The notes under the pieces: model-generated
Told to the model about the DNA's origin: nothing
Database searches by the model: none
The model's input: only the letters and a program-made list of their open reading frames with translations
Program-made: the position numbers and the translations under genes
In this document: positions 1 to 64,000 of the stretch, piece by piece
How positions within the stretch are numbered: the first letter of the stretch is position 1
How the letters are laid out: each line of letters starts with the position of its first letter
From: Octopus sinensis
Lineage: Eukaryota
Reading direction: 5' to 3'
NCBI RefSeq assembly: GCF_006345805.1
Contig: NC_043004.1
Span: forward strand, 54,932,001-54,996,000
Length of the DNA stretch: 64,000 nucleotides

Positions 1-234
1 GGGGGGACAAACACAAACACACAAACATATGCACACACACACACATATATATACGACGGGCTTCTTTCAGTTTCCATCTACCAAATCCACTCACAAGGCT
101 TTGGTTGGCCCGAGGCTATAGTAGAAGACACTTGCCCTAGGTGCCACGCAGTGGGACTGAACCCGAAACCATGTGGTTGGTAAGCAAGCTACTTACAACA
201 CAGCCATTCCTATGCCTATCTATTTATCTCTCTC

Positions 235-279
<45 letters not shown>

Positions 280-1180
280 TTTTACTTGTTTCTGTCATTT
301 GACTGCAGCCATGCTGGAGCACTGTCTTGAAGGGTTTTTTGTCGAACAAATCGACCCCAGGGCTTATGTTTTTTTAAAATTCGTACTTTTTCTGTCTGAC
401 TCTTTTGCCAAACCATTAAGTTCTGGGGACACTTGCATGCCAACACCGGTTGTCATGTGGTGATGTGGGGAGAAGCACAGACACAAAGACACATATACAA
501 TGGGCTTCCTTCAGTTTCCGTATACACACACACACACATATATTTGATAGACTACTTCGAATTTCTATCAACCAAATCCAATCACAAGGCTTTGGTCAGC
601 CCAAGGCTATAGTAAAATACACTTGTCCAAGGTGTCATACAGTGAGACTGAACCTGGAACTATGCGGTTGGAAAGCAAGCTACATTCCACACAGCCACAC
701 TTGTGCCTATATGTATGTATGTATATTAAAGTAATGATTTGAATAAGGAAAGAAGTCAGATTGACATTTGATTCTGTAAACAGATGATATCATGTGTTCC
801 ATATCTCATACAATATCATGTAACTTATATAACGTTGAGCAATCCATACAGTCTTATGTAATGCATGCCATAATATATGGAAATTTGTTATAATATTCCT
901 TTAGACTTTTCACTGCTTCAGATATCATGATTTGAAGGCATGATTGATCTAATCCTTTCCTCATCTAAATTATTATTTTTGTTATTCACTCTGCAGTGCT
1001 TATATTAAGCCCAATGAATCTTACTTTGGAGCTGTGTAGTGCTCCCTTTAGTATCAGTTGAAGTCTTACAAATCTCATTTTGATTTTGGAATACTATGCT
1101 AGCCACAATCCTGCATATGTGCTAATAAGGCAGGCATGTAATTATCCCCTCAGTCTATCTATCTGTCTTTATATCTAACA

Positions 1181-4100
1181 ATCATCATCATCATCATCGT
1201 TTAATGTCCACTTTCCATGCTAGCATGGGTTGGACGGTTCAACTGGGGTTTGGCAAGCCCGAAGGCTGCACCAGGGCAGTGTTTCTACAGCTGGATGCCC
1301 TTCCTAACGCCAACCACTCCGAGAGTGTAGTGGGTGATTTTATGTGCCACCGACACAGGTGCCAGACGAGGCTGGCAGACGGCCATGCTCGGATGGTGTT
1401 TTTTATGTGCCACCGACAGGTGCCAGACGAGGCTGGCGAACGGCCACGATCGGATGGTGTTTGTTACGTGCCCACAGCACAGAGGCCAGTCGATGCGGTA
1501 CTGGCTACGGTCACATTCGGATGGTTTTCTTATGTGCCACCGGCACCACAAGAATACAAATTCCATTGATGTTCATCTATTTTGATTTGGTTTGATTTGA
1601 TTTGATTTTTTTTTTTTTTATTTGATTTTCACTTGCCTCAACAGGTCTTCACAAGTGTCACAAGAAGGAAGGTATGCACAGGTGGACTGACTACGTCCCA
1701 GGTAGGGGCCACGGGTTATGGCTTCACTAGTCTTGCCGGGTCTTCTCACGCACAGCATACTTCCATAGGTCTCGGTCTCTAGTCATTTCCATGGTGAGGC
1801 CTAACGTTCGAAGGTCGTGCTTCACCACCTCGTCCCAGGTTTTCCTGGGTCTACCTCTTCCACGGGTTCCCTCAACTGCTAGGGATTGGCACTTTCTCAC
1901 ACACCTATCTTCATCCATTCTCGCCACATGACCATACCAGCGCAAACGTCTCTCTTGCACACCACAACTGATGCTTCTTAGGTACAACATTTCTCTCAAG
2001 GAACTAACGCTCTGTCGAGTAAGTACACTGACATTACACATCCATCGGAGAATACTGGCTTCATTCCTCATGAGCTTACGCATGTCCTCAGCAGTCACGG
2101 CCCATGTTTCACTGCCATGTAGCATGGCAGTTCGTACACATGCATCATACAGTCTGCCTTTTACTCTGAGCGAGAGGCCTTTAGTCACCAGCAGAGGTAA
2201 GAGCTCCCTAAACTTTGCCCAGGCTATTCTTATTCTAGCAGTTACACTCTCAGCGCACCCACCCCCACTACTGACTTGGTCAGCTAGATAACGGAAGCTA
2301 TCAACTACTTCTAGTTTTTCCCCCTGGAAAGTGACGGAAGTTGTTTTCTGCAGATTTTCGGAGGTCAATGCTCCCGAGCATCTGCCACATACAAAAACTA
2401 TCTTCCCAGTTAGCCTACCTTTGACATTGCTGCACCTCTTATGTGTCCATAGCTTACACTGGGTACATCTTATAGAGTTTCTACCTACACCTTTTCTACA
2501 GATCGAGCAGGGCCATCTTCCTGAAGACATTTGTGGATTGTCTACCTTTCTACTTATTAGTACTTTGGTTTTAGCTAGGTTGACTCTAAGGCCCTTTGAT
2601 TCTAAACCCTCCTTCCACACCTGGAACTTCTCCTCCAGTTCTGATAATGACTCAGCAATTAGAGCGAGGTCGTCAGCATAGAGGAGCTCCCAGGGGCAAC
2701 CTGTCTTGAATTCCTCCACAATTGCCTGGAGGACTATGATAAATAGGAGGGGGCTGAGTACTGAACCCTGGTGGACTCCAACCTCTACTTTGAATTCTTC
2801 AGTGTACATGTTGCCAATCCTAATCTTACTTACGGCATCTCTGTACATGGCTTGCACAGCCCTCACCAGCCATTCATCTATCCCTAGTTTCCTCATTGAC
2901 CACCAGATGAGGGATCGGGGGACCCTATCAAAGGCTTTCTCCATGTCAACGAAAGCCAGGTACAAGGGGCTTATCTTTGGCTAGGTATTTCTCCTGCAGC
3001 TGCCTTACCAGGAATATAGCATCAGTGGTGCTTTTCCCTGGCACGAACCCAAACTGCATCTCATCTAAACTAACTCTCTCTCTAATTAGTTGGGCTATGA
3101 CCCTCTCCATAACCTTCATTACCTGATCCAACAGCTTGATACCTCTGTAGTTATTTGTATCTGGGGCATCACCTTTACCTTTGTAGCAGTTGACTAGTAT
3201 GCTGCTACACCAGTCATTGGGTATGACTCCTTCGTGTATCACCTGGTTGACTATACGGGTGACTAGGTTATAGCCGACACTGCCAGATATTTTGAGCATC
3301 TCTGCAGTAATTCCTGATGGGCCTGGGCTTTCCCTGTCTTCATGCTTCTAATTGCCTTAGCTACCACGGAACTATCAACTCGGATAGCTGGTCCCTCTGT
3401 TGGGTCAACATTCGGCAGACTCTCTTTATCCCATTCATTTTCTTTATTCAGCAACCTTTCATAGTGGCATCTCCAAACCTCTCTCTTTGCATCCTCAGTT
3501 AGCGCAAGTGAACCATCATCCATGCAAACACACTTCTCTCCTACCACATCACGATTCTCTCTCACACACTGTCTTGCAACCCGAAATACCTCAAGTCTTT
3601 CATCCTCACGGCTCAGAACATTGGCAAATTTTTTCTTATCTGCTTCCCCTCTGGCTAAATAAACCTGTCTCCTAGCTTCCCTTCGGGCTGTCTGATACAA
3701 TTCCCTGCTACCACCGTTCTTCCAGTCCTTCCAAGCCTGTCTCTTTTGTCTAATAGCCCTGTCAACCACAGTGTTCCACCACCATGTTACTCTGGGTCGA
3801 GATGGTACTTTGCTCCATCCACAGATCTGGTCAGTGGCATCAGCAGATTGCCCCGTAGAAATCTCCAGCTGTCTTCCACAGAAATCTCCACAGAAATCTC
3901 CAGCTGTCTTCCAGCTGTCAAAGGCTTCGAGTAGTATGTCTCTAAATCTCTGTCCATTTGCAGGATCTTTAAGCTTCCAGACCCTTCTCCTCCAAGCTGG
4001 TCTTCTTTTGGGCAACCATTTAGCTCTGATCCTGAAGTCGCTAACTACTAATCTATGTTGAGGAGTACATTCTTCGCCTGGAAAGGTTTTGGCATTTATA

Positions 4101-4940
4101 ATCAGCCCTCTTTCCCTTTTTCTGGTAAGGATGTAGTCAATCTGGCTGGTGTGTCTGCCAGAACGGTAGGTGACTAGGTGAGAGGTGGGTTTCCTGAAGT
4201 TGGTATTGCAGACCATAAGGTCATTTGCATCGCAGAACTCCAGCAGCCTGGTTCCCTCCTCATTACAAGAGCCAAAACCGTAGCCTCCATGGACGCCATG
4301 GAAGCCCCCGACATGCCGTCCAACATGTCCATTGAAATCACCTGCCACGAAGAGAAGGTCACTGTCATTTGTCAACGAGGTAGTCCACAATAGGGTGTCA
4401 TAGAATTGGTCTTTTTGTCCTTCCGGTAGCCCTGGTTGAGGGGCATATGCCGAGATGATGGTAGCTGTCCTATGGTGAAGGACTAATCTAATTTTAATTA
4501 CTCTGTCACTTACTCTGACTACCTCGATTACCTTACCTACCCATTTCTCCGCAAGAAGTATACCCACGCCCCTGACCCCGTCAGTGTTCCCCGCCCAGAA
4601 AATCTTGTACCTGTGTTCCTTGCCTGTGAGGAGCCTAGCGGAACCTCCTCTCCACCTTACTTCCTGGATACAGCATACATCCACACGTCTCCGTTCAAGC
4701 AACTCTACAATCTCTCCAGACCTACCTTTCAATGTGCCAACTCTGAGGGTGTGGGAGGTGTGGGCATCTGAGACCCTGGGATGAGGGACAGCCGTGTCAT
4801 GTACCTGAAAAGAAAGCTTGCATTTGGCAGATTTCATATGGAAACACTAGACTACAACCTGCATACATTTCACAATTTTTTGCGCTATATGATCAGATAA
4901 ACCCTACATAGGTGCTAGTGGGGGTGGGGGGTAGTTAAGT
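1181..4940 (-). mobile_element. Near full-length RTE-clade LINE with 3' UTR and (GAT)n tail
   Basis: APE endonuclease motifs (CCIQEVRW, GVGILL, ISAYAPQ, VAGDFNGH, SQIDYIL, HRLVV). RT motifs (QFGFVPGKSTTDAIF, AFVDMEKAFDRV, GVHQGSVLSPLLF, LLYADDL, LRWYGHV..RGRGRPRKTW). Stop at 1727, then ~540 nt structured 3' UTR ending in (GAT)n at 1181. 5' limit taken from similarity with the second copy. Confidence 0.95.
1727..4837 (-). pseudogene. Disrupted RTE ORF (APE endonuclease, RT, PHD-like insert)
   Basis: Split into three ORF-track pieces (3263-4837, 2946-3299, 1727-2965) by two frameshifts. Lacks NVGTL in the first EN motif (present in copy 2). Small tandem duplication near 3860-3915. Confidence 0.9.
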
Positions 4941-5600
4941 AAGACGGGTAGAACATCCGGTATTTGGGTAGAAACTTCCAGTATTGGTGGAGGGGGTGGG
5001 AGGGCGGGCGAGAACATAGAAGCAACTAGTTTGAATATTATATTTGAGGGGAAAAATAATTAGATAAATGAATGAAAGCCAGAGAGAGAATGAAAATAAA
5101 TAATAATATATATATATACATAAATATATATTTATATATATATACCTTGATTTATATCAGATGAATGAGAGGGGTGCTCAGTACATATTTTTGAAATGAT
5201 GAAGAGGGAGGTGAGAGCGGCGGAACACTTGCCTGAAGATTGCATTGGCATGAAACTTTAATTGAGAGACAAATTGTCAGTTTGTGTTTCAATATATATA
5301 TATATATATATTTGTGGATTAATAAGTCAACCAATGGTTTCTTGTTGAAAATATCTTCACAATTTCAGTATTCTCATCCAAAATGGAGTTAATTACCAGC
5401 ATTCCTAAGTGGTTTATTTGAAAATTATGGGGAAGCTTTCCATGTAAAATCATTGTTTGCCTTCTTAATCCTGAAGAAAGAATATTATTCACCAAGGCTG
5501 CATTGTGCTCTCATTCTCACTATTCATTCCTGTTCATTAATAAACAAAATTTAATGGATAATTCAAAACATTACTACATGCATTTCAATAGTGTGGTTTA

Positions 5601-5999
5601 TCTCTATATATATAAACAGCAGTTTGTCTGTCTGTGTGGCTGTCAGGTTGTACCCTCACCCTGACCACGGCTTTCAACCGATTCTGATGAAACTTGACAC
5701 ACACATAGCCCAATGTCATAATTCAAAACTAACACAGCAAAAATTTTGAAAAGTTCCCCCAGTTCTGAAAAAAATTGATAAATTCGACATGGGGTCGAGA
5801 ATCTAAGCTTTTTATATGCAACACATTTTCTGTCGGGAGACAGCTAGGAACATCGTATACATAGAAGTATTCAAGTGAAGAGAAGACATTGCAACCTAAC
5901 ATGCGCCTTCGTTCCCTAGAGGGAAAGAACTAGATTGGGATTAGTCGTTGCCTACTAGGGGCTCTTACATACCCGGGCAACGCCGGGCTATGCTGCTAG
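5601..5999 (+). mobile_element. Non-autonomous Helitron-like element (~400 bp)
   Basis: 5' TC(TCTATATATATAAA), subterminal hairpin CCCGGgcaacgCCGGG, 3' CTAG (5996-5999). Inserted between A (5600) and T (6000) with no TSD. Confidence 0.8.
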
Positions 6000-6254
6000 T
6001 TATCTAATACAAAGTCCATTACATAACATATTTGATAAAGTTACATAAATTTGTATTGTCCCAAAAGCACTTCATTACATAAGATAAACCCCGTCAAATT
6101 TTTTGTAAGAACTGTCATCTTGTCCACTTGAATTATCTGGAATACTTTCTTTCAGACTAATCTGTTTAACCAAAGATAAGCATAGGCGCTTGTAAGTTAA
6201 TCTGCTAAGATCCTTTTGATCACTTCTGTATTCCTCTCTCTCTTTGTATATATA

Positions 6255-6585
6255 TTTATATTGATATTTAGCAGAAGTAACAGAGTGACTCAAGGTCTGA
6301 GAGTTTCATGCATTGACGCTTACCAAACTAGTCACAGGTCGAAAGCCTATGGGTTCATATAATTGTTGATAAATTTCCCTCTGGATTGTTCTAGAATGAA
6401 CCATAATAATGTTGCATAATTATTGATTTGTTCTATTAATAGAAGAATACAGAGAGAAACTTATCAACAACTATTTAAACCCACAGGCCTTCAACCTGTG
6501 ACTAGTTTGATAAGTGCCAATTTATGAAACTCTCAGACCTTGAGTCACTCTGTTACTACTGCTAAATATTAATAAAAATATATAT
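6255..6585. repeat. Long inverted repeat (~145-bp arms, ~50-nt spacer), Penelope-like
   Basis: 6255-6400 is the reverse complement of 6450-6585 with roughly 15-20% mismatches by eye. Both arms carry a decayed hammerhead-like motif. Confidence 0.8.
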
Positions 6586-6727
6586 TTACTCTAATCTTGA
6601 GTTGTATTTTTCCTGTTTTGCATCAACATACCTGTTGCTTGTGTTTTGAACTCTATCGGTCAACATCTGGTCTTAAAGGTCATCCGAGAGCTGAATGATT
6701 GTGCTGTGTGATGGGAAGCAATTATCC

Positions 6728-6792
<65 letters not shown>

Positions 6793-7214
6793 TATATATT
6801 CTCTTTTACTTGTTTCAGTCATTTGACTGCAACCATGCTGGAGCACCGCCTTTTGTCGAGCAAATCGACGCCGAGACTTATTCTTTGTAAGCCCAGTACT
6901 TATTCTCTCGGCCTCTTTTGCCGAATCGCTAAGTGACGGAGGCGTAGACACACCAGCATCGGTTGTCAAGCAATGCTAGGGGGACAAACACAGACACACA
7001 CATACATATACACACACACTTATATATTTATATACATATATACAACAGGCTTCTTTCAGTTTCCATCTACCAAATCAACTCACAAGGCATTGGTCGGCCC
7101 GGGGCTATAGCAGAAGACACTTGCCCAAGATACCACGCAGTGGGACTGAACCCGGAACCATGTGGTTGGTTAGCAAGCTACTTACCACACAGCCACTCCT
7201 GTGCATATATATAA

Positions 7215-7264
<50 letters not shown>

Positions 7265-7268
7265 CATA

Positions 7269-8482
7269 CAGGGAGCATAAGATATTTGAAGTCAGATTTA
7301 TGTTTATAAAAAAACAAATATGTAATAACAGATAACTTTATTTATCAAAAAATGCTATGAGGATAAAAATAAACCTTCATTTCTAGAATGTTATTCAGTA
7401 AAGCCACCTTCAGCTTCAACAATTGCTTCTATATGAGATCTAAATCATCTACATGCTTGAATCAAGTGGGCCTCATTCATTTTGGATATCACTCTGACTA
7501 TGGCAGCTTTCAAAGAATCTTTAGTGTTATGGGCATGTTCATTAACTTCTCTTTCAACGATACTCTACATGTAATGGTTCAATGGATTGAGATCTGGGGG
7601 AACTAGGAGGCCAAATGTTAGGGGATATATGATTATGAAAATTTTCAGCCCTCCATTCTTGTGTTACTAGAGCCATGTGTGATAGTACAGAGTCTTACTG
7701 AAACACATATGACCTTCCATTGCATACACTGTCTATCCAGGGCTTAATAATTATTTTCAGGACCTCAGTGTAGGCGGCAGAGTTAACTCTAATGTCCTTC
7801 ATTGCTGACAACCCCTAAAACCATAACAGTTGCAGGAAATTTTGTATGCATAACATTTGGAACTTCAGAAGGGTCTGCACATAACCATCTGTCATTTCTT
7901 CTGTTAACTTTTTGATCTTGGTTGAAGTTTTTCTCATTTGAGAAAAACCAAACAAGATCTTCTGCTGGATTTTTCAGTTTGTTTGATAGCCTTTTAGAAC
8001 TGATGTAGTGATTTTCTTTTGCTTCTTCTGACAAATTGACCTTTCTTCATCATATAAGACTTATATCTGGTATCTTCGTAGACAACATTTCTGACTGTTC
8101 CTTCTGACAAATGGAGATCTTTTGCAATTGACCTCATGGACTTTCTGGGATTGTAATCAATAGTCTGTTGATGGATAAATTCAGGTGTTCTGATGATTTC
8201 AGAGCATTTAGAATGCTTTTTATACTTTGATACTGGTGATATGTTTCCATCTTCAGTCTCTAGCTCCTTACAAACCCTGTATGTGAATGATCTGGCAAAT
8301 CAAGATATTTCTAAATCGCTATACTCAGCCTTTATAACCACAATAACAGCATGCCTCTTCATTTCTTGAGTAAGCTGAGGGTCTGCCATTATTATTTTCT
8401 GAAACAAAGATTATACAGAGTTAACAAAAAATGAAGCAATGACCCCTAAAATGGTATGTCCTCAAATACCTTATCCACCCTA
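7269..8482 (-). mobile_element. Decayed maT/Bmmar1-type (DD37D) Tc1/mariner transposon
   Basis: TIRs CAGGGAGCATAAGATATTTGA / TCAAATACCTTATCCACCCTA flanked by TA. Transposase remnant FFSNEKNF..MHTKFPATVMVLGVVSNEGH..FQ*DS..WPPSSPDLNPL(N), with 37 residues between the 2nd and 3rd catalytic positions after one frameshift correction. Confidence 0.88.
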
Positions 8483-8643
8483 TATATATATAAAGGCAAA
8501 AGTATGGCCATATGGTAAGAAGCTTTCTTCCCAACAACTTGGTTCTTGGTCCAGTCCCACTGCATGGTACCTTGACCAGGCACTGGTTTGACCAATGCTT
8601 TGAGAGTGATTTGGTACATAGAAACTGAAAGAATCTTGTCATA

Positions 8644-8685
<42 letters not shown>

Positions 8686-9732
8686 GATATATATATAGAT
8701 ATATCATCATTATTGTTTAATGTCCACCTTCCATGCTGGCATGGGTGGGACAGTTTGACAGGAGCTGACCAGGCAGAAGCCTGCACCAGACTTCTTGGGA
8801 CTATTTTGGTAGAATTTTTACAGCTGGATTCCCTTCATAACACCAACCACTCAGCAGAATGGACTTGCATCATCATCGTATCACACACACACACACATAT
8901 ATATATGTGTGTGTGTGTCTTTGTGTATGTGTTTGTCTCTCACCATTGCTTGTTGAATGGTGTTGGTTTGTTTACATCCCCAAAGCTTAGGTGTTCAGCA
9001 AAAGAGACCGATACGATAAGTACCAGGCTTATAAAACAGAATATGCTCTGGAGTTGACTTGCTCGACTGAAACCCTTCAAGGCGGTACCCCCTGCATGGC
9101 TACCTTCCAATGACTGAAACAATTAAAATATAAAAGATTACACATGCACATATGTCTATATCTATATATGTATATATATTTTCATATATATCTGTTTGCC
9201 TTTAAAAATTTGCACATAACCAGATTTAGTAAATTGTGCATATGTATTCAAAATCTGGTTCAGTTGGAGTTTTTAATAGGAAATGTATTTTTCTTAACAC
9301 AAATTTTCTATCATTTATTTGTATATACATTCACACACACACAATTGCTAGAGATGCTGTGTACTGAAATTGAGCCCAGAACTAGAAGGTTGCTGCAGCT
9401 ATATCTCTGTCCCAATTATATTTACCACTTAGCTTTGGAACATCTTCAGTTTCTTTAAAGCTCTCCGTTTTATCTTTGTTTATATTCTGTACTTTGTTCC
9501 CTGCAAAACAATCAACAATAGCCTTTCCACATGGTGTGACTGCTTTTTGACATATTCTACATCTTAATTAGAACACACTATACAAATATTCTTAATCTTT
9601 ATAAAACCTCTGAGTGTGTGTGTGTATAAAAGTTGATGTCTGTGTAGAAGTTGGACTTTTTGTATGTATATATATGTGTGTATGTGTAGATGTATTACTG
9701 TTTTGTGTGTATGTCTGTGTCTATCTATCTAT

Positions 9733-9787
<55 letters not shown>

Positions 9788-9818
9788 AATTCACAAAGGC
9801 TGTGAGGACAGCTTAGAG

Positions 9819-10037
9819 CAGTGGTTTTCAACCAGGGTTCCGCAGAACCTTAGGGTTCCGTCAGTACAGTGCAAGGGTTCCACAAGAAGTTACAAAACTG
9901 CTAAAATCGACAGTAATTTTTAAGTCTCCTCTGCAGATATGTGTGCATAAGACTATTAAATTATTGCACAGGGGTTCCTCGAGCCAGTGGAATGTTTCCT
10001 TGGGGTTCCGCTCCAGCAAAAAGTTTGAAAAGCACTG
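9819..10037. mobile_element. hAT (Charlie/SPIN-like) MITE
   Basis: TIRs CAGTGGTTTTCAA / TTGAAAAGCACTG and repeated GGGTTCC subterminal motifs. The 8-bp TSD is not convincing. Confidence 0.7.
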
Positions 10038-11581
10038 GCAAATACCATTTAGAAGGCTTCTTTTATTTTCTGTAGATTACTGACACATGCAGCACTTATT
10101 AGTTTGTTCTTGTAAAAGTGTTCACTATTTTCTTTATTGCATGAAACTCAGAGTAATGGTTGTGTAGTTAAGAAACTCACTTTGCAACTATGTGATTGTA
10201 TGTTCAGTCCCACTCTGCAGCACTTTGGGCAAGTATCCTCTACTCTAGTCTCAGGCCAACCAATGCTTCGTGAGTGGATTTTGTACATGGAAACTGTGTG
10301 GAAGCCCATTTTACGTATGCATATATATTTCTTTACTACCCACAAGGGGCTAAACACAGAGGGGACAAACAAGGACAGACAAACGGATTAAGTCAATTAC
10401 ATCAACCCCAGTGCGTAACTGGTACTTAATTTATCGACCCCGAAAGGATGAAAGGCAAAGTGGACCTCCGCGAAATTTGAACTCAGAACGTAACGGCAGA
10501 CGAAATACGGCTACACATTTCACCCGGCGTGCTAACGTTTCTGCCAGCTCGCTGCCTTACATATGCATATATGTGTGTGTGAATGCACAGTTAGAGTGTT
10601 GTGCTCACAATCATGCGGTAGTGAGTTTGAGTCCTGGACCGAGTTGTGTCTTGTGTTTTTGAGCAAGACGCTTTATTTCTTGCGGCTCCAGTTTTCTCAG
10701 CTGTAGAAATGAGTTGTGACATCACTGATGTCAAGTGTATCAGCTTTTGCCTTTCGTTTGGATAACCCTGGTTGCGTAGAGAGGGGAGGCGTGTAGACAT
10801 GGCCAACTGCTGGTCTTCCATACACAACTTTGCCCAGAGTGTTTCAGAGGATAACTATCTAGGCGCAGTCTATGGTCATTCATGTCCAAAGGAAGTTTTT
10901 ACCCTATATGTATATATATATACACACACACACACATACATATATACACACACAAACACACACACACATATATCTTTGTATTTGTTTACCACCGCCACTT
11001 GGCAACCAGTGTTGGTTTGTTTGTGTTCCCATAACTTAGCGAAAAAGACTAATAGAATATGTAAGAGAATTTAAAAACAAAAAATAAATAAATGCTGGGG
11101 TCAATTTGTTCAACTAAATCCTTCAAGATGGTGCCCCAGCATGGCCTTAGTCCTATGACTGAAAGAAGTAAAAGTTAAATGATACTCTACATAATGTATT
11201 GAGTGTTCTTTCCTGAATATGTATAATGTGTGTTTGTGTGTATATATGTGTATGTATACATACAACACTCTCACACATATACAGTTGCAATCAGTTTTTC
11301 TAATTTAGAGGATGTAAAACCTCTCCTATCTCTCATTAATTTCTCTCATTAATTTCCTAAAGAGGAACTCTATCTGAAACTTTGAACTTTCTACTCCCCT
11401 CAGCAAGTTCATTGTACTCCTTTTACTGATTTTACTAAATAATACAGAAGTTGCCAACACAGCCCAACACTACCTTTCTCTTTCATTATAAATATGTGTG
11501 TAAATGTGTGCGACACAGTCTTTCACACAGTGTCTATCTAATACAGTTTACATAATAAGGCATTTGTTTGCACTAATGCTA

Positions 11582-11973
11582 GGATCTTTTCGGCTTGAAC
11601 GGCAGTTTTTTCTAGCGGTGTCATGAAATTGTCACCCATAATTATGACCCTAGAATCGATCTATTGCATTTCAATCTGTTTTAGTGTTAGGGGTGGAGTG
11701 AAGGGTATCTTTTTTTTCTTCACAAATGTAAATAAACCCAATCTGTTTCTTAAACGAGGAACATATTCATACGGCACAGAATGTCACTGATTGGTTGAAA
11801 TTGCAGAAATTGAAGAAAAAAGACAACAAATATCTTACAAACTATAGAATTTTCTCAATAAAGCCAAGAGAGAAAGATGTTTTATAAACACATTCTACCA
11901 GTATACGAAGTTTAAAATTTTTTTAGTTACCTAGAAATTATGTTAAAAACTGCCATTCAAACCGAAAAGATCA
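11582..11973. mobile_element. hAT-type MITE, GGATC-TIR family, copy 1
   Basis: ~28-bp TIRs GGATCTTTTCGGCTTGAACGGCAGTTTT / AAAACTGCCATTCAAACCGAAAAGATCA. Perfect 8-bp TSD TAATGCTA (11574-11581, 11974-11981). Confidence 0.88.
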
Positions 11974-12374
11974 TAATGCTAGGATAGAAAACACTTGGCC
12001 CCCAGGTACCTTTCAGTGGGTTTGAACCAGAAACAATGTGATTACATTGTGATCTTATGATCTCCACTGGCAATCATTTTGCCATTCATCAGTCAGTAAC
12101 TCATTAGCTTCCCATCTTCCACAGAAACATTGTGCCATGTTGTTCTCATGATCTAAATGTCCTCAGATGCCATCCTCCCATTCATCCATTCTTGTTGTCA
12201 TCTTAGCATAATATATGCATCACATGAAGGCTTATTTATTACTCATTATCATTTGCAGGTCATGCACTGATGTAATCTTTTTCGACCTGTATAATCAAGC
12301 TGATCTTTATTGTTATATGGCTAATAGACCAACAGCTGGTCTCATTGACCTATCTATCTATCTATCTATTCCTG

Positions 12375-12407
<33 letters not shown>

Positions 12408-13241
12408 ATATATATATATATATATATTTTATCTATCTATCTATCTATCTATCTATCATTCAATCTATCTATCATTCTATCTATCTATCTATTCATATAT
12501 CCATATCTATATTTACATACATATGTGTATATAGATAGATAGATAGGTAGACAGACAGACAGTAGATAGATAATGTCATCATCATTTAATGTCTGTTTTC
12601 CATGCTAGCATGGGTTGGATGGTTTCACAGGAACTGGCAAGCTAGTGAGCTGTCATTGTCTGCTTTAACATGGTTTCTATGACTAAATGCCCTTCCTAAT
12701 GCCAACTGCCTGACGGAGTGTACTGGGTGCTTTTTACATGACTCCAGCCCCAGCATCTTGCAAGAGAGAGTGACCTCTCAGCTGAGAGAGGAAGTGGAAT
12801 CTAAGGAAGTGGCTGTGTGCCAGATGAGAGTTTCAGTATAATCGAAGGACAGAGGCAGTCAGAGTGAGATGTGTGTGTTCAATCCTTCACTTAAAATTCA
12901 TGTTTTCCATGATTTTTGATGGAAATTTATTTGAGGCAGAATTTTACAGCTGGATAAATATATATAATAATTGAAGAAGGAAATGGAAGATAGGCGCAGG
13001 AGTGGCTGTGTGGTAAGTAGCTTGCTAACCAACCACATGGTTGCAGGCTCAGTCCCACTGCGTGGCACCTTGGGCAAGTGTCTTCTTCTATAGCCCCGGG
13101 CCGACCAATACCTTGTGAGTGGATTTGGTAGATGGAAACTGAAAGAAGCCTGTCGTATATATGTATATATATATATATGTGTGTGTGTGTTTGTCCCCCT
13201 AGCATTGCTTGACAACCGATGCTGGTGTGTTTACGTCCCCG

Positions 13242-13324
<83 letters not shown>

Positions 13325-13716
13325 ATGGATACTGTATTTACATGAATAATACATAGTCTATTGACTAAATTTTTAATATTTCAGATTACCCTTTGATATA
13401 TATTAAAAAATATATATCATCATCATCGTTTAATGTTCACTTTCCATGCTAGCATTGGTTGGATGATTTGACTGAGGACTGGTGAACCAGATGCCTGCAC
13501 GAGGCTCCAATCTCATCTGACATAGTTTCTACAGCTGGATGCCCTTCCCTTCCTAATGCCAACCACTCCGAGAGTGTAGTGGGTGCTTTTACTTGCCACC
13601 GGCACTTTATGGTAAATAAACAAATGACATAACATATAGTGAATGTACAACCGGATGGGAGACAAACACAGAAGGTCCCTAATTCTTCATCAGTTTTCAA
13701 CCAATTGGTAATACTC

Positions 13717-14070
13717 ACATTATTTACATTTGACAGATATTTCTCCTCAACTTGTTCGTTGTTAACACAATGTTTCGGCTGATATACTCTCCAGCCTTCA
13801 TCAGTGGTGAAGAGCGCAGGCTACTAACTCCAAGATTCCGAGTTTGATTCCAAGCAGTGACCTGAATAATAATAATATTAATAGTAATAATAACATTGAA
13901 AAATACCTTAGGAATGAGAACCCAGGTTTGAAATTTGCCCATGACACCTGATGAAGGCTGGAGGATATATCAGCCAAAACGTGTTAACAACAAACAAGAT
14001 GAGGACAAATATCCATCAAATGTAAATAATGTACATAATACCTCATCTCTTAAATATAGAACTGGTAATG
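13717..14070 (+). mobile_element. tRNA-headed SINE-like element carrying a minimal hammerhead, preceded by an inverted copy of its own 3' part
   Basis: Partial A box and B box (GAGTTTGATTCC) at 13802-13852, (AAT)n, then GACAC-CTGATGA-A-GGCTG..CAGCC-AAAAC-GTGTT (13943-13985). 13717-13804 is the reverse complement of 13948-14035 and keeps GAAAC. Confidence 0.7.
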
Positions 14071-15134
14071 CACAGTTTCACACCATTAATGATAAGAATA
14101 TGGGCTTCCCATATTAGTGGTGCTCGCAAAAAATTTTTTTGTGGAGAATTCAGGGCCAAGAGCCCACAAAACAAAGCAAAATAACACAGAGTGTGATTTA
14201 GGACGCTGGACAAGGATGAACAGAGAAGTAAAATACGGCCTTAGGGCCAAGAAAACAGGAATGGTGTGTTACGCTTAGAAGATATCCTAAAGAATAGAGA
14301 ATGGAGAGACAGGGAATTCGTGACTGCTCAGCTACAGGATCAGTATGAGGGAAGGAGAAAGCTGGCTGTGGGTCATGTGACAGCAGTAGGCATATGTATA
14401 TATATCATCATCATCATTTAACATCTGTTATCCATGCTGGCATGGGTTGGACTGTTTGACCAGGGCTGGCATATTGGTAGGTTGCACCAGATTCCAGTTC
14501 AATTTGGCATGGTTTCTATAGCTAGATGCCCTCCTTTCTAATGCCTACCAATCCGAGATGCTCAATATAGAAAACACATAGTAGTGCTCAATACTCAAAC
14601 AACTGGAACTTACACACCAGAATCCTGAATGAGGCTGACTTTACACTAATATTTATATGCATCCACTACTAATTGCTTGTCCTTGACTTTGCACACTCAG
14701 ACAGCCAATATTACAAGTGTTACGTAATTCCAAACCACCAGAAACAGCCACTGCAGCTGAAATACTATGCCCTCTTCTTTTAGTCTTCTGTAACTTTTAT
14801 ACTTCATCTAAATCTCTTCCATAAAGATATAATATGAAGGCACTAGGCTTAGTAGTTAAGATGTTGCATTTGCGATTGTGAGATCATGGGTTCAATTCCC
14901 AGACCAGGCGTTGCAATGTGTTCTTGAGCAAAGCACTTCATTTTACAGTTTTTTTTTGACATCTGACATGTGACACCCATTGCACCTGTACATGTAATGT
15001 CTATCTGATGGAGGGTGTGAGTTTATGTCTACACAAACATTTGATCACTATAAACAAATCATCTGTGGTTGTTTGGGAAGAAATTGTCGAACCCTCATAT
15101 GTCATCTAACAACGAGAGAGTCCATCAACATATA

Positions 15135-15165
<31 letters not shown>

Positions 15166-15171
15166 TTATAT

Positions 15172-15402
15172 AGGCGGTGAGCTGGCAGAAACGTTAGCAT
15201 GCCAGGCGAAATGCGTAGCCGTATTTCGTCTGCTGTTACGTTCTGAGTTCAAATTCCGCCAAGGTCGACTTTGCCTTTCATCCTTTCGGGGTCGATAAAT
15301 AAAGTACCAGTTACACACTGGGGTCGATGTAATTGACTTAATCTCTTTGTCTCTCCTTGTTTGTCCCCTCTATGTTTAGCCCCTTGTGGGCAGTAAAGAA
15401 AT
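15172..15402 (+). mobile_element. SINE family B (tRNA head, GTCGACTTTGCCTTTCATCCTTTCGGGGTCGATAAA core); representative copy
   Basis: B box GAGTTCAAATTCC. The core resembles the MetaSINE/Sauria-type central domain (from recall). Other copies: 10325-10557 (-), 16045-16200 (+), 16968-17145 (+), 17163-17395 (-), 20185-20365 (+), 26350-26510 (-), 44335-44530 (+). Confidence 0.85.
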
Positions 15403-17434
15403 ATATATATATATATGTATGTATGTATGTGTGTGTGTGTATATATATATATTGTCCATCACATGCCAACATGGAAAACATGTTAAATGATGGTGATAAT
15501 AATATGTGTGTTCGTGTTTTATGTATATAAATACATATATGTATTTATGTGTGTATGTGTGTGTGTATATATAGTTACACATACATACATAGATATATAA
15601 ACACATGAAGAGAGAGAGAGTGTGAGAGACAAGCATTCACACACGTTTTGTTCAGTGATGGAATTTTATATTTTAGTATTTTTACCTTGTTTTTGTTGTT
15701 GTTGTTGTTGTTTTTGTTACATTGTTGACATTTTTAAAATTGTAAATCACTTTATCACGGGTGTTTACTTTAAGAAACAAGTTGTTGCTCAGTTTATTAG
15801 AAATATCAGCCAAACTTCCATAGCTTACACCCTACCTTTTTGAAAAATATGGAAGTGCGTTGTAATAGAGCATGAAACAAATAAGATGAAATGGTCTTGA
15901 CTGGAATGTCTTTCATCATAGACCTGGTCAAACAAGGATAACTTGGGAGTCAAACATCAGCATAATTAAATGGTTAGCAGAGTTAACCTTTTAGCATTCA
16001 GATCACTTTGTCAAATGTAATGCTTATTTATTCATATTGCAAAGACGGTGAGCTGGCAGAATCATTAGCATGCTGGGCAATTGTTTAGTGGCATTTCATC
16101 ATTCTGAGTTCAATTCTACTGAGGTTGACTTTACCTTTTGTCCTTTTAGGGTCAATAAAATAAGTATCTGTTGAGCTTCCTGGCCTTGTGCTAAAAATTT
16201 GAAACTTGTTCGTTCACATTGCTTTCAATTAATCATAAATTATCTTGTAGCTTCAAGATTTTGATGATGTGATTGTTTATCTTTTAGAATGACATTGCAG
16301 GATAAATTTGAGTGGTCAGATCTGGGCGATTTGAACATAAAATAAGTAGAATATTTTGGCCAGATATGGTCAGTTTAATTACTAAAAGGTTTATAAATTC
16401 ATGACAGTTATAGGAACTAGGTGAAGGCACATGGCTCAGTGGTTAGAGCATCAGGTTCACAATCATGAGGTAGTGAGTTTGATTCCTGGACTGGGCTGTA
16501 TGTTGTGTTCTTGAGCAAGACACTTTATTCACATTGCTCCAGCTCATTTAGCTGTAGGAATAAGTTGCAAAGTCACTGGTACCAAGCTGTATCAGTTTTT
16601 GCTTTTTCTCTTGAATACCATCGGTGGTATGGAGAGGAGAGGCTGGTATGCATGAGCGGCTGCTGGTTTTCCATAATCAACCTTGCCCGGACTTGTGCCT
16701 CAGAGGGGAACTCTCTCTAGGTGCCAGGAACTAACCAGAACAGTGTTATTAGCAGTTCCTCACAACACTTTTGCCTGCTTAGTTTGATCTGCATATTTTT
16801 ATGTGTGTGTGTGTGTGCATGTGTATATGCATACATACATGTGTGTGTGTGTGTATTTTATTGACTCCAAAAGGATGAAAGTCAACATCAGCAGAATTTG
16901 AACAGAGAATGTAAAGATAGAAGAAAGGATGCTGCCAAGCATTTTGCCCGAAATGCTGATTCTGGTATTTCGTCTGCTGTTATGTTCTGAGTTCAAATTC
17001 CGCCAAGGTTGAATTTGCCTTTCATTCTTTCGGGCTTGATTAACTAAGTACCAGTTATGCACTGGGGTCGATGTAGTTGACTTAATCCCTTTGTCTGTCC
17101 TTGTTTGTCTCCTCAATGTTTAGCCACCTGTGAGCAATAAAGAAAGAAATAATAACAATATCTGTTTCTTTATTAACCACAAGGGGCTAAACGCAGAGGG
17201 GACAGACAAGGACATACAAATGGATTAAGTCGATTACAACGACCCCAGTGCGTAACTGCTACTTAATTTATCGACCCCGAAAGGATGAAAGGCAAAGTCG
17301 ACCTCCGCGGAATTTGAACTCAGAACGTAACGGCAGATGAAATACGGCTACGCATTTCGCCCAGCGTGCTAACGTTTCTGCCAGCTCGCCACCTTATCGG
17401 TATGGTGGTGGTAGTGGCAATGGTATCATTATCA

Positions 17435-18620
17435 TCATGAAGGAAAGAAGAAACAACAGAATAAGCAAATGGAAAGAAAATGGAATTACACGGCCAATTT
17501 ATGCAACAATCTGAGAATGAAGAAAGTAAAGTGTATTGGTTCTGGCTGATAGACAGAAACTTAAAATGAGTGACAGAAGCATTAATTATAGCTGTTCAGG
17601 ATCATGCTATTTGGATAAATCTGTTAAAAGCAAAGATCAACAAAGCTAGGTTTGATAGCAAATGTCTGCAGGAATGGAGACAGAAGTATTAATCATTTCT
17701 TGAATGAATGCAGAAGGCGAGTACGGGAAAAGTAGAGCTGATATGACTGTGTAGATAAAAAGGGTATATTGGGATGTTAGCTGGATGTGTGGCTTAAGGT
17801 TATGACAAAGAAAGAGTTTTTCTAGGAGAGCATGACTTCAGTTCATTCCTATGAAGTTCATTGCTGATTGTTCATAGTGTAACACTAGTCCCTAAAGCTA
17901 ACAGATCTTCTTGCAACTCCTTTCTGGTGATCATTGCATTTTTTTCGATTCTTTGCTTCATTTTTCTTAAAGATCTAGGAGAAATTTTGCGTGGTGCACC
18001 GGATCTTATTCTGTTTTCAATAGTTCCTGATGTTTTATATCTTTGGATAAATGAAGATATGGTAGAAAATGGAATGCAAAGGGTCTCTGATATTTTCCTG
18101 TAACTTTTACCTGCTTTCCACTGTTCAGTAATTAAGTTTTTCACTGAATTTGTGAGACTTAGGACCTTAGGAGACTTGCCCATGAAGACTGACCATACTA
18201 TTGATGCAAGAAGACTAGATATGATTATAAACAAACAGTGTAAGATCATAGACTTTGCAGTTCCCTATGATAACAGAAATGATGCCAAAGAAACTGAAAA
18301 AAGAAAAACTGAGAAATGTCTGGATATAGCTAGAGAGCTGAAGAGACTGTGGAAGACTAAGATAACAACTATTCCTGTGGTGATTGGTGCATTTGCACAG
18401 CACCCAAGATGCTGCCTAAGAGACTGAAAGATATTAGAATTGAGACTTGAACTGTCGACCTGCAGCAAAATAGCGTTCTGTTTTGTGTAAGAAATCCTAA
18501 AAAAGATTCTTGAGATTCGAGGTGACTTATTGTCATCAAACCTTAAGATAATAGTCCTGCTAATTAAATAAGCAAGTACTAGCTTGATGATAGTAGTAGT
18601 AGTAGTAGTAGTAGTAGTAT
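17435..18620 (+). mobile_element. R4/Dong-like non-LTR retrotransposon 3' relic, interrupted by a Tc1 fragment
   Basis: Remnants W..RNLK*VTEALIIAVQDHAI..KAKI..DSKC (CCHC region) and restriction-like endonuclease TDHTIDARRLDMIINKQCKIIDFAVPYD..EK..DIARELKRLWKTKITTIPVVIGA. Ends in a (TAG)n tail. Confidence 0.8.
17813..18156 (-). mobile_element. Internal Tc1 transposase fragment without TIRs
   Basis: Near-identical to 21302-21646 of the full Tc1 copy; encodes the paired-HTH N-terminal part. Confidence 0.9.
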
Positions 18621-18931
18621 TTGTTGTTGTTACATAGCCAAGTTGGATGTCAGTTTTTAATCTTTCAAATCTTAAAGCCTTATTATGTCCTAATTCACTG
18701 TCAGAAAGCAAGTCTACACTCACAACACAGACCTGTGGATGAATTTTCACTCAAATGCACACACACACATATATGTGCGTGCTTGCATTCACTCATCTTC
18801 ATGTGCAGAACCTTGAATGCTGACACACTTCTGCCTCTCTCTATCTATCTATCTATCTACCTATATATATATATATGTGTGTGTGTCTCTCTCTCTCTCT
18901 CTCTCGCTATATATATACACACACATATATA

Positions 18932-18969
<38 letters not shown>

Positions 18970-19123
18970 ATCACATGATCGACCAGGCTATCCGATGTTG
19001 CTACACATCGCTGGTCACAATGCGTCTTGGCATTGTTTTAGCCTTCAAATGACGCCACCCTGCTGGCTAAGCGAGCAGGCCAATATATATATGTATGTGT
19101 ATGTATATATATATATATGTCTT

Positions 19124-19225
<102 letters not shown>

Positions 19226-20386
19226 AGCACTACCATTTGATGTATAATTCTGCTGAAAATTGAGAAGCTTCTCAAATAGAGGACAGGAACTAAGAGTCAA
19301 CACATATAAAAAAGAAATTACGAAATCTCCCAGGACTTTTTTTCTGTTGTATAATTTTTTAACTCTGTATTGATTATTTTATCTCATAACAAACAGTATT
19401 TGCATGATCCTTTCTGCTTTACTGCAAAGTATGTAAACACACTTTTATTAACCATCAATATATTCTGAAGATAAAACTGAAAGCATTGTTCCAAACTAAA
19501 TATAAAGGAAGAATAATGAAATAAATTTTTTTTAGGAGTGGCTGTGTGGTAAGTAGCTTGCTTACCAACCACATGGTTCTGGGTTCAGTCCCACTGCGTG
19601 GCACCTTGGGCAAGTGTCTTCTACTATAGCCTCGGGCCGACCAAAGCCTTGTGAATGGAATTATGAGACTTCAATCTACACACAGCCATTATCAATTACT
19701 ACAAAGGATTTTACCACGGATTTATATTATTTTTCAAAACGTTTAGCCCAAGTTTGTACCAATGCACATCTATATCAGTAACTTTTTTAAACAACATCTT
19801 TATCATACATTTTTAAATGACATCTCTCTCATTCCATTGACCACATGGAAATTCATCCTTTTCTCTGATGTATGGATGTATTACCTATAATAATGATTAT
19901 CAATTTTGGATTTCATTTTGAAGGGTAATACATTCATGAAACGATCGTAAGATATCTCAAACCTTTTAAATAATCATACTTTATATATTCATCTATTAAT
20001 ACAATATTATTTATATTATGGACGTATATCTTACGTGATTTTTTTGATGTAATTTTTCCTGTCTTACTTTATAATATATAATCAGTCTTATCAAATCTGT
20101 AAATACCTTTAAGGTTTGAGACATTTCCTTACCAAGAGCACTTATTCGAAATTCAGTATACTGCATTCTCATTGAATACATTTGATTAACTGGTCTGCCG
20201 TTATGTTCTGAATTCAAATTCCGCCGAGCTCGACTTTGCCTTTCATCCTTTCAGGGTTGATAAATAAAGTACCAGTTACACACTGGGGTCGATCTACTCG
20301 ACTTAATCCCTTTGTCTGTCCTTGTTTGTCTCCTCTATGTTTAGCCCCTTGTGGGCAATAAAAGATATATATATATATATTTGATT

Positions 20387-20417
<31 letters not shown>

Positions 20418-21999
20418 CAGTGGGGGAAATAAATATTCGTACATGTCAAAATTCTTTATTTAATTTCTAATGAACATAAATGGGAGATACCAATACTATA
20501 TTTACATACACATACATAAATTAAGAATATGCAAAAGAAACTAAGAAATTGTAGTAACTAAGGAATTTATATTCAATTATAAATATTTAGGGATGAAAAA
20601 AAGTATTCGTACAGAACATAAATAACTGATAATTCTGATTTAATACTTCGTAGCATAACCATTATTCAGTTCCACTTCTACCAATCTCTTCTCGTAGTTC
20701 TTAATCAATGACTTGCATGTTTCTTTAGGAATTTTTTCCCATTCTTCTTGACAAATTTTCTTCAAATCTGCAATGCACATTGGGGCTCTTGAATGAATTT
20801 TAATTTTCAAATAACGCCACGAATTTTCAATGGGGTTCAAGTCAGGTGACTGGCTTGGCTATTCTAATAATTTTATATTGTGACCGACAATCCATTTTTT
20901 GATAGACTTCATTGTGTGATTAGGGTCGTTATCCTGTTGTAAAACCCACCCTTCACAAAGCTGGAGCTTTTATATAGAGTCCCATAAACTATTGTTCAGA
21001 ATATTTTGGTACATCTCTGCATTCATTCTACCATCTATCACATGTAAATTGCCAGTACCATTTGCAGAGAAACACCCCCACACCATGATGTTGCCACCTC
21101 CAAACGTTATGGTAGGAATTGTGTTTTTCGGCAAATAGGTGGTACCATATTTTCCTCCAAACATGGCTATGCAAATTTTGTCCAAACAATTCAATTTCCG
21201 ACTCATCTGTCCATAGAACATTTCCCCAGAATGTATCAGATTTATCTTTATGTTCATAAACAAATTTTAAATGGACATCTCTGTGCCTTTTAATCAACAG
21301 CAGAGTTTTTCTAGGAGAGCATGACTTCAGTTCACTCCTATGAAGTTCATTGCTGATTGTTCGTAGTGTAACACTAGTCCCTAAAGCTAACAGATCTTCT
21401 TGCAACTCCTTTCTGGTGATCATTGCATTTTTTTTCGATTCTCTGCTTCATTTTTCTTAAAGATCTAGGAGAAATTTTGCGTGGTGCACCAGATCTTATT
21501 CTGTTTTCAATAGTTCCTGATTTTTTATATCTTTGGATAAATGAAGATATGGTAGAAAATGGAATACAAAGGGTCTCTGATATTTTCCTGTAACTTTTAC
21601 CTGCTTTCCACTGTTCAGTAATTAAGTTTTTCACTGAATTTGTGAGTTCTTTACTTTTCGTCATTATTATGATACTACTTTATGTTGTCTCAGTGCTGAA
21701 TGAAGAAGCTAGCGTTTTGACACTTAAAAATGACAACTGACAAGATTATTGGAACAAACGAGAAAGTTCTCGTAAAAAAAAATATTTTAACAGTATTTTG
21801 TAGCATAGAAAATCATAAATTTATTCTGTATGAATACTTTTTTCACCCCTAAATATATATAATTGTATATAAATTCATTAGTTACTATAATTTATTAGTT
21901 TCTTTTGCAAATATAGTATAGGTATATCCCATTTATGTTCATTAGAAATTAAATAAATAAAGAATTTTGACATGTACGAATATTTATTTTCCACCACTG
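20418..21999 (-). mobile_element. Full-length but inactivated Tc1-family (DD34E) transposon with IR/DR-type ends
   Basis: TA|CAGTGG..ATAAATATTCGTACATGTCAAAATTC TIRs at both ends, with inner direct repeats (AAAAGTATTCGTACAG ~20597-20612, mirrored ~21825-21843). Transposase [40 protein letters not shown], with 34 residues between D and E. Frameshifts and a TGG>TAG stop. Confidence 0.95.
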
Positions 22000-22009
22000 T
22001 ATATATACA

Positions 22010-22045
<36 letters not shown>

Positions 22046-22377
22046 TGTATATATAGATGTATATATATATATATAAATATATATGCACACATGCACATTT
22101 ACTAACCAGTTAGACAGCACAGATACTCTGTGTAGATACACAGCATCCACACTATAACACATGTAGTCACCTACTCATTCCCTTCATCTACGAACTCCTT
22201 TCTCTGAATGTCTTTAACATATACAATACCCTTCATTTCTCTAGTAATCTCTCAATATCACCTTTTTCTATCTCACATTCACTTCATCCTTCCTTCATTT
22301 TGTCTCTTTCTCTCTTTCTTTCCAGATGTTGTTTTCTTGAGTGGACAATCTGTGCCGCTGTCATCCCTGGCAACAAG

Positions 22378-22541
22378 ATGTCCGAAACTGGAGTTCTGGA
22401 TAATTCTTACATGTCACTGACTGTGGTGAGCTTTCTTGCGTTTATGTTTGTTTATGAATATGTCAGTCCATGGATATCCAGCTGGCTATGCCCGAAATAC
22501 AAGACCCTTACGGAAAAACAACAGATTAACTGGAACACAAG
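22378..22541 (+). CDS. TLCD4: TLC-domain membrane protein (TLCD4/TMEM56-like), first coding exon
   Basis: Reads MSETGVLDNSYMSLTVVSFLAFMFVYEYVSPWISSWLCPKYKTLTEKQQINWNTR, like the vertebrate TMEM56 N-terminus (..SFFTFQLLFYFVSYWFS..KKKIEWNSR). Polypyrimidine tract and AG acceptor at 22324-22325; phase-2 donor AG|GTAAG at 22542. Confidence 0.9.
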
Positions 22542-23286
22542 GTAAGAAGATTTGATTTGATTTCTACCTGTCTTATAGATTCACTTACATATCACTGTCC
22601 ACCTTTTGATCTGTTTGACTGTCTGAATGATGATTAATCTTGTCATCATCATCGCCATTGTCAATGATGGTGATGGTGATGCTTAAGCTCTGATCAGTTC
22701 TGACCAAGCTACATTTGGTCAAAAACAGTTATGACCAATCTGCAACCCATGGGATTTTCTGAATGGCATACTTAATGAAAAATTACCTTGTATTTTTAAG
22801 TAATATGGCCTGCCAGATAATGAGCCATGCATCCTGCTTCTTGTAAAAGGTTACTCATACCTGGTCAAAAGCACCAGTCATGACCACCCTTCTTATTTTT
22901 AGACAGTGTGTCCATAACTTCTTAATGAAACCTATCCTTTCTTTTCTAAGATTGTATGGTGCAGTTTGAGGGATCTTGACTACTATTTCTTGCAGGTTGG
23001 GTGATAATTAAAAGGTTCCCTTCTTGGCTTAAGGAAACATTTCTTATCAGTACTGGTGTTCCTGTAAGGAGTATTGCAGAGTATGAGGTGTGCTATAGAG
23101 CAAGGGATAAGAAATGCTGTACAACAAAGATAAGGAATATTATAGAACAGAGGGAAGGACTCCTGTAGCAAAAGGGGTAAGGAGTAGTTTTAAGTGGTTG
23201 TATTGAGTACCATACAGCAAATGTAAGGTGTAATGTTGAGCAGAAGGAAGAAGTATTCTGGGGTGGTAGTAAAGAGTACAGAAATA

Positions 23287-23417
23287 TTAGGTTGTCCCAA
23301 AAGTTCATAAACACTTGCGAAAATTGAATTTTTACAATATAAACCCAAACAAACAATTAAAAATTGCATAAAAATTCAAATTTTCGCAAGTGTTTACAAA
23401 CTTTTGGGACAACCTTA
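23287..23417. mobile_element. 131-bp mariner-derived MITE (MADE1-like architecture)
   Basis: TA TSD. ~45-bp TIRs TTAGGTTGTCCCAAAAGTTCATAAACACTTGCGAAAATTGAATTTT and their reverse complement. Confidence 0.85.
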
Positions 23418-24617
23418 TAGTAAGGTAAGGTGTTTTGTAAGGCAGCAAAAGTAAGTAGTACTGTGAAGTAAAGAAAAGGAGTATTTTTGGGTAGTAATAA
23501 GGAGTACTGTACAGAAATAGTAAGGTAAGGGGTATTGTAGAGCAGAGGTAAGGAATTACATAGACCAAGAAGAAAATTGCTATCTTGACCTAGTTTCAAT
23601 AATTTTAGTTCAAAGACCATTTTGCATATGTCACCAATATCCTTGGGAAAAGACATAAAACACAACATGGCATTTCCTCTTCACCACAATCAGATTAAAT
23701 AGTGTGTGTGTTTGTGTCAATCTGGTGCAAATTATGTTCCTGCAAATTGATGGCCTTTAGTACAATGTGCAGCCAGGAGCTTCATAAACTAGAATTAAAT
23801 AGGATGAGTGGAATTTTTCTGGATTAAATCTACCCGTGACAATAAAGTTATGGCCATAGCAGAATATGTTGAAACTTCATAGAAAAATAGATTTTTTTCA
23901 CATTTAACCACACGAGTAAACCACAGTTGCATCAATTAATGATCATGTATTTTGAAGAGTGAATACAGCCAGTTGCGGTTGTGCTTCTTATTGTGTGTTT
24001 GTATGTGTCTGTGTGTGTATATGTATATATATGTATATAAAACTATAAAAGAGAGTTTGTATGTGTGCATGTGTATGTTCCTTATGCATTCCAAAACCGA
24101 GTTGCTGATTGTCAAGTAAGGGGTATCAAAAGATTCTGTGAGCTTTTGGCTACCGACTAAACTATATTTTCATTCACATATTTGTCATTACAAAAATTTA
24201 ACATTATCATTTTTCTTTTACTCACCTATCCACATTTTATATCACCACCACAATGACGATGATGTCACATTTTCTATATGTGTGTGTTCGCACTTTCGTT
24301 ACCTACATTAGGCCGATGACTGACAAGTATATGTGTGTAACAGTGTATGTGTCTGTCAGTATACATACATTTTTGTGATAACTGACACACACACACACAC
24401 AAACACACGCATCTAAAGACACGCACAGGAACATTGATAGGCTTCACATGTGTGGCTTAGTTTATGTATGTAACTTCGCCTCCCCCAACAATGAAACGCG
24501 CAGATATTGAAAGTTTACTTGCGGCTTGGATTTCAAACAAACAACAACGTTCACTTTCAAGTACTACCAACATGAAGATTTGCCTGATTTAACACCACTC
24601 ACAATACTCACAAATAT

Positions 24618-24933
24618 CATCATCATCATCATTTAACGTCTGTTCTCCATGCTAGCATGGGTTGGACGGTTCGACCGGGGATCTGGGAAGCCAGAAGGCT
24701 GCACCAGGCTCCGGTCTTATCTGGCAATGTTTCTACAGCTGGATGCCCTTCCTAACGCCAACTACTCCGTGAGTGTAGTGGGTGCTTTTTACGTGCCACC
24801 TGCACAGGTGCCAAGCGAGGCTGGCAACGGCCACAGTCGGATTGGTGCATTTTACATGCCACCTGCACGGAAGCCAGTCGAGGCGGCACTGGCTTCGGCT
24901 ACGATTCGGATGGTGCTTTTTACATGCCACCGA
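24618..24933 (-). mobile_element. 5'-truncated RTE 3'-UTR copy with target-site duplication
   Basis: Homologous to the LINE 3' UTR at 1181-1560, with a (GAT)n tail. 9-bp TSD CACAAATAT at 24609-24617 and 24934-24942. Other copies ~8705-8880, 12580-12750, 13420-13605, 14405-14555, 35450-35785, 45595-46200, 46840-47150, 50541-51065, 55790-56047, 58135-58440, 62715-63040. Confidence 0.88.
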
Positions 24934-25404
24934 CACAAATATATCTGAAAAAAAATATTTTTCTGGTTATTATAACAAACTCAGAAACTTGGCGAAGTAG
25001 ACAGCCTCAGCAGCTCTTTCAATATAATTACAGAAAAGTAATTCCACTCCTTCTAACCAGTTTCAAGATAATATTTTTTTAAGAGTCCTTGTATTCTTCA
25101 TCACTGTGAGTATCAACGTCGCACATCCTTTTTACTGCGTTACTCAGTATTTATTCTTCAGCCTATAATGTTACACAGTTCAAAAAACAGCATCTTCCTT
25201 TTTATTCACTTTGTTCAGCATTTGTTTCAAAATTGTAAAATAAATTATTTTTGTATGTGAAACTGAATTATACCTTCTGAACTTTCTTGGACTTTTACCT
25301 TCTTCACCGTGACATTCATTCAATCCTGAATTTTATATCATTTAGTACATGTTCCAAATATGTGTTGACTTTCTGTACCTTCTTACATTGGTAACGCATA
25401 CTAA

Positions 25405-25740
25405 CTGGCTCAGTGGTTAGATCGTCGAGCTTACGATCGTGAGGTTGTGAGCTCGAATCCCGGACCGGGCTGCGTGTTGTGTTCTTGAGCAAGACACTTT
25501 ATTTCACGTTGCTCCAGTTCACTCAGCTGTAGAAATGAGTTGCGACGTCACAGGTGCCAAGCTGTATCGGCCCTTGCCTTTCCCTTGGACAACATCGGTG
25601 ACGTGGAGAGGGGAGGCCGGTATGCATGGGCGACTGCTGGTCTTCCATAAAAAACAACCTTGCCCAGACTTGTGCCTCAGAGGGTAACTCTCTAGGTGCA
25701 AACCCATGGTCAGTGTCTGACCGAAGGGGGTCACCACCAT
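25405..25740 (+). mobile_element. SINE family C (tRNA head, TGTGTTCTTGAGCAAGACACTTT domain); representative copy
   Basis: A box TGGCTCAGTGGT and B box GCTCGAATCCC. Related copies at ~10570-10870, 14840-15130, 16425-16730, 48125-48420 (+) and 59220-59480 (-). Confidence 0.85.
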
Positions 25741-28700
25741 CACCACTAACTTTTGCTAAATTGGTGACTTTCCATTTTTTATAGTATAACTTTGCTACAG
25801 AAAGTATGTTTTGCAACTATGTTGACTACATTTCATTTCACTTGAACTTCATATGTGTACATTTTGCTGTATTCAATATCATCAATTCTATGAATGGGTG
25901 TGTGTGTGTTTCTGCGTTCGTTACATCTGTAGTAAACTATAGTAAAGAACATTTTACACTGTTTTAATGAGCCCACATCTAATGAAGTAGCCATCCTTAT
26001 GGTTGGTGATCCCCATGAAAATCATGATATTTTCATTCGTGTTCTTGATAACAATCGTTACTCCAAAGAACTGTTGCTGAATATCTCTCATTGTGGGATT
26101 TAAAAATAGAAATTTTCAAATCTTAAACATGTTTCACAGACTCATCCCTCTTATAATGCTCTCCAGTATAATCTTATTTTGTGGAATGAACAAGATGGGT
26201 ATTATTTCAGTATTCCTCGGATTGAACCTGCAACAGGATAGCCAATTACAAACAAGAGGGTGTTGTCAAATGACTTCTATTCTTACCATCTGATGTTAAG
26301 ACCAGTACAATCAAATCCTTTCTACTATATGCTGAAATTTCAGGGGAGGGGACCAGTCGATTACATCGACCCCAGTGTCTCACTGGTACTTAATCTATCA
26401 ACCGTGAAAGGATGAAAGGCAAAGTTGACCCCGGCAGTATTTGAACGGGCGAAATACCGCTCAAGCATTTTGTTCGGAATGCTAACGATTCTGCCAGCTC
26501 GCCGCCTTCCAGAACAATCAAATCAATTATACATGTCAAATAAACTTTATTTCCATTTACATATTTTCTACATTATCTCAATAACCAGCTATAGTTATTT
26601 CAAATACACTTCTCTACAACGACCAAGTTTCATTAGAAAATGAAAATAATTTCACACTTTCAGTTTGAACCAAAATTACGAGAGTGATGATGTGTGAATA
26701 ATGAAAGTAATGTTTCTCCAAATTAGTCACATGTGTATTATAATAATGAAAGCTGCTTATTATCTATCCATCAAATAAACTACGGTTTTGACTCGACAAC
26801 TCTTTTTTTACAACTAAAATAACCTCGGCAACTAGGTTGGGTTGCACAATTTTGAGTTCATTTTTGGACAATATTTTGATTTGCTTCTAATGTATCACTT
26901 TCATCCAATGTTTCACGCATACGTAGAATTCTTCTGAGACAAACATTTATGAAAATATATGCATAAATATTGTATTAAAATAAGCCACAACCCAAAAAAA
27001 TTGCATTAAAAGACATCAATTTTTCTATATGTTATGAGGAAATACAGCCTCTCTCTCTCTCACACACACACAAAAAAGATGTATGCATATGTATTTATGG
27101 GTAATGGTCAAGAATATGCATTCCTGGTGTTTAGGGTTAGGGTTACGCCGAAAATGGGTGGTGTGTGTATTCTTTACCTCCGCCTGTTTATGTACGTGTA
27201 TATGAAAGATAATATGTGAGAGAGAGAATGAGAGTGAATGAGTGAGTGCCACTTGCACATACATGCAAAGAATTTCATACATCACAACACACACCTTCAC
27301 TCACTCTCTCTATCTCTCACTCACACATCCATTTCATATACATGTACATCTTTCTCCTTCCTTTCACTTTCTCCTCTCACTTCAAAGCAAATGTCACCTT
27401 TTCACTTTATCCTACCCCTCAATTTCTGCCTTCTTCTAAGCATTCAGAAATTAAAACAATTTTAGGGAAATTCACAAACAATCATATGATCCCTATATGT
27501 CGAGTTGACAACTTTGCTTCTTCAAATGAAAAAATGCAATAGAATAACTTAATTTGACACACACACATGCATAAACACTCTAGGTAAAACTTCTGTGCAA
27601 ATTATGTTAATTTTTGCTGTGTGCACGTGCAAATTTACAGCTCAAACCCAATTGAAATGATCTTGCTCTATTACTCTTTACTCTTTTACTTGTTTCAGTC
27701 ATTTGACTGCGGCCATGCTGGAGCACCGCCTTTAGTCGAGCAAATCGACCCCGGGACTTATTCTTTGTAAGCCCAGTACTTATTCTATCAGTCTCTTTTG
27801 CCGAACCGCTAAGTGACGGGGACGTAAACACACCAGCATCGATTGTTAAGCAATGCTAGGGAGACAAACACACACACACATATATATATATACATATATA
27901 TTCTTTCAGTTTCCGTCTACCAAATCCACTCACAAGGCATTGGTCGGTCCAGGGCTATAGTAGAAGACACTTGCCCTGGTTAGCAAGCTACTTACCACAC
28001 AGCCACTCCTATTGTGTAATTTGTGTCTGTGATGAGCGTTTTTAAAAACCTGATCTTTGATATAAACTTAAAAAGAAGTTTTCCCAGAAATCCTGTCCTT
28101 TACTTCTTCTTTCTAGCATATCCGAGGTGACATTTCCTTCCTCTTCCCCTTATTATTTTTTTTTTCCTAAATTTCTTCCGATTCCTATGTTTGCAATGCA
28201 ACAGATTAGGATTCCACCCACAAAACACATTCTCAATATTTTAATTTTTTCCCTCTTGACACCAAATTAATTTTCAATTTTTTCAAATTTCTGTTCTTGT
28301 TAATCCATGGAGAAAAAACAGAGAGTACAAATCTTTAAGAATTTTACCCATCACCTCACCACTTTCAAAAAGAGACACACTCCCAATGTTCACTTTTAGC
28401 TTTTTGGAAAGCAGGGAAGTCTCTTCAGAAATAAGTTGTTTACCTGTTGTTTCTTGCAACAGGTAAACAACATGTTTCGAGTTTTCTGGTGGTGGTCAGG
28501 TATATTTTAAGTCTTCTATTTCAGCGGAATTCTATACATGTGAGAAACATCAAACAGAAGTGAAAGATTTGGAGATTTTAGCCTTTTAAAAGATGCTACG
28601 TGTGATGGGTGGGTGAGGTGGGAGAGGGGGCAGAAAAATTAAACTATAAAAAAGTATATTTTTTTTTCTTTTTCTTTTCCTTGTTTCAGTCATTTGACTG

Positions 28701-29875
28701 CGGGCATGCTGAAGCAACGCCTTTAGTTGAGCAACTCGACCCCAGGACTTATTCTTTGTAAGCCCAGTACTTATTCTATCGGTCTCTTTTTGCCGAGCCG
28801 CTAAGTGACGGGGACGTAAACACACCAGCATCGGTTGTCAAGCAATGCTAGGGGGACAAACACAGACACACAAACACACACACATACATATATATATATA
28901 CATATATACGACAGGCTTCATTCAGTTTCTGTCTACCAAATCCACTCACAAGGCATTGGTCGGCCCGGGGCTATAGCAAAAGACACTTGCCCAAGATGCC
29001 ACACAGTGGGACTGAACCCGGAACCATGTGGTTGGTTAGCAAGCTACTTACCACACAGCCACTCCTGCTGTATTTATATATTTCCCACATTCGTAATCTC
29101 TGTTTTTCTACATAGATAACAAAAAAAAAAAAAACATTGAAAAGCTTACAAATTAAGAAATTGCAGTGAGTATAGAGGGAAATTAAAATTTTGAACATAT
29201 GATTTCTGGACAAAATCGTATTAACCTGCTTTTATATGATGAAACAATACATAATTTCTGATCCTTCTTAAGAACAGAAAGCATCTTCATGCAAACCCAT
29301 GCAAATTATACCATCACTATTAAACAAAAAATAAACTCCATCATTCCATTAACTATATATCAACTGTGCCGATTCTGCCCATAAGCAAGGAGCAAATAAT
29401 AAAATGTGCTTCTAGGTCATAACACCCAGGCAACACTGGGAGACATTGCTAGTATATGTCTGTGTGTGTGTGTGTATTGTGTAGTAAGAAGCTTGCTTCC
29501 CAACCACATGCTTCCAGGTTTAGTCCCATTGCGTGGCACCTTGAGCAAGTGTCTTCTATTATAACCTCAGGCTGACCAAAGCCTTTTGAGTGGATTTTCT
29601 AGAAAGAAACTGAAAGAAGCCTGTTGAATATATATGTATGTATGTATCTATGTGTGTGTGGCTTTGTGTCTATGTTTGTGTGCCACCCAACCCCATCACC
29701 ACCTGACAACTGGTGTTGGTGTGTTTACATCCCCATAACTTAGCAGTTCGGCAAAAGAGTCTGATAAAATACGTACTAGCCTTAAAAAACATAAGCATTG
29801 GGGTCGATTCGTTCAACTACAATCCTTGAAGGCAGTGCTCCAGCATGACCACAGTCAAATGACTGAAATAAAAGA

Positions 29876-32470
29876 AAACTATCTTCCCAGTTAGCCTTCC
29901 TTCGATATTGCTGCACCTTTATGTGTCCATAGCTTACACTGGGTACATCTTATGGAGTTTCTACCTATGCCTTTCCTATCTGCCACAGACAAAAACTATC
30001 TTCCCAGTTAGCCTTCCTTTAATATTACTGCTCCGCTTATGTGTCCATAGCTTACACTGGGTACATCTTATAGAGTTTCTACCTACGCCTCTACTACAGA
30101 TCGAGCAGGGACATCTACCTGAAGGGATTTGTGGTTTGCCTGCCTTCCTACTTATTAGGACTTTGGTTTTAGCTAGGTTGACTTTAAGGCCTTTTGATTC
30201 TAATCCTTTCTTCCACACCTGAAACTTTTCCTCTAGTTCTGATAGTGACTCAGCAATTAGAGCAAGGTTACCAGCATAGAGGAGCTCCCAGGGGTATCCT
30301 GTCTTGATTTCCTCTGTTATTGCCTGGAGGACTATGATAAATAAGAGGGGGCTGAGGACTGATCCTTGGTGGACCCCTACCCTTACTCAGAATTCTTCAC
30401 TCTACTCGTTGCCAACCCTCATCTTACTGACAACATCCCTGTACATGGCTCTCACAGCTCTCACTAACCATTCATCTATCCCTAGTTTCCTCATTGACCA
30501 CCAGATAAGGGATCGGGGGACCCTGTCAAAGGCTTTCTCCATGTCAACAAAAGCCATATATGGAGGTTTATCTTTCGCCAGGTATTTCTCCTGCAGCTGT
30601 CTTACCAGAAATATAGCATCAGTGGTGCTTTTCCCCGACATGAACCCAAACTGCATCTCATCTAGACTGACTCTCTTCCTAATTAGTTGGGCTATGACCC
30701 TCTCCGTGACCTTTATTACCTGATCCAACAACTTGATACCTCTGTAATTATTTGTAACTAAAGCGTCACCTTTAGTAGCAGTTGTCTATGGTGCTGCTAC
30801 ACCAGTCATTGGGTATGACTCCTTCATGTATCACCTGGTTAACTATATGGGTGACTAGGGTGTAGCCAATACTGCCAGATATTTTGAGCATCTCTACGGT
30901 GATTCTTGATGTGCCGGGGGCTTTCCCTGCCTTCATACTCTTAATTGCTTTATCTACCAAGGTACTGTCAATTCGGATAGCTGGTCCCTCTGTTGGGTCA
31001 ACATTTAGCAGACTCTCTGTCTCCCATTTATTCTCTTTATTTAGCAACTTTTCATAGTGGCATCTCCAAGCCTCTCTCTACAGCATTGTTTAATGCAAGT
31101 GAACCATCATCCATGCGAACACATTTCTCTCCTACAACATCATGATTCTCTTTCACACACTGTCTTGTATCATGAAATACCTCAAGTCTGTAGTCCTCAC
31201 TGTGCCGAACATTGGCAAATTTTTTCTTACCTGCTTCCCCTCTGGCTAAATAAACCTGTCTCCTAGCTTCCCTTCTTGCAGTCTGATACAATTCCCTGCT
31301 ACCACCATTCTTCCAGTACTTCCAAGCCTGTTACTTTTCCCTAATGGGTCTGTCAACAACATTGTTCCACCATCACATTACTTTGGGTCGAGAGGGGACT
31401 TTGCACCATCCACAGATCTGTTCAGTGGCTCTCAGCAGAAACCTCCAGTTGTCTTCCACATCATGTGATGCTATATCCCCCTCTATTTTGTCAAAAGCTT
31501 CAACTAATACGTCTCTAAATCTCTGTCCATTCACAGGATCTTTAAGCTTCCAGACAGACCCTTCTCATCCATTTAGCCCTGATCTTGAAGTCGCTAACTA
31601 CTCGTCTATATTGTGGGGTACATTGTTTGTCTGGGAAGGTTTTGGCAGTTATAAGCAGCCCTCTTTCCTTTTTTCTGACGAGGATATATTCAATTTGGTT
31701 AGTGTGGCTACCAGATCAGTAGGTGACTAGGTCACTGGCAGGTTTCCTGAAGTTTGTGTTGCAAACCATAAGATCATTTGCATTGCAGAACTCCAGCAGC
31801 CTGGTTCCCTCCTCATTGCGGGAACCAAGACCATAGCCTCCATGTATGCCATGGAAACCCCCTGCGTGTTATCCAACATGTCTATTGAATTCACCAGCCA
31901 CAAAGAGAAGGTTCCTGTCATTTGTCAACGATGTAGTCTGCAAGAGGGTGTCATAAAATCAGTCTCTCTGTCCATCAGGTAGCCCTGGCTGAGGGGCATA
32001 GGCTGAGATAATGGTTGCTAACCCATGATGTAGCACTAATCTAATCTTAAGTATTCTATCGCAGACTCTGACTACCTCAATTACCTTATCAACCCATTTC
32101 TCTGCAAGAAGTATACCCACATCCCCCGACCCTGTCAGTGTTCCCTGCCCAGAAAATCTTGTACCTATGTTCTTTGCTTGTGAGGAAACTTACTTCTTGG
32201 ATGCGGCACAAATCTACATTTCTTTGTTCAAGCATCTCAGCGATCTCACCAGACCTACCTTTCAGTGTGCCCACATTGAGTGTGCCAACCCTGAGGGTGT
32301 AGGAGGTGTAGGCCTATGAGACCCTGGGATGGGGGACAGCAGCGTCATGTACCTGAAAAGAAAGCTCACGTTTGGCAGAATTCATAAACAAACAATAGCC
32401 TTCAACATGCATACACTACACCATCATTTTTATGCACTATAAGGAGATAAACCCGAAGTAGGGGTGGGGA
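29876..32470 (-). mobile_element. Second, more decayed RTE LINE copy, truncated at its 3' end
   Basis: Collinear with 2380-4940 (TLNVGTLKGRSGEI, DEMQFGFMSGKSTTDAIF, LLYAGNL, CSICSRGVGRNSIRCTQCKLWTHKR). Many stops and frameshifts. Ends in the PHD-like region with a local ~90 bp duplication. Confidence 0.92.
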
Positions 32471-33437
32471 TGGCGTTAAGCCTTTACACACATATAGATA
32501 AATAAATGTATATAAAGGTGCAGGCATAGCTCTGTGGTCAAAAAGTATGCTTTGCAACCATGTGGCTTGGGGTTCAATCATGCTACAGGGCACTTTGGAC
32601 AAGGGCCTTTGATTATAGTCCTGGCTAATATATATCTTGTGAGTGAATATGCTTGACTGAAACTATCTAGAAGTTTCTATGTCAACAAGTATCTCTCCTC
32701 CCCACCACCATGTGCTATGCCTGCCTCTCTCTTCAACATCATCACACTCTCATCCTTCTCCTGTCTTCTATTTCATTGTTATCATTCCACTGCTCAGCAC
32801 TGCCTGTCATTTGCTACTCTACTCCCTACTTCACACTCCAGCTCGCTGTTCTGAAATGGGAAGAGATATGTGACTCCTCTACTGCAAGAAGCCTGTTCTG
32901 TTCTGTTCCCTTTTCTCATACTTTTACCCATCTTTTAACCCTCATCTAGTATAAAGTTTTCCCCACTTGGAGTGCAAAACGCAGAGCAGGTTATTAGTGT
33001 AGCTGGCACAAAAAAGCACCTGGTATATGCTGTAAAGTGGTTGATGTTAGGAAGGGCATCTACAATGCAGTCCTTGGGCCCATTGGGTCTTCTCAAACTA
33101 CCCAACCTATACAAGCATGCAACATGAACATTAAGCGATGATGATGATGTATATATCTATATGTATATGTGTGTGTATGAACATGCATATTTTTTTATGT
33201 TTATTTTCTCACAACTGATGTTGGTTTGTTTACATCTCTATAATTTAGCAATTCAGCAAACAAAACTGTTAAAATAAGTACCAGATTGTTTAAAAAAAAG
33301 TACTTAGGGTCAATTTGTCTAACTTATCTTTGCGAAACAGTGTTCCTGAATGGCCACAGTCCACTGAATGAAACAAGTAAAAGAACATGTATACACAAGT
33401 TTGAATGTTCAAATTCTTCATTCTCCTTATTATCAAT

Positions 33438-33476
<39 letters not shown>

Positions 33477-33521
33477 CATATATATATATGGAAAGCGGAC
33501 GTTAAACGATGATGATGATGA

Positions 33522-33564
<43 letters not shown>

Positions 33565-35199
33565 TATATATATATATATGTGTGTGTGTGTGTATATATA
33601 TATACACACACACTCCCACACAGAAATACTATTTATGAAAGCTCAGAATTTCACATGACCATTCCTCAAACAGTTGTAATGATACTGAATAATAAATTAT
33701 GTGTGTATATGATATGATATGATAAAATCTCAGAGTTCAGTGAATAATCTGTGTTCAACCAGATTTGGTAAATTGATTCGGAAAAAATATAGCAATCTAT
33801 GGTAGCCTGCCAACTGGATTAAGTTTAGTGGGGGAATAAAAATATCGACAATAATTAAATCAATAAAACATTATGTAAAAGCTAGGAAAATAAAAATGAA
33901 ATAGACTCTGTCTAGATATGGGAATTGCAGGTATTTAAAAGGAATATAACAGAAGTGCAAAGAGAGGTGTTTTTTTGTTTTTTATATAAATTGAAAATTA
34001 GAATTAAAATAAAAAATGTGTTGATGAGATGAAATATGCAAACCAAGAGACAAAAATATGACTTCTTTCTCTGCCAAATTCCCTCACAAGTCTTTGGTTG
34101 GCTTAGGCCTACAGTAGAAAACACTTGCCCCAAGTGCTGTGCTGTGGAAATGAACCCAATCACATGGCTAAGAAGCAAACAGCCACATTGTATGTGTGTA
34201 TATATATATATTTATATATATACAGGCGCAGGAGTGGCTGCGTGGTAAGTAGCTTGTGTGTTTGTGTTTGTCCCTCTAGCATTGCTTGACAACCGATGCT
34301 GGTGTGTTTATTTCCCCCGTAACTTAGTGGTTCGGCAAAAGAGACCGATAGAATAAGTACTAGGCTTACAAAGAATAAGTCCCGGGGTCGAGTTGCTCGA
34401 TTAAAGGCGGTGCTCCAGCATGGCCACAGTCAAATGACTGAAACAAGTAAAAGAGTAAAAAAGTATATACATATAATGTATAGGTAGATAGATTGATTCT
34501 TAATTAAAAATTAGGTAAAAATAAATCTTTAAAAAACACAAATTAACATAAGCTTTATAGAAAATATGGAAAGAATCTTTGTAAGTGCTTTCAGATGTTT
34601 TTTTGAAAGTGTCAACAAACAATTTAAATAAAATTGGAAAAACAGAATAGAATTATGATTCACTACAATTTCATCTGGCAAATTGTCAAAATTGCAATAA
34701 AGCCAACTTGTCAAAATACTGTTTACATGACCTCAAACTCACTGAAATGCTTTAACTATACATCTCCTAATTTTGGCCAAACATTATCGATTATCAGTTG
34801 TTAAAAAAAAAAACAGGCATACACCATCCAAACCCTACCATCACACATCCCATTATCTAGAGAATAAATTCCTATATAAAGACAAATCATCATATATTCT
34901 GCTAAAGTACCAACAAATTCCTTTGGAAATTACTGCATTAAATTGATGATGATGATAACAGTTTTTCGTATATGAAGATCATGAGAAAACAGCAAGACCT
35001 TAAGGCTATGTAAACCAGTTCTTGAAAGACGGGCTCTGGCATACATAGGGCAAATAGGTGGGCTTCAGTCAGATGAGGAATGTGATGATGGTTCTTGCCT
35101 TCTTTGGTGCTTCTCATCCACTGCAGTTGCTCTGGTCTTCTCAAAATTGCTTGCAGCAGTCTGGATGCAATCTTACCACACTTCCCCTAGGTAAGCGGG

Positions 35200-35350
35200 C
35201 ATTTCACATCACCAATTACAAAGTCCTCCAACAGAGCAACGTCCTAAGCACTGAAACCATGCTTCTGCTCAGACAGCTCAGATGGGCAGGCCATGTCTCA
35301 CACATAGCCAAATCCAGAAGGTCATATTCTATAACAAGCTCAGCCAAAAC
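35200..35350 (+). mobile_element. RTE/BovB-like LINE fragment
   Basis: ITNYKVLQQSNVLSTETMLLLRQLRWAGHVSH..QKVIFYNKLSQ. Confidence 0.75.
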
Positions 35351-36073
35351 ATAAAAGACATTAGACTAATCTCTGACAAATTCAAATTGCATTATATCCA
35401 ACATATGCCCTCATTGAGCAAACCACATATGGACACTCAAAATCTCCTCACCGCCTCGACTGGCTTCTGTGCCGGTGGCACATAAAAAGCACCATCCGAA
35501 CGTGGCCGATGCCAGCACCGCCTTGGCTGGCTTCCGTGCCGGTGGCACGTTAAAAGCACCAACCGATCGTGGCCGATGCCAGACTCCCCTGGCACCCGTG
35601 CAGGTGGCACATAAAAAGCACCCACTACACTCGCGGAGTGGTTGGCATTAGGAAGGGCATCCAGCTGTAGAAACACTGCCAGATCAGACTGGAGCCTGGT
35701 GCAGCCCCTGGCTTGCCAGACCCTGGTCGAACCGTCCAACCCGTGCTAGCGTGGAAAACGGACGTTAAACGATGATGATGATGATTGACAGTGTAAGATC
35801 ATACACACCACCTCCAAATTGTGTGTCCTCTGATATCTTAAAAGAGAACTATCCTCTTCATTACTCACAACATCCTAAATCTTAAAACTGAGCTAATTTC
35901 TTTGTGCAGACACTAGGAAAAATTCCCTTCTTAAAGCTTAACTCTACGGCTGATTAGTTTAAAACTCCTACAAAGACATAACGCAACCACTTAGGTTTAT
36001 ATATATCACCATTGTTTAAACAATGGAAACAGCTGTAAAATCATAAAAATGCATGTAAACATTTTTATGTATA

Positions 36074-36465
36074 GGTGCAGGAGTGGCTGTGTGGTAAGTA
36101 GCTTGCTTACCAACCACATGGTTCTGGGTTCGGTCCCACTGCGTGGCACCTTGGGAAAGTGTCTTCTACTATAACCTCAGACCAACCAAAGCCTTGTGAG
36201 TAGATATGGTTGACAGAAACTGAAAAGAAGCTCATCGTATACATGTATATATATATCTATGTGTGTTTGTGTGTCTTTGTTTGTCCCCCCAACATCGCTT
36301 GACAACTGATGCTCATGTGTTTATGTCCCCGTAACTTAGCGGTTCGGCAAAAGGGACCGATAGAATAAGTACTAGGCTTACAAAGAATAAGTCCTGGGGT
36401 CGATTTGCTCGACTAAAGATGGTGCTCCAGCATGGCCACAGTCAAATGACTGAAACAAGTAAAAG
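36074..36465 (+). mobile_element. SINE family A, full copy
   Basis: Head GGTGCAGGAGTGGCTGTGTGG through tail GACTGAAACAAGTAAAAG. Confidence 0.9.
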
Positions 36466-36562
36466 GGTATATGTATATTCATATGTATGTGGAAAGCTAC
36501 GAGTGTGTATTTGTGTTTGTTTCTGTGCTTCTATGTACATACCTATGTCTTTATATGATTAT

Positions 36563-36960
36563 TCTTTTACTTGTTTCAGTCATTTGACTGTAGCCATGCT
36601 GGAGCACCGCCTTTAGTTGAACAAATCGACCCCGGGACTTATTCTTTGTAAGCCCAGTACTTATTCTATCGGTCTCTTTTGCCGAACCGCTAAGTGACAG
36701 GGATGTAAACACACCAGCATTGGTTGTCAAGCAATGCTAGGGGGACAAACACAGACATAGAAACACACACTCACACACATATATATATACATATATACGA
36801 CGGGCTTCTTTCAGTTTCCGTCTACCAAATCCACTCACAAGGCATTGGTCGGCCCGGGGCTATAGCAGAAGACACTTGCCCAAGATGCCACGCAGTGGGA
36901 CTGAACCCGGAACCATGTGGTTGGTTTGCAAGCTACTTACCACACAGCCACTCCTGCACC
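36563..36960 (-). mobile_element. SINE family A, full copy, tail-to-tail with 36074-36465
   Basis: Reverse complement of the family consensus. Confidence 0.9.
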
Positions 36961-37972
36961 TAGATTGTGCATCTTTTTATGCATATATATTTTGTAGCTA
37001 TATTTATATATGTTCATTCATATGTGTGCATTTATATATATATATCAGTAGCAGCATCATTATTTAACATTCCCTCTCCCATGCTGGCATGGGTTGGACA
37101 GTTCGATATGAACAGACAAGACAGAGAGCTGCACCAAGTTCCTTTGCCTGCTTTGGCATGGTTTCTGCATCTATATGCCCTTCTTAACACAAACACACAT
37201 ATACACACACATACACATATATATACTGTATTTATACCCATGTTTATATTTATGGACATGTTTACAAAGTCAGAAAACAGCACAGCTCCCATGACTTTCG
37301 GAAACAGTTTTTCACACTAAGAGTTGCTGAAGTATGGAACGAACTGCCGGCATCAGTTGTTAATTATCGGAGCACTGCATCCTTCAAAACTTCCATGGTT
37401 CCTGAGATTCGCCAACACTACTCCTGATCTTCTCCCCTCCATACACATGCAAGCATGTATCTGACTCATTCACTGTTCACTTTCCAGACATTTGTACATA
37501 ACTGCATATGCTTTATATGCACTTTTGACAAGTTGTGGTGCACCTGAGCACTGTATACAATAATTTCATTATTCTATATTATATAGGTGTATTTGTTTCT
37601 GGCACCAAGGACACAGTGTACTTCAAATATCATTATCTAATGTGTCCTTCCCTTTCTGAGATAGTAGGAGTACATGGTTTGAGGGAGAGTTGGTTGATAT
37701 TTCTAGCATATCAAACGAATCTTGTGAGAAGCTTCCTTGCTGGGTCGTCTGTGATACCTGTTGTTTTTGATAATTATGATGATGATGGTGGTGGTGATGG
37801 TGATGACAATAATTCTCTTTTTAATATCCTACTTTTTAACCTATTTCATAGAAACTGCTCTCACTGTAATCTGCTTTAAATTCAGCAGATTAGGGAGTTA
37901 ATCTGGTGTTAATCCCTTTAACTAATCTCTTTTTTTCTCCTTCTTTATCTCTCTTTATCTCTCTCTTTGCAG

Positions 37973-38062
37973 AGTCATCTCCAGTGTTCATGCAGTAATT
38001 ATGGGATCGCTATGTCTATACACAATAAATTATGATCCAGAAGTCAGAGATGACCCAATATG
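37973..38062 (+). CDS. TLCD4: TLCD4/TMEM56-like coding exon 2 (90 nt, phase 2-2)
   Basis: Long pyrimidine tract then tttgcAG|A GTC ATC..., encoding (R)VISSVHAVIMGSLCLYTINYDPEVRDDPI(W), matching TMEM56 [31 protein letters not shown]. Donor TG|GTATGT at 38063. Joins exon 1 in frame. Confidence 0.92.
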
Positions 38063-38586
38063 GTATGTCCAACACCCGACACTTTCTTCGGACTTTTGTT
38101 ATTAAGGGAAGGGGTATGTTATTTTTATTGTTGTTGTTAGGGTAGTTTTTAGAGCATGATGTAAGGGGTTATGGGATTTATTGTTAGAATAGATTGTGGG
38201 GAATAGGGAATTTTGGTTGTTGTGCTTGTTGTTGGATAGGGGTCTGTTGTTAGAGTTAATTGTTGGGCTTAGGCTTTTTGTTGTTAGGCTAGTTAATGGG
38301 GTTAGGGGTTTTATTTTTAAACTAATTGAGTTAGAGTTTTGATGTTAGGCCAGCTGTTGGAGTTAGGGGTTTTGTTGTTAGGTCAGGACATTGGGTTAGG
38401 GATTTTTTCTCAGAGATGGTCATTATTTTAGTTGTTAAGTTGGTTGTTGGGGTTAGCAAGTTTGATTTTAGGGTTGTTTGGCTAGTTGTTGAGGTTATGC
38501 ATGTTGTTGTTCAGCTAGTTGTTAGATTAAAGGATTTGTTTTTACAGTTGGATTTTAGGCTAGTTCTTAGACTTATAGACATGGTT

Positions 38587-38795
38587 ACTCTTTTACTTGT
38601 TTCAGTCATTTGACTGTTGCCATGCTGGAGCACCACCTTTAGTCGAGCAAATCAACCCCAGGACTTATTCTTTGTAAGCCTAGTATTTATTCTATCGGTC
38701 TCTTATGCCAAACCGCTAAGATATGGGGATGTAAACACACCAGAATCGGTTGTCAAGCAATGCTAGAGGGACAGACACAGTCACACAAACATACA

Positions 38796-38831
<36 letters not shown>

Positions 38832-38994
38832 CGACAGGCTTCTTTCAGTTTCCGTCTACTAAATCCACTCACGAGGCTTTGGTTGGCCCAAGGCTATAGT
38901 AGAAGACACTTGCCCAAGGTGCCATGCAGTGGGACTGAACCCGGAACTATGTGGTTCGTAAGCAAGCTACTTACCACACGGCAACTCCTACGCC
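38587..38994 (-). mobile_element. SINE family A, full copy ~0.5 kb downstream of exon 2
   Basis: Reverse complement of the family consensus. Confidence 0.9.
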
Positions 38995-39419
38995 CATGCC
39001 ACAGTTGTTTGGAATTAGGGATTGTTGAAGTTAGGAGTTTGGGGATTTTATTGTCATGGCTTGCTGACAGACGAGTTGTTGGGGTTAGGAGGTTGAGGAT
39101 TTTGCTGTTAGGCTAGTTAATTTGCATTAGGGGTTGTTCAGTGTAGTTTGTGAAAGTCGTTGGAGTTGTTAGGGGTTGTTGGATTTTTGTCAGTTGCTGT
39201 TAGGGATTTTGACAGAATTGTTGAGGCAGTTGTTTTCTTTCTGTATTGTCACTGCAAAGCTTTTGTTTGTATTGCATTTAAATATGTGTTTTTGTAGTAA
39301 GAGTGTGTGGCTGTGTCAGGTGTAAGGGAAGAGTAGAGAAACAAGAGGAAGGAATATAGAGATTGTGGGGAGAGTAATGAGTGTGTATATGTGTGTATGT
39401 ATGCAAAAATGGGTCTATG

Positions 39420-39460
<41 letters not shown>

Positions 39461-39801
39461 TTAGAGATAAAACCACTATTAAGCAAATCAAACAGTGAAA
39501 AACATAAGCAATACATAAAATTAATTTTAAAATATAAAAGTTAAAAATAAAAAATTATTTAAATAATTTAAACTTATAAATTTTATATATATATACAAAT
39601 ATATATGTATGTATGTATATTTTTATATTTATATATTATTTTATTTATTAATTAATTAATTTTTTTTTTTTTAAATATCAAAAGTATTAAAAGTTTAATA
39701 AAAATATATATAAATGGATGAATGAATTATCCTTTGTTTACCATTAACATAGAAAATTCAATAAACAGTTACCTGTATTGTTGTTGAGATAGGCTCTCTT
39801 T

Positions 39802-39884
39802 CTTTCCTGATGAGAAGATTGCATTTTACACCGTTTATTCCTTTGGAATAAAACCAATGTTGTCTTCGAAACATATGTCAAAAG
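39802..39884 (+). ncRNA. Candidate type I hammerhead ribozyme, one stem I mismatch
   Basis: CTTTC-CTGATGA(39807-39813)-GAAGA..TCTTC-GAAA(39868-39871)-C ATAT G T C-AAAAG. Palindromic stem III ACATATGT; GUC cleavage triplet (after 39879). Confidence 0.75.
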
Positions 39885-39929
39885 TAAAAGAATTTTAATA
39901 ACATCTTTCAACTCCATTTATTTACTTAT

Positions 39930-40682
39930 CAAAATCGAAATCGAATTGAACCAGCCAGGATCCCTGGTCTGGTGGTACGTAAAAAGCACTATCCGACTTG
40001 TGGCCGATGCCAGCGCCGCCTCCACTGGCTTCCGTGCCGGTGGCACGTAAAATACACCAATCTGACCGTACGACAGGCACCCATGCCAACCCCCTTGCTT
40101 GCGAAGACATGTTGCGGCAATCAAAATCGAAATCGAATTGAACCAGCCAGGATCCCTGGTCTGGTGGTACATAAAAAGCACTATCCGACTCGTGGCCGAT
40201 GCCAGCGCCGCCTCCACTGGCTTCCGTGCCGGTGGCACGTAAAATACACCAATCTGACCGTACGACAGGCACCCATGCCAACCCCCTTGCTTGCGAAGAC
40301 ATGTTGGGGCAAGCGAAATCGAAATCGAATTGAACCAGCCAGGATCCCTGGTCTGGTGGTACATAAAAAGCACTATCCGACTCGTGGCCGATGCCAGCAC
40401 CGCCTCGTCTGGCTTCCGTGCCGGTGGCACATAAAATACACCAATCCGACCGTGGCCGTTGCCAGCCTCGCCTGGCACCTGTGCAGGTGGCACGTAAAAA
40501 GCACCCACTACACTCATGGAGTGGTTGGCGTTAGGAAGGGCATCCAGCTGTAGAAACACTGCCAGATAAGACTGGAGCCTGGTGCAGCCTTCTGGCTTCC
40601 CAGATCCCCGGTCGAACCGTCCAACCCATGCTAGCATGGAGAACGGACGTTAAACGATGATGATGATGATGATGATGATGAT
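39930..40682 (+). repeat. RTE 3'-UTR-derived insertion containing a 192-bp tandem repeat
   Basis: AATTGAACCAGCCAGGATCCC recurs at 39944, 40136 and 40328. Ends in the family (GAT)n tail. Confidence 0.9.
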
Positions 40683-41726
40683 ATATATATTATTAGTATT
40701 ATTATTAAACCTTTCTTTTGAGATATATGGGCTGTATCAGAGAATTGCTTGGAATGAGTCTGAGATGAATGATAATTGAAGAGGTAAACTCAGAAAAAAG
40801 TTTAGGTCAATCAGCAAATACCCAAACGGAAAACAGAAGTAAAATTTTTTAAATATTTAAAAAAAATACATATACATTAATACATATCAATACAAATCTA
40901 TATATATATAAGCATAACATATAAATATATAAATAAAAATATAAATTAAAAAAACGTAAAAATATGTGAGGTGTAAATATGGTGACTGCAAATGAAAGAG
41001 AACTCATTAACAGAAATAGAAATAGAGATTGGAAATAAAATTATAAACAACCTAAAAAAAGATACAACAGATATAAATTATATAAGATAGCAGTAGGAAG
41101 GTGTTTAGCAAATAACTACATGACTAGAACAAATCAAAAATTTACAATTAAGAATTAAGGATAAAGTCCCTTTATTTGAGGAAGTTCATTCAATGGCCAT
41201 TTCTGGAGTACATTTTCAGTAAGGTAAAAAGTTCAAAAGTTTAACTCATCCTTGTATGTAATGTCCCCCTTATCAAGAAGACATCCTCCATAACGAATTA
41301 CATCACAAAATCCTTTAATAGCATGTGCACATTGTACTTCCAAACATATATAGACCCCCACCCCATACACATGTACATTACACACCACATGCTAACATAA
41401 AACCCCCTACAACCTTATCCTTTACAGAAAGAAAACAGACCAACAAACACAGCTATATATGCCTACACCCCTGGAAAAAATTATGCATATGGTACCACTA
41501 CACATATCATACCCCAACACCACAGGAACACCACATTTAATAATGCACACTTTTCCCACAAACACATCAAGATAACTCTTACCAAGATAACATCATACCC
41601 AACCCAAGGAAATAACTCCTAACCTAATCACCTGGCCCTTTTTGTTTCACCACCTTTTTCACAGCAGCCGCTGACTAGCTATGTTAATCCACCATCAACA
41701 ATAGGGAGCAGTTGCCATATTCCTTT

Positions 41727-41832
41727 CCATATTGGCTAACTCTGATGAGTATAAGGTTATATAATTGGATTGTTGCCTTGCACTCCATTGTATTCCTTGT
41801 ACGAAACCACTTGGTAAGATCAGCCATGATGG
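41727..41832 (+). ncRNA. Candidate type I hammerhead ribozyme with complete catalytic core
   Basis: CTGATGA 41742-41748; stem II GTATAAGG/CCTTGTAC; GAAA 41803-41806; stem III ACCA-CT-TGGT; GUA cleavage triplet (after 41816); stem I CCAT.TGGCT..CT / AG..AGCCA.ATGG. Confidence 0.8.
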
Positions 41833-41943
41833 ATACATTATACTATATATTTTGGATAATATACCCACTCTATTGACAGATATACGAGTGCATCCTTTCC
41901 CTGATTTATGGTCTCTTAGACGACTTATGCACATATGTGTATA

Positions 41944-43217
41944 TCGGGTCAGCCTATAAATAATGCATTATTTTCAATTGCTTGAACTAAAAGTTGGAGA
42001 GGGATAGGATAACCACCTGCATTAACTTGCTATAAAAGCTGGTAGTTACTTTTCACTTTGGGCTTATTCTTAGTGCAAGATTTAAAGAGTGCAGTTCGAT
42101 TTTAACAGTTATTTTTTCAAAGCTATAATGGAAGTGACAAAGGAGCATATTTAGCATATTTTGCTTTATGAGTTCAATAAAGGCAACAACACAAAGGAAA
42201 GTGTGAGGAATATTAATGCAGTATATGGGGCTCTGACAATAAGCATAAACCAGTGTCAATGGTGGTTCCAGAAATTCTGAGCCGGAAACTACAGTCTCGA
42301 AAACAAGCCTCATCCTGGAAGTTCTATAGAGCTTTGCAAGGACATCCTGCATACCCTGGTGGAACAAAATCCCATTGTAACTGTTGAGGAGCTAGCAGAG
42401 AAGCTTCGATTTTGTCATTCAACCATTCATTGACATCTGCGTGCCATGGAAAAAGTCAGCAAATTGGGTCAATGATTTCCTCACAAACTTTCCAAGTCTA
42501 ATCATGTGCAGAGTATGAATGTGTACTCTTCTTTGCTCTCACATCACATGAATGAACCTTTTTTTGGATCGAGTCGTGACTGGTGACTAGAAATGGGTTC
42601 TCCATAAAGTGTCAAGCACCAAAGTCAGTGGATAGGGAAAGGAGAAACACTCCAGACTAAGGAAGGTCTGCATCCATGTAAGGTGTTGTCATCTGTTTGG
42701 TGGAATATGAAAGGTTTAATACACTTTGAATTTCTAAACCCAAACAAAACAATAACAAATGAGATCTACTGTGAGCAGCTTGAGCAGCTTAAATCGGTGC
42801 TAAAAGGAAAATGACCATCTTCAGTTTCAAGATGAAAGGTGTTCTTCAATGAGAATAATGCTTGACCACATACAGTAAAGATGACATTCTAAAGGCTGGA
42901 GTAGTTTGAATGGGAAACAATTCCCCATCACCATATTTGCTGGACATTGCCCCATCTGATTATTATTTATTCCTCAATTTTCAAAACCATTTGGATAGAA
43001 AATAATAAATTCTGTAGATGAGGTCAGAACAGTACTGGAAGAGTATTTTTCGTTATGGACAAGTGAATTTTGTAAGAGAGGCTTTGCAAGTCTACCAGAT
43101 AAAATGTAAGAGCATTGTAGAAAATTAAGGAGAGTATATTTTAGATTAAAAAAGAACTTTGTTTAGCTTAGCTTTGAAAAATAAAAGAAGTATAAAAAAC
43201 GCATTATTTATGGGACG

Positions 43218-43223
<6 letters not shown>
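41944..43223 (+). mobile_element. Decayed full-length mariner (Mos1/Hsmar1-like) element
   Basis: TIRs TCGGGTCAGCCTATAAATAATGCATT / AACGCATTATTTATGGGACGACCCTA with TA TSD. Remnants IMLYEFNKG..PHKL..FLDRVVTGD*KWV..LHP.KV..VWWNMKG..(HD)NA*PH, with many stops. Confidence 0.9.
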
Positions 43224-43269
<46 letters not shown>

Positions 43270-43279
43270 GATTGCCATT

Positions 43280-43440
43280 TCCTTGTGCATCTTTTTTTTG
43301 ACTTTCCATCCATGCCCTCTCAGATGACTATTCAGTCCCATAGTAGATCTGCATAGTTTGAAGCATAGGAGACAGACAAAAGTTGTAACTTTCTGTGCAC
43401 TCCCAATTGTTAAGCCTGCACACATTTCCACTTTTCCATC
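43280..43440 (-). mobile_element. RTE/BovB-like ORF C-terminal fragment with C2H2 finger
   Basis: FVCLLCFKLCRSTMGLNSHLRGH resembles the terminal CxxC..CxSxxGLxSHxxxH motif of BovB-type ORFs. Confidence 0.6.
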
Positions 43441-43994
43441 AGCCTAGGACTTCCAGTAGTTGAGATGACTAATGAGGTAACTATAAAGAGACATGTATGT
43501 ACAATGGATTATAGTGATAAATGCTTGTACAATACAAGTACTACTCTCTCAGGCTCTGTGATTAGTACCCAGTGACAGGCCATTGGAACGACCAGTTATC
43601 ATATGAAACCACAGGTTTTGCATTAGAGTGTTCTTTTAATAGAAGGATGCTGTCACAACAGCAAGGGGTCCCTCACTACCGGCAATTTTACTACATGCCC
43701 TGACACCAACCAAGGGTAATTCTGTGCCACATCCGCTCAGATGGATTGTCATCACATATGCTAGTTAACCCATGGCTGGGACCCTGACAGGTGCTGCTAC
43801 TCAGGGTCAGATTAGATATGAGAATGATAGTGGCTAAGAGGTGCTTCGGCACTCATCAAAACTCTGGATCTCCTGAAAACTAGGGTTCCACGTGTATGAC
43901 AGGCAGGTTTACGAAAATAACCAAAAGACGAAGGCAGGTGGAGTACAAACAAACAATGTATTAGTATGGCACTCAGGAATAGAAATAAAACAAG

Positions 43995-44032
43995 TCTTTT
44001 ACGTTTCGAGCCTACACTCTTCGACAGGAAGA
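43995..44032 (-). ncRNA. Decayed minimal hammerhead motif (Penelope-type)
   Basis: TCTTC-CTGTCGA-A-GAGT GTAG GCTC-GAAA-CGT A-AAAGA. A6>U and a C.A mismatch in stem I. Confidence 0.5.
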
Positions 44033-45557
44033 TACACCAGCATAGCCGCGGCCTTCGGGCTAAAACATTTTTAAGGATTTAAGGATTTACGGAGAGAAAC
44101 AAGGAGAGAAAAAAATTGCGTGTAGGGGCTAACGATCCAACATGGCGTTATGTTGTATGTTTGTATGGATGCATGTTTCTATGGGTGGAGAGGTGGAATC
44201 TGAATTTGTGTGAATGGGTGTATGGTGTGTTTTGGAGGTGGTGATGCTGGTGGTGGCAGTGGCAGTATGGGAAGTGGGAATGTGATGTTGGAACTTTAAG
44301 AGAGAACATCAGTGTGTGTGTGTGTGTGTGTGTGTAGGCGTAGCCGTATTTCGTCCGCCGTTACGTTCTGAGTTCAAATTCCGCCGAGGTCGACTTTGCC
44401 TTTCATCCTTTCGGGGTCGATAAATAAAGTACCAGTTACGCACTGGGGTCGATGTAATCGACTTAATCCCTTTGTCTGTCCTTGTTTGTCCCCTCTGTGT
44501 TTAGCCCTTTGTGGGCAGTAAAGAAATATATATAAGTAGTAGATGTTGTTGCTATTGTTGCTTAGCCCAAAGTCAGCTCTGGTTCCACCCATGACTATCC
44601 TGTCTTTTTGGAACTACAGTTGTTCAGTGTGTTCTTTTTTTAAGTAGAGTATAGTATTATTTGAAGATTGTGCTGGTATATCTCAGAATGTAAGACCCCG
44701 TAGAAGCTTCTTCTCTCATGTATGTTTGTGTGTATATTTGTGTGTTTGAGAAGTGTGCAGAAATATGCGTTTGTATGTTGTATTTATAATTACACATGCG
44801 AACATGTGTGTAGGTGTGTATATATTTCTCACTGTTAAATATGCATACACACAGAGGAATTCTTTCATTAGGAAATAACCCCACATTTTTGGTAGGGGAC
44901 AGAACTTATTTTACTAGCTCCTAAATAATGGAGAAATTATACGCAATCAGGAATTGAACTCGGAACATAAACGACTGCCATAAATAAACACACAGACTGA
45001 CCAAAGAATCTTTGGGGGTCAGTTGACCTACTAACAATAGCAGTGAAATCCACCACCACCCCCATTTCATATCTTGCTATCATGAAATTAAAACAGTCCA
45101 GAAAACACATTTAATCATAGATCTGCTGCATTAAGACTGACTTGGGGTTAAATAATTACAATAGTAGTTACAACAACAATCACAACATCAGCAAAAGGGA
45201 GAGGAGTTAATTAATGAAAGCCAAGATATAAGATGTTTAAATCTGATTAAATCTATATTGATTACTGGTCTGTCTTGATTATTTATTTATTTGTTTGTTT
45301 CTTATCATAATCAGTGTAAAATAGTTGATTACAGGTCTCCAGTGAACCAATCACTGGTTTTGCTTAATTTACAATGGCAAGATTGGCAAGGGATTGTCAG
45401 TGCAGGTCAGGTCAAACAAATATCACAAAGGACTTTGTTTGAGAGCATGGAAGGTTTGTTGGTTATCTCAATAATGTTTACATCTTTCACCAAATGACAC
45501 ATATACACAGAAACACTCACATACACACACACACACACCTATATACATACACACATG

Positions 45558-45589
<32 letters not shown>

Positions 45590-45598
<9 letters not shown>

Positions 45599-46228
45599 GT
45601 TGTCAGTGCCCCCTGACTGGCTCCTGTGCCAGTAGCACGTAAAAAGCACCATCTGACTGGCTCCATGTTGGTGGCATGTAAAGAGCACCCAGTAGACTCT
45701 CAGAGTGGTTGGCATTAAGAAGGGCAACCAGCTGTAGAAACATTGTCAGATCAGATTGGAGCCTGGTGCAGCCCACTGGCTTGCCAAACCTCAGTCACAC
45801 CGTCCAACCCATGCCAGCATGGAAAGCGGACGTTAAACAATGATGATGATGATGATATATGTGTGTGTGTACACACACATACGCACACACACACATACAC
45901 ACACACACACAACACACACACACACACACACACATATATGTTGTCAGTGCCCCCTGACTGGCTCCTGTGCCAGTAGCACGTAAAAAGCACCATCTGACTG
46001 GCTCCATGTTGGTGGCATGTAAAGAGCACCCAGTAGACTCTCAGAGTGGTTGGCATTAAGAAGGGCAACCAGCTGTAGAAACATTGTCAGATCAGATTGG
46101 AGCCTGGTGCAGCCCACTGGCTTGCCAAACCTCAGTCACACCGTCCAACCCATGCCAGCATGGAAAGCGGACGTTAAACAATGATGATGATGATGATATA
46201 TGTGTGTGTGTACACACACATACGCACA

Positions 46229-46260
<32 letters not shown>
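45590..46260 (+). repeat. 341-bp tandem duplication of an RTE tail plus microsatellite
   Basis: TGTCAGTGCCCCCTGACTGG at 45601 and 45942. The non-microsatellite parts look identical. Confidence 0.88.
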
Positions 46261-46269
<9 letters not shown>

Positions 46270-47842
46270 CAGACTTCTTTCAGTTTCCGTCTACCAAATC
46301 CACTCACAAGTCTTTGGTCAGCCTGAGGCTATAGAAGACATTTGCCGAAAGTGCCATTCAGTGGGACTGAACCCATAACCATATGGTTGAGAAGCAAACT
46401 TCTTACCACACAGCCCCTCCTGCACATTTCTTCTATCTTTTCGCTTGTTCCAGTCATCAGACTGCAACCATGCTGCAGTACCATCTTGAAGGGCTCAGTC
46501 AAACTAATCAACCCTAGCACTTATTTTTCAAAGCCTGGTACTTTACTCTATTGGTCTGTTTTGCTGAACTGCTAAGTTACAGGAATATAAACAAATCAGC
46601 ACTGGTTGTCAAGCAGTGGTGCAAGACAAACTCAATACAAGCACAAGGACAGACTCATAGATACACACACACACACACGCATGACAGGCTTCTTTCAGTT
46701 ACTTTCTGTGAGATCCACTAAAACGTCTTTGGTTGGCCTAGGGCTATAATAGAAGACACTTGCCCTTACTCAAAGTGGCATGCAATAGAAATGAACCTAA
46801 GATCACAGAGCTGGGAAGCAAGCTTCTTAACTACACAACCATCATCATCATCATCATTTAACATCCGCTTTCCATGGTAGCATGTGTTGGACGATTTGAC
46901 TGAGGTCTGGCGAACCAGACTCCAATCTGATCTGGCAGAGTTTCTACAGCTGGATGCCCTTCCTAACTCCAACCACTCCGAGAGTGTAGTGGGTGCTTTT
47001 ACGTGCTACTGGCACGAGGGCCAGTTTGGTGGTACTGGCAACGGCCATGTCCAAATGGTGCTTTTTACGTGCCACCTGCACAGGAGCCAGTCCAGCGGCA
47101 CTGGCAACATCCTCACTCAAATGTTTCCCGTGCCACCAGTACAAGTGCTAGTAAGGCGACGTGGTACAACCATGTTTGCACCTATATCGTATGTGTGTGT
47201 GTGTGTGTGTGTGAGGCTATGTGATAAGAAGTTTGCTTCACAACCAAACGGTTCCAGATTCAGGCCTTGGGAGTGAATTTGGTAATTGGAAACTGAAAGA
47301 AGCCTGTCATGTGTGTGTCTGTGTGTGAGTGCGTCTTTGTTTCTCACCAACATTTGACAACTGGTGGTGGTATGTTTATGTCCCCATAACTTACCAGTTC
47401 AGCAAAAGAAACTGATAGAACAAGTACCAGACTTCAAAAAAGTACTGGGGTTGATTTGTTCAACTAAAGATTCTTCTAGGCAGTGCCCCAGCATGGCCGC
47501 AGCCTGGATCAATTAAAATAAGAAAGAGACAAAAGAAAAGATACAAATACTTATACAAATGTATATGTTAATCATAAGGACACATTAAAGTATCTATCTG
47601 CATGAAATGAGAGTTAAAATCCTCATTTGGACCACCAAAAAGTTAACACTTGGTGGCTCAAATGAGAATTTTACCTCACATTTCCAGTGGGTAGACATTT
47701 TAATGTGTCCTTATGATTAATATAATTTAATTCTATATATGATGCTGTTGTAGGCCTATTTGTATGACCATCAATTATAATAACAATATTAATATCTATA
47801 TGAATATTCGCTTCTGAATATTTTGCTACAAATGTGTGTGTG

Positions 47843-47894
<52 letters not shown>

Positions 47895-47983
47895 ATCCAA
47901 ACATGAAAGCACAAAGAGAAAACACAATAACGCGAGGACGTGGAACAAGTATAGTATTATTGGACACTCAGGAAAGAAGGAGG

Positions 47984-48018
47984 GTTTAATGTTTCGAGCG
48001 GAGCTCTTTGTCAGAAAC
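47984..48018 (-). ncRNA. Decayed minimal hammerhead motif (Penelope-type)
   Basis: GTTT-CTGACAA-A-GAGC TCC GCTC-GAAA-CAT T-AAAC. The two core deviations are both CpG>CpA changes. Confidence 0.55.
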
Positions 48019-48089
48019 ATAGGAAAAGGAAAGATCCAAAGAAGGGAAGACGGAGGAAAAAAAATCGCCAACGGTACACACGTGGTCAC

Positions 48090-48124
<35 letters not shown>

Positions 48125-49134
48125 TGCATGGTTCAGTGGTTAGAGTGTCGAGCTTACGATCGTGAGGTTGTGATTTCAAATCCCGGACCGGGCTGTGTGT
48201 TGTGTTCTTGAGCAAGACACTTTCACATTGCTCCAGTTCACTCAGTTTTAGAAATGAGTTGCGACGTCACAGGTGCCAAGCTGTATCGCCCGGTTCCTTT
48301 CCTTTGGATGACATCAGTAGTGTGAAGAGGGGGGGGCGGTATGCATGGGCAACTGCTGGTCTTCCATAAGCAACCTTACCCAGACATGTGCCTGGGAGAG
48401 CAACTTTCTAGGTCTCAACATATATATATATATATAGATATATATCATACCATTGATGTCTACTAAATTTGATGCATAGGCTTTGGTGAACCCCAGGCTA
48501 TGGCAGTGTCTTCTATTATAGCCCTAGGCCAACCAAAGACGTTTTAGTGGATCTCACAGAGAGTACCTGTGTCCATAAATATTTTGTTGTTGTTCATGGT
48601 TGTGATGGTAATGTTATTGATGCTGGTTGTAACTACAACCATCTTGCATTTTGCATACATAGGACTACATTGTTCACTGTATCCTTCTTTCTTTTTAAGA
48701 CATTTGAGTGTGAATTGAAAGAAATTCCTTTTTTTTTTGTTACTATTTCTAGCAGATGGAGTGACCACATAGAGGCTATGATATTGATGGTGGCTGGAGT
48801 GTTGGTGAGGATTTTGAGTATTTGTTGTGGTGGTGGTGGTAGCAGTAGCAGTAGAGGCTGTGATGAAGGTGGTGAGGAAAGTAGAGATGTGGATTGTTGT
48901 TGTTGTGGTGGTGGTGGTGGTGGCGGCGGCGATGGTGCTTTGGTGGCGGCAGTGGTATTAACTTTTATACATTTTCACATGAATGAGCGGCTGTGTGGTA
49001 AGAAGTTTGCTTTCCAGCCACATGGATCCATGTACAGTTCCACTCCATGGAAGTGTCTTCTACTATAACCTCAGGTCAACCAAAGCCTTGTGAGAGGATT
49101 TGGTAGACAGAAACTGAAAGAAGACTGTTATATG

Positions 49135-49166
<32 letters not shown>

Positions 49167-49224
49167 CGTGTGTCTTTGTGTCTGTGTTTGTCCCCCCACC
49201 ACTGCTTAACAATTGTTTGTTCCT

Positions 49225-50370
49225 TTTGGTATCAGGCTCTAACATGGTAGTTCTTAGTTTCAATTGGTCCTCCAAATGCTCGTCTATGAAATTGCGTTCC
49301 CAGCAAATTCTTGATTTGCATCATGTACAAGAATGTGAATCCACAACAGTATGTTGAAGAAAAGTAGGAAATTAGTTGGCATGCATGTTCATGAAGACAA
49401 AGATATTCTACTGCATTTTTCCAAATTTCAATGGGATTTTCCCTCTTGTCAAACAAAGATTTCAGAATATATCTTCAGACATTTCAATTAGCTCCATTTG
49501 TAACTCTTCAGGAGCCTCTGATATATCAACTAAGTGAGGCTGAAAACCAAATTCCAGAGTGATGTTAGGTTTTTCAAAATCATTGAATCTTTTATTATAT
49601 TTTTCTATTAATGAGTCTAAAACTGACTAGTATTCTTCAAAAGATTCATTTTCACTCTTTACCTTCATAAGCCGAGGAAAGTGTTCTGAAAGTTTTGATT
49701 GAACCAAAAGGAACTTGAAAAACGACAATTTGTTTTCTAAATGGCCAAATTTTTTGCCACATATAAATACATTTATTTTTGCCTTGCAACAAAATGTTTA
49801 ACTCATTTTGTTTTGACATCACGTCACATAAAAATGCAACATCTCTGTAAAAATTTGGATCTGATAAATTGCAATATTTGTTGTTGTCTTTGAAAAAGTC
49901 AATTCTTTGCCTTCGTTAAGACAAAATTTTGACCATTACTTTCCCTTGCGACAACCAGCGTACTTTTGAGTGATGAGACAAATCCACATTAATTACTTTG
50001 TCATCCATCATCAGCATTGTTTCAAAATTGATGATGCTTCAGAGCATTTGCTCGAATATAGTTCACAATACTTATAGCCTTCTGCAATGTGTCACTTAAA
50101 ATGACAGATTTTGCACAGAGAATTTGCTGATATAAAATACAATGGAAACAAATCAGTACATTTGGCTCTTTGGTTACTCTTTCAAGATGTCCAATAAATC
50201 CTTCATTTTCAGCCATCATAGCTGGAGCATCATCTGTACACACTGCAAATTAGTAAAATTTAGTCCTTCTTTTTGACATTGCTCTTTTAAGGGTCCCTAA
50301 AGCAAATAATTCTTCATATAATTGAAGATCATCAGTTATAGCACAAATAAAATACAAAACAACCTTTTCC
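49225..50370 (-). pseudogene. hAT (Charlie/GTF2IRD2/SPIN-like) transposase relic
   Basis: CTDDAPAM..GFIGHL..FHCILYQQILCAK..IVNYIRANALKHHQF and dimerisation-domain remnant W..LHEHACQLISYFSSTYCCGFTFLYMMQIKN. Confidence 0.85.
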
Positions 50371-51420
50371 CTTATCAGATTCATTCTTCTGACTTGTTCC
50401 TGGGAGGCTATAATTAGTGTTTAGGTCTCTCATTTCATGCTTCTGTTCATCAGCCATTCTTCCAACGTACTCAATCTGTTACGTGAATTGGCCATGTAAT
50501 TCCATTTCTTTTCCCATCTGCTTGCTCTGTTTTTCTTCCTTCATCATCATCATCATCATTGTTTAACGTCCGTTCTCCATGCTAGCATGGGTTAGACAGT
50601 TTGACCGGGGATCTGGGAAGCCAGAAGGCTGCACCAGGCTCCGGTCTTATCTGGCAATGTTTCTACAGCTGGATGCTCTTCCTAACGCCAACCACTCCGT
50701 GAGTGTAGTGGGTGCTTTTTACGTGCCACCTGCACTGGTGCCAGGCGAGGCGGCACTGGCTTCGGCCACGATTCAGATGGTGCTTTTTACGTGCCACCGA
50801 CATGGAAGCCAGTCGAGGCGGCGCTGGCATCGGCCACGATTCGGATAGTGCTTTTTACGTATCTCCAGTCCATGGATCCTGGCATCTGCCGGGTGCCAGT
50901 CATAGGATTGGTTCAATTTCGATTCCGATTTCGATTTCAATTTCACTTGCCCCAACACAACAGGTCTTCGCAAGCATAGGTGCCTGTCGTCGGATGAGGT
51001 TCGATATCGACTTCGCTTGCCTCAACAGGTCTTTGTGTGTCCAAGGGAGGAAAGGCATGCATTCTTTAATTTTCCTGTTGTTTCAGAAACTTTGGGGACA
51101 TCTCTAGCTGCTATTAGTATTCTTTCTTCACTCTGTAGAACATAATTTTTCAACCTCAGGGAGTAATGATACCTTTTGCTTTTAGTAATCCTCTGCCTCC
51201 TTCATTTCTTGATAGGTAGAACCTGTCAGTATTACTCTTAGGGTGGACTGCACTGTGCATTGTGAGTAACTTCCTAAGTCTTTCAAAGTTCTGTTGCTAG
51301 ACCTTTGTCCATTTTAGAAAGGGAGCAGAGTATCTTAATACTGGCATAGCCCTGGTATTCACTACTACTACTACTACGTTTTCCTCATCTTGTTATTTTC
51401 CCCAGCTTAACCTGCTTCAA
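50370..51420 (-). mobile_element. Second R4/Dong-like relic, interrupted by an RTE 3'-UTR insertion (~50541-51065)
   Basis: MHSAVHPKSNTDRFYLSRNEGGRGLL..NYVLQSEERILIAARDV. The part at 50380-50540 is homologous to 17440-17620. Confidence 0.72.
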
Positions 51421-52221
51421 GCACACTTAATTAAAGGCATTCCACATATAATCAGTCCATCTTTTTTTTTTGTCATAAGTGCAGGCATGGCTTCATGATT
51501 AAGAAGTTCACTTCAGAACCACATGGTTTTAAGTTCAGTTCCACAACAAGTGTCATCTACTATGGCCTTGGGCCAACCAAATTCTTGTGAGAGAATTAGA
51601 TAGACAAGAACTATGTGAGAGCTTATCATATACGTGTGTGCATGTGTATGTGTGTTTGTCCCCACATTGCTTGACAACTGGTCAAGCAGTTTTTCTATAT
51701 CCCTGTAACTTAGCAGTCCAGCAAAAGAGACCTATAGAATAATTACCTGACTAATAATAAACTAAAGACTGGTGTTGATTTTTTTTTAACTAAAACCCTT
51801 CAAGGCAATGCCCCACCATGGTTGCTGTGCAGTAACTGAAACAAGCACAACAGCGTGCCTCAGACTACATTGTCCAATATTTATTTCCATTTTTAAACTG
51901 GTTGGGTGTGATTTAAGGGGTTTCTAGCTGTTATTTCCTGCAAGTTTTGTGACAGCATTGAGATTACATCATTGGCTCTATAGCTGAAACCATTTTTGCA
52001 CCTAAAGAGAAAACTTGGTCTTTAAGATATACCTGAAAACAACAACTGAAATCCCCTTAAATTACACCCTACTAATTTAAAGAAGGAAAATCTTAACGTG
52101 TCTGATATATACACAGGAAGATTTGTAACTTTCACCCAGTATGTGTATATATATATATATATATATATTTCATTTTTGTATTTGGTTTGCAAGATTCTTT
52201 ATGTGAATTCGTGTGTTGAAG

Positions 52222-52507
52222 CATATTTTATCATGTCTGGGGAGAGTCATTCTGTTTTAATGCTTATCAATTAATACACTCACTGGTTCGATTTCCACTC
52301 ATTTGCTTATTTATTTTTCTAAAATTTTTGTTGCTTCTTGCAACCTCTTCAATAGTCATTGAGTCAATGATTATTGAAGAGGTTTCAAGAAGCAAAGAAA
52401 ATTTTAGGAAAACATAAATAAGTAAATGAGTAGAAGCTGTACCAGTGAGTGTGTTAATTAATAAGGCATTAAAACAGAATGACTCTCCCTAGACACAATA
52501 AAATATA
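52222..52507. repeat. ~285-bp imperfect palindrome centred at 52363
   Basis: Arms ..TTGCAACCTCTTCAATAGTCATTGA|G|TCAATGATTATTGAAGAGGTTTCAA.. extending to GTCTGGGGAGAGTCATTCTGTTTTAATG and its complement. Confidence 0.88.
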
Positions 52508-52670
52508 TGTATACATTTATAAATACAAAATGGGACAAGAATGCAAAACATCCAGACAACTAGGTGATACAAAAAGGGACAACAAAACATCCAGATAGAT
52601 GATACAAAGAAAACAAAGATGGGTCATTTGAAGTTTTCTTTCTTCAGTCAAGCACCAGATTATCCTCGCA

Positions 52671-52706
<36 letters not shown>

Positions 52707-52796
52707 GTTTATAAATTTAACCTTTAAAGGTATTTTTTAATATGCTGGCCATTGATAAATTTTTTTTTTTCAAAAAAAATTTTATCCTACATTAGG

Positions 52797-52830
<34 letters not shown>

Positions 52831-53109
52831 TACACACACACATGCAAAAATATCTGTAACATACACCTGGTATGTACAAAGGAAGATTTATAACACAGAC
52901 CCAATAAATATATACACATGAAGGTCTGTAGCACATACAATGTATACACAGGAAAATGCATAACCCCCAACATATGCACAAGAAGATCTGTTACACACAC
53001 ACACACCACCCAGTATATACACAGGGTAAGTCTGTAATGCACAAAAGAACCCATATCAGTTTTACCAAATTCCATGAAGAATTCATTGTTTACTCTCATA
53101 TTCTTACAG

Positions 53110-53168
53110 GAGAGACACACCACAAGTACGAGTGAGTGGAGCTATTCTGATTGGTTATTCTCTTGCTG
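53110..53168 (+). CDS. TLCD4: TLCD4/TMEM56-like coding exon 3 (59 nt, phase 2-1)
   Basis: ttcttacAG|G AGA GAC...GCT G|GTGAGT encodes (W)RDTPQVRVSGAILIGYSLA(D), aligning without gaps to TMEM56 WGGPSLANVNIAIASGYLISD. Joins exon 2 in frame. Confidence 0.88.
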
Positions 53169-53384
53169 GTGAGTCATCCTGATTGGTTGTTTCCATTCCT
53201 TATATTTTTCCATTGACTGCTTTGCAAATTGATTTGTTATTTCTGTTTTAGCTGTGGGAGAAGATGGGACAGGTGGTGGGTGGCTAGTGACTCACCCTTG
53301 ATACTTTGTATGTTGTTCACAAACCCTGTACTTTGGTGTTCTGATGTCACATCCTGTTGGAGGTTAATTTCATCTTGTTACTAT

Positions 53385-54250
53385 TAGATAACATCACCAC
53401 CACCATCATCTTCATCATCATCATCACCATCATCATCAAATAACCATCATCATTTTGAATCATCTTGTAGTTACTCAGGCTGGTAGAAATAACAGCCTGA
53501 AATATCACACCCTATTATCTTTAGAAAAGAAGGACACATTGCATAATGTAGTCCTAGATGGACAAAGATTAAAAACAAAGAAATTGATTGAGAAGAGATT
53601 GCCTTTGATCATAAGATTGCCTGATCAGAACTGACCTGGGGCTAAATAGCAACACTCATTGCTTTCATCATAATTACCACCACCACCACCATGATCATTA
53701 TAATCTTCACTACCATCATAACTATCATTACCACTACCACCACCATTATTATCATCATTACTAATGCAATGACCATTTATATTGTGATTAGTATACTGAC
53801 ATTGTTATTTTTCTCATCATTATCATTATTATGTCATCATCATCATTACCATCATCATCTTCATCACTACCATTATAGCTATCATATTGTGATCAGTATA
53901 CTCATATTCTTGTTGTTTTCATCATTATCATTACTCTCATCTTCATCACAACCACCACCACTATCATCATCATCATCACTACTACCACTGAAATTATTTA
54001 TTGTGAGTTGCACACTCATATTACTATTGATATTTTTAGTATCATCATCCTCCTCCTCCTCATCATCATCATCATCATCACTACCATTGTAATTATATTT
54101 ATTGTGAGTTGCATGTTCATATTCTTATTGTTGTTTTCAGCATCATTACCATCATAATCGTCATTATCATCATCACCATCAACTATTTCACATTCATCTT
54201 CTTTTGTAGTCATATGTTTAGATGCTATTACAATACAATATGTCTTGTAT
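53385..54250. repeat. (CAT)n/(CAC)n low-complexity tract with an embedded ~105-bp degenerate repeat
   Basis: ATTGTGA(T/G)T.. anchors at 53781, 53886, 54000 and 54101. Confidence 0.75.
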
Positions 54251-54419
54251 GCATGTTCTTTTATCATCTTGGCTATCAGCTCTACTCTGCTCTGACTACT
54301 TTATCTCAGATCTTCTTCCATCTATCTCTAGAGTTGGAGCATTCCTCCACTAAGGCTTGACACCCTTTTTCATTTAATATGTATTATCTATTTACTTTAT
54401 ATATATCTAAAATCAACAC

Positions 54420-54570
54420 TGTCATCTCTCCTACATATAATTAGTCAATATCTCTCCTTGCATGCATTAATCAATAACTTCTCTCCTTGCATACATTAGC
54501 CTGCCTCATCTTTTATGCATATATTAGCCCATATCTTCTCTATTGCATACATTAGCCAATATACTAAATA
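54420..54570. repeat. ~29-bp degenerate minisatellite (TCTCTCCTTGCATACATTAGCC-like)
   Basis: Four to five adjacent imperfect copies. Confidence 0.65.
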
Positions 54571-56042
54571 TCCTGTTGCTATTTCAACTGACTTGTGTTC
54601 AATCTTTATTTTGAGTTGATATTACATATCAAAGAGTTCAAATTTAATTTGATTCCTTCCTTCATTCATGAATCATGTTTCACTTCCATGCATCTCACAC
54701 ACACACACACACACACACAAACACTGTATCACACATCTTGCACTCACTACAACACATACATGTTCCACATATAGTCGAGCCAATAAAGGAGCCTCAACCT
54801 AGTTGTTTTATCTGCTAGTTATAGCAGCTAAATCTGCTTCAAATCACCTTACTATCTTACTATCTTAAAAAAAGGTAAACATTGGATAACGTGTCCTGGG
54901 ATCTCTGCACATAGGGAAACATATTGGATTGTCATGGTTGGAATGTCTTTGATGCTTGGTCTGCTCAATAAGAGTTGAATTGAGGTTAAACAACAATTGA
55001 CTACATATAGAGAGTTCCCTGTGTTCTGTGACCATATTTCACTATTGTATATCATTATATACCACATGTCTTAAAAGTTCACTGTCCCGTGTTTCACAAC
55101 CATGCAGTTATACCTCATGCACAGACTATATGTAGCTTTCTATGCATTCAGTGTCCCTGCTTTACTTATCACACACCATCACATAGCACATACAATCCTC
55201 CTACAGTCATTTTCCATGTTTCACTGTCGTACACTTCTTACTACAAGGTTTTGGGTTCATCCCCACTGCATGGCACCTTGGGCAAGTATCTTGTATTATA
55301 GTCCCAGGCTAAACAAAGCCTTGTGCATGGATTTGGTAGATGGTAACTGAAAGTAGCCAGTTTGTGTGTGTGTGTGTTTGTTCACTCCAACTTGACGACT
55401 GGTGTTTGTTTGCTTACATCCCAAGTAAACATAACACTTCGGCAAAAGAGGCATATAGAATAAGTACCAGATTTTGTCCTACTGAAACCCTGCAAGGCAA
55501 TGTTCCAGTATGGCTGCAGTCCAGTGAATGAAATAAGTGAAAGAATTAAAGAAAGGAAATACACATATAGGTGCAGGAGTAGCTATGTGGTACTTGGCTT
55601 GCTTAACAACCAGATGGTTCCGGGTTCAGTCCCACTGCATGGCACCTTGGGAAAGTGTCTTCTACTATAGCCTTGGGCCAACCAGAAGTCTTGTGAGTGG
55701 ATTTGGTAGACAGAAACTGAAAGAAGCCTGTCGTATGTATGTATATATATCTATATATATATATGTATATATATAGTTAGCGCCACCTGACTGGCATCCG
55801 TGTCAGTGACACGTAAAAAGCACCAACCGATCATGGTCATTTGCCAGCCTCCTGTGGCCCCTGTGCCGGTGGCACGTAAAAAGCACCCACTACACTCACG
55901 GAGTGGTTGGCGTTAGGAAGGGCATCCAGCTGTAGAAACACTGCCAGATAAGACCGGAGCCTGGTGCAGCCTTCTGGCTTCCCAGACCCCCGGTCGAACC
56001 ATCCAACCCATGCTAGCATGGAAAACGGACATTAAACGATGA

Positions 56043-56096
<54 letters not shown>

Positions 56097-56231
56097 TGGA
56101 GTAATCACATAAATGTGAAACAAGGTGGAAAAAAGAGTACTCAAATAGCAGAGGTAGAGTAATATGCTTTATTTAAAAGCAGCAGAAATGTAACAAAAGC
56201 TGTTACTCGGAGTTTCACGTTCCCGTTCATC

Positions 56232-56296
<65 letters not shown>

Positions 56297-56890
56297 TTGT
56301 ATCTGTGTTGGCCCCCCACACACATAATCGCTTGATAACCGATGCTGGTGTGTTTGCATCCCCATAAGTTAGTGGTTCAGCAAAAGAGGTCTATAGAATA
56401 AGTGCTAGGCTTACAAAGAATAAGTCCTAGGGTCAATTTGTTCGACTAAAGGCGGCGCTCCAGCATGGCTACAGTCAAATGACTGAAACAAATAAAAGAA
56501 CAAAAGAATACCACATACAATCCCCTACATTTATTGTCCATGTTTCACTATCATGTGCCATCACATGTCTCATGTAGCTCCCTTCATTCACTATAGTTCA
56601 CAACCATTCAGTCACATAAGTTCACAACCATTAGGTCACATAAGTTACTCAGACCACATACAGCTCTCTATACATTCACTCACTACATTTCTCTACCATT
56701 CACTGTCATCTGTCTTACACATCATTGTTCTCTATGTACATTATACCATCTTTCACACTACATCATGTCCAATCTGTCTATATGTCTGTTTATCTATCTT
56801 CCTACCCACCTACATACCTATCTACTTACCTACCTCCCTACTAACATGCACACACCATCCTGCTGCATGTCACTTTGGGCAAGTATTTAC

Positions 56891-57301
56891 GGATCTTTTC
56901 AGTTTGAATGGTAGTTTTTTCTAGCAGTGTCATATGAAATTGTCACCCATAATTATGACCCTAGTATCGATCTATTGCATTTCAATCTGTTTTATTGTTA
57001 GGGTTAGGAGGAAGGGTATCTTTTTTCTTCACAAATGTAAATAAACCCAATCTGTTTCTTAAACAAAGAACATATTCATACGACGCAGAATGTTTTTTTT
57101 ACCTCAATAGACGTCAGTGATTGGTTGAAATTGCAGAAATTGAAGAAAACAACAACAAATATCTTACAAACTATGGAATTTTCTCAATAAAGCCAAGAGA
57201 AAAAGATGTTTTATAAACACATTCTACTAGTATACGAAGTTTAAAATTTTTTAGTTACCTAGAAATTATGTTAAAAACTGCCGTTCAAACTGAAAAGATC
57301 C
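56891..57301. mobile_element. hAT-type MITE, GGATC-TIR family, copy 2
   Basis: Same family as 11582-11973. Perfect 8-bp TSD GTATTTAC (56883-56890, 57302-57309). Confidence 0.88.
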
Positions 57302-59774
57302 GTATTTACTACTCTAGTCCTTAGCTAACCAAAGCCTTGTGAGTAGATTTGGTTGATGGAAACTAAAACATGCTTATCATATATGTATATATGTTTGTAT
57401 GTATGCATGCTCACTTCATGTTTATCTGTGTGCATGTATGTGTGTGTTTGTTTACATTTGCTAAGCTACAAGTGGTGATGATGTTTTCAACAAACAGTAC
57501 TCAAGTTTTGTGCCTTCAAAGACTTGTGGAATAAGGGATCTCTTAGTTCAAAAGCAACTAAAGGTTAGTAATGGGAGGGGTAATTGCTTGTAAAATAATG
57601 CCTCAGTAATATATTTGTCTAACGTAAGGATTCTCAACCATTTTTATCTGTAGATCCTTTTGATTACTATTTTATTCTGGTAGACCCCCCATAGCCATTT
57701 GGTGTGTAAAAACTAATTTTATAGATACTTCTTTCCAAATTCTTACTCTTTTACTTGTTTCAGTCATTTGACTGCGGCCATGCTGGAGCACCGCCTTTAA
57801 TCGAGCAACTTGAACCCAGGACTTATTCTTTTGTAAGCCCAGTACTTATTCTATCGGTCTCTTTTGCCGAACCGCTAAGTAACGGGGACATAAACACACC
57901 AGCATCGGTTGTCAAGCAATGCTAGGGGGACAAACACAGACACACAAACACACACACGCATATATATATATATACATATATACAACGGGCTTCTTTCAGT
58001 TTCCGTCTACCAAATCCCTTCACAAGGCATTGGTCGGCCCGAGGCTATAGTAGAAGACACTTGCCCAAGGTTCCACACAGTGGGACTGAACCCAGAACCA
58101 TGTGGTTGGTAAACAAGCTACTTACCACACAGGAGGATGGTTCAACCAGGGTCTGGGAAGCCAGGAGGCTGCTCCAGGCTCCAGTCTGATCTGGTAGTGT
58201 TTCTACAGCTGGATGCCCTTCCTAACGCCAACCACTATGTGAGTGTAGTGGGTGCCTTTTACGTGCCACCGGCACAGGGGCCAGAGGAGGCTGGCAAACA
58301 GCCACGATTGGTTGGTGCTTTTTACGTGCCATCGGCATGGATGGTGCTGTTTACGTATCACCAGCACGGGTATCTTAACTACAATTTCCATTTGATTTTT
58401 ATTTTGTTCTTGGTGTTGATGTACTTGACTCAATAGGTCTCCTCAAGAACAGTGGGTCACTCTGCGATCCAAGTTTAGCACAGCAGGCCGTCCTGCGAGC
58501 CATGAACTCACTTCATTTGTCGGGTCTTCGAAGTCACAGAATATCTCTAAACCAAAATTTTTTCAAGGGCCCTTAAAATAAGATTGTGGATCCCTAATTT
58601 ACTATTTTTTTATGTGAACCCCCAAAATTTTATTTTGACTCTCAGAGGCCATATGAGAACCACTTGAGCCCAGTTTAGAACCACTGATCTAAAACATGCT
58701 ATCTTTTATCTTTCACTTGTTTCAGTCATTTGACTGCAGCCATGCGGGGGCACCACCTTAAATGTCTAGCAGAATGAATCGACCCCAGTACTTTTTTTTT
58801 GTTGTTTTTTTTAAGCCTGGTATTTAATCTATTGGTCTCTTTTGCCAAACTGCTATGTTATGGGGATGTAAACAGACCAACAGCAGTAGTCAAGTGGGGA
58901 GGGACAAACACAGACACAAAGACACACACACATGCACGAGCACACACATATGTATATCTACAATAGGCTCTTTTCAATTTCTGTCTACTAAATTCACTCC
59001 CTATGACCTCAAACTTTGGTCAGCCCAAGGCCATAGCAGAAGATACTCACCCAAAGTGTCATGCAGTGGGACTGAACCTGGAACCATGTGGTTGAGAAGC
59101 AAGCTTCTTGCCACACAGCCACACCTGCATACATGGAAAAATGAATGAATGTGTGTGTGTGTGTGTTTATGTATACACTAATGTACCTACATCACTATAC
59201 CAACCACACTGTCAGATGTTTTTATATACCACTGCCACTTGCTTGCATTGTTGTAGCTTTCGAATGATGCCACTTTGCTGACTTGGCAGGCAGGTCAACA
59301 CTCCCCTCGAACAAAATGGCAATCCCTCACAGAGTTACCCATTTACAGCTGAACTGACCTGAGCAGCATGAAATGAAGTGTTTTGCTCAAGACCACAACA
59401 TTCTGCCAGTCTGGGAATTGAAACCACAATCTTACTATTGTGAGAGCAACAGCCTAACAACTAGGCCAAGTGCCTTCACAATGTGCCTACACCAGTATGC
59501 AATTAGCATAGAGCAATGTACACTAATTGAATACATAACATATGTATACTCTTTACCCTTTACTCTTTTACTTGTTTCAGTCATTTGACTGTGGCCATGC
59601 TGGAGCACCGCCTTTAGTCTAGCAAATCGACCCCGGGACTTATTCTTTGTAAGCCCAGTACTTATTCTATCAGTCTCTTTTGCCGAACCGCTGAGTAACG
59701 GGGACGTAAACACACCAGCATCGGTTGTCAGGCAATGCTGGGGGGGACAAACACAGACAAAAAAACACACACAC

Positions 59775-59805
<31 letters not shown>

Positions 59806-60262
59806 CATATATATGACAGGCTTCTTTCAGTTTCCGTCTACCAAATCCACTCACAAGGCATTGGTCGGCCCGGAGCTATAGTAGAAGACACTTGCCCAAG
59901 ATGCCACGCAGTGGGACTGAACCCGGAACCATGTGGTTGGTTAGCAAGCTACTTACCACACAGCCACTCCTGCGCCTATGTATAATAATGCAATACATTT
60001 AATAATTATTTTTTTAAATCAATATCCCCACCTTAATACTCATGTATATGCAAATGTAACAAGGTATAATTCATGTGATTGCATATTCATTTACCCATGT
60101 CAGTTTAGTGAATGATGTATGTATATATATATATACAGGAGTGGCTGTGTGGTAAGTAGCTTGCTAACCAATCACATGGCTCTGGGTTCAGTCCCACTGC
60201 GTGGCATCTTGGGCAAGTGTCTTCTGCTATAGCTCCGGGCCGACCAATGCCTTGTGAGTGGA

Positions 60263-60362
60263 NNNNNNNNNNNNNNNNNNNNNNNNNNNNNNNNNNNNNN
60301 NNNNNNNNNNNNNNNNNNNNNNNNNNNNNNNNNNNNNNNNNNNNNNNNNNNNNNNNNNNNNN
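60263..60362. other. Assembly gap (100 N)
   Basis: Exactly 100 N. The left edge is a truncated SINE (60135-60262). Confidence 0.99.
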
Positions 60363-60399
60363 GAATTATTCACATTCTTGGATATACAATGAGCTACAA

Positions 60400-60600
60400 A
60401 GAAGAAAGGAAAGTCGTAGCAGCCAATGACACTATGTGGAGACATTAATTCCAAGTCCCTTAGGGCCTTTACTGAAGTCACTACTGTTTGTGGTGGCCCT
60501 CTTAAACATGCCTTCAATTTACAGAAAGCTACTCTCACCAGCTATGCTAATGATACAAAAGTATCACAGGCAACCAAGAATCCCAAAAGATATCACAAAA
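60400..60600 (+). mobile_element. CR1/L2-like reverse transcriptase fragment
   Basis: Frameshifted VP*G..LLFVVALLNMPS..QKATLTSYANDTKVSQA (QG and YADD boxes). Confidence 0.65.
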
Positions 60601-61923
60601 CGACAGTGAGACATTATATATATATATATATATATTGAGCAGAAAGAGACTATTATCCATTAACATTTATCTTTTTTGTATGTTTTATTTTAATGCATTA
60701 TATATTTTACCCTTCTATACCATATATTAAATATTCTATGTTTATCTTTTTATCATATCATAGATTTACCATATATTTATTCCTATCACCTCATATGATC
60801 ATGCATGTACGTGTCTGCATGTAGATTTAGATGAATGTATGTTTGCATGCATATGAGAATGCTCATATCCCTTCATCACACCAAATCCCCGAAATCAACT
60901 ACCATCTCTATAAATAAATAAATAGATAAATAAAATCTAACACTAAATGTATTATTTTATGATAGATAACTGTAACAAACATTAGTTCAACTGACATACA
61001 TACAGACTACTAAATGACCTTAAGAAGTTATACCAACTTCAGATACTTAACCAATAAGTTCTATATCAAACTACCAAGCAATATATCTTCTACATATCTT
61101 TACTTAGTTTTCTGTACACATAACTTACATGCTTAACCAGCCTGATAAACAAGTTTCCATTTCTCCTCTTATAACCACTATCTGAACATTTTTCCATACT
61201 TCAAAAGTCCGTTGACGAAATTTTCTAGAGAAAATACAATTAAAAAAATCTTGTGTCAGAAGAGAGTGAATTCACTGCATAACTACAATCAAACCCATTG
61301 TATGTTTTGCTAAAATATATAGATTTATCAATAAGCCGTCAATTTTTCACTCAAAAGCTACACATAAACAACCTCTACAAAACTTGAAACTCATCCTATT
61401 TCCCTGGTTGTGTTTATCTTCCTTTCTTCTTTGTAATTCATGATATGTTTATAAATATGAACAACTTATCTCCTTTTGGAGAGAAACAGATTGTACACAT
61501 GTCACAGTTGATTTTTACTAGATAAACACACTTGATATGTGTGTATCATAAACATTATCATCATCAGTGGATGCATTTATGTATATATACGTATCTATAT
61601 ATACATATATATATATATACATATATGCACATATGTATATACATGAACATGAATAAATAAATATATATATATATATACGTATACACACACATACATGCAT
61701 GTGTATATATAAACACACAAATACACATATATGTATGTATGTATGTATTAATATCCTTGTTTATGTTACATACACCCTTACACACACACACACACACATT
61801 TACAGGTATACAGTTCATATTGTGTCAAGTAGTACATCGGTTTTCACTGTACACCTCACCCACCTCCAGCAACTCCTACGACTACTAATACTGCTATAAC
61901 GCTTGCTCCAGCAATTTCCAGAA

Positions 61924-62221
61924 TCACTGTGTCTTTATGTTTCGATTTTTGTCATGTGAGGTGAGGACTTTGCGCACCCCAGCACACATTCTGTAGAACC
62001 AGTATAGATTGATGCTGTCCAACACAACACAGGTGAACACCAGTACATAGCGCATATGTCCTAGGGTGATGAATGAATGTGTGCCACACACACTATACAC
62101 CTTGTACCAGTAGAGAGGCATGCAAGCCACCCGGACGAGGAAAAACACAATAGTCATGACAATGCCATTCACCACAAACAGGGAGCTTTTCTTTTCATAG
62201 CCAAGCACATCTAGGAACCAC
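61924..62221 (-). CDS. TLCD4: TLCD4/TMEM56-like terminal coding exon, on the opposite strand to exons 1-3
   Basis: Acceptor ttcttctattcttacAG|G TGG TTC, then WFLDVLGYEKKSSLFVVNGIVMTIVFFLVRVACMPLYWYKVYSVCGT..CVVLDSINLYWFYRMCAGVRKVL..TQ*. Matches TMEM56 [48 protein letters not shown]. Stop TGA at 61926-61924. Confidence 0.9.
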
Positions 62222-63181
62222 CTGTAAGAATAGAAGAAAAAGAGTGAGAGAAAAATAATAATACAATAACAGAATAATAGGAATAATAATGTGGAAATGA
62301 AGAAATCTGTAGTGGGTATATATTTGTGTCTGAGTAGAGGCTACATAGATTAATGAATATTCATAAGTGATATGCCACAGAGTGGCATCTTGGGTAAGCA
62401 TCTTATACTATAGCACTGGGCCAACCAAAGCCTTGTGAATGGATTTGGTAAACAGAAATTGGAAGACCATCATACATGTAAATGTATACGTGCTTGTTAC
62501 GTTTATATATTTGTTTTGCAAGATTTTTGATGTGAAACATAAGGACAGGAAATGTGTCACAGGAAAGTTCACAGGAAGCGGTGCTGCTTCCTAGGGCTAA
62601 ATAGTAGTAGTTTTATTCTCTCCATGGGACTGTCACATTAAGTTGACAGCATACAACTACTTTATAATATCACTACTGCATAAGTCTCTCTGAGAGATTT
62701 AGAAATGTATTATTTCTGGCTTCCGTGCCGGTGGCACGCTAAAAGCACCATCCAATCGTGGCCGTTGCCAGCCTCGCCTGGCCTCCGTGCCGGTGGCACG
62801 TAAAAAGCACCATCCGACCGTGGCCGTTTGCCAGCTTCGTCTGGCACCTGTGCCGGTGGCACATAAAAAGCACCCACTACACTCATGGAGTGGTTGGCGT
62901 TAGGAAGGGCATCCAGCTGTAGAAACATTGCCAGATCAGACTGGGCCTGGTGCAGCCTTCTGGCTTCCCAGACCCCAGTTGCACCGTCCAACTCATGCCA
63001 GCATGGAAAGCGGACGCTAAACAATGATGATGATGATGATAAGGGTACTGTGAAGTGCAACACAGAACCAAAGATCAGGCTTAATAGTGAGTTCGACACT
63101 CTATACTAGTGTCCATTGTAGTATAATGCAGAGCATCAACCTCAGAATAGGCTTGAGTGCAGAATACAAACCAAATAATAA

Positions 63182-63303
63182 AAACAATGATAATTTACAG
63201 AAAACAGGTATGGTATTCCATGCTTTATAGAACATACAAACCAAATGTACCTTCTATAAAGCATTGAAAACCGTACCTGTTTTCTGTAAATTATTATTGC
63301 TTT
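63182..63303. repeat. ~50-bp-arm hairpin with 19-nt loop
   Basis: ATAATTTACAGAAAACAGGTATGGTATTCCATGCTTTATAGAA pairs with TTCTATAAAGCATTGAAAACCGTACCTGTTTTCTGTAAATTAT. Confidence 0.85.
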
Positions 63304-63652
63304 ATAGCTAGACAGATAGAGAAAGTAAAAACATACCTTTGGTTAACAAAAGGTGTAGAGAATTCAGCAATGAGTCGATAATTTGCAAAATATGGTAATA
63401 CTCCAATTGTCTGTGTAATAAAAAGAGAGAAATATATAAGAAATTTGGGAAACTGATGGAACTTAAGATTTTATAGAGGTTTAATATTTAGACCTGGGAC
63501 TAAACAACAACAACAACACAGTGTTATTGTTGTTGTTTAACCCCCAGGTCAATCCTAATTGAGCTAACTTATGATCAAAGGAATTCCAGCTATGGTCATA
63601 TGTCTTTTTCCCAGATTAGTATATCTAGAACTACATCAATATTCAATATATA

Positions 63653-64000
63653 GGCACAGGAGTGGCTGTGTGGTAAGTAGCTTGTTTCCCAATCACATGG
63701 TTCCGGGTTCAGTCCCACTGCGTGGCACCTTGGATAAGTGTCTTCTACTATAGCCTTGGGCTGACCAAAGCCTTGTGAGTGGATTTGGTAGACGGAAACT
63801 GAAAGAAGTCCGTCGTATATATGTATATATATGTATGTGTGTGTGTTTGTGTGTCTGTGTTTGTCCCCCTAGCATTGCTTGACAACCGATGCTGGTGTGT
63901 TTATGTTCCCGTCACTTAGCGGTTCGGCAAAAAGAGACCGATAGAATAAGTACTGGGCTTACAAAGAATAAGTCCCAGGGTCGAGTTGCTCGATTAAAGG
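63653..64000 (+). mobile_element. SINE family A (tRNA head, CORE-like CACCTTGGGCAAGTG segment, internal (AT)n(GT)n, GTAAAAGA tail); representative copy
   Basis: A box TGGCTGTGTGGT and B box GGTTCAGTCCC. About 30 full or partial copies, e.g. - strand 1-205, 276-715, 6800-7200, 27660-28010, 28665-29068, 46265-46830, 57745-58131, 58705-59130, 59555-59975; + strand 8490-9125, 12990-13245, 19535-19660, 29460-29880, 34222-34460, 47200-47525, 48985-49220, 51478-51850, 55245-55770, 60135-60262. Confidence 0.9.

Follow-up and report, generated by a model that had tools for sequence, protein, structure and literature searches.

Hammerhead ribozymes are common in animal genomes, where they lie mostly within retroelements, and one more is in itself unsurprising. 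A mussel has about 5000 hammerhead copies (PMC7229834), and Schistosoma has thousands (PMC4209133). The canonical type I hammerheads of metazoans (Schistosoma Sm-alpha, newt satellite 2 and the non-LTR retrozymes) have an open helix I and capped helices II and III. Their helix I is 6 bp long and their helix II 4 bp, the loops of the two helices are conserved and interact (PMC4209133), and the motifs are found in tandem repeats of 170-400 bp (PMC4209133, PMC7229834). A helix III made of two pairs and a tetraloop has been described as typical of invertebrate hammerheads (PMC7229834). The hammerheads of Penelope-like elements (PLEs) have no recognisable tertiary contacts and are mostly solitary, being derived from truncated elements (PMC4209133). 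Octopus genomes contain PLEs (PMC13282606, PMC8557442), which in Octopus vulgaris are recognised as a class of repeats (PMC13282606). The HH9 (RECK) and HH10 (CTCL/C10orf118) hammerheads are ultraconserved in amniotes, resemble those of Schistosoma with their loop contacts, and have Rfam families of their own (PMC6155905). No paper devoted to hammerheads in cephalopods was found in the literature searched.

We analysed a 64,000-nucleotide stretch of Octopus sinensis DNA (hereafter the window) for which the first-pass annotation had proposed a complete extended type I hammerhead. Reading of the sequence from 41600 to 41960 showed that the sequence and pairing features of a hammerhead are all present in a stretch of 106 bases on the + strand (41727-41832), and it bore out the proposed list of elements with the exception of the fourth pair of helix III. 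The 5' part of the catalytic core, C3 U4 G5 A6 U7 G8 A9 (CUGAUGA), is located at 41742-41748 (+), base for base as claimed. The window contains five CTGATGA sites on the + strand and eight on the - strand, and only the one at 41742 is in a hammerhead context. The 3' part of the core, G12 A13 A14 A15.1 (GAAA), is located at 41803-41806 (+), U16.1 is at 41815 and A17 is at 41816, again as annotated. The invariant core of the hammerhead class (C3 U4 G5 A6 N7 G8 A9, G12 A13 A14, the A15.1-U16.1 pair and an H17 that is not a guanine) is thus complete.

The helix II arm (41749-41802, +) is 54 nt long and is made of 8 bp, a UU/U internal loop and an imperfect distal hairpin. Its 8 bp, GUAUAAGG (41749-41756) paired with CCUUGUAC (41795-41802), include one U.G wobble and start from the canonical G10.1-C11.1 pair, which adjoins the core; length and pair both agree with the annotation, and the pair probabilities of the arm range from 0.84 to 1.0 in the ensemble. 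A helix III of 4 bp (ACCA/UGGU) had been proposed. The helix is there, but it is a hairpin of 3 bp (A15.1-U16.1, C15.2-G16.2 and a C-G pair) capped by an ACUU tetraloop (41806-41815, +), with pair probabilities of 0.86-0.93; the fourth pair (A41809-U41812) cannot form because the loop left would be of only 2 nt. According to the standard hammerhead numbering, the predicted scissile bond (GUA/A) lies between A17 and N1.1 (41816-41817, +), the position given by the annotation for a cut after 41816, and it is from this numbering that cleavage at A41816/A41817 is predicted.

Helix I is interrupted on both strands. Its 5' strand (41727-41741, +) consists of CCAU (41727-41730), an AU loop, UGGCU (41733-41737), AA and CU (41740-41741, positions 2.2 and 2.1), and its 3' strand (41817-41832, +) of AG (positions 1.1 and 1.2), AUC, AGCCA (41822-41826), UG and AUGG (41829-41832). 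The pairings CU/AG (41740-41741 with 41817-41818), UGGCU/AGCCA (41733-41737 with 41822-41826) and CCAU/AUGG (41727-41730 with 41829-41832), separated by internal loops, are those that had been annotated. Read generously, the helix is nearly continuous, as A41738-U41820 can pair between an A.A mismatch and the bulged C41821.

Unconstrained folding with ViennaRNA gave a minimum free energy (MFE) structure with the matching three-way junction, at -33.5 kcal/mol (z = -3.77), and only 1 of 200 dinucleotide shuffles was equally stable. The MFE structure and the ensemble both contained the middle and distal parts of helix I, helix II and helix III, when the motif was folded alone and when it was folded with flanks of 50-100 nt, and the distal and middle pairs of helix I had probabilities of 0.90-1.0. 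The three-helix junction is of type I in the MFE structure and in the ensemble, with weak helix I pairs next to the core (3-4%). These proximal pairs, U41741-A41817 and C41740-G41818, had probabilities of only 0.03-0.04, and a competing register shifted by two bases, in which C3 and U4 pair with G1.2 and A1.1, accounted for about 50% of the ensemble. The hammerhead-competent fold was at -31.4 kcal/mol, 2.1 kcal/mol above the MFE of -33.5 kcal/mol. When the flanks were lengthened to 200 nt, other pairings took the place of helices I and III in the prediction. An upstream segment of 21 nt (41408-41428) is 76% complementary to 41741-41761, a stretch that runs from U2.1 through the CUGAUGA core and across the 5' side of helix II; this upstream segment could in principle compete with folding of the ribozyme, and the match may well be due to chance.

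Such folding results would suit a hammerhead descendant that is catalytically dead or misfolded and persists as an inert fossil, an explanation that we consider unlikely. The proximal helix I pairs (0.03-0.04, as against about 0.5 for the shifted register), the loss of helices I and III with 200-nt flanks and the complementarity of 41408-41428 to 41741-41761 all point in its direction, and for single PLE-type hammerheads in monomeric form self-cleavage was undetectable in vitro (PMC4209133). However, all core positions are intact, the gap of 2.1 kcal/mol to the active fold could be bridged by tertiary structure and Mg2+, and helix III is here a stable monomeric hairpin of 3 bp, whereas the minimal motifs of PLEs need dimers. 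Minimal hammerheads can cleave with a helix I of only about three base pairs, which also argues against an inert fossil.

Chance expectation was estimated with a type I descriptor (CUGANGA, helix II, GAAA, a helix III opening with an A-U pair, H17 and a helix I of at least 2 bp), whose sole match on both strands of the 64-kb window was the motif at 41727-41832; the reversed window sequence gave no match. The null model consisted of 1500 order-2 Markov windows, in which the loosest descriptor gave 0.56 matches per window and a helix II of at least 8 bp reduced this to 0.0013 per window. The G10.1-C11.1 and C15.2-G16.2 pairs occurred together in only 0.7% of the null matches, and U7 in 27%. The product of these rates gives about 2.5e-6 type I matches this good per 64-kb window. 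Against equally spaced pairs of 20-nt flanks from the real window, the duplex of distal helix I (-15.6 kcal/mol) was exceptional (P = 0.005), as was the helix II arm folded alone (-19.0 kcal/mol) against real 54-mers (P = 0.014). Multiplication of 2.5e-6 by the 0.005 of distal helix I brings the expectation to roughly 1e-8 per window. Hairpins of at least 8 bp were 2.2 times as frequent in the real window as in the Markov null, which is a minor correction. For an octopus genome of about 2.7 Gb, fewer than about 0.001 chance matches this good are expected, and far fewer than one even when the flexibility of the criteria is generously allowed for.

We treat the motif as real in the evolutionary sense and its origin by chance as unlikely, because the chance rate is far below the frequency of hammerhead retroelements in invertebrates. 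We regard as very improbable the alternative of a look-alike, an AT-rich imperfect palindrome that carries CUGAUGA and GAAA at an internal loop and has no ribozyme ancestry. Relaxed motif searches do yield mostly false positives (PMC6155905), the Rfam covariance models did not recognise the motif, no second copy in the window and no relative in metagenome pattern scans was found, and real DNA is 2.2 times richer in hairpins than the Markov null. Nevertheless, a look-alike would have to arise at about 2.5e-6 per 64-kb window, or roughly 1e-8 with distal helix I, and hammerhead retroelements of invertebrates are far commoner than that (PMC7229834, PMC4209133).

The Rfam families Hammerhead_1, Hammerhead_II, Hammerhead_3, HH9 and HH10 gave no match at the gathering threshold on 131 nt, on 551 nt or on the 64 kb of the window. 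Nor did the Rfam hammerhead families give a match at E<=10 on the 131-nt slice, the 551 nt or the whole window; the check by covariance models put forward in the first-pass annotation was negative. This silence must be due in part to the 54-nt helix II arm, for which a covariance model would lose many bits; a further implication is that the loops and helices I and III are unlike those of the curated Rfam families. It lowers the likelihood of membership of these families and not of the hammerhead class. A motif with a perfect core and junction that is yet missed by Rfam provides a test case for overlooked atypical hammerheads, i.e. those with a long helix II and an interrupted helix I.

The sub-threshold Rfam matches in the window were to dozens of microRNAs (mir-297, mir-466, mir-1277, mir-4716 and MIR9555) on both strands. 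They arise from (TA)n, (CA)n and (GA)n microsatellites (19112-19230, 63190-63294, 22021-22091 and many others), and are low-complexity artefacts and not genes.

Searches for relatives of the motif were negative. A BLAST of 41000-42600 against the window revealed no further copy and only the terminal repeats of a mariner element, and no second hammerhead motif with a real helix II was found in the window. When 41000-41932 was compared by BLAST with a 21-kb piece of O. vulgaris chromosome OX597814.1, nothing rose above noise. Metagenome pattern scans with the full helix II sequence, or with junction-proximal bases alone, gave no match, and an exact-product look-up of the three ORFs overlapping the motif returned no record.

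The explanation that we favour, with a confidence only a little above even, is that of a genuine solitary type I hammerhead, probably a retroelement passenger, with slow predicted cleavage. A genuine hammerhead is supported by the complete invariant core, the G10.1-C11.1 and C15.2-G16.2 pairs and the GUA cleavage triplet. Upon transcription of the + strand, helix II (54 nt) and helix III, both local hairpins, would fold first, and the 3' strand of helix I would then close the three-way junction around the 11 invariant bases of the core. The 2'-OH of A41816 would attack the neighbouring phosphate, and the products would carry a 2',3'-cyclic phosphate and, at A41817, a 5'-OH. Kinetics would be slow and of the minimal type, with a need for more Mg2+ than that of the fast natural hammerheads (compare PMC3088659, PMC6155905). 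Slow cleavage is expected because the proximal pairs of helix I are weak, the C3/U4 register competes and the canonical loop contact is missing.

This genuine hammerhead would have originated as a solitary remnant of a hammerhead-carrying retroelement of the Penelope-like or retrozyme type, and would be a passenger of the intron that has no function for its host. We infer the retroelement origin, the cleavage, its rate and the absence of function. A solitary retroelement remnant is the most likely and most economical origin, given the likeness of the motif to PLE hammerheads; against it, the window showed no further copy, no tandem repeat over the motif and, in six frames of 40700-41932, no PLE reverse transcriptase (RT) or GIY-YIG domain, and the 21 kb of O. 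vulgaris gave no match. Few old relics evolving neutrally would be expected to retain an intact core, which counts against the passenger origin.

The first-pass annotation had derived the motif from a Penelope-like terminal repeat and had remarked that no PLE ORF was evident nearby. The remark held, a Pfam scan of the six frames of 40700-41932 having found no Penelope-like RT or GIY-YIG domain. The derivation found no backing in the window, where neither a PLE domain nor a second terminal repeat or further copy was found. PLE hammerheads are located in a pseudo-LTR next to an RT/GIY-YIG ORF and often have a second copy within kilobases, and no such arrangement is seen in the window. A short, 5'-truncated PLE remnant at the motif is possible. 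The supplement of the Naiad/PLE paper reportedly lists 'HHR_half_core' cases, in which the halves of the core are 35-50 nt apart.

The motif region is single-copy in the window and lies between a SINE/AT-rich tract and a mariner. The latter is a degenerate element of the Mos1 type (41933-43234, +; HTH_48, E = 1.5e-14; Transposase_1, E = 5e-19) whose transposase frame contains many stops and whose terminal inverted repeats (41933-41973 and 43234-43194) are about 41 nt long and 80% identical. Three other assignments of the motif were rejected. It is not part of the mariner at 41933-43234, as the terminal repeat starts 100 bp beyond the end of the motif. Nor is it a SINE of the Sm-alpha type, as a reading by eye detected no pol III A and B boxes, tail or repeats. 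Finally, it is not a plain long palindrome, as the presence of the core bases at the internal loop would be a coincidence of about 1e-7 (a rough estimate and not a computed value).

No tandem repeat was found over 41000-42600. The nearest tandem array (39928-40453) consists of 2.7 copies of a 192-bp unit with 97% identity and is unrelated to the motif; it passes into a SINE-like sequence with a terminal (GAT)9 stretch (40656-40682), and this (GAT)9-tailed SINE family has many further copies in the window and is also present in O. vulgaris. A non-LTR retrotransposon (1730-4846, -) has long open frames, one of 527 aa for an endonuclease (Exo_endo_phos) and one of 417 aa for an RT. The product of the RT ORF (1730-2980, -) is 85% and 81% identical to proteins of O. 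bimaculoides and O. vulgaris, respectively, and a copy on O. vulgaris OX597814.1 shares 86% DNA identity with the element, a LINE copy that may be relatively young. The window and the 21-kb piece of O. vulgaris OX597814.1 have LINE and SINE families in common, with identities of 81-90%. Remnants of a Tc1-type transposase are present at 20643-21679 (-), with HTH_Tnp_Tc3_2 and the C-terminus of DDE_3 at 20643-21447, and a second partial Tc1-type copy at 17875-18264 (-), recognised from its translation only, shares the N-terminal peptide.

The motif had been placed in sense orientation in intron 2 of TLCD4. Two well-formed exons of a TLC-domain (TLCD4-like) gene are present upstream on the + strand, exon 1 (22378-22541) running from an ATG to an AG/GTAAGA donor and exon 2 (37973-38062) from a cag acceptor to a GTATGT donor, and the motif is in sense orientation 3.7 kb downstream of exon 2 (37973-38062). 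Both + strand exons resemble the beginning of the Pfam TLC domain only weakly, below the cut-off (E = 0.003). No later exon was found on the + strand of the window by tblastn with an approximate TLCD4 sequence as the query. The exons that match positions 98-197 of the TLC profile and include the stop codon (63404-63327 and 62235-61927; E = 1e-18) are on the - strand, and an assembly gap of 100 N (60263-60362) separates them from the + strand exons. The part matching profile positions 32-97 is absent from the window, and protein searches with the peptides of the TLC exons found nothing. This split suggests one gene, the 3' contig of which is misoriented or truly inverted, rather than two genes. 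Thus the upstream exons bear out the annotated location, the 3' TLC exons on the - strand beyond the gap do not, and a location in intron 2 in sense orientation is plausible.

The position in the gene bears on another explanation, which we hold to be distinctly unlikely, namely that the motif is a domesticated intronic ribozyme under selection that cuts the TLCD4-like pre-mRNA and thereby affects splicing, intron turnover or premature termination, a role like that suggested for HH9 and HH10. Conserved intronic hammerheads of amniotes provide a precedent (PMC6155905). The sense orientation and the position 3.7 kb past exon 2, the presence of only one copy in the window, not embedded in any recognisable transposon body, and the perfect core and stems, which an old neutral relic would tend to lose, are consistent with domestication. 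It is opposed by the lack of the loop-loop contacts that speed natural hammerheads at cellular Mg2+, by the transposon-crowded surroundings, in which a mariner begins 100 bp away, and by the location of the 3' exons of the TLC gene on the opposite strand of the assembly.

Conservation among octopods would extend domesticated intronic ribozymes beyond amniotes, and would make the locus a tractable system for the effects of co-transcriptional self-cleavage on pre-mRNA. The fullest form of this proposal is a conserved, host-domesticated intronic hammerhead of cephalopods in which the unusually long arm of helix II and the interrupted helix I make a novel contact with each other, and which cuts the nascent TLCD4-like pre-mRNA and so tunes splicing or premature termination. 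We give it little credence; if true, it would be an invertebrate counterpart of HH9/HH10 missed by current covariance models. A non-canonical contact between the UU/U loop of helix II and the AU/UG loop of helix I, which are at a similar distance from the core, is conceivable as a purely structural conjecture.

Comparison of the octopus motif with HH9 and HH10 showed that all three are of type I and lie in sense orientation within a long intron of a protein-coding gene. The octopus motif differs from them by its octopod host, its TLC-domain gene and its atypical architecture; it is not in a RECK or CTCL intron and was matched by neither the HH9 nor the HH10 model. The amniote HH9/HH10 framing of the first-pass annotation is therefore misplaced for a window of octopod DNA.

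Comparison with the canonical metazoan type I hammerheads showed that the topology is shared, that the catalytic core is identical and that the G10.1-C11.1 and C15.2-G16.2 pairs are likewise present in the octopus motif. However, helix I of the octopus motif is first interrupted after 2 bp, and helix II has 8 bp and a distal arm of 38 nt, as against the canonical 6 and 4 bp. The contact between loops 1 and 2, or else a pseudoknot, that marks extended hammerheads (PMC4209133, PMC3088659) is not recognised in it, and the 'extended' architecture of tertiary contacts that had been annotated does not agree with these helix lengths. Unlike the canonical motifs, the octopus motif is not in a tandem repeat, and it differs in this from the non-LTR retrozymes, in which each of the tandem repeats of about 170-400 bp carries a type I hammerhead.

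On its sequence and predicted topology, the octopus motif is of the hammerhead class and outside all of the curated Rfam families tested. It has the short, tetraloop-capped helix III of invertebrate hammerheads (PMC7229834). The helix III of PLE minimal hammerheads is absent or is small and palindromic, so that dimers are needed, whereas that of the octopus motif is a non-palindromic hairpin of 3 bp. The larger helix II (7-8 bp) and the short helix I (as little as 2 bp in D. virilis) of PLE hammerheads are as in the octopus motif (PMC4209133).
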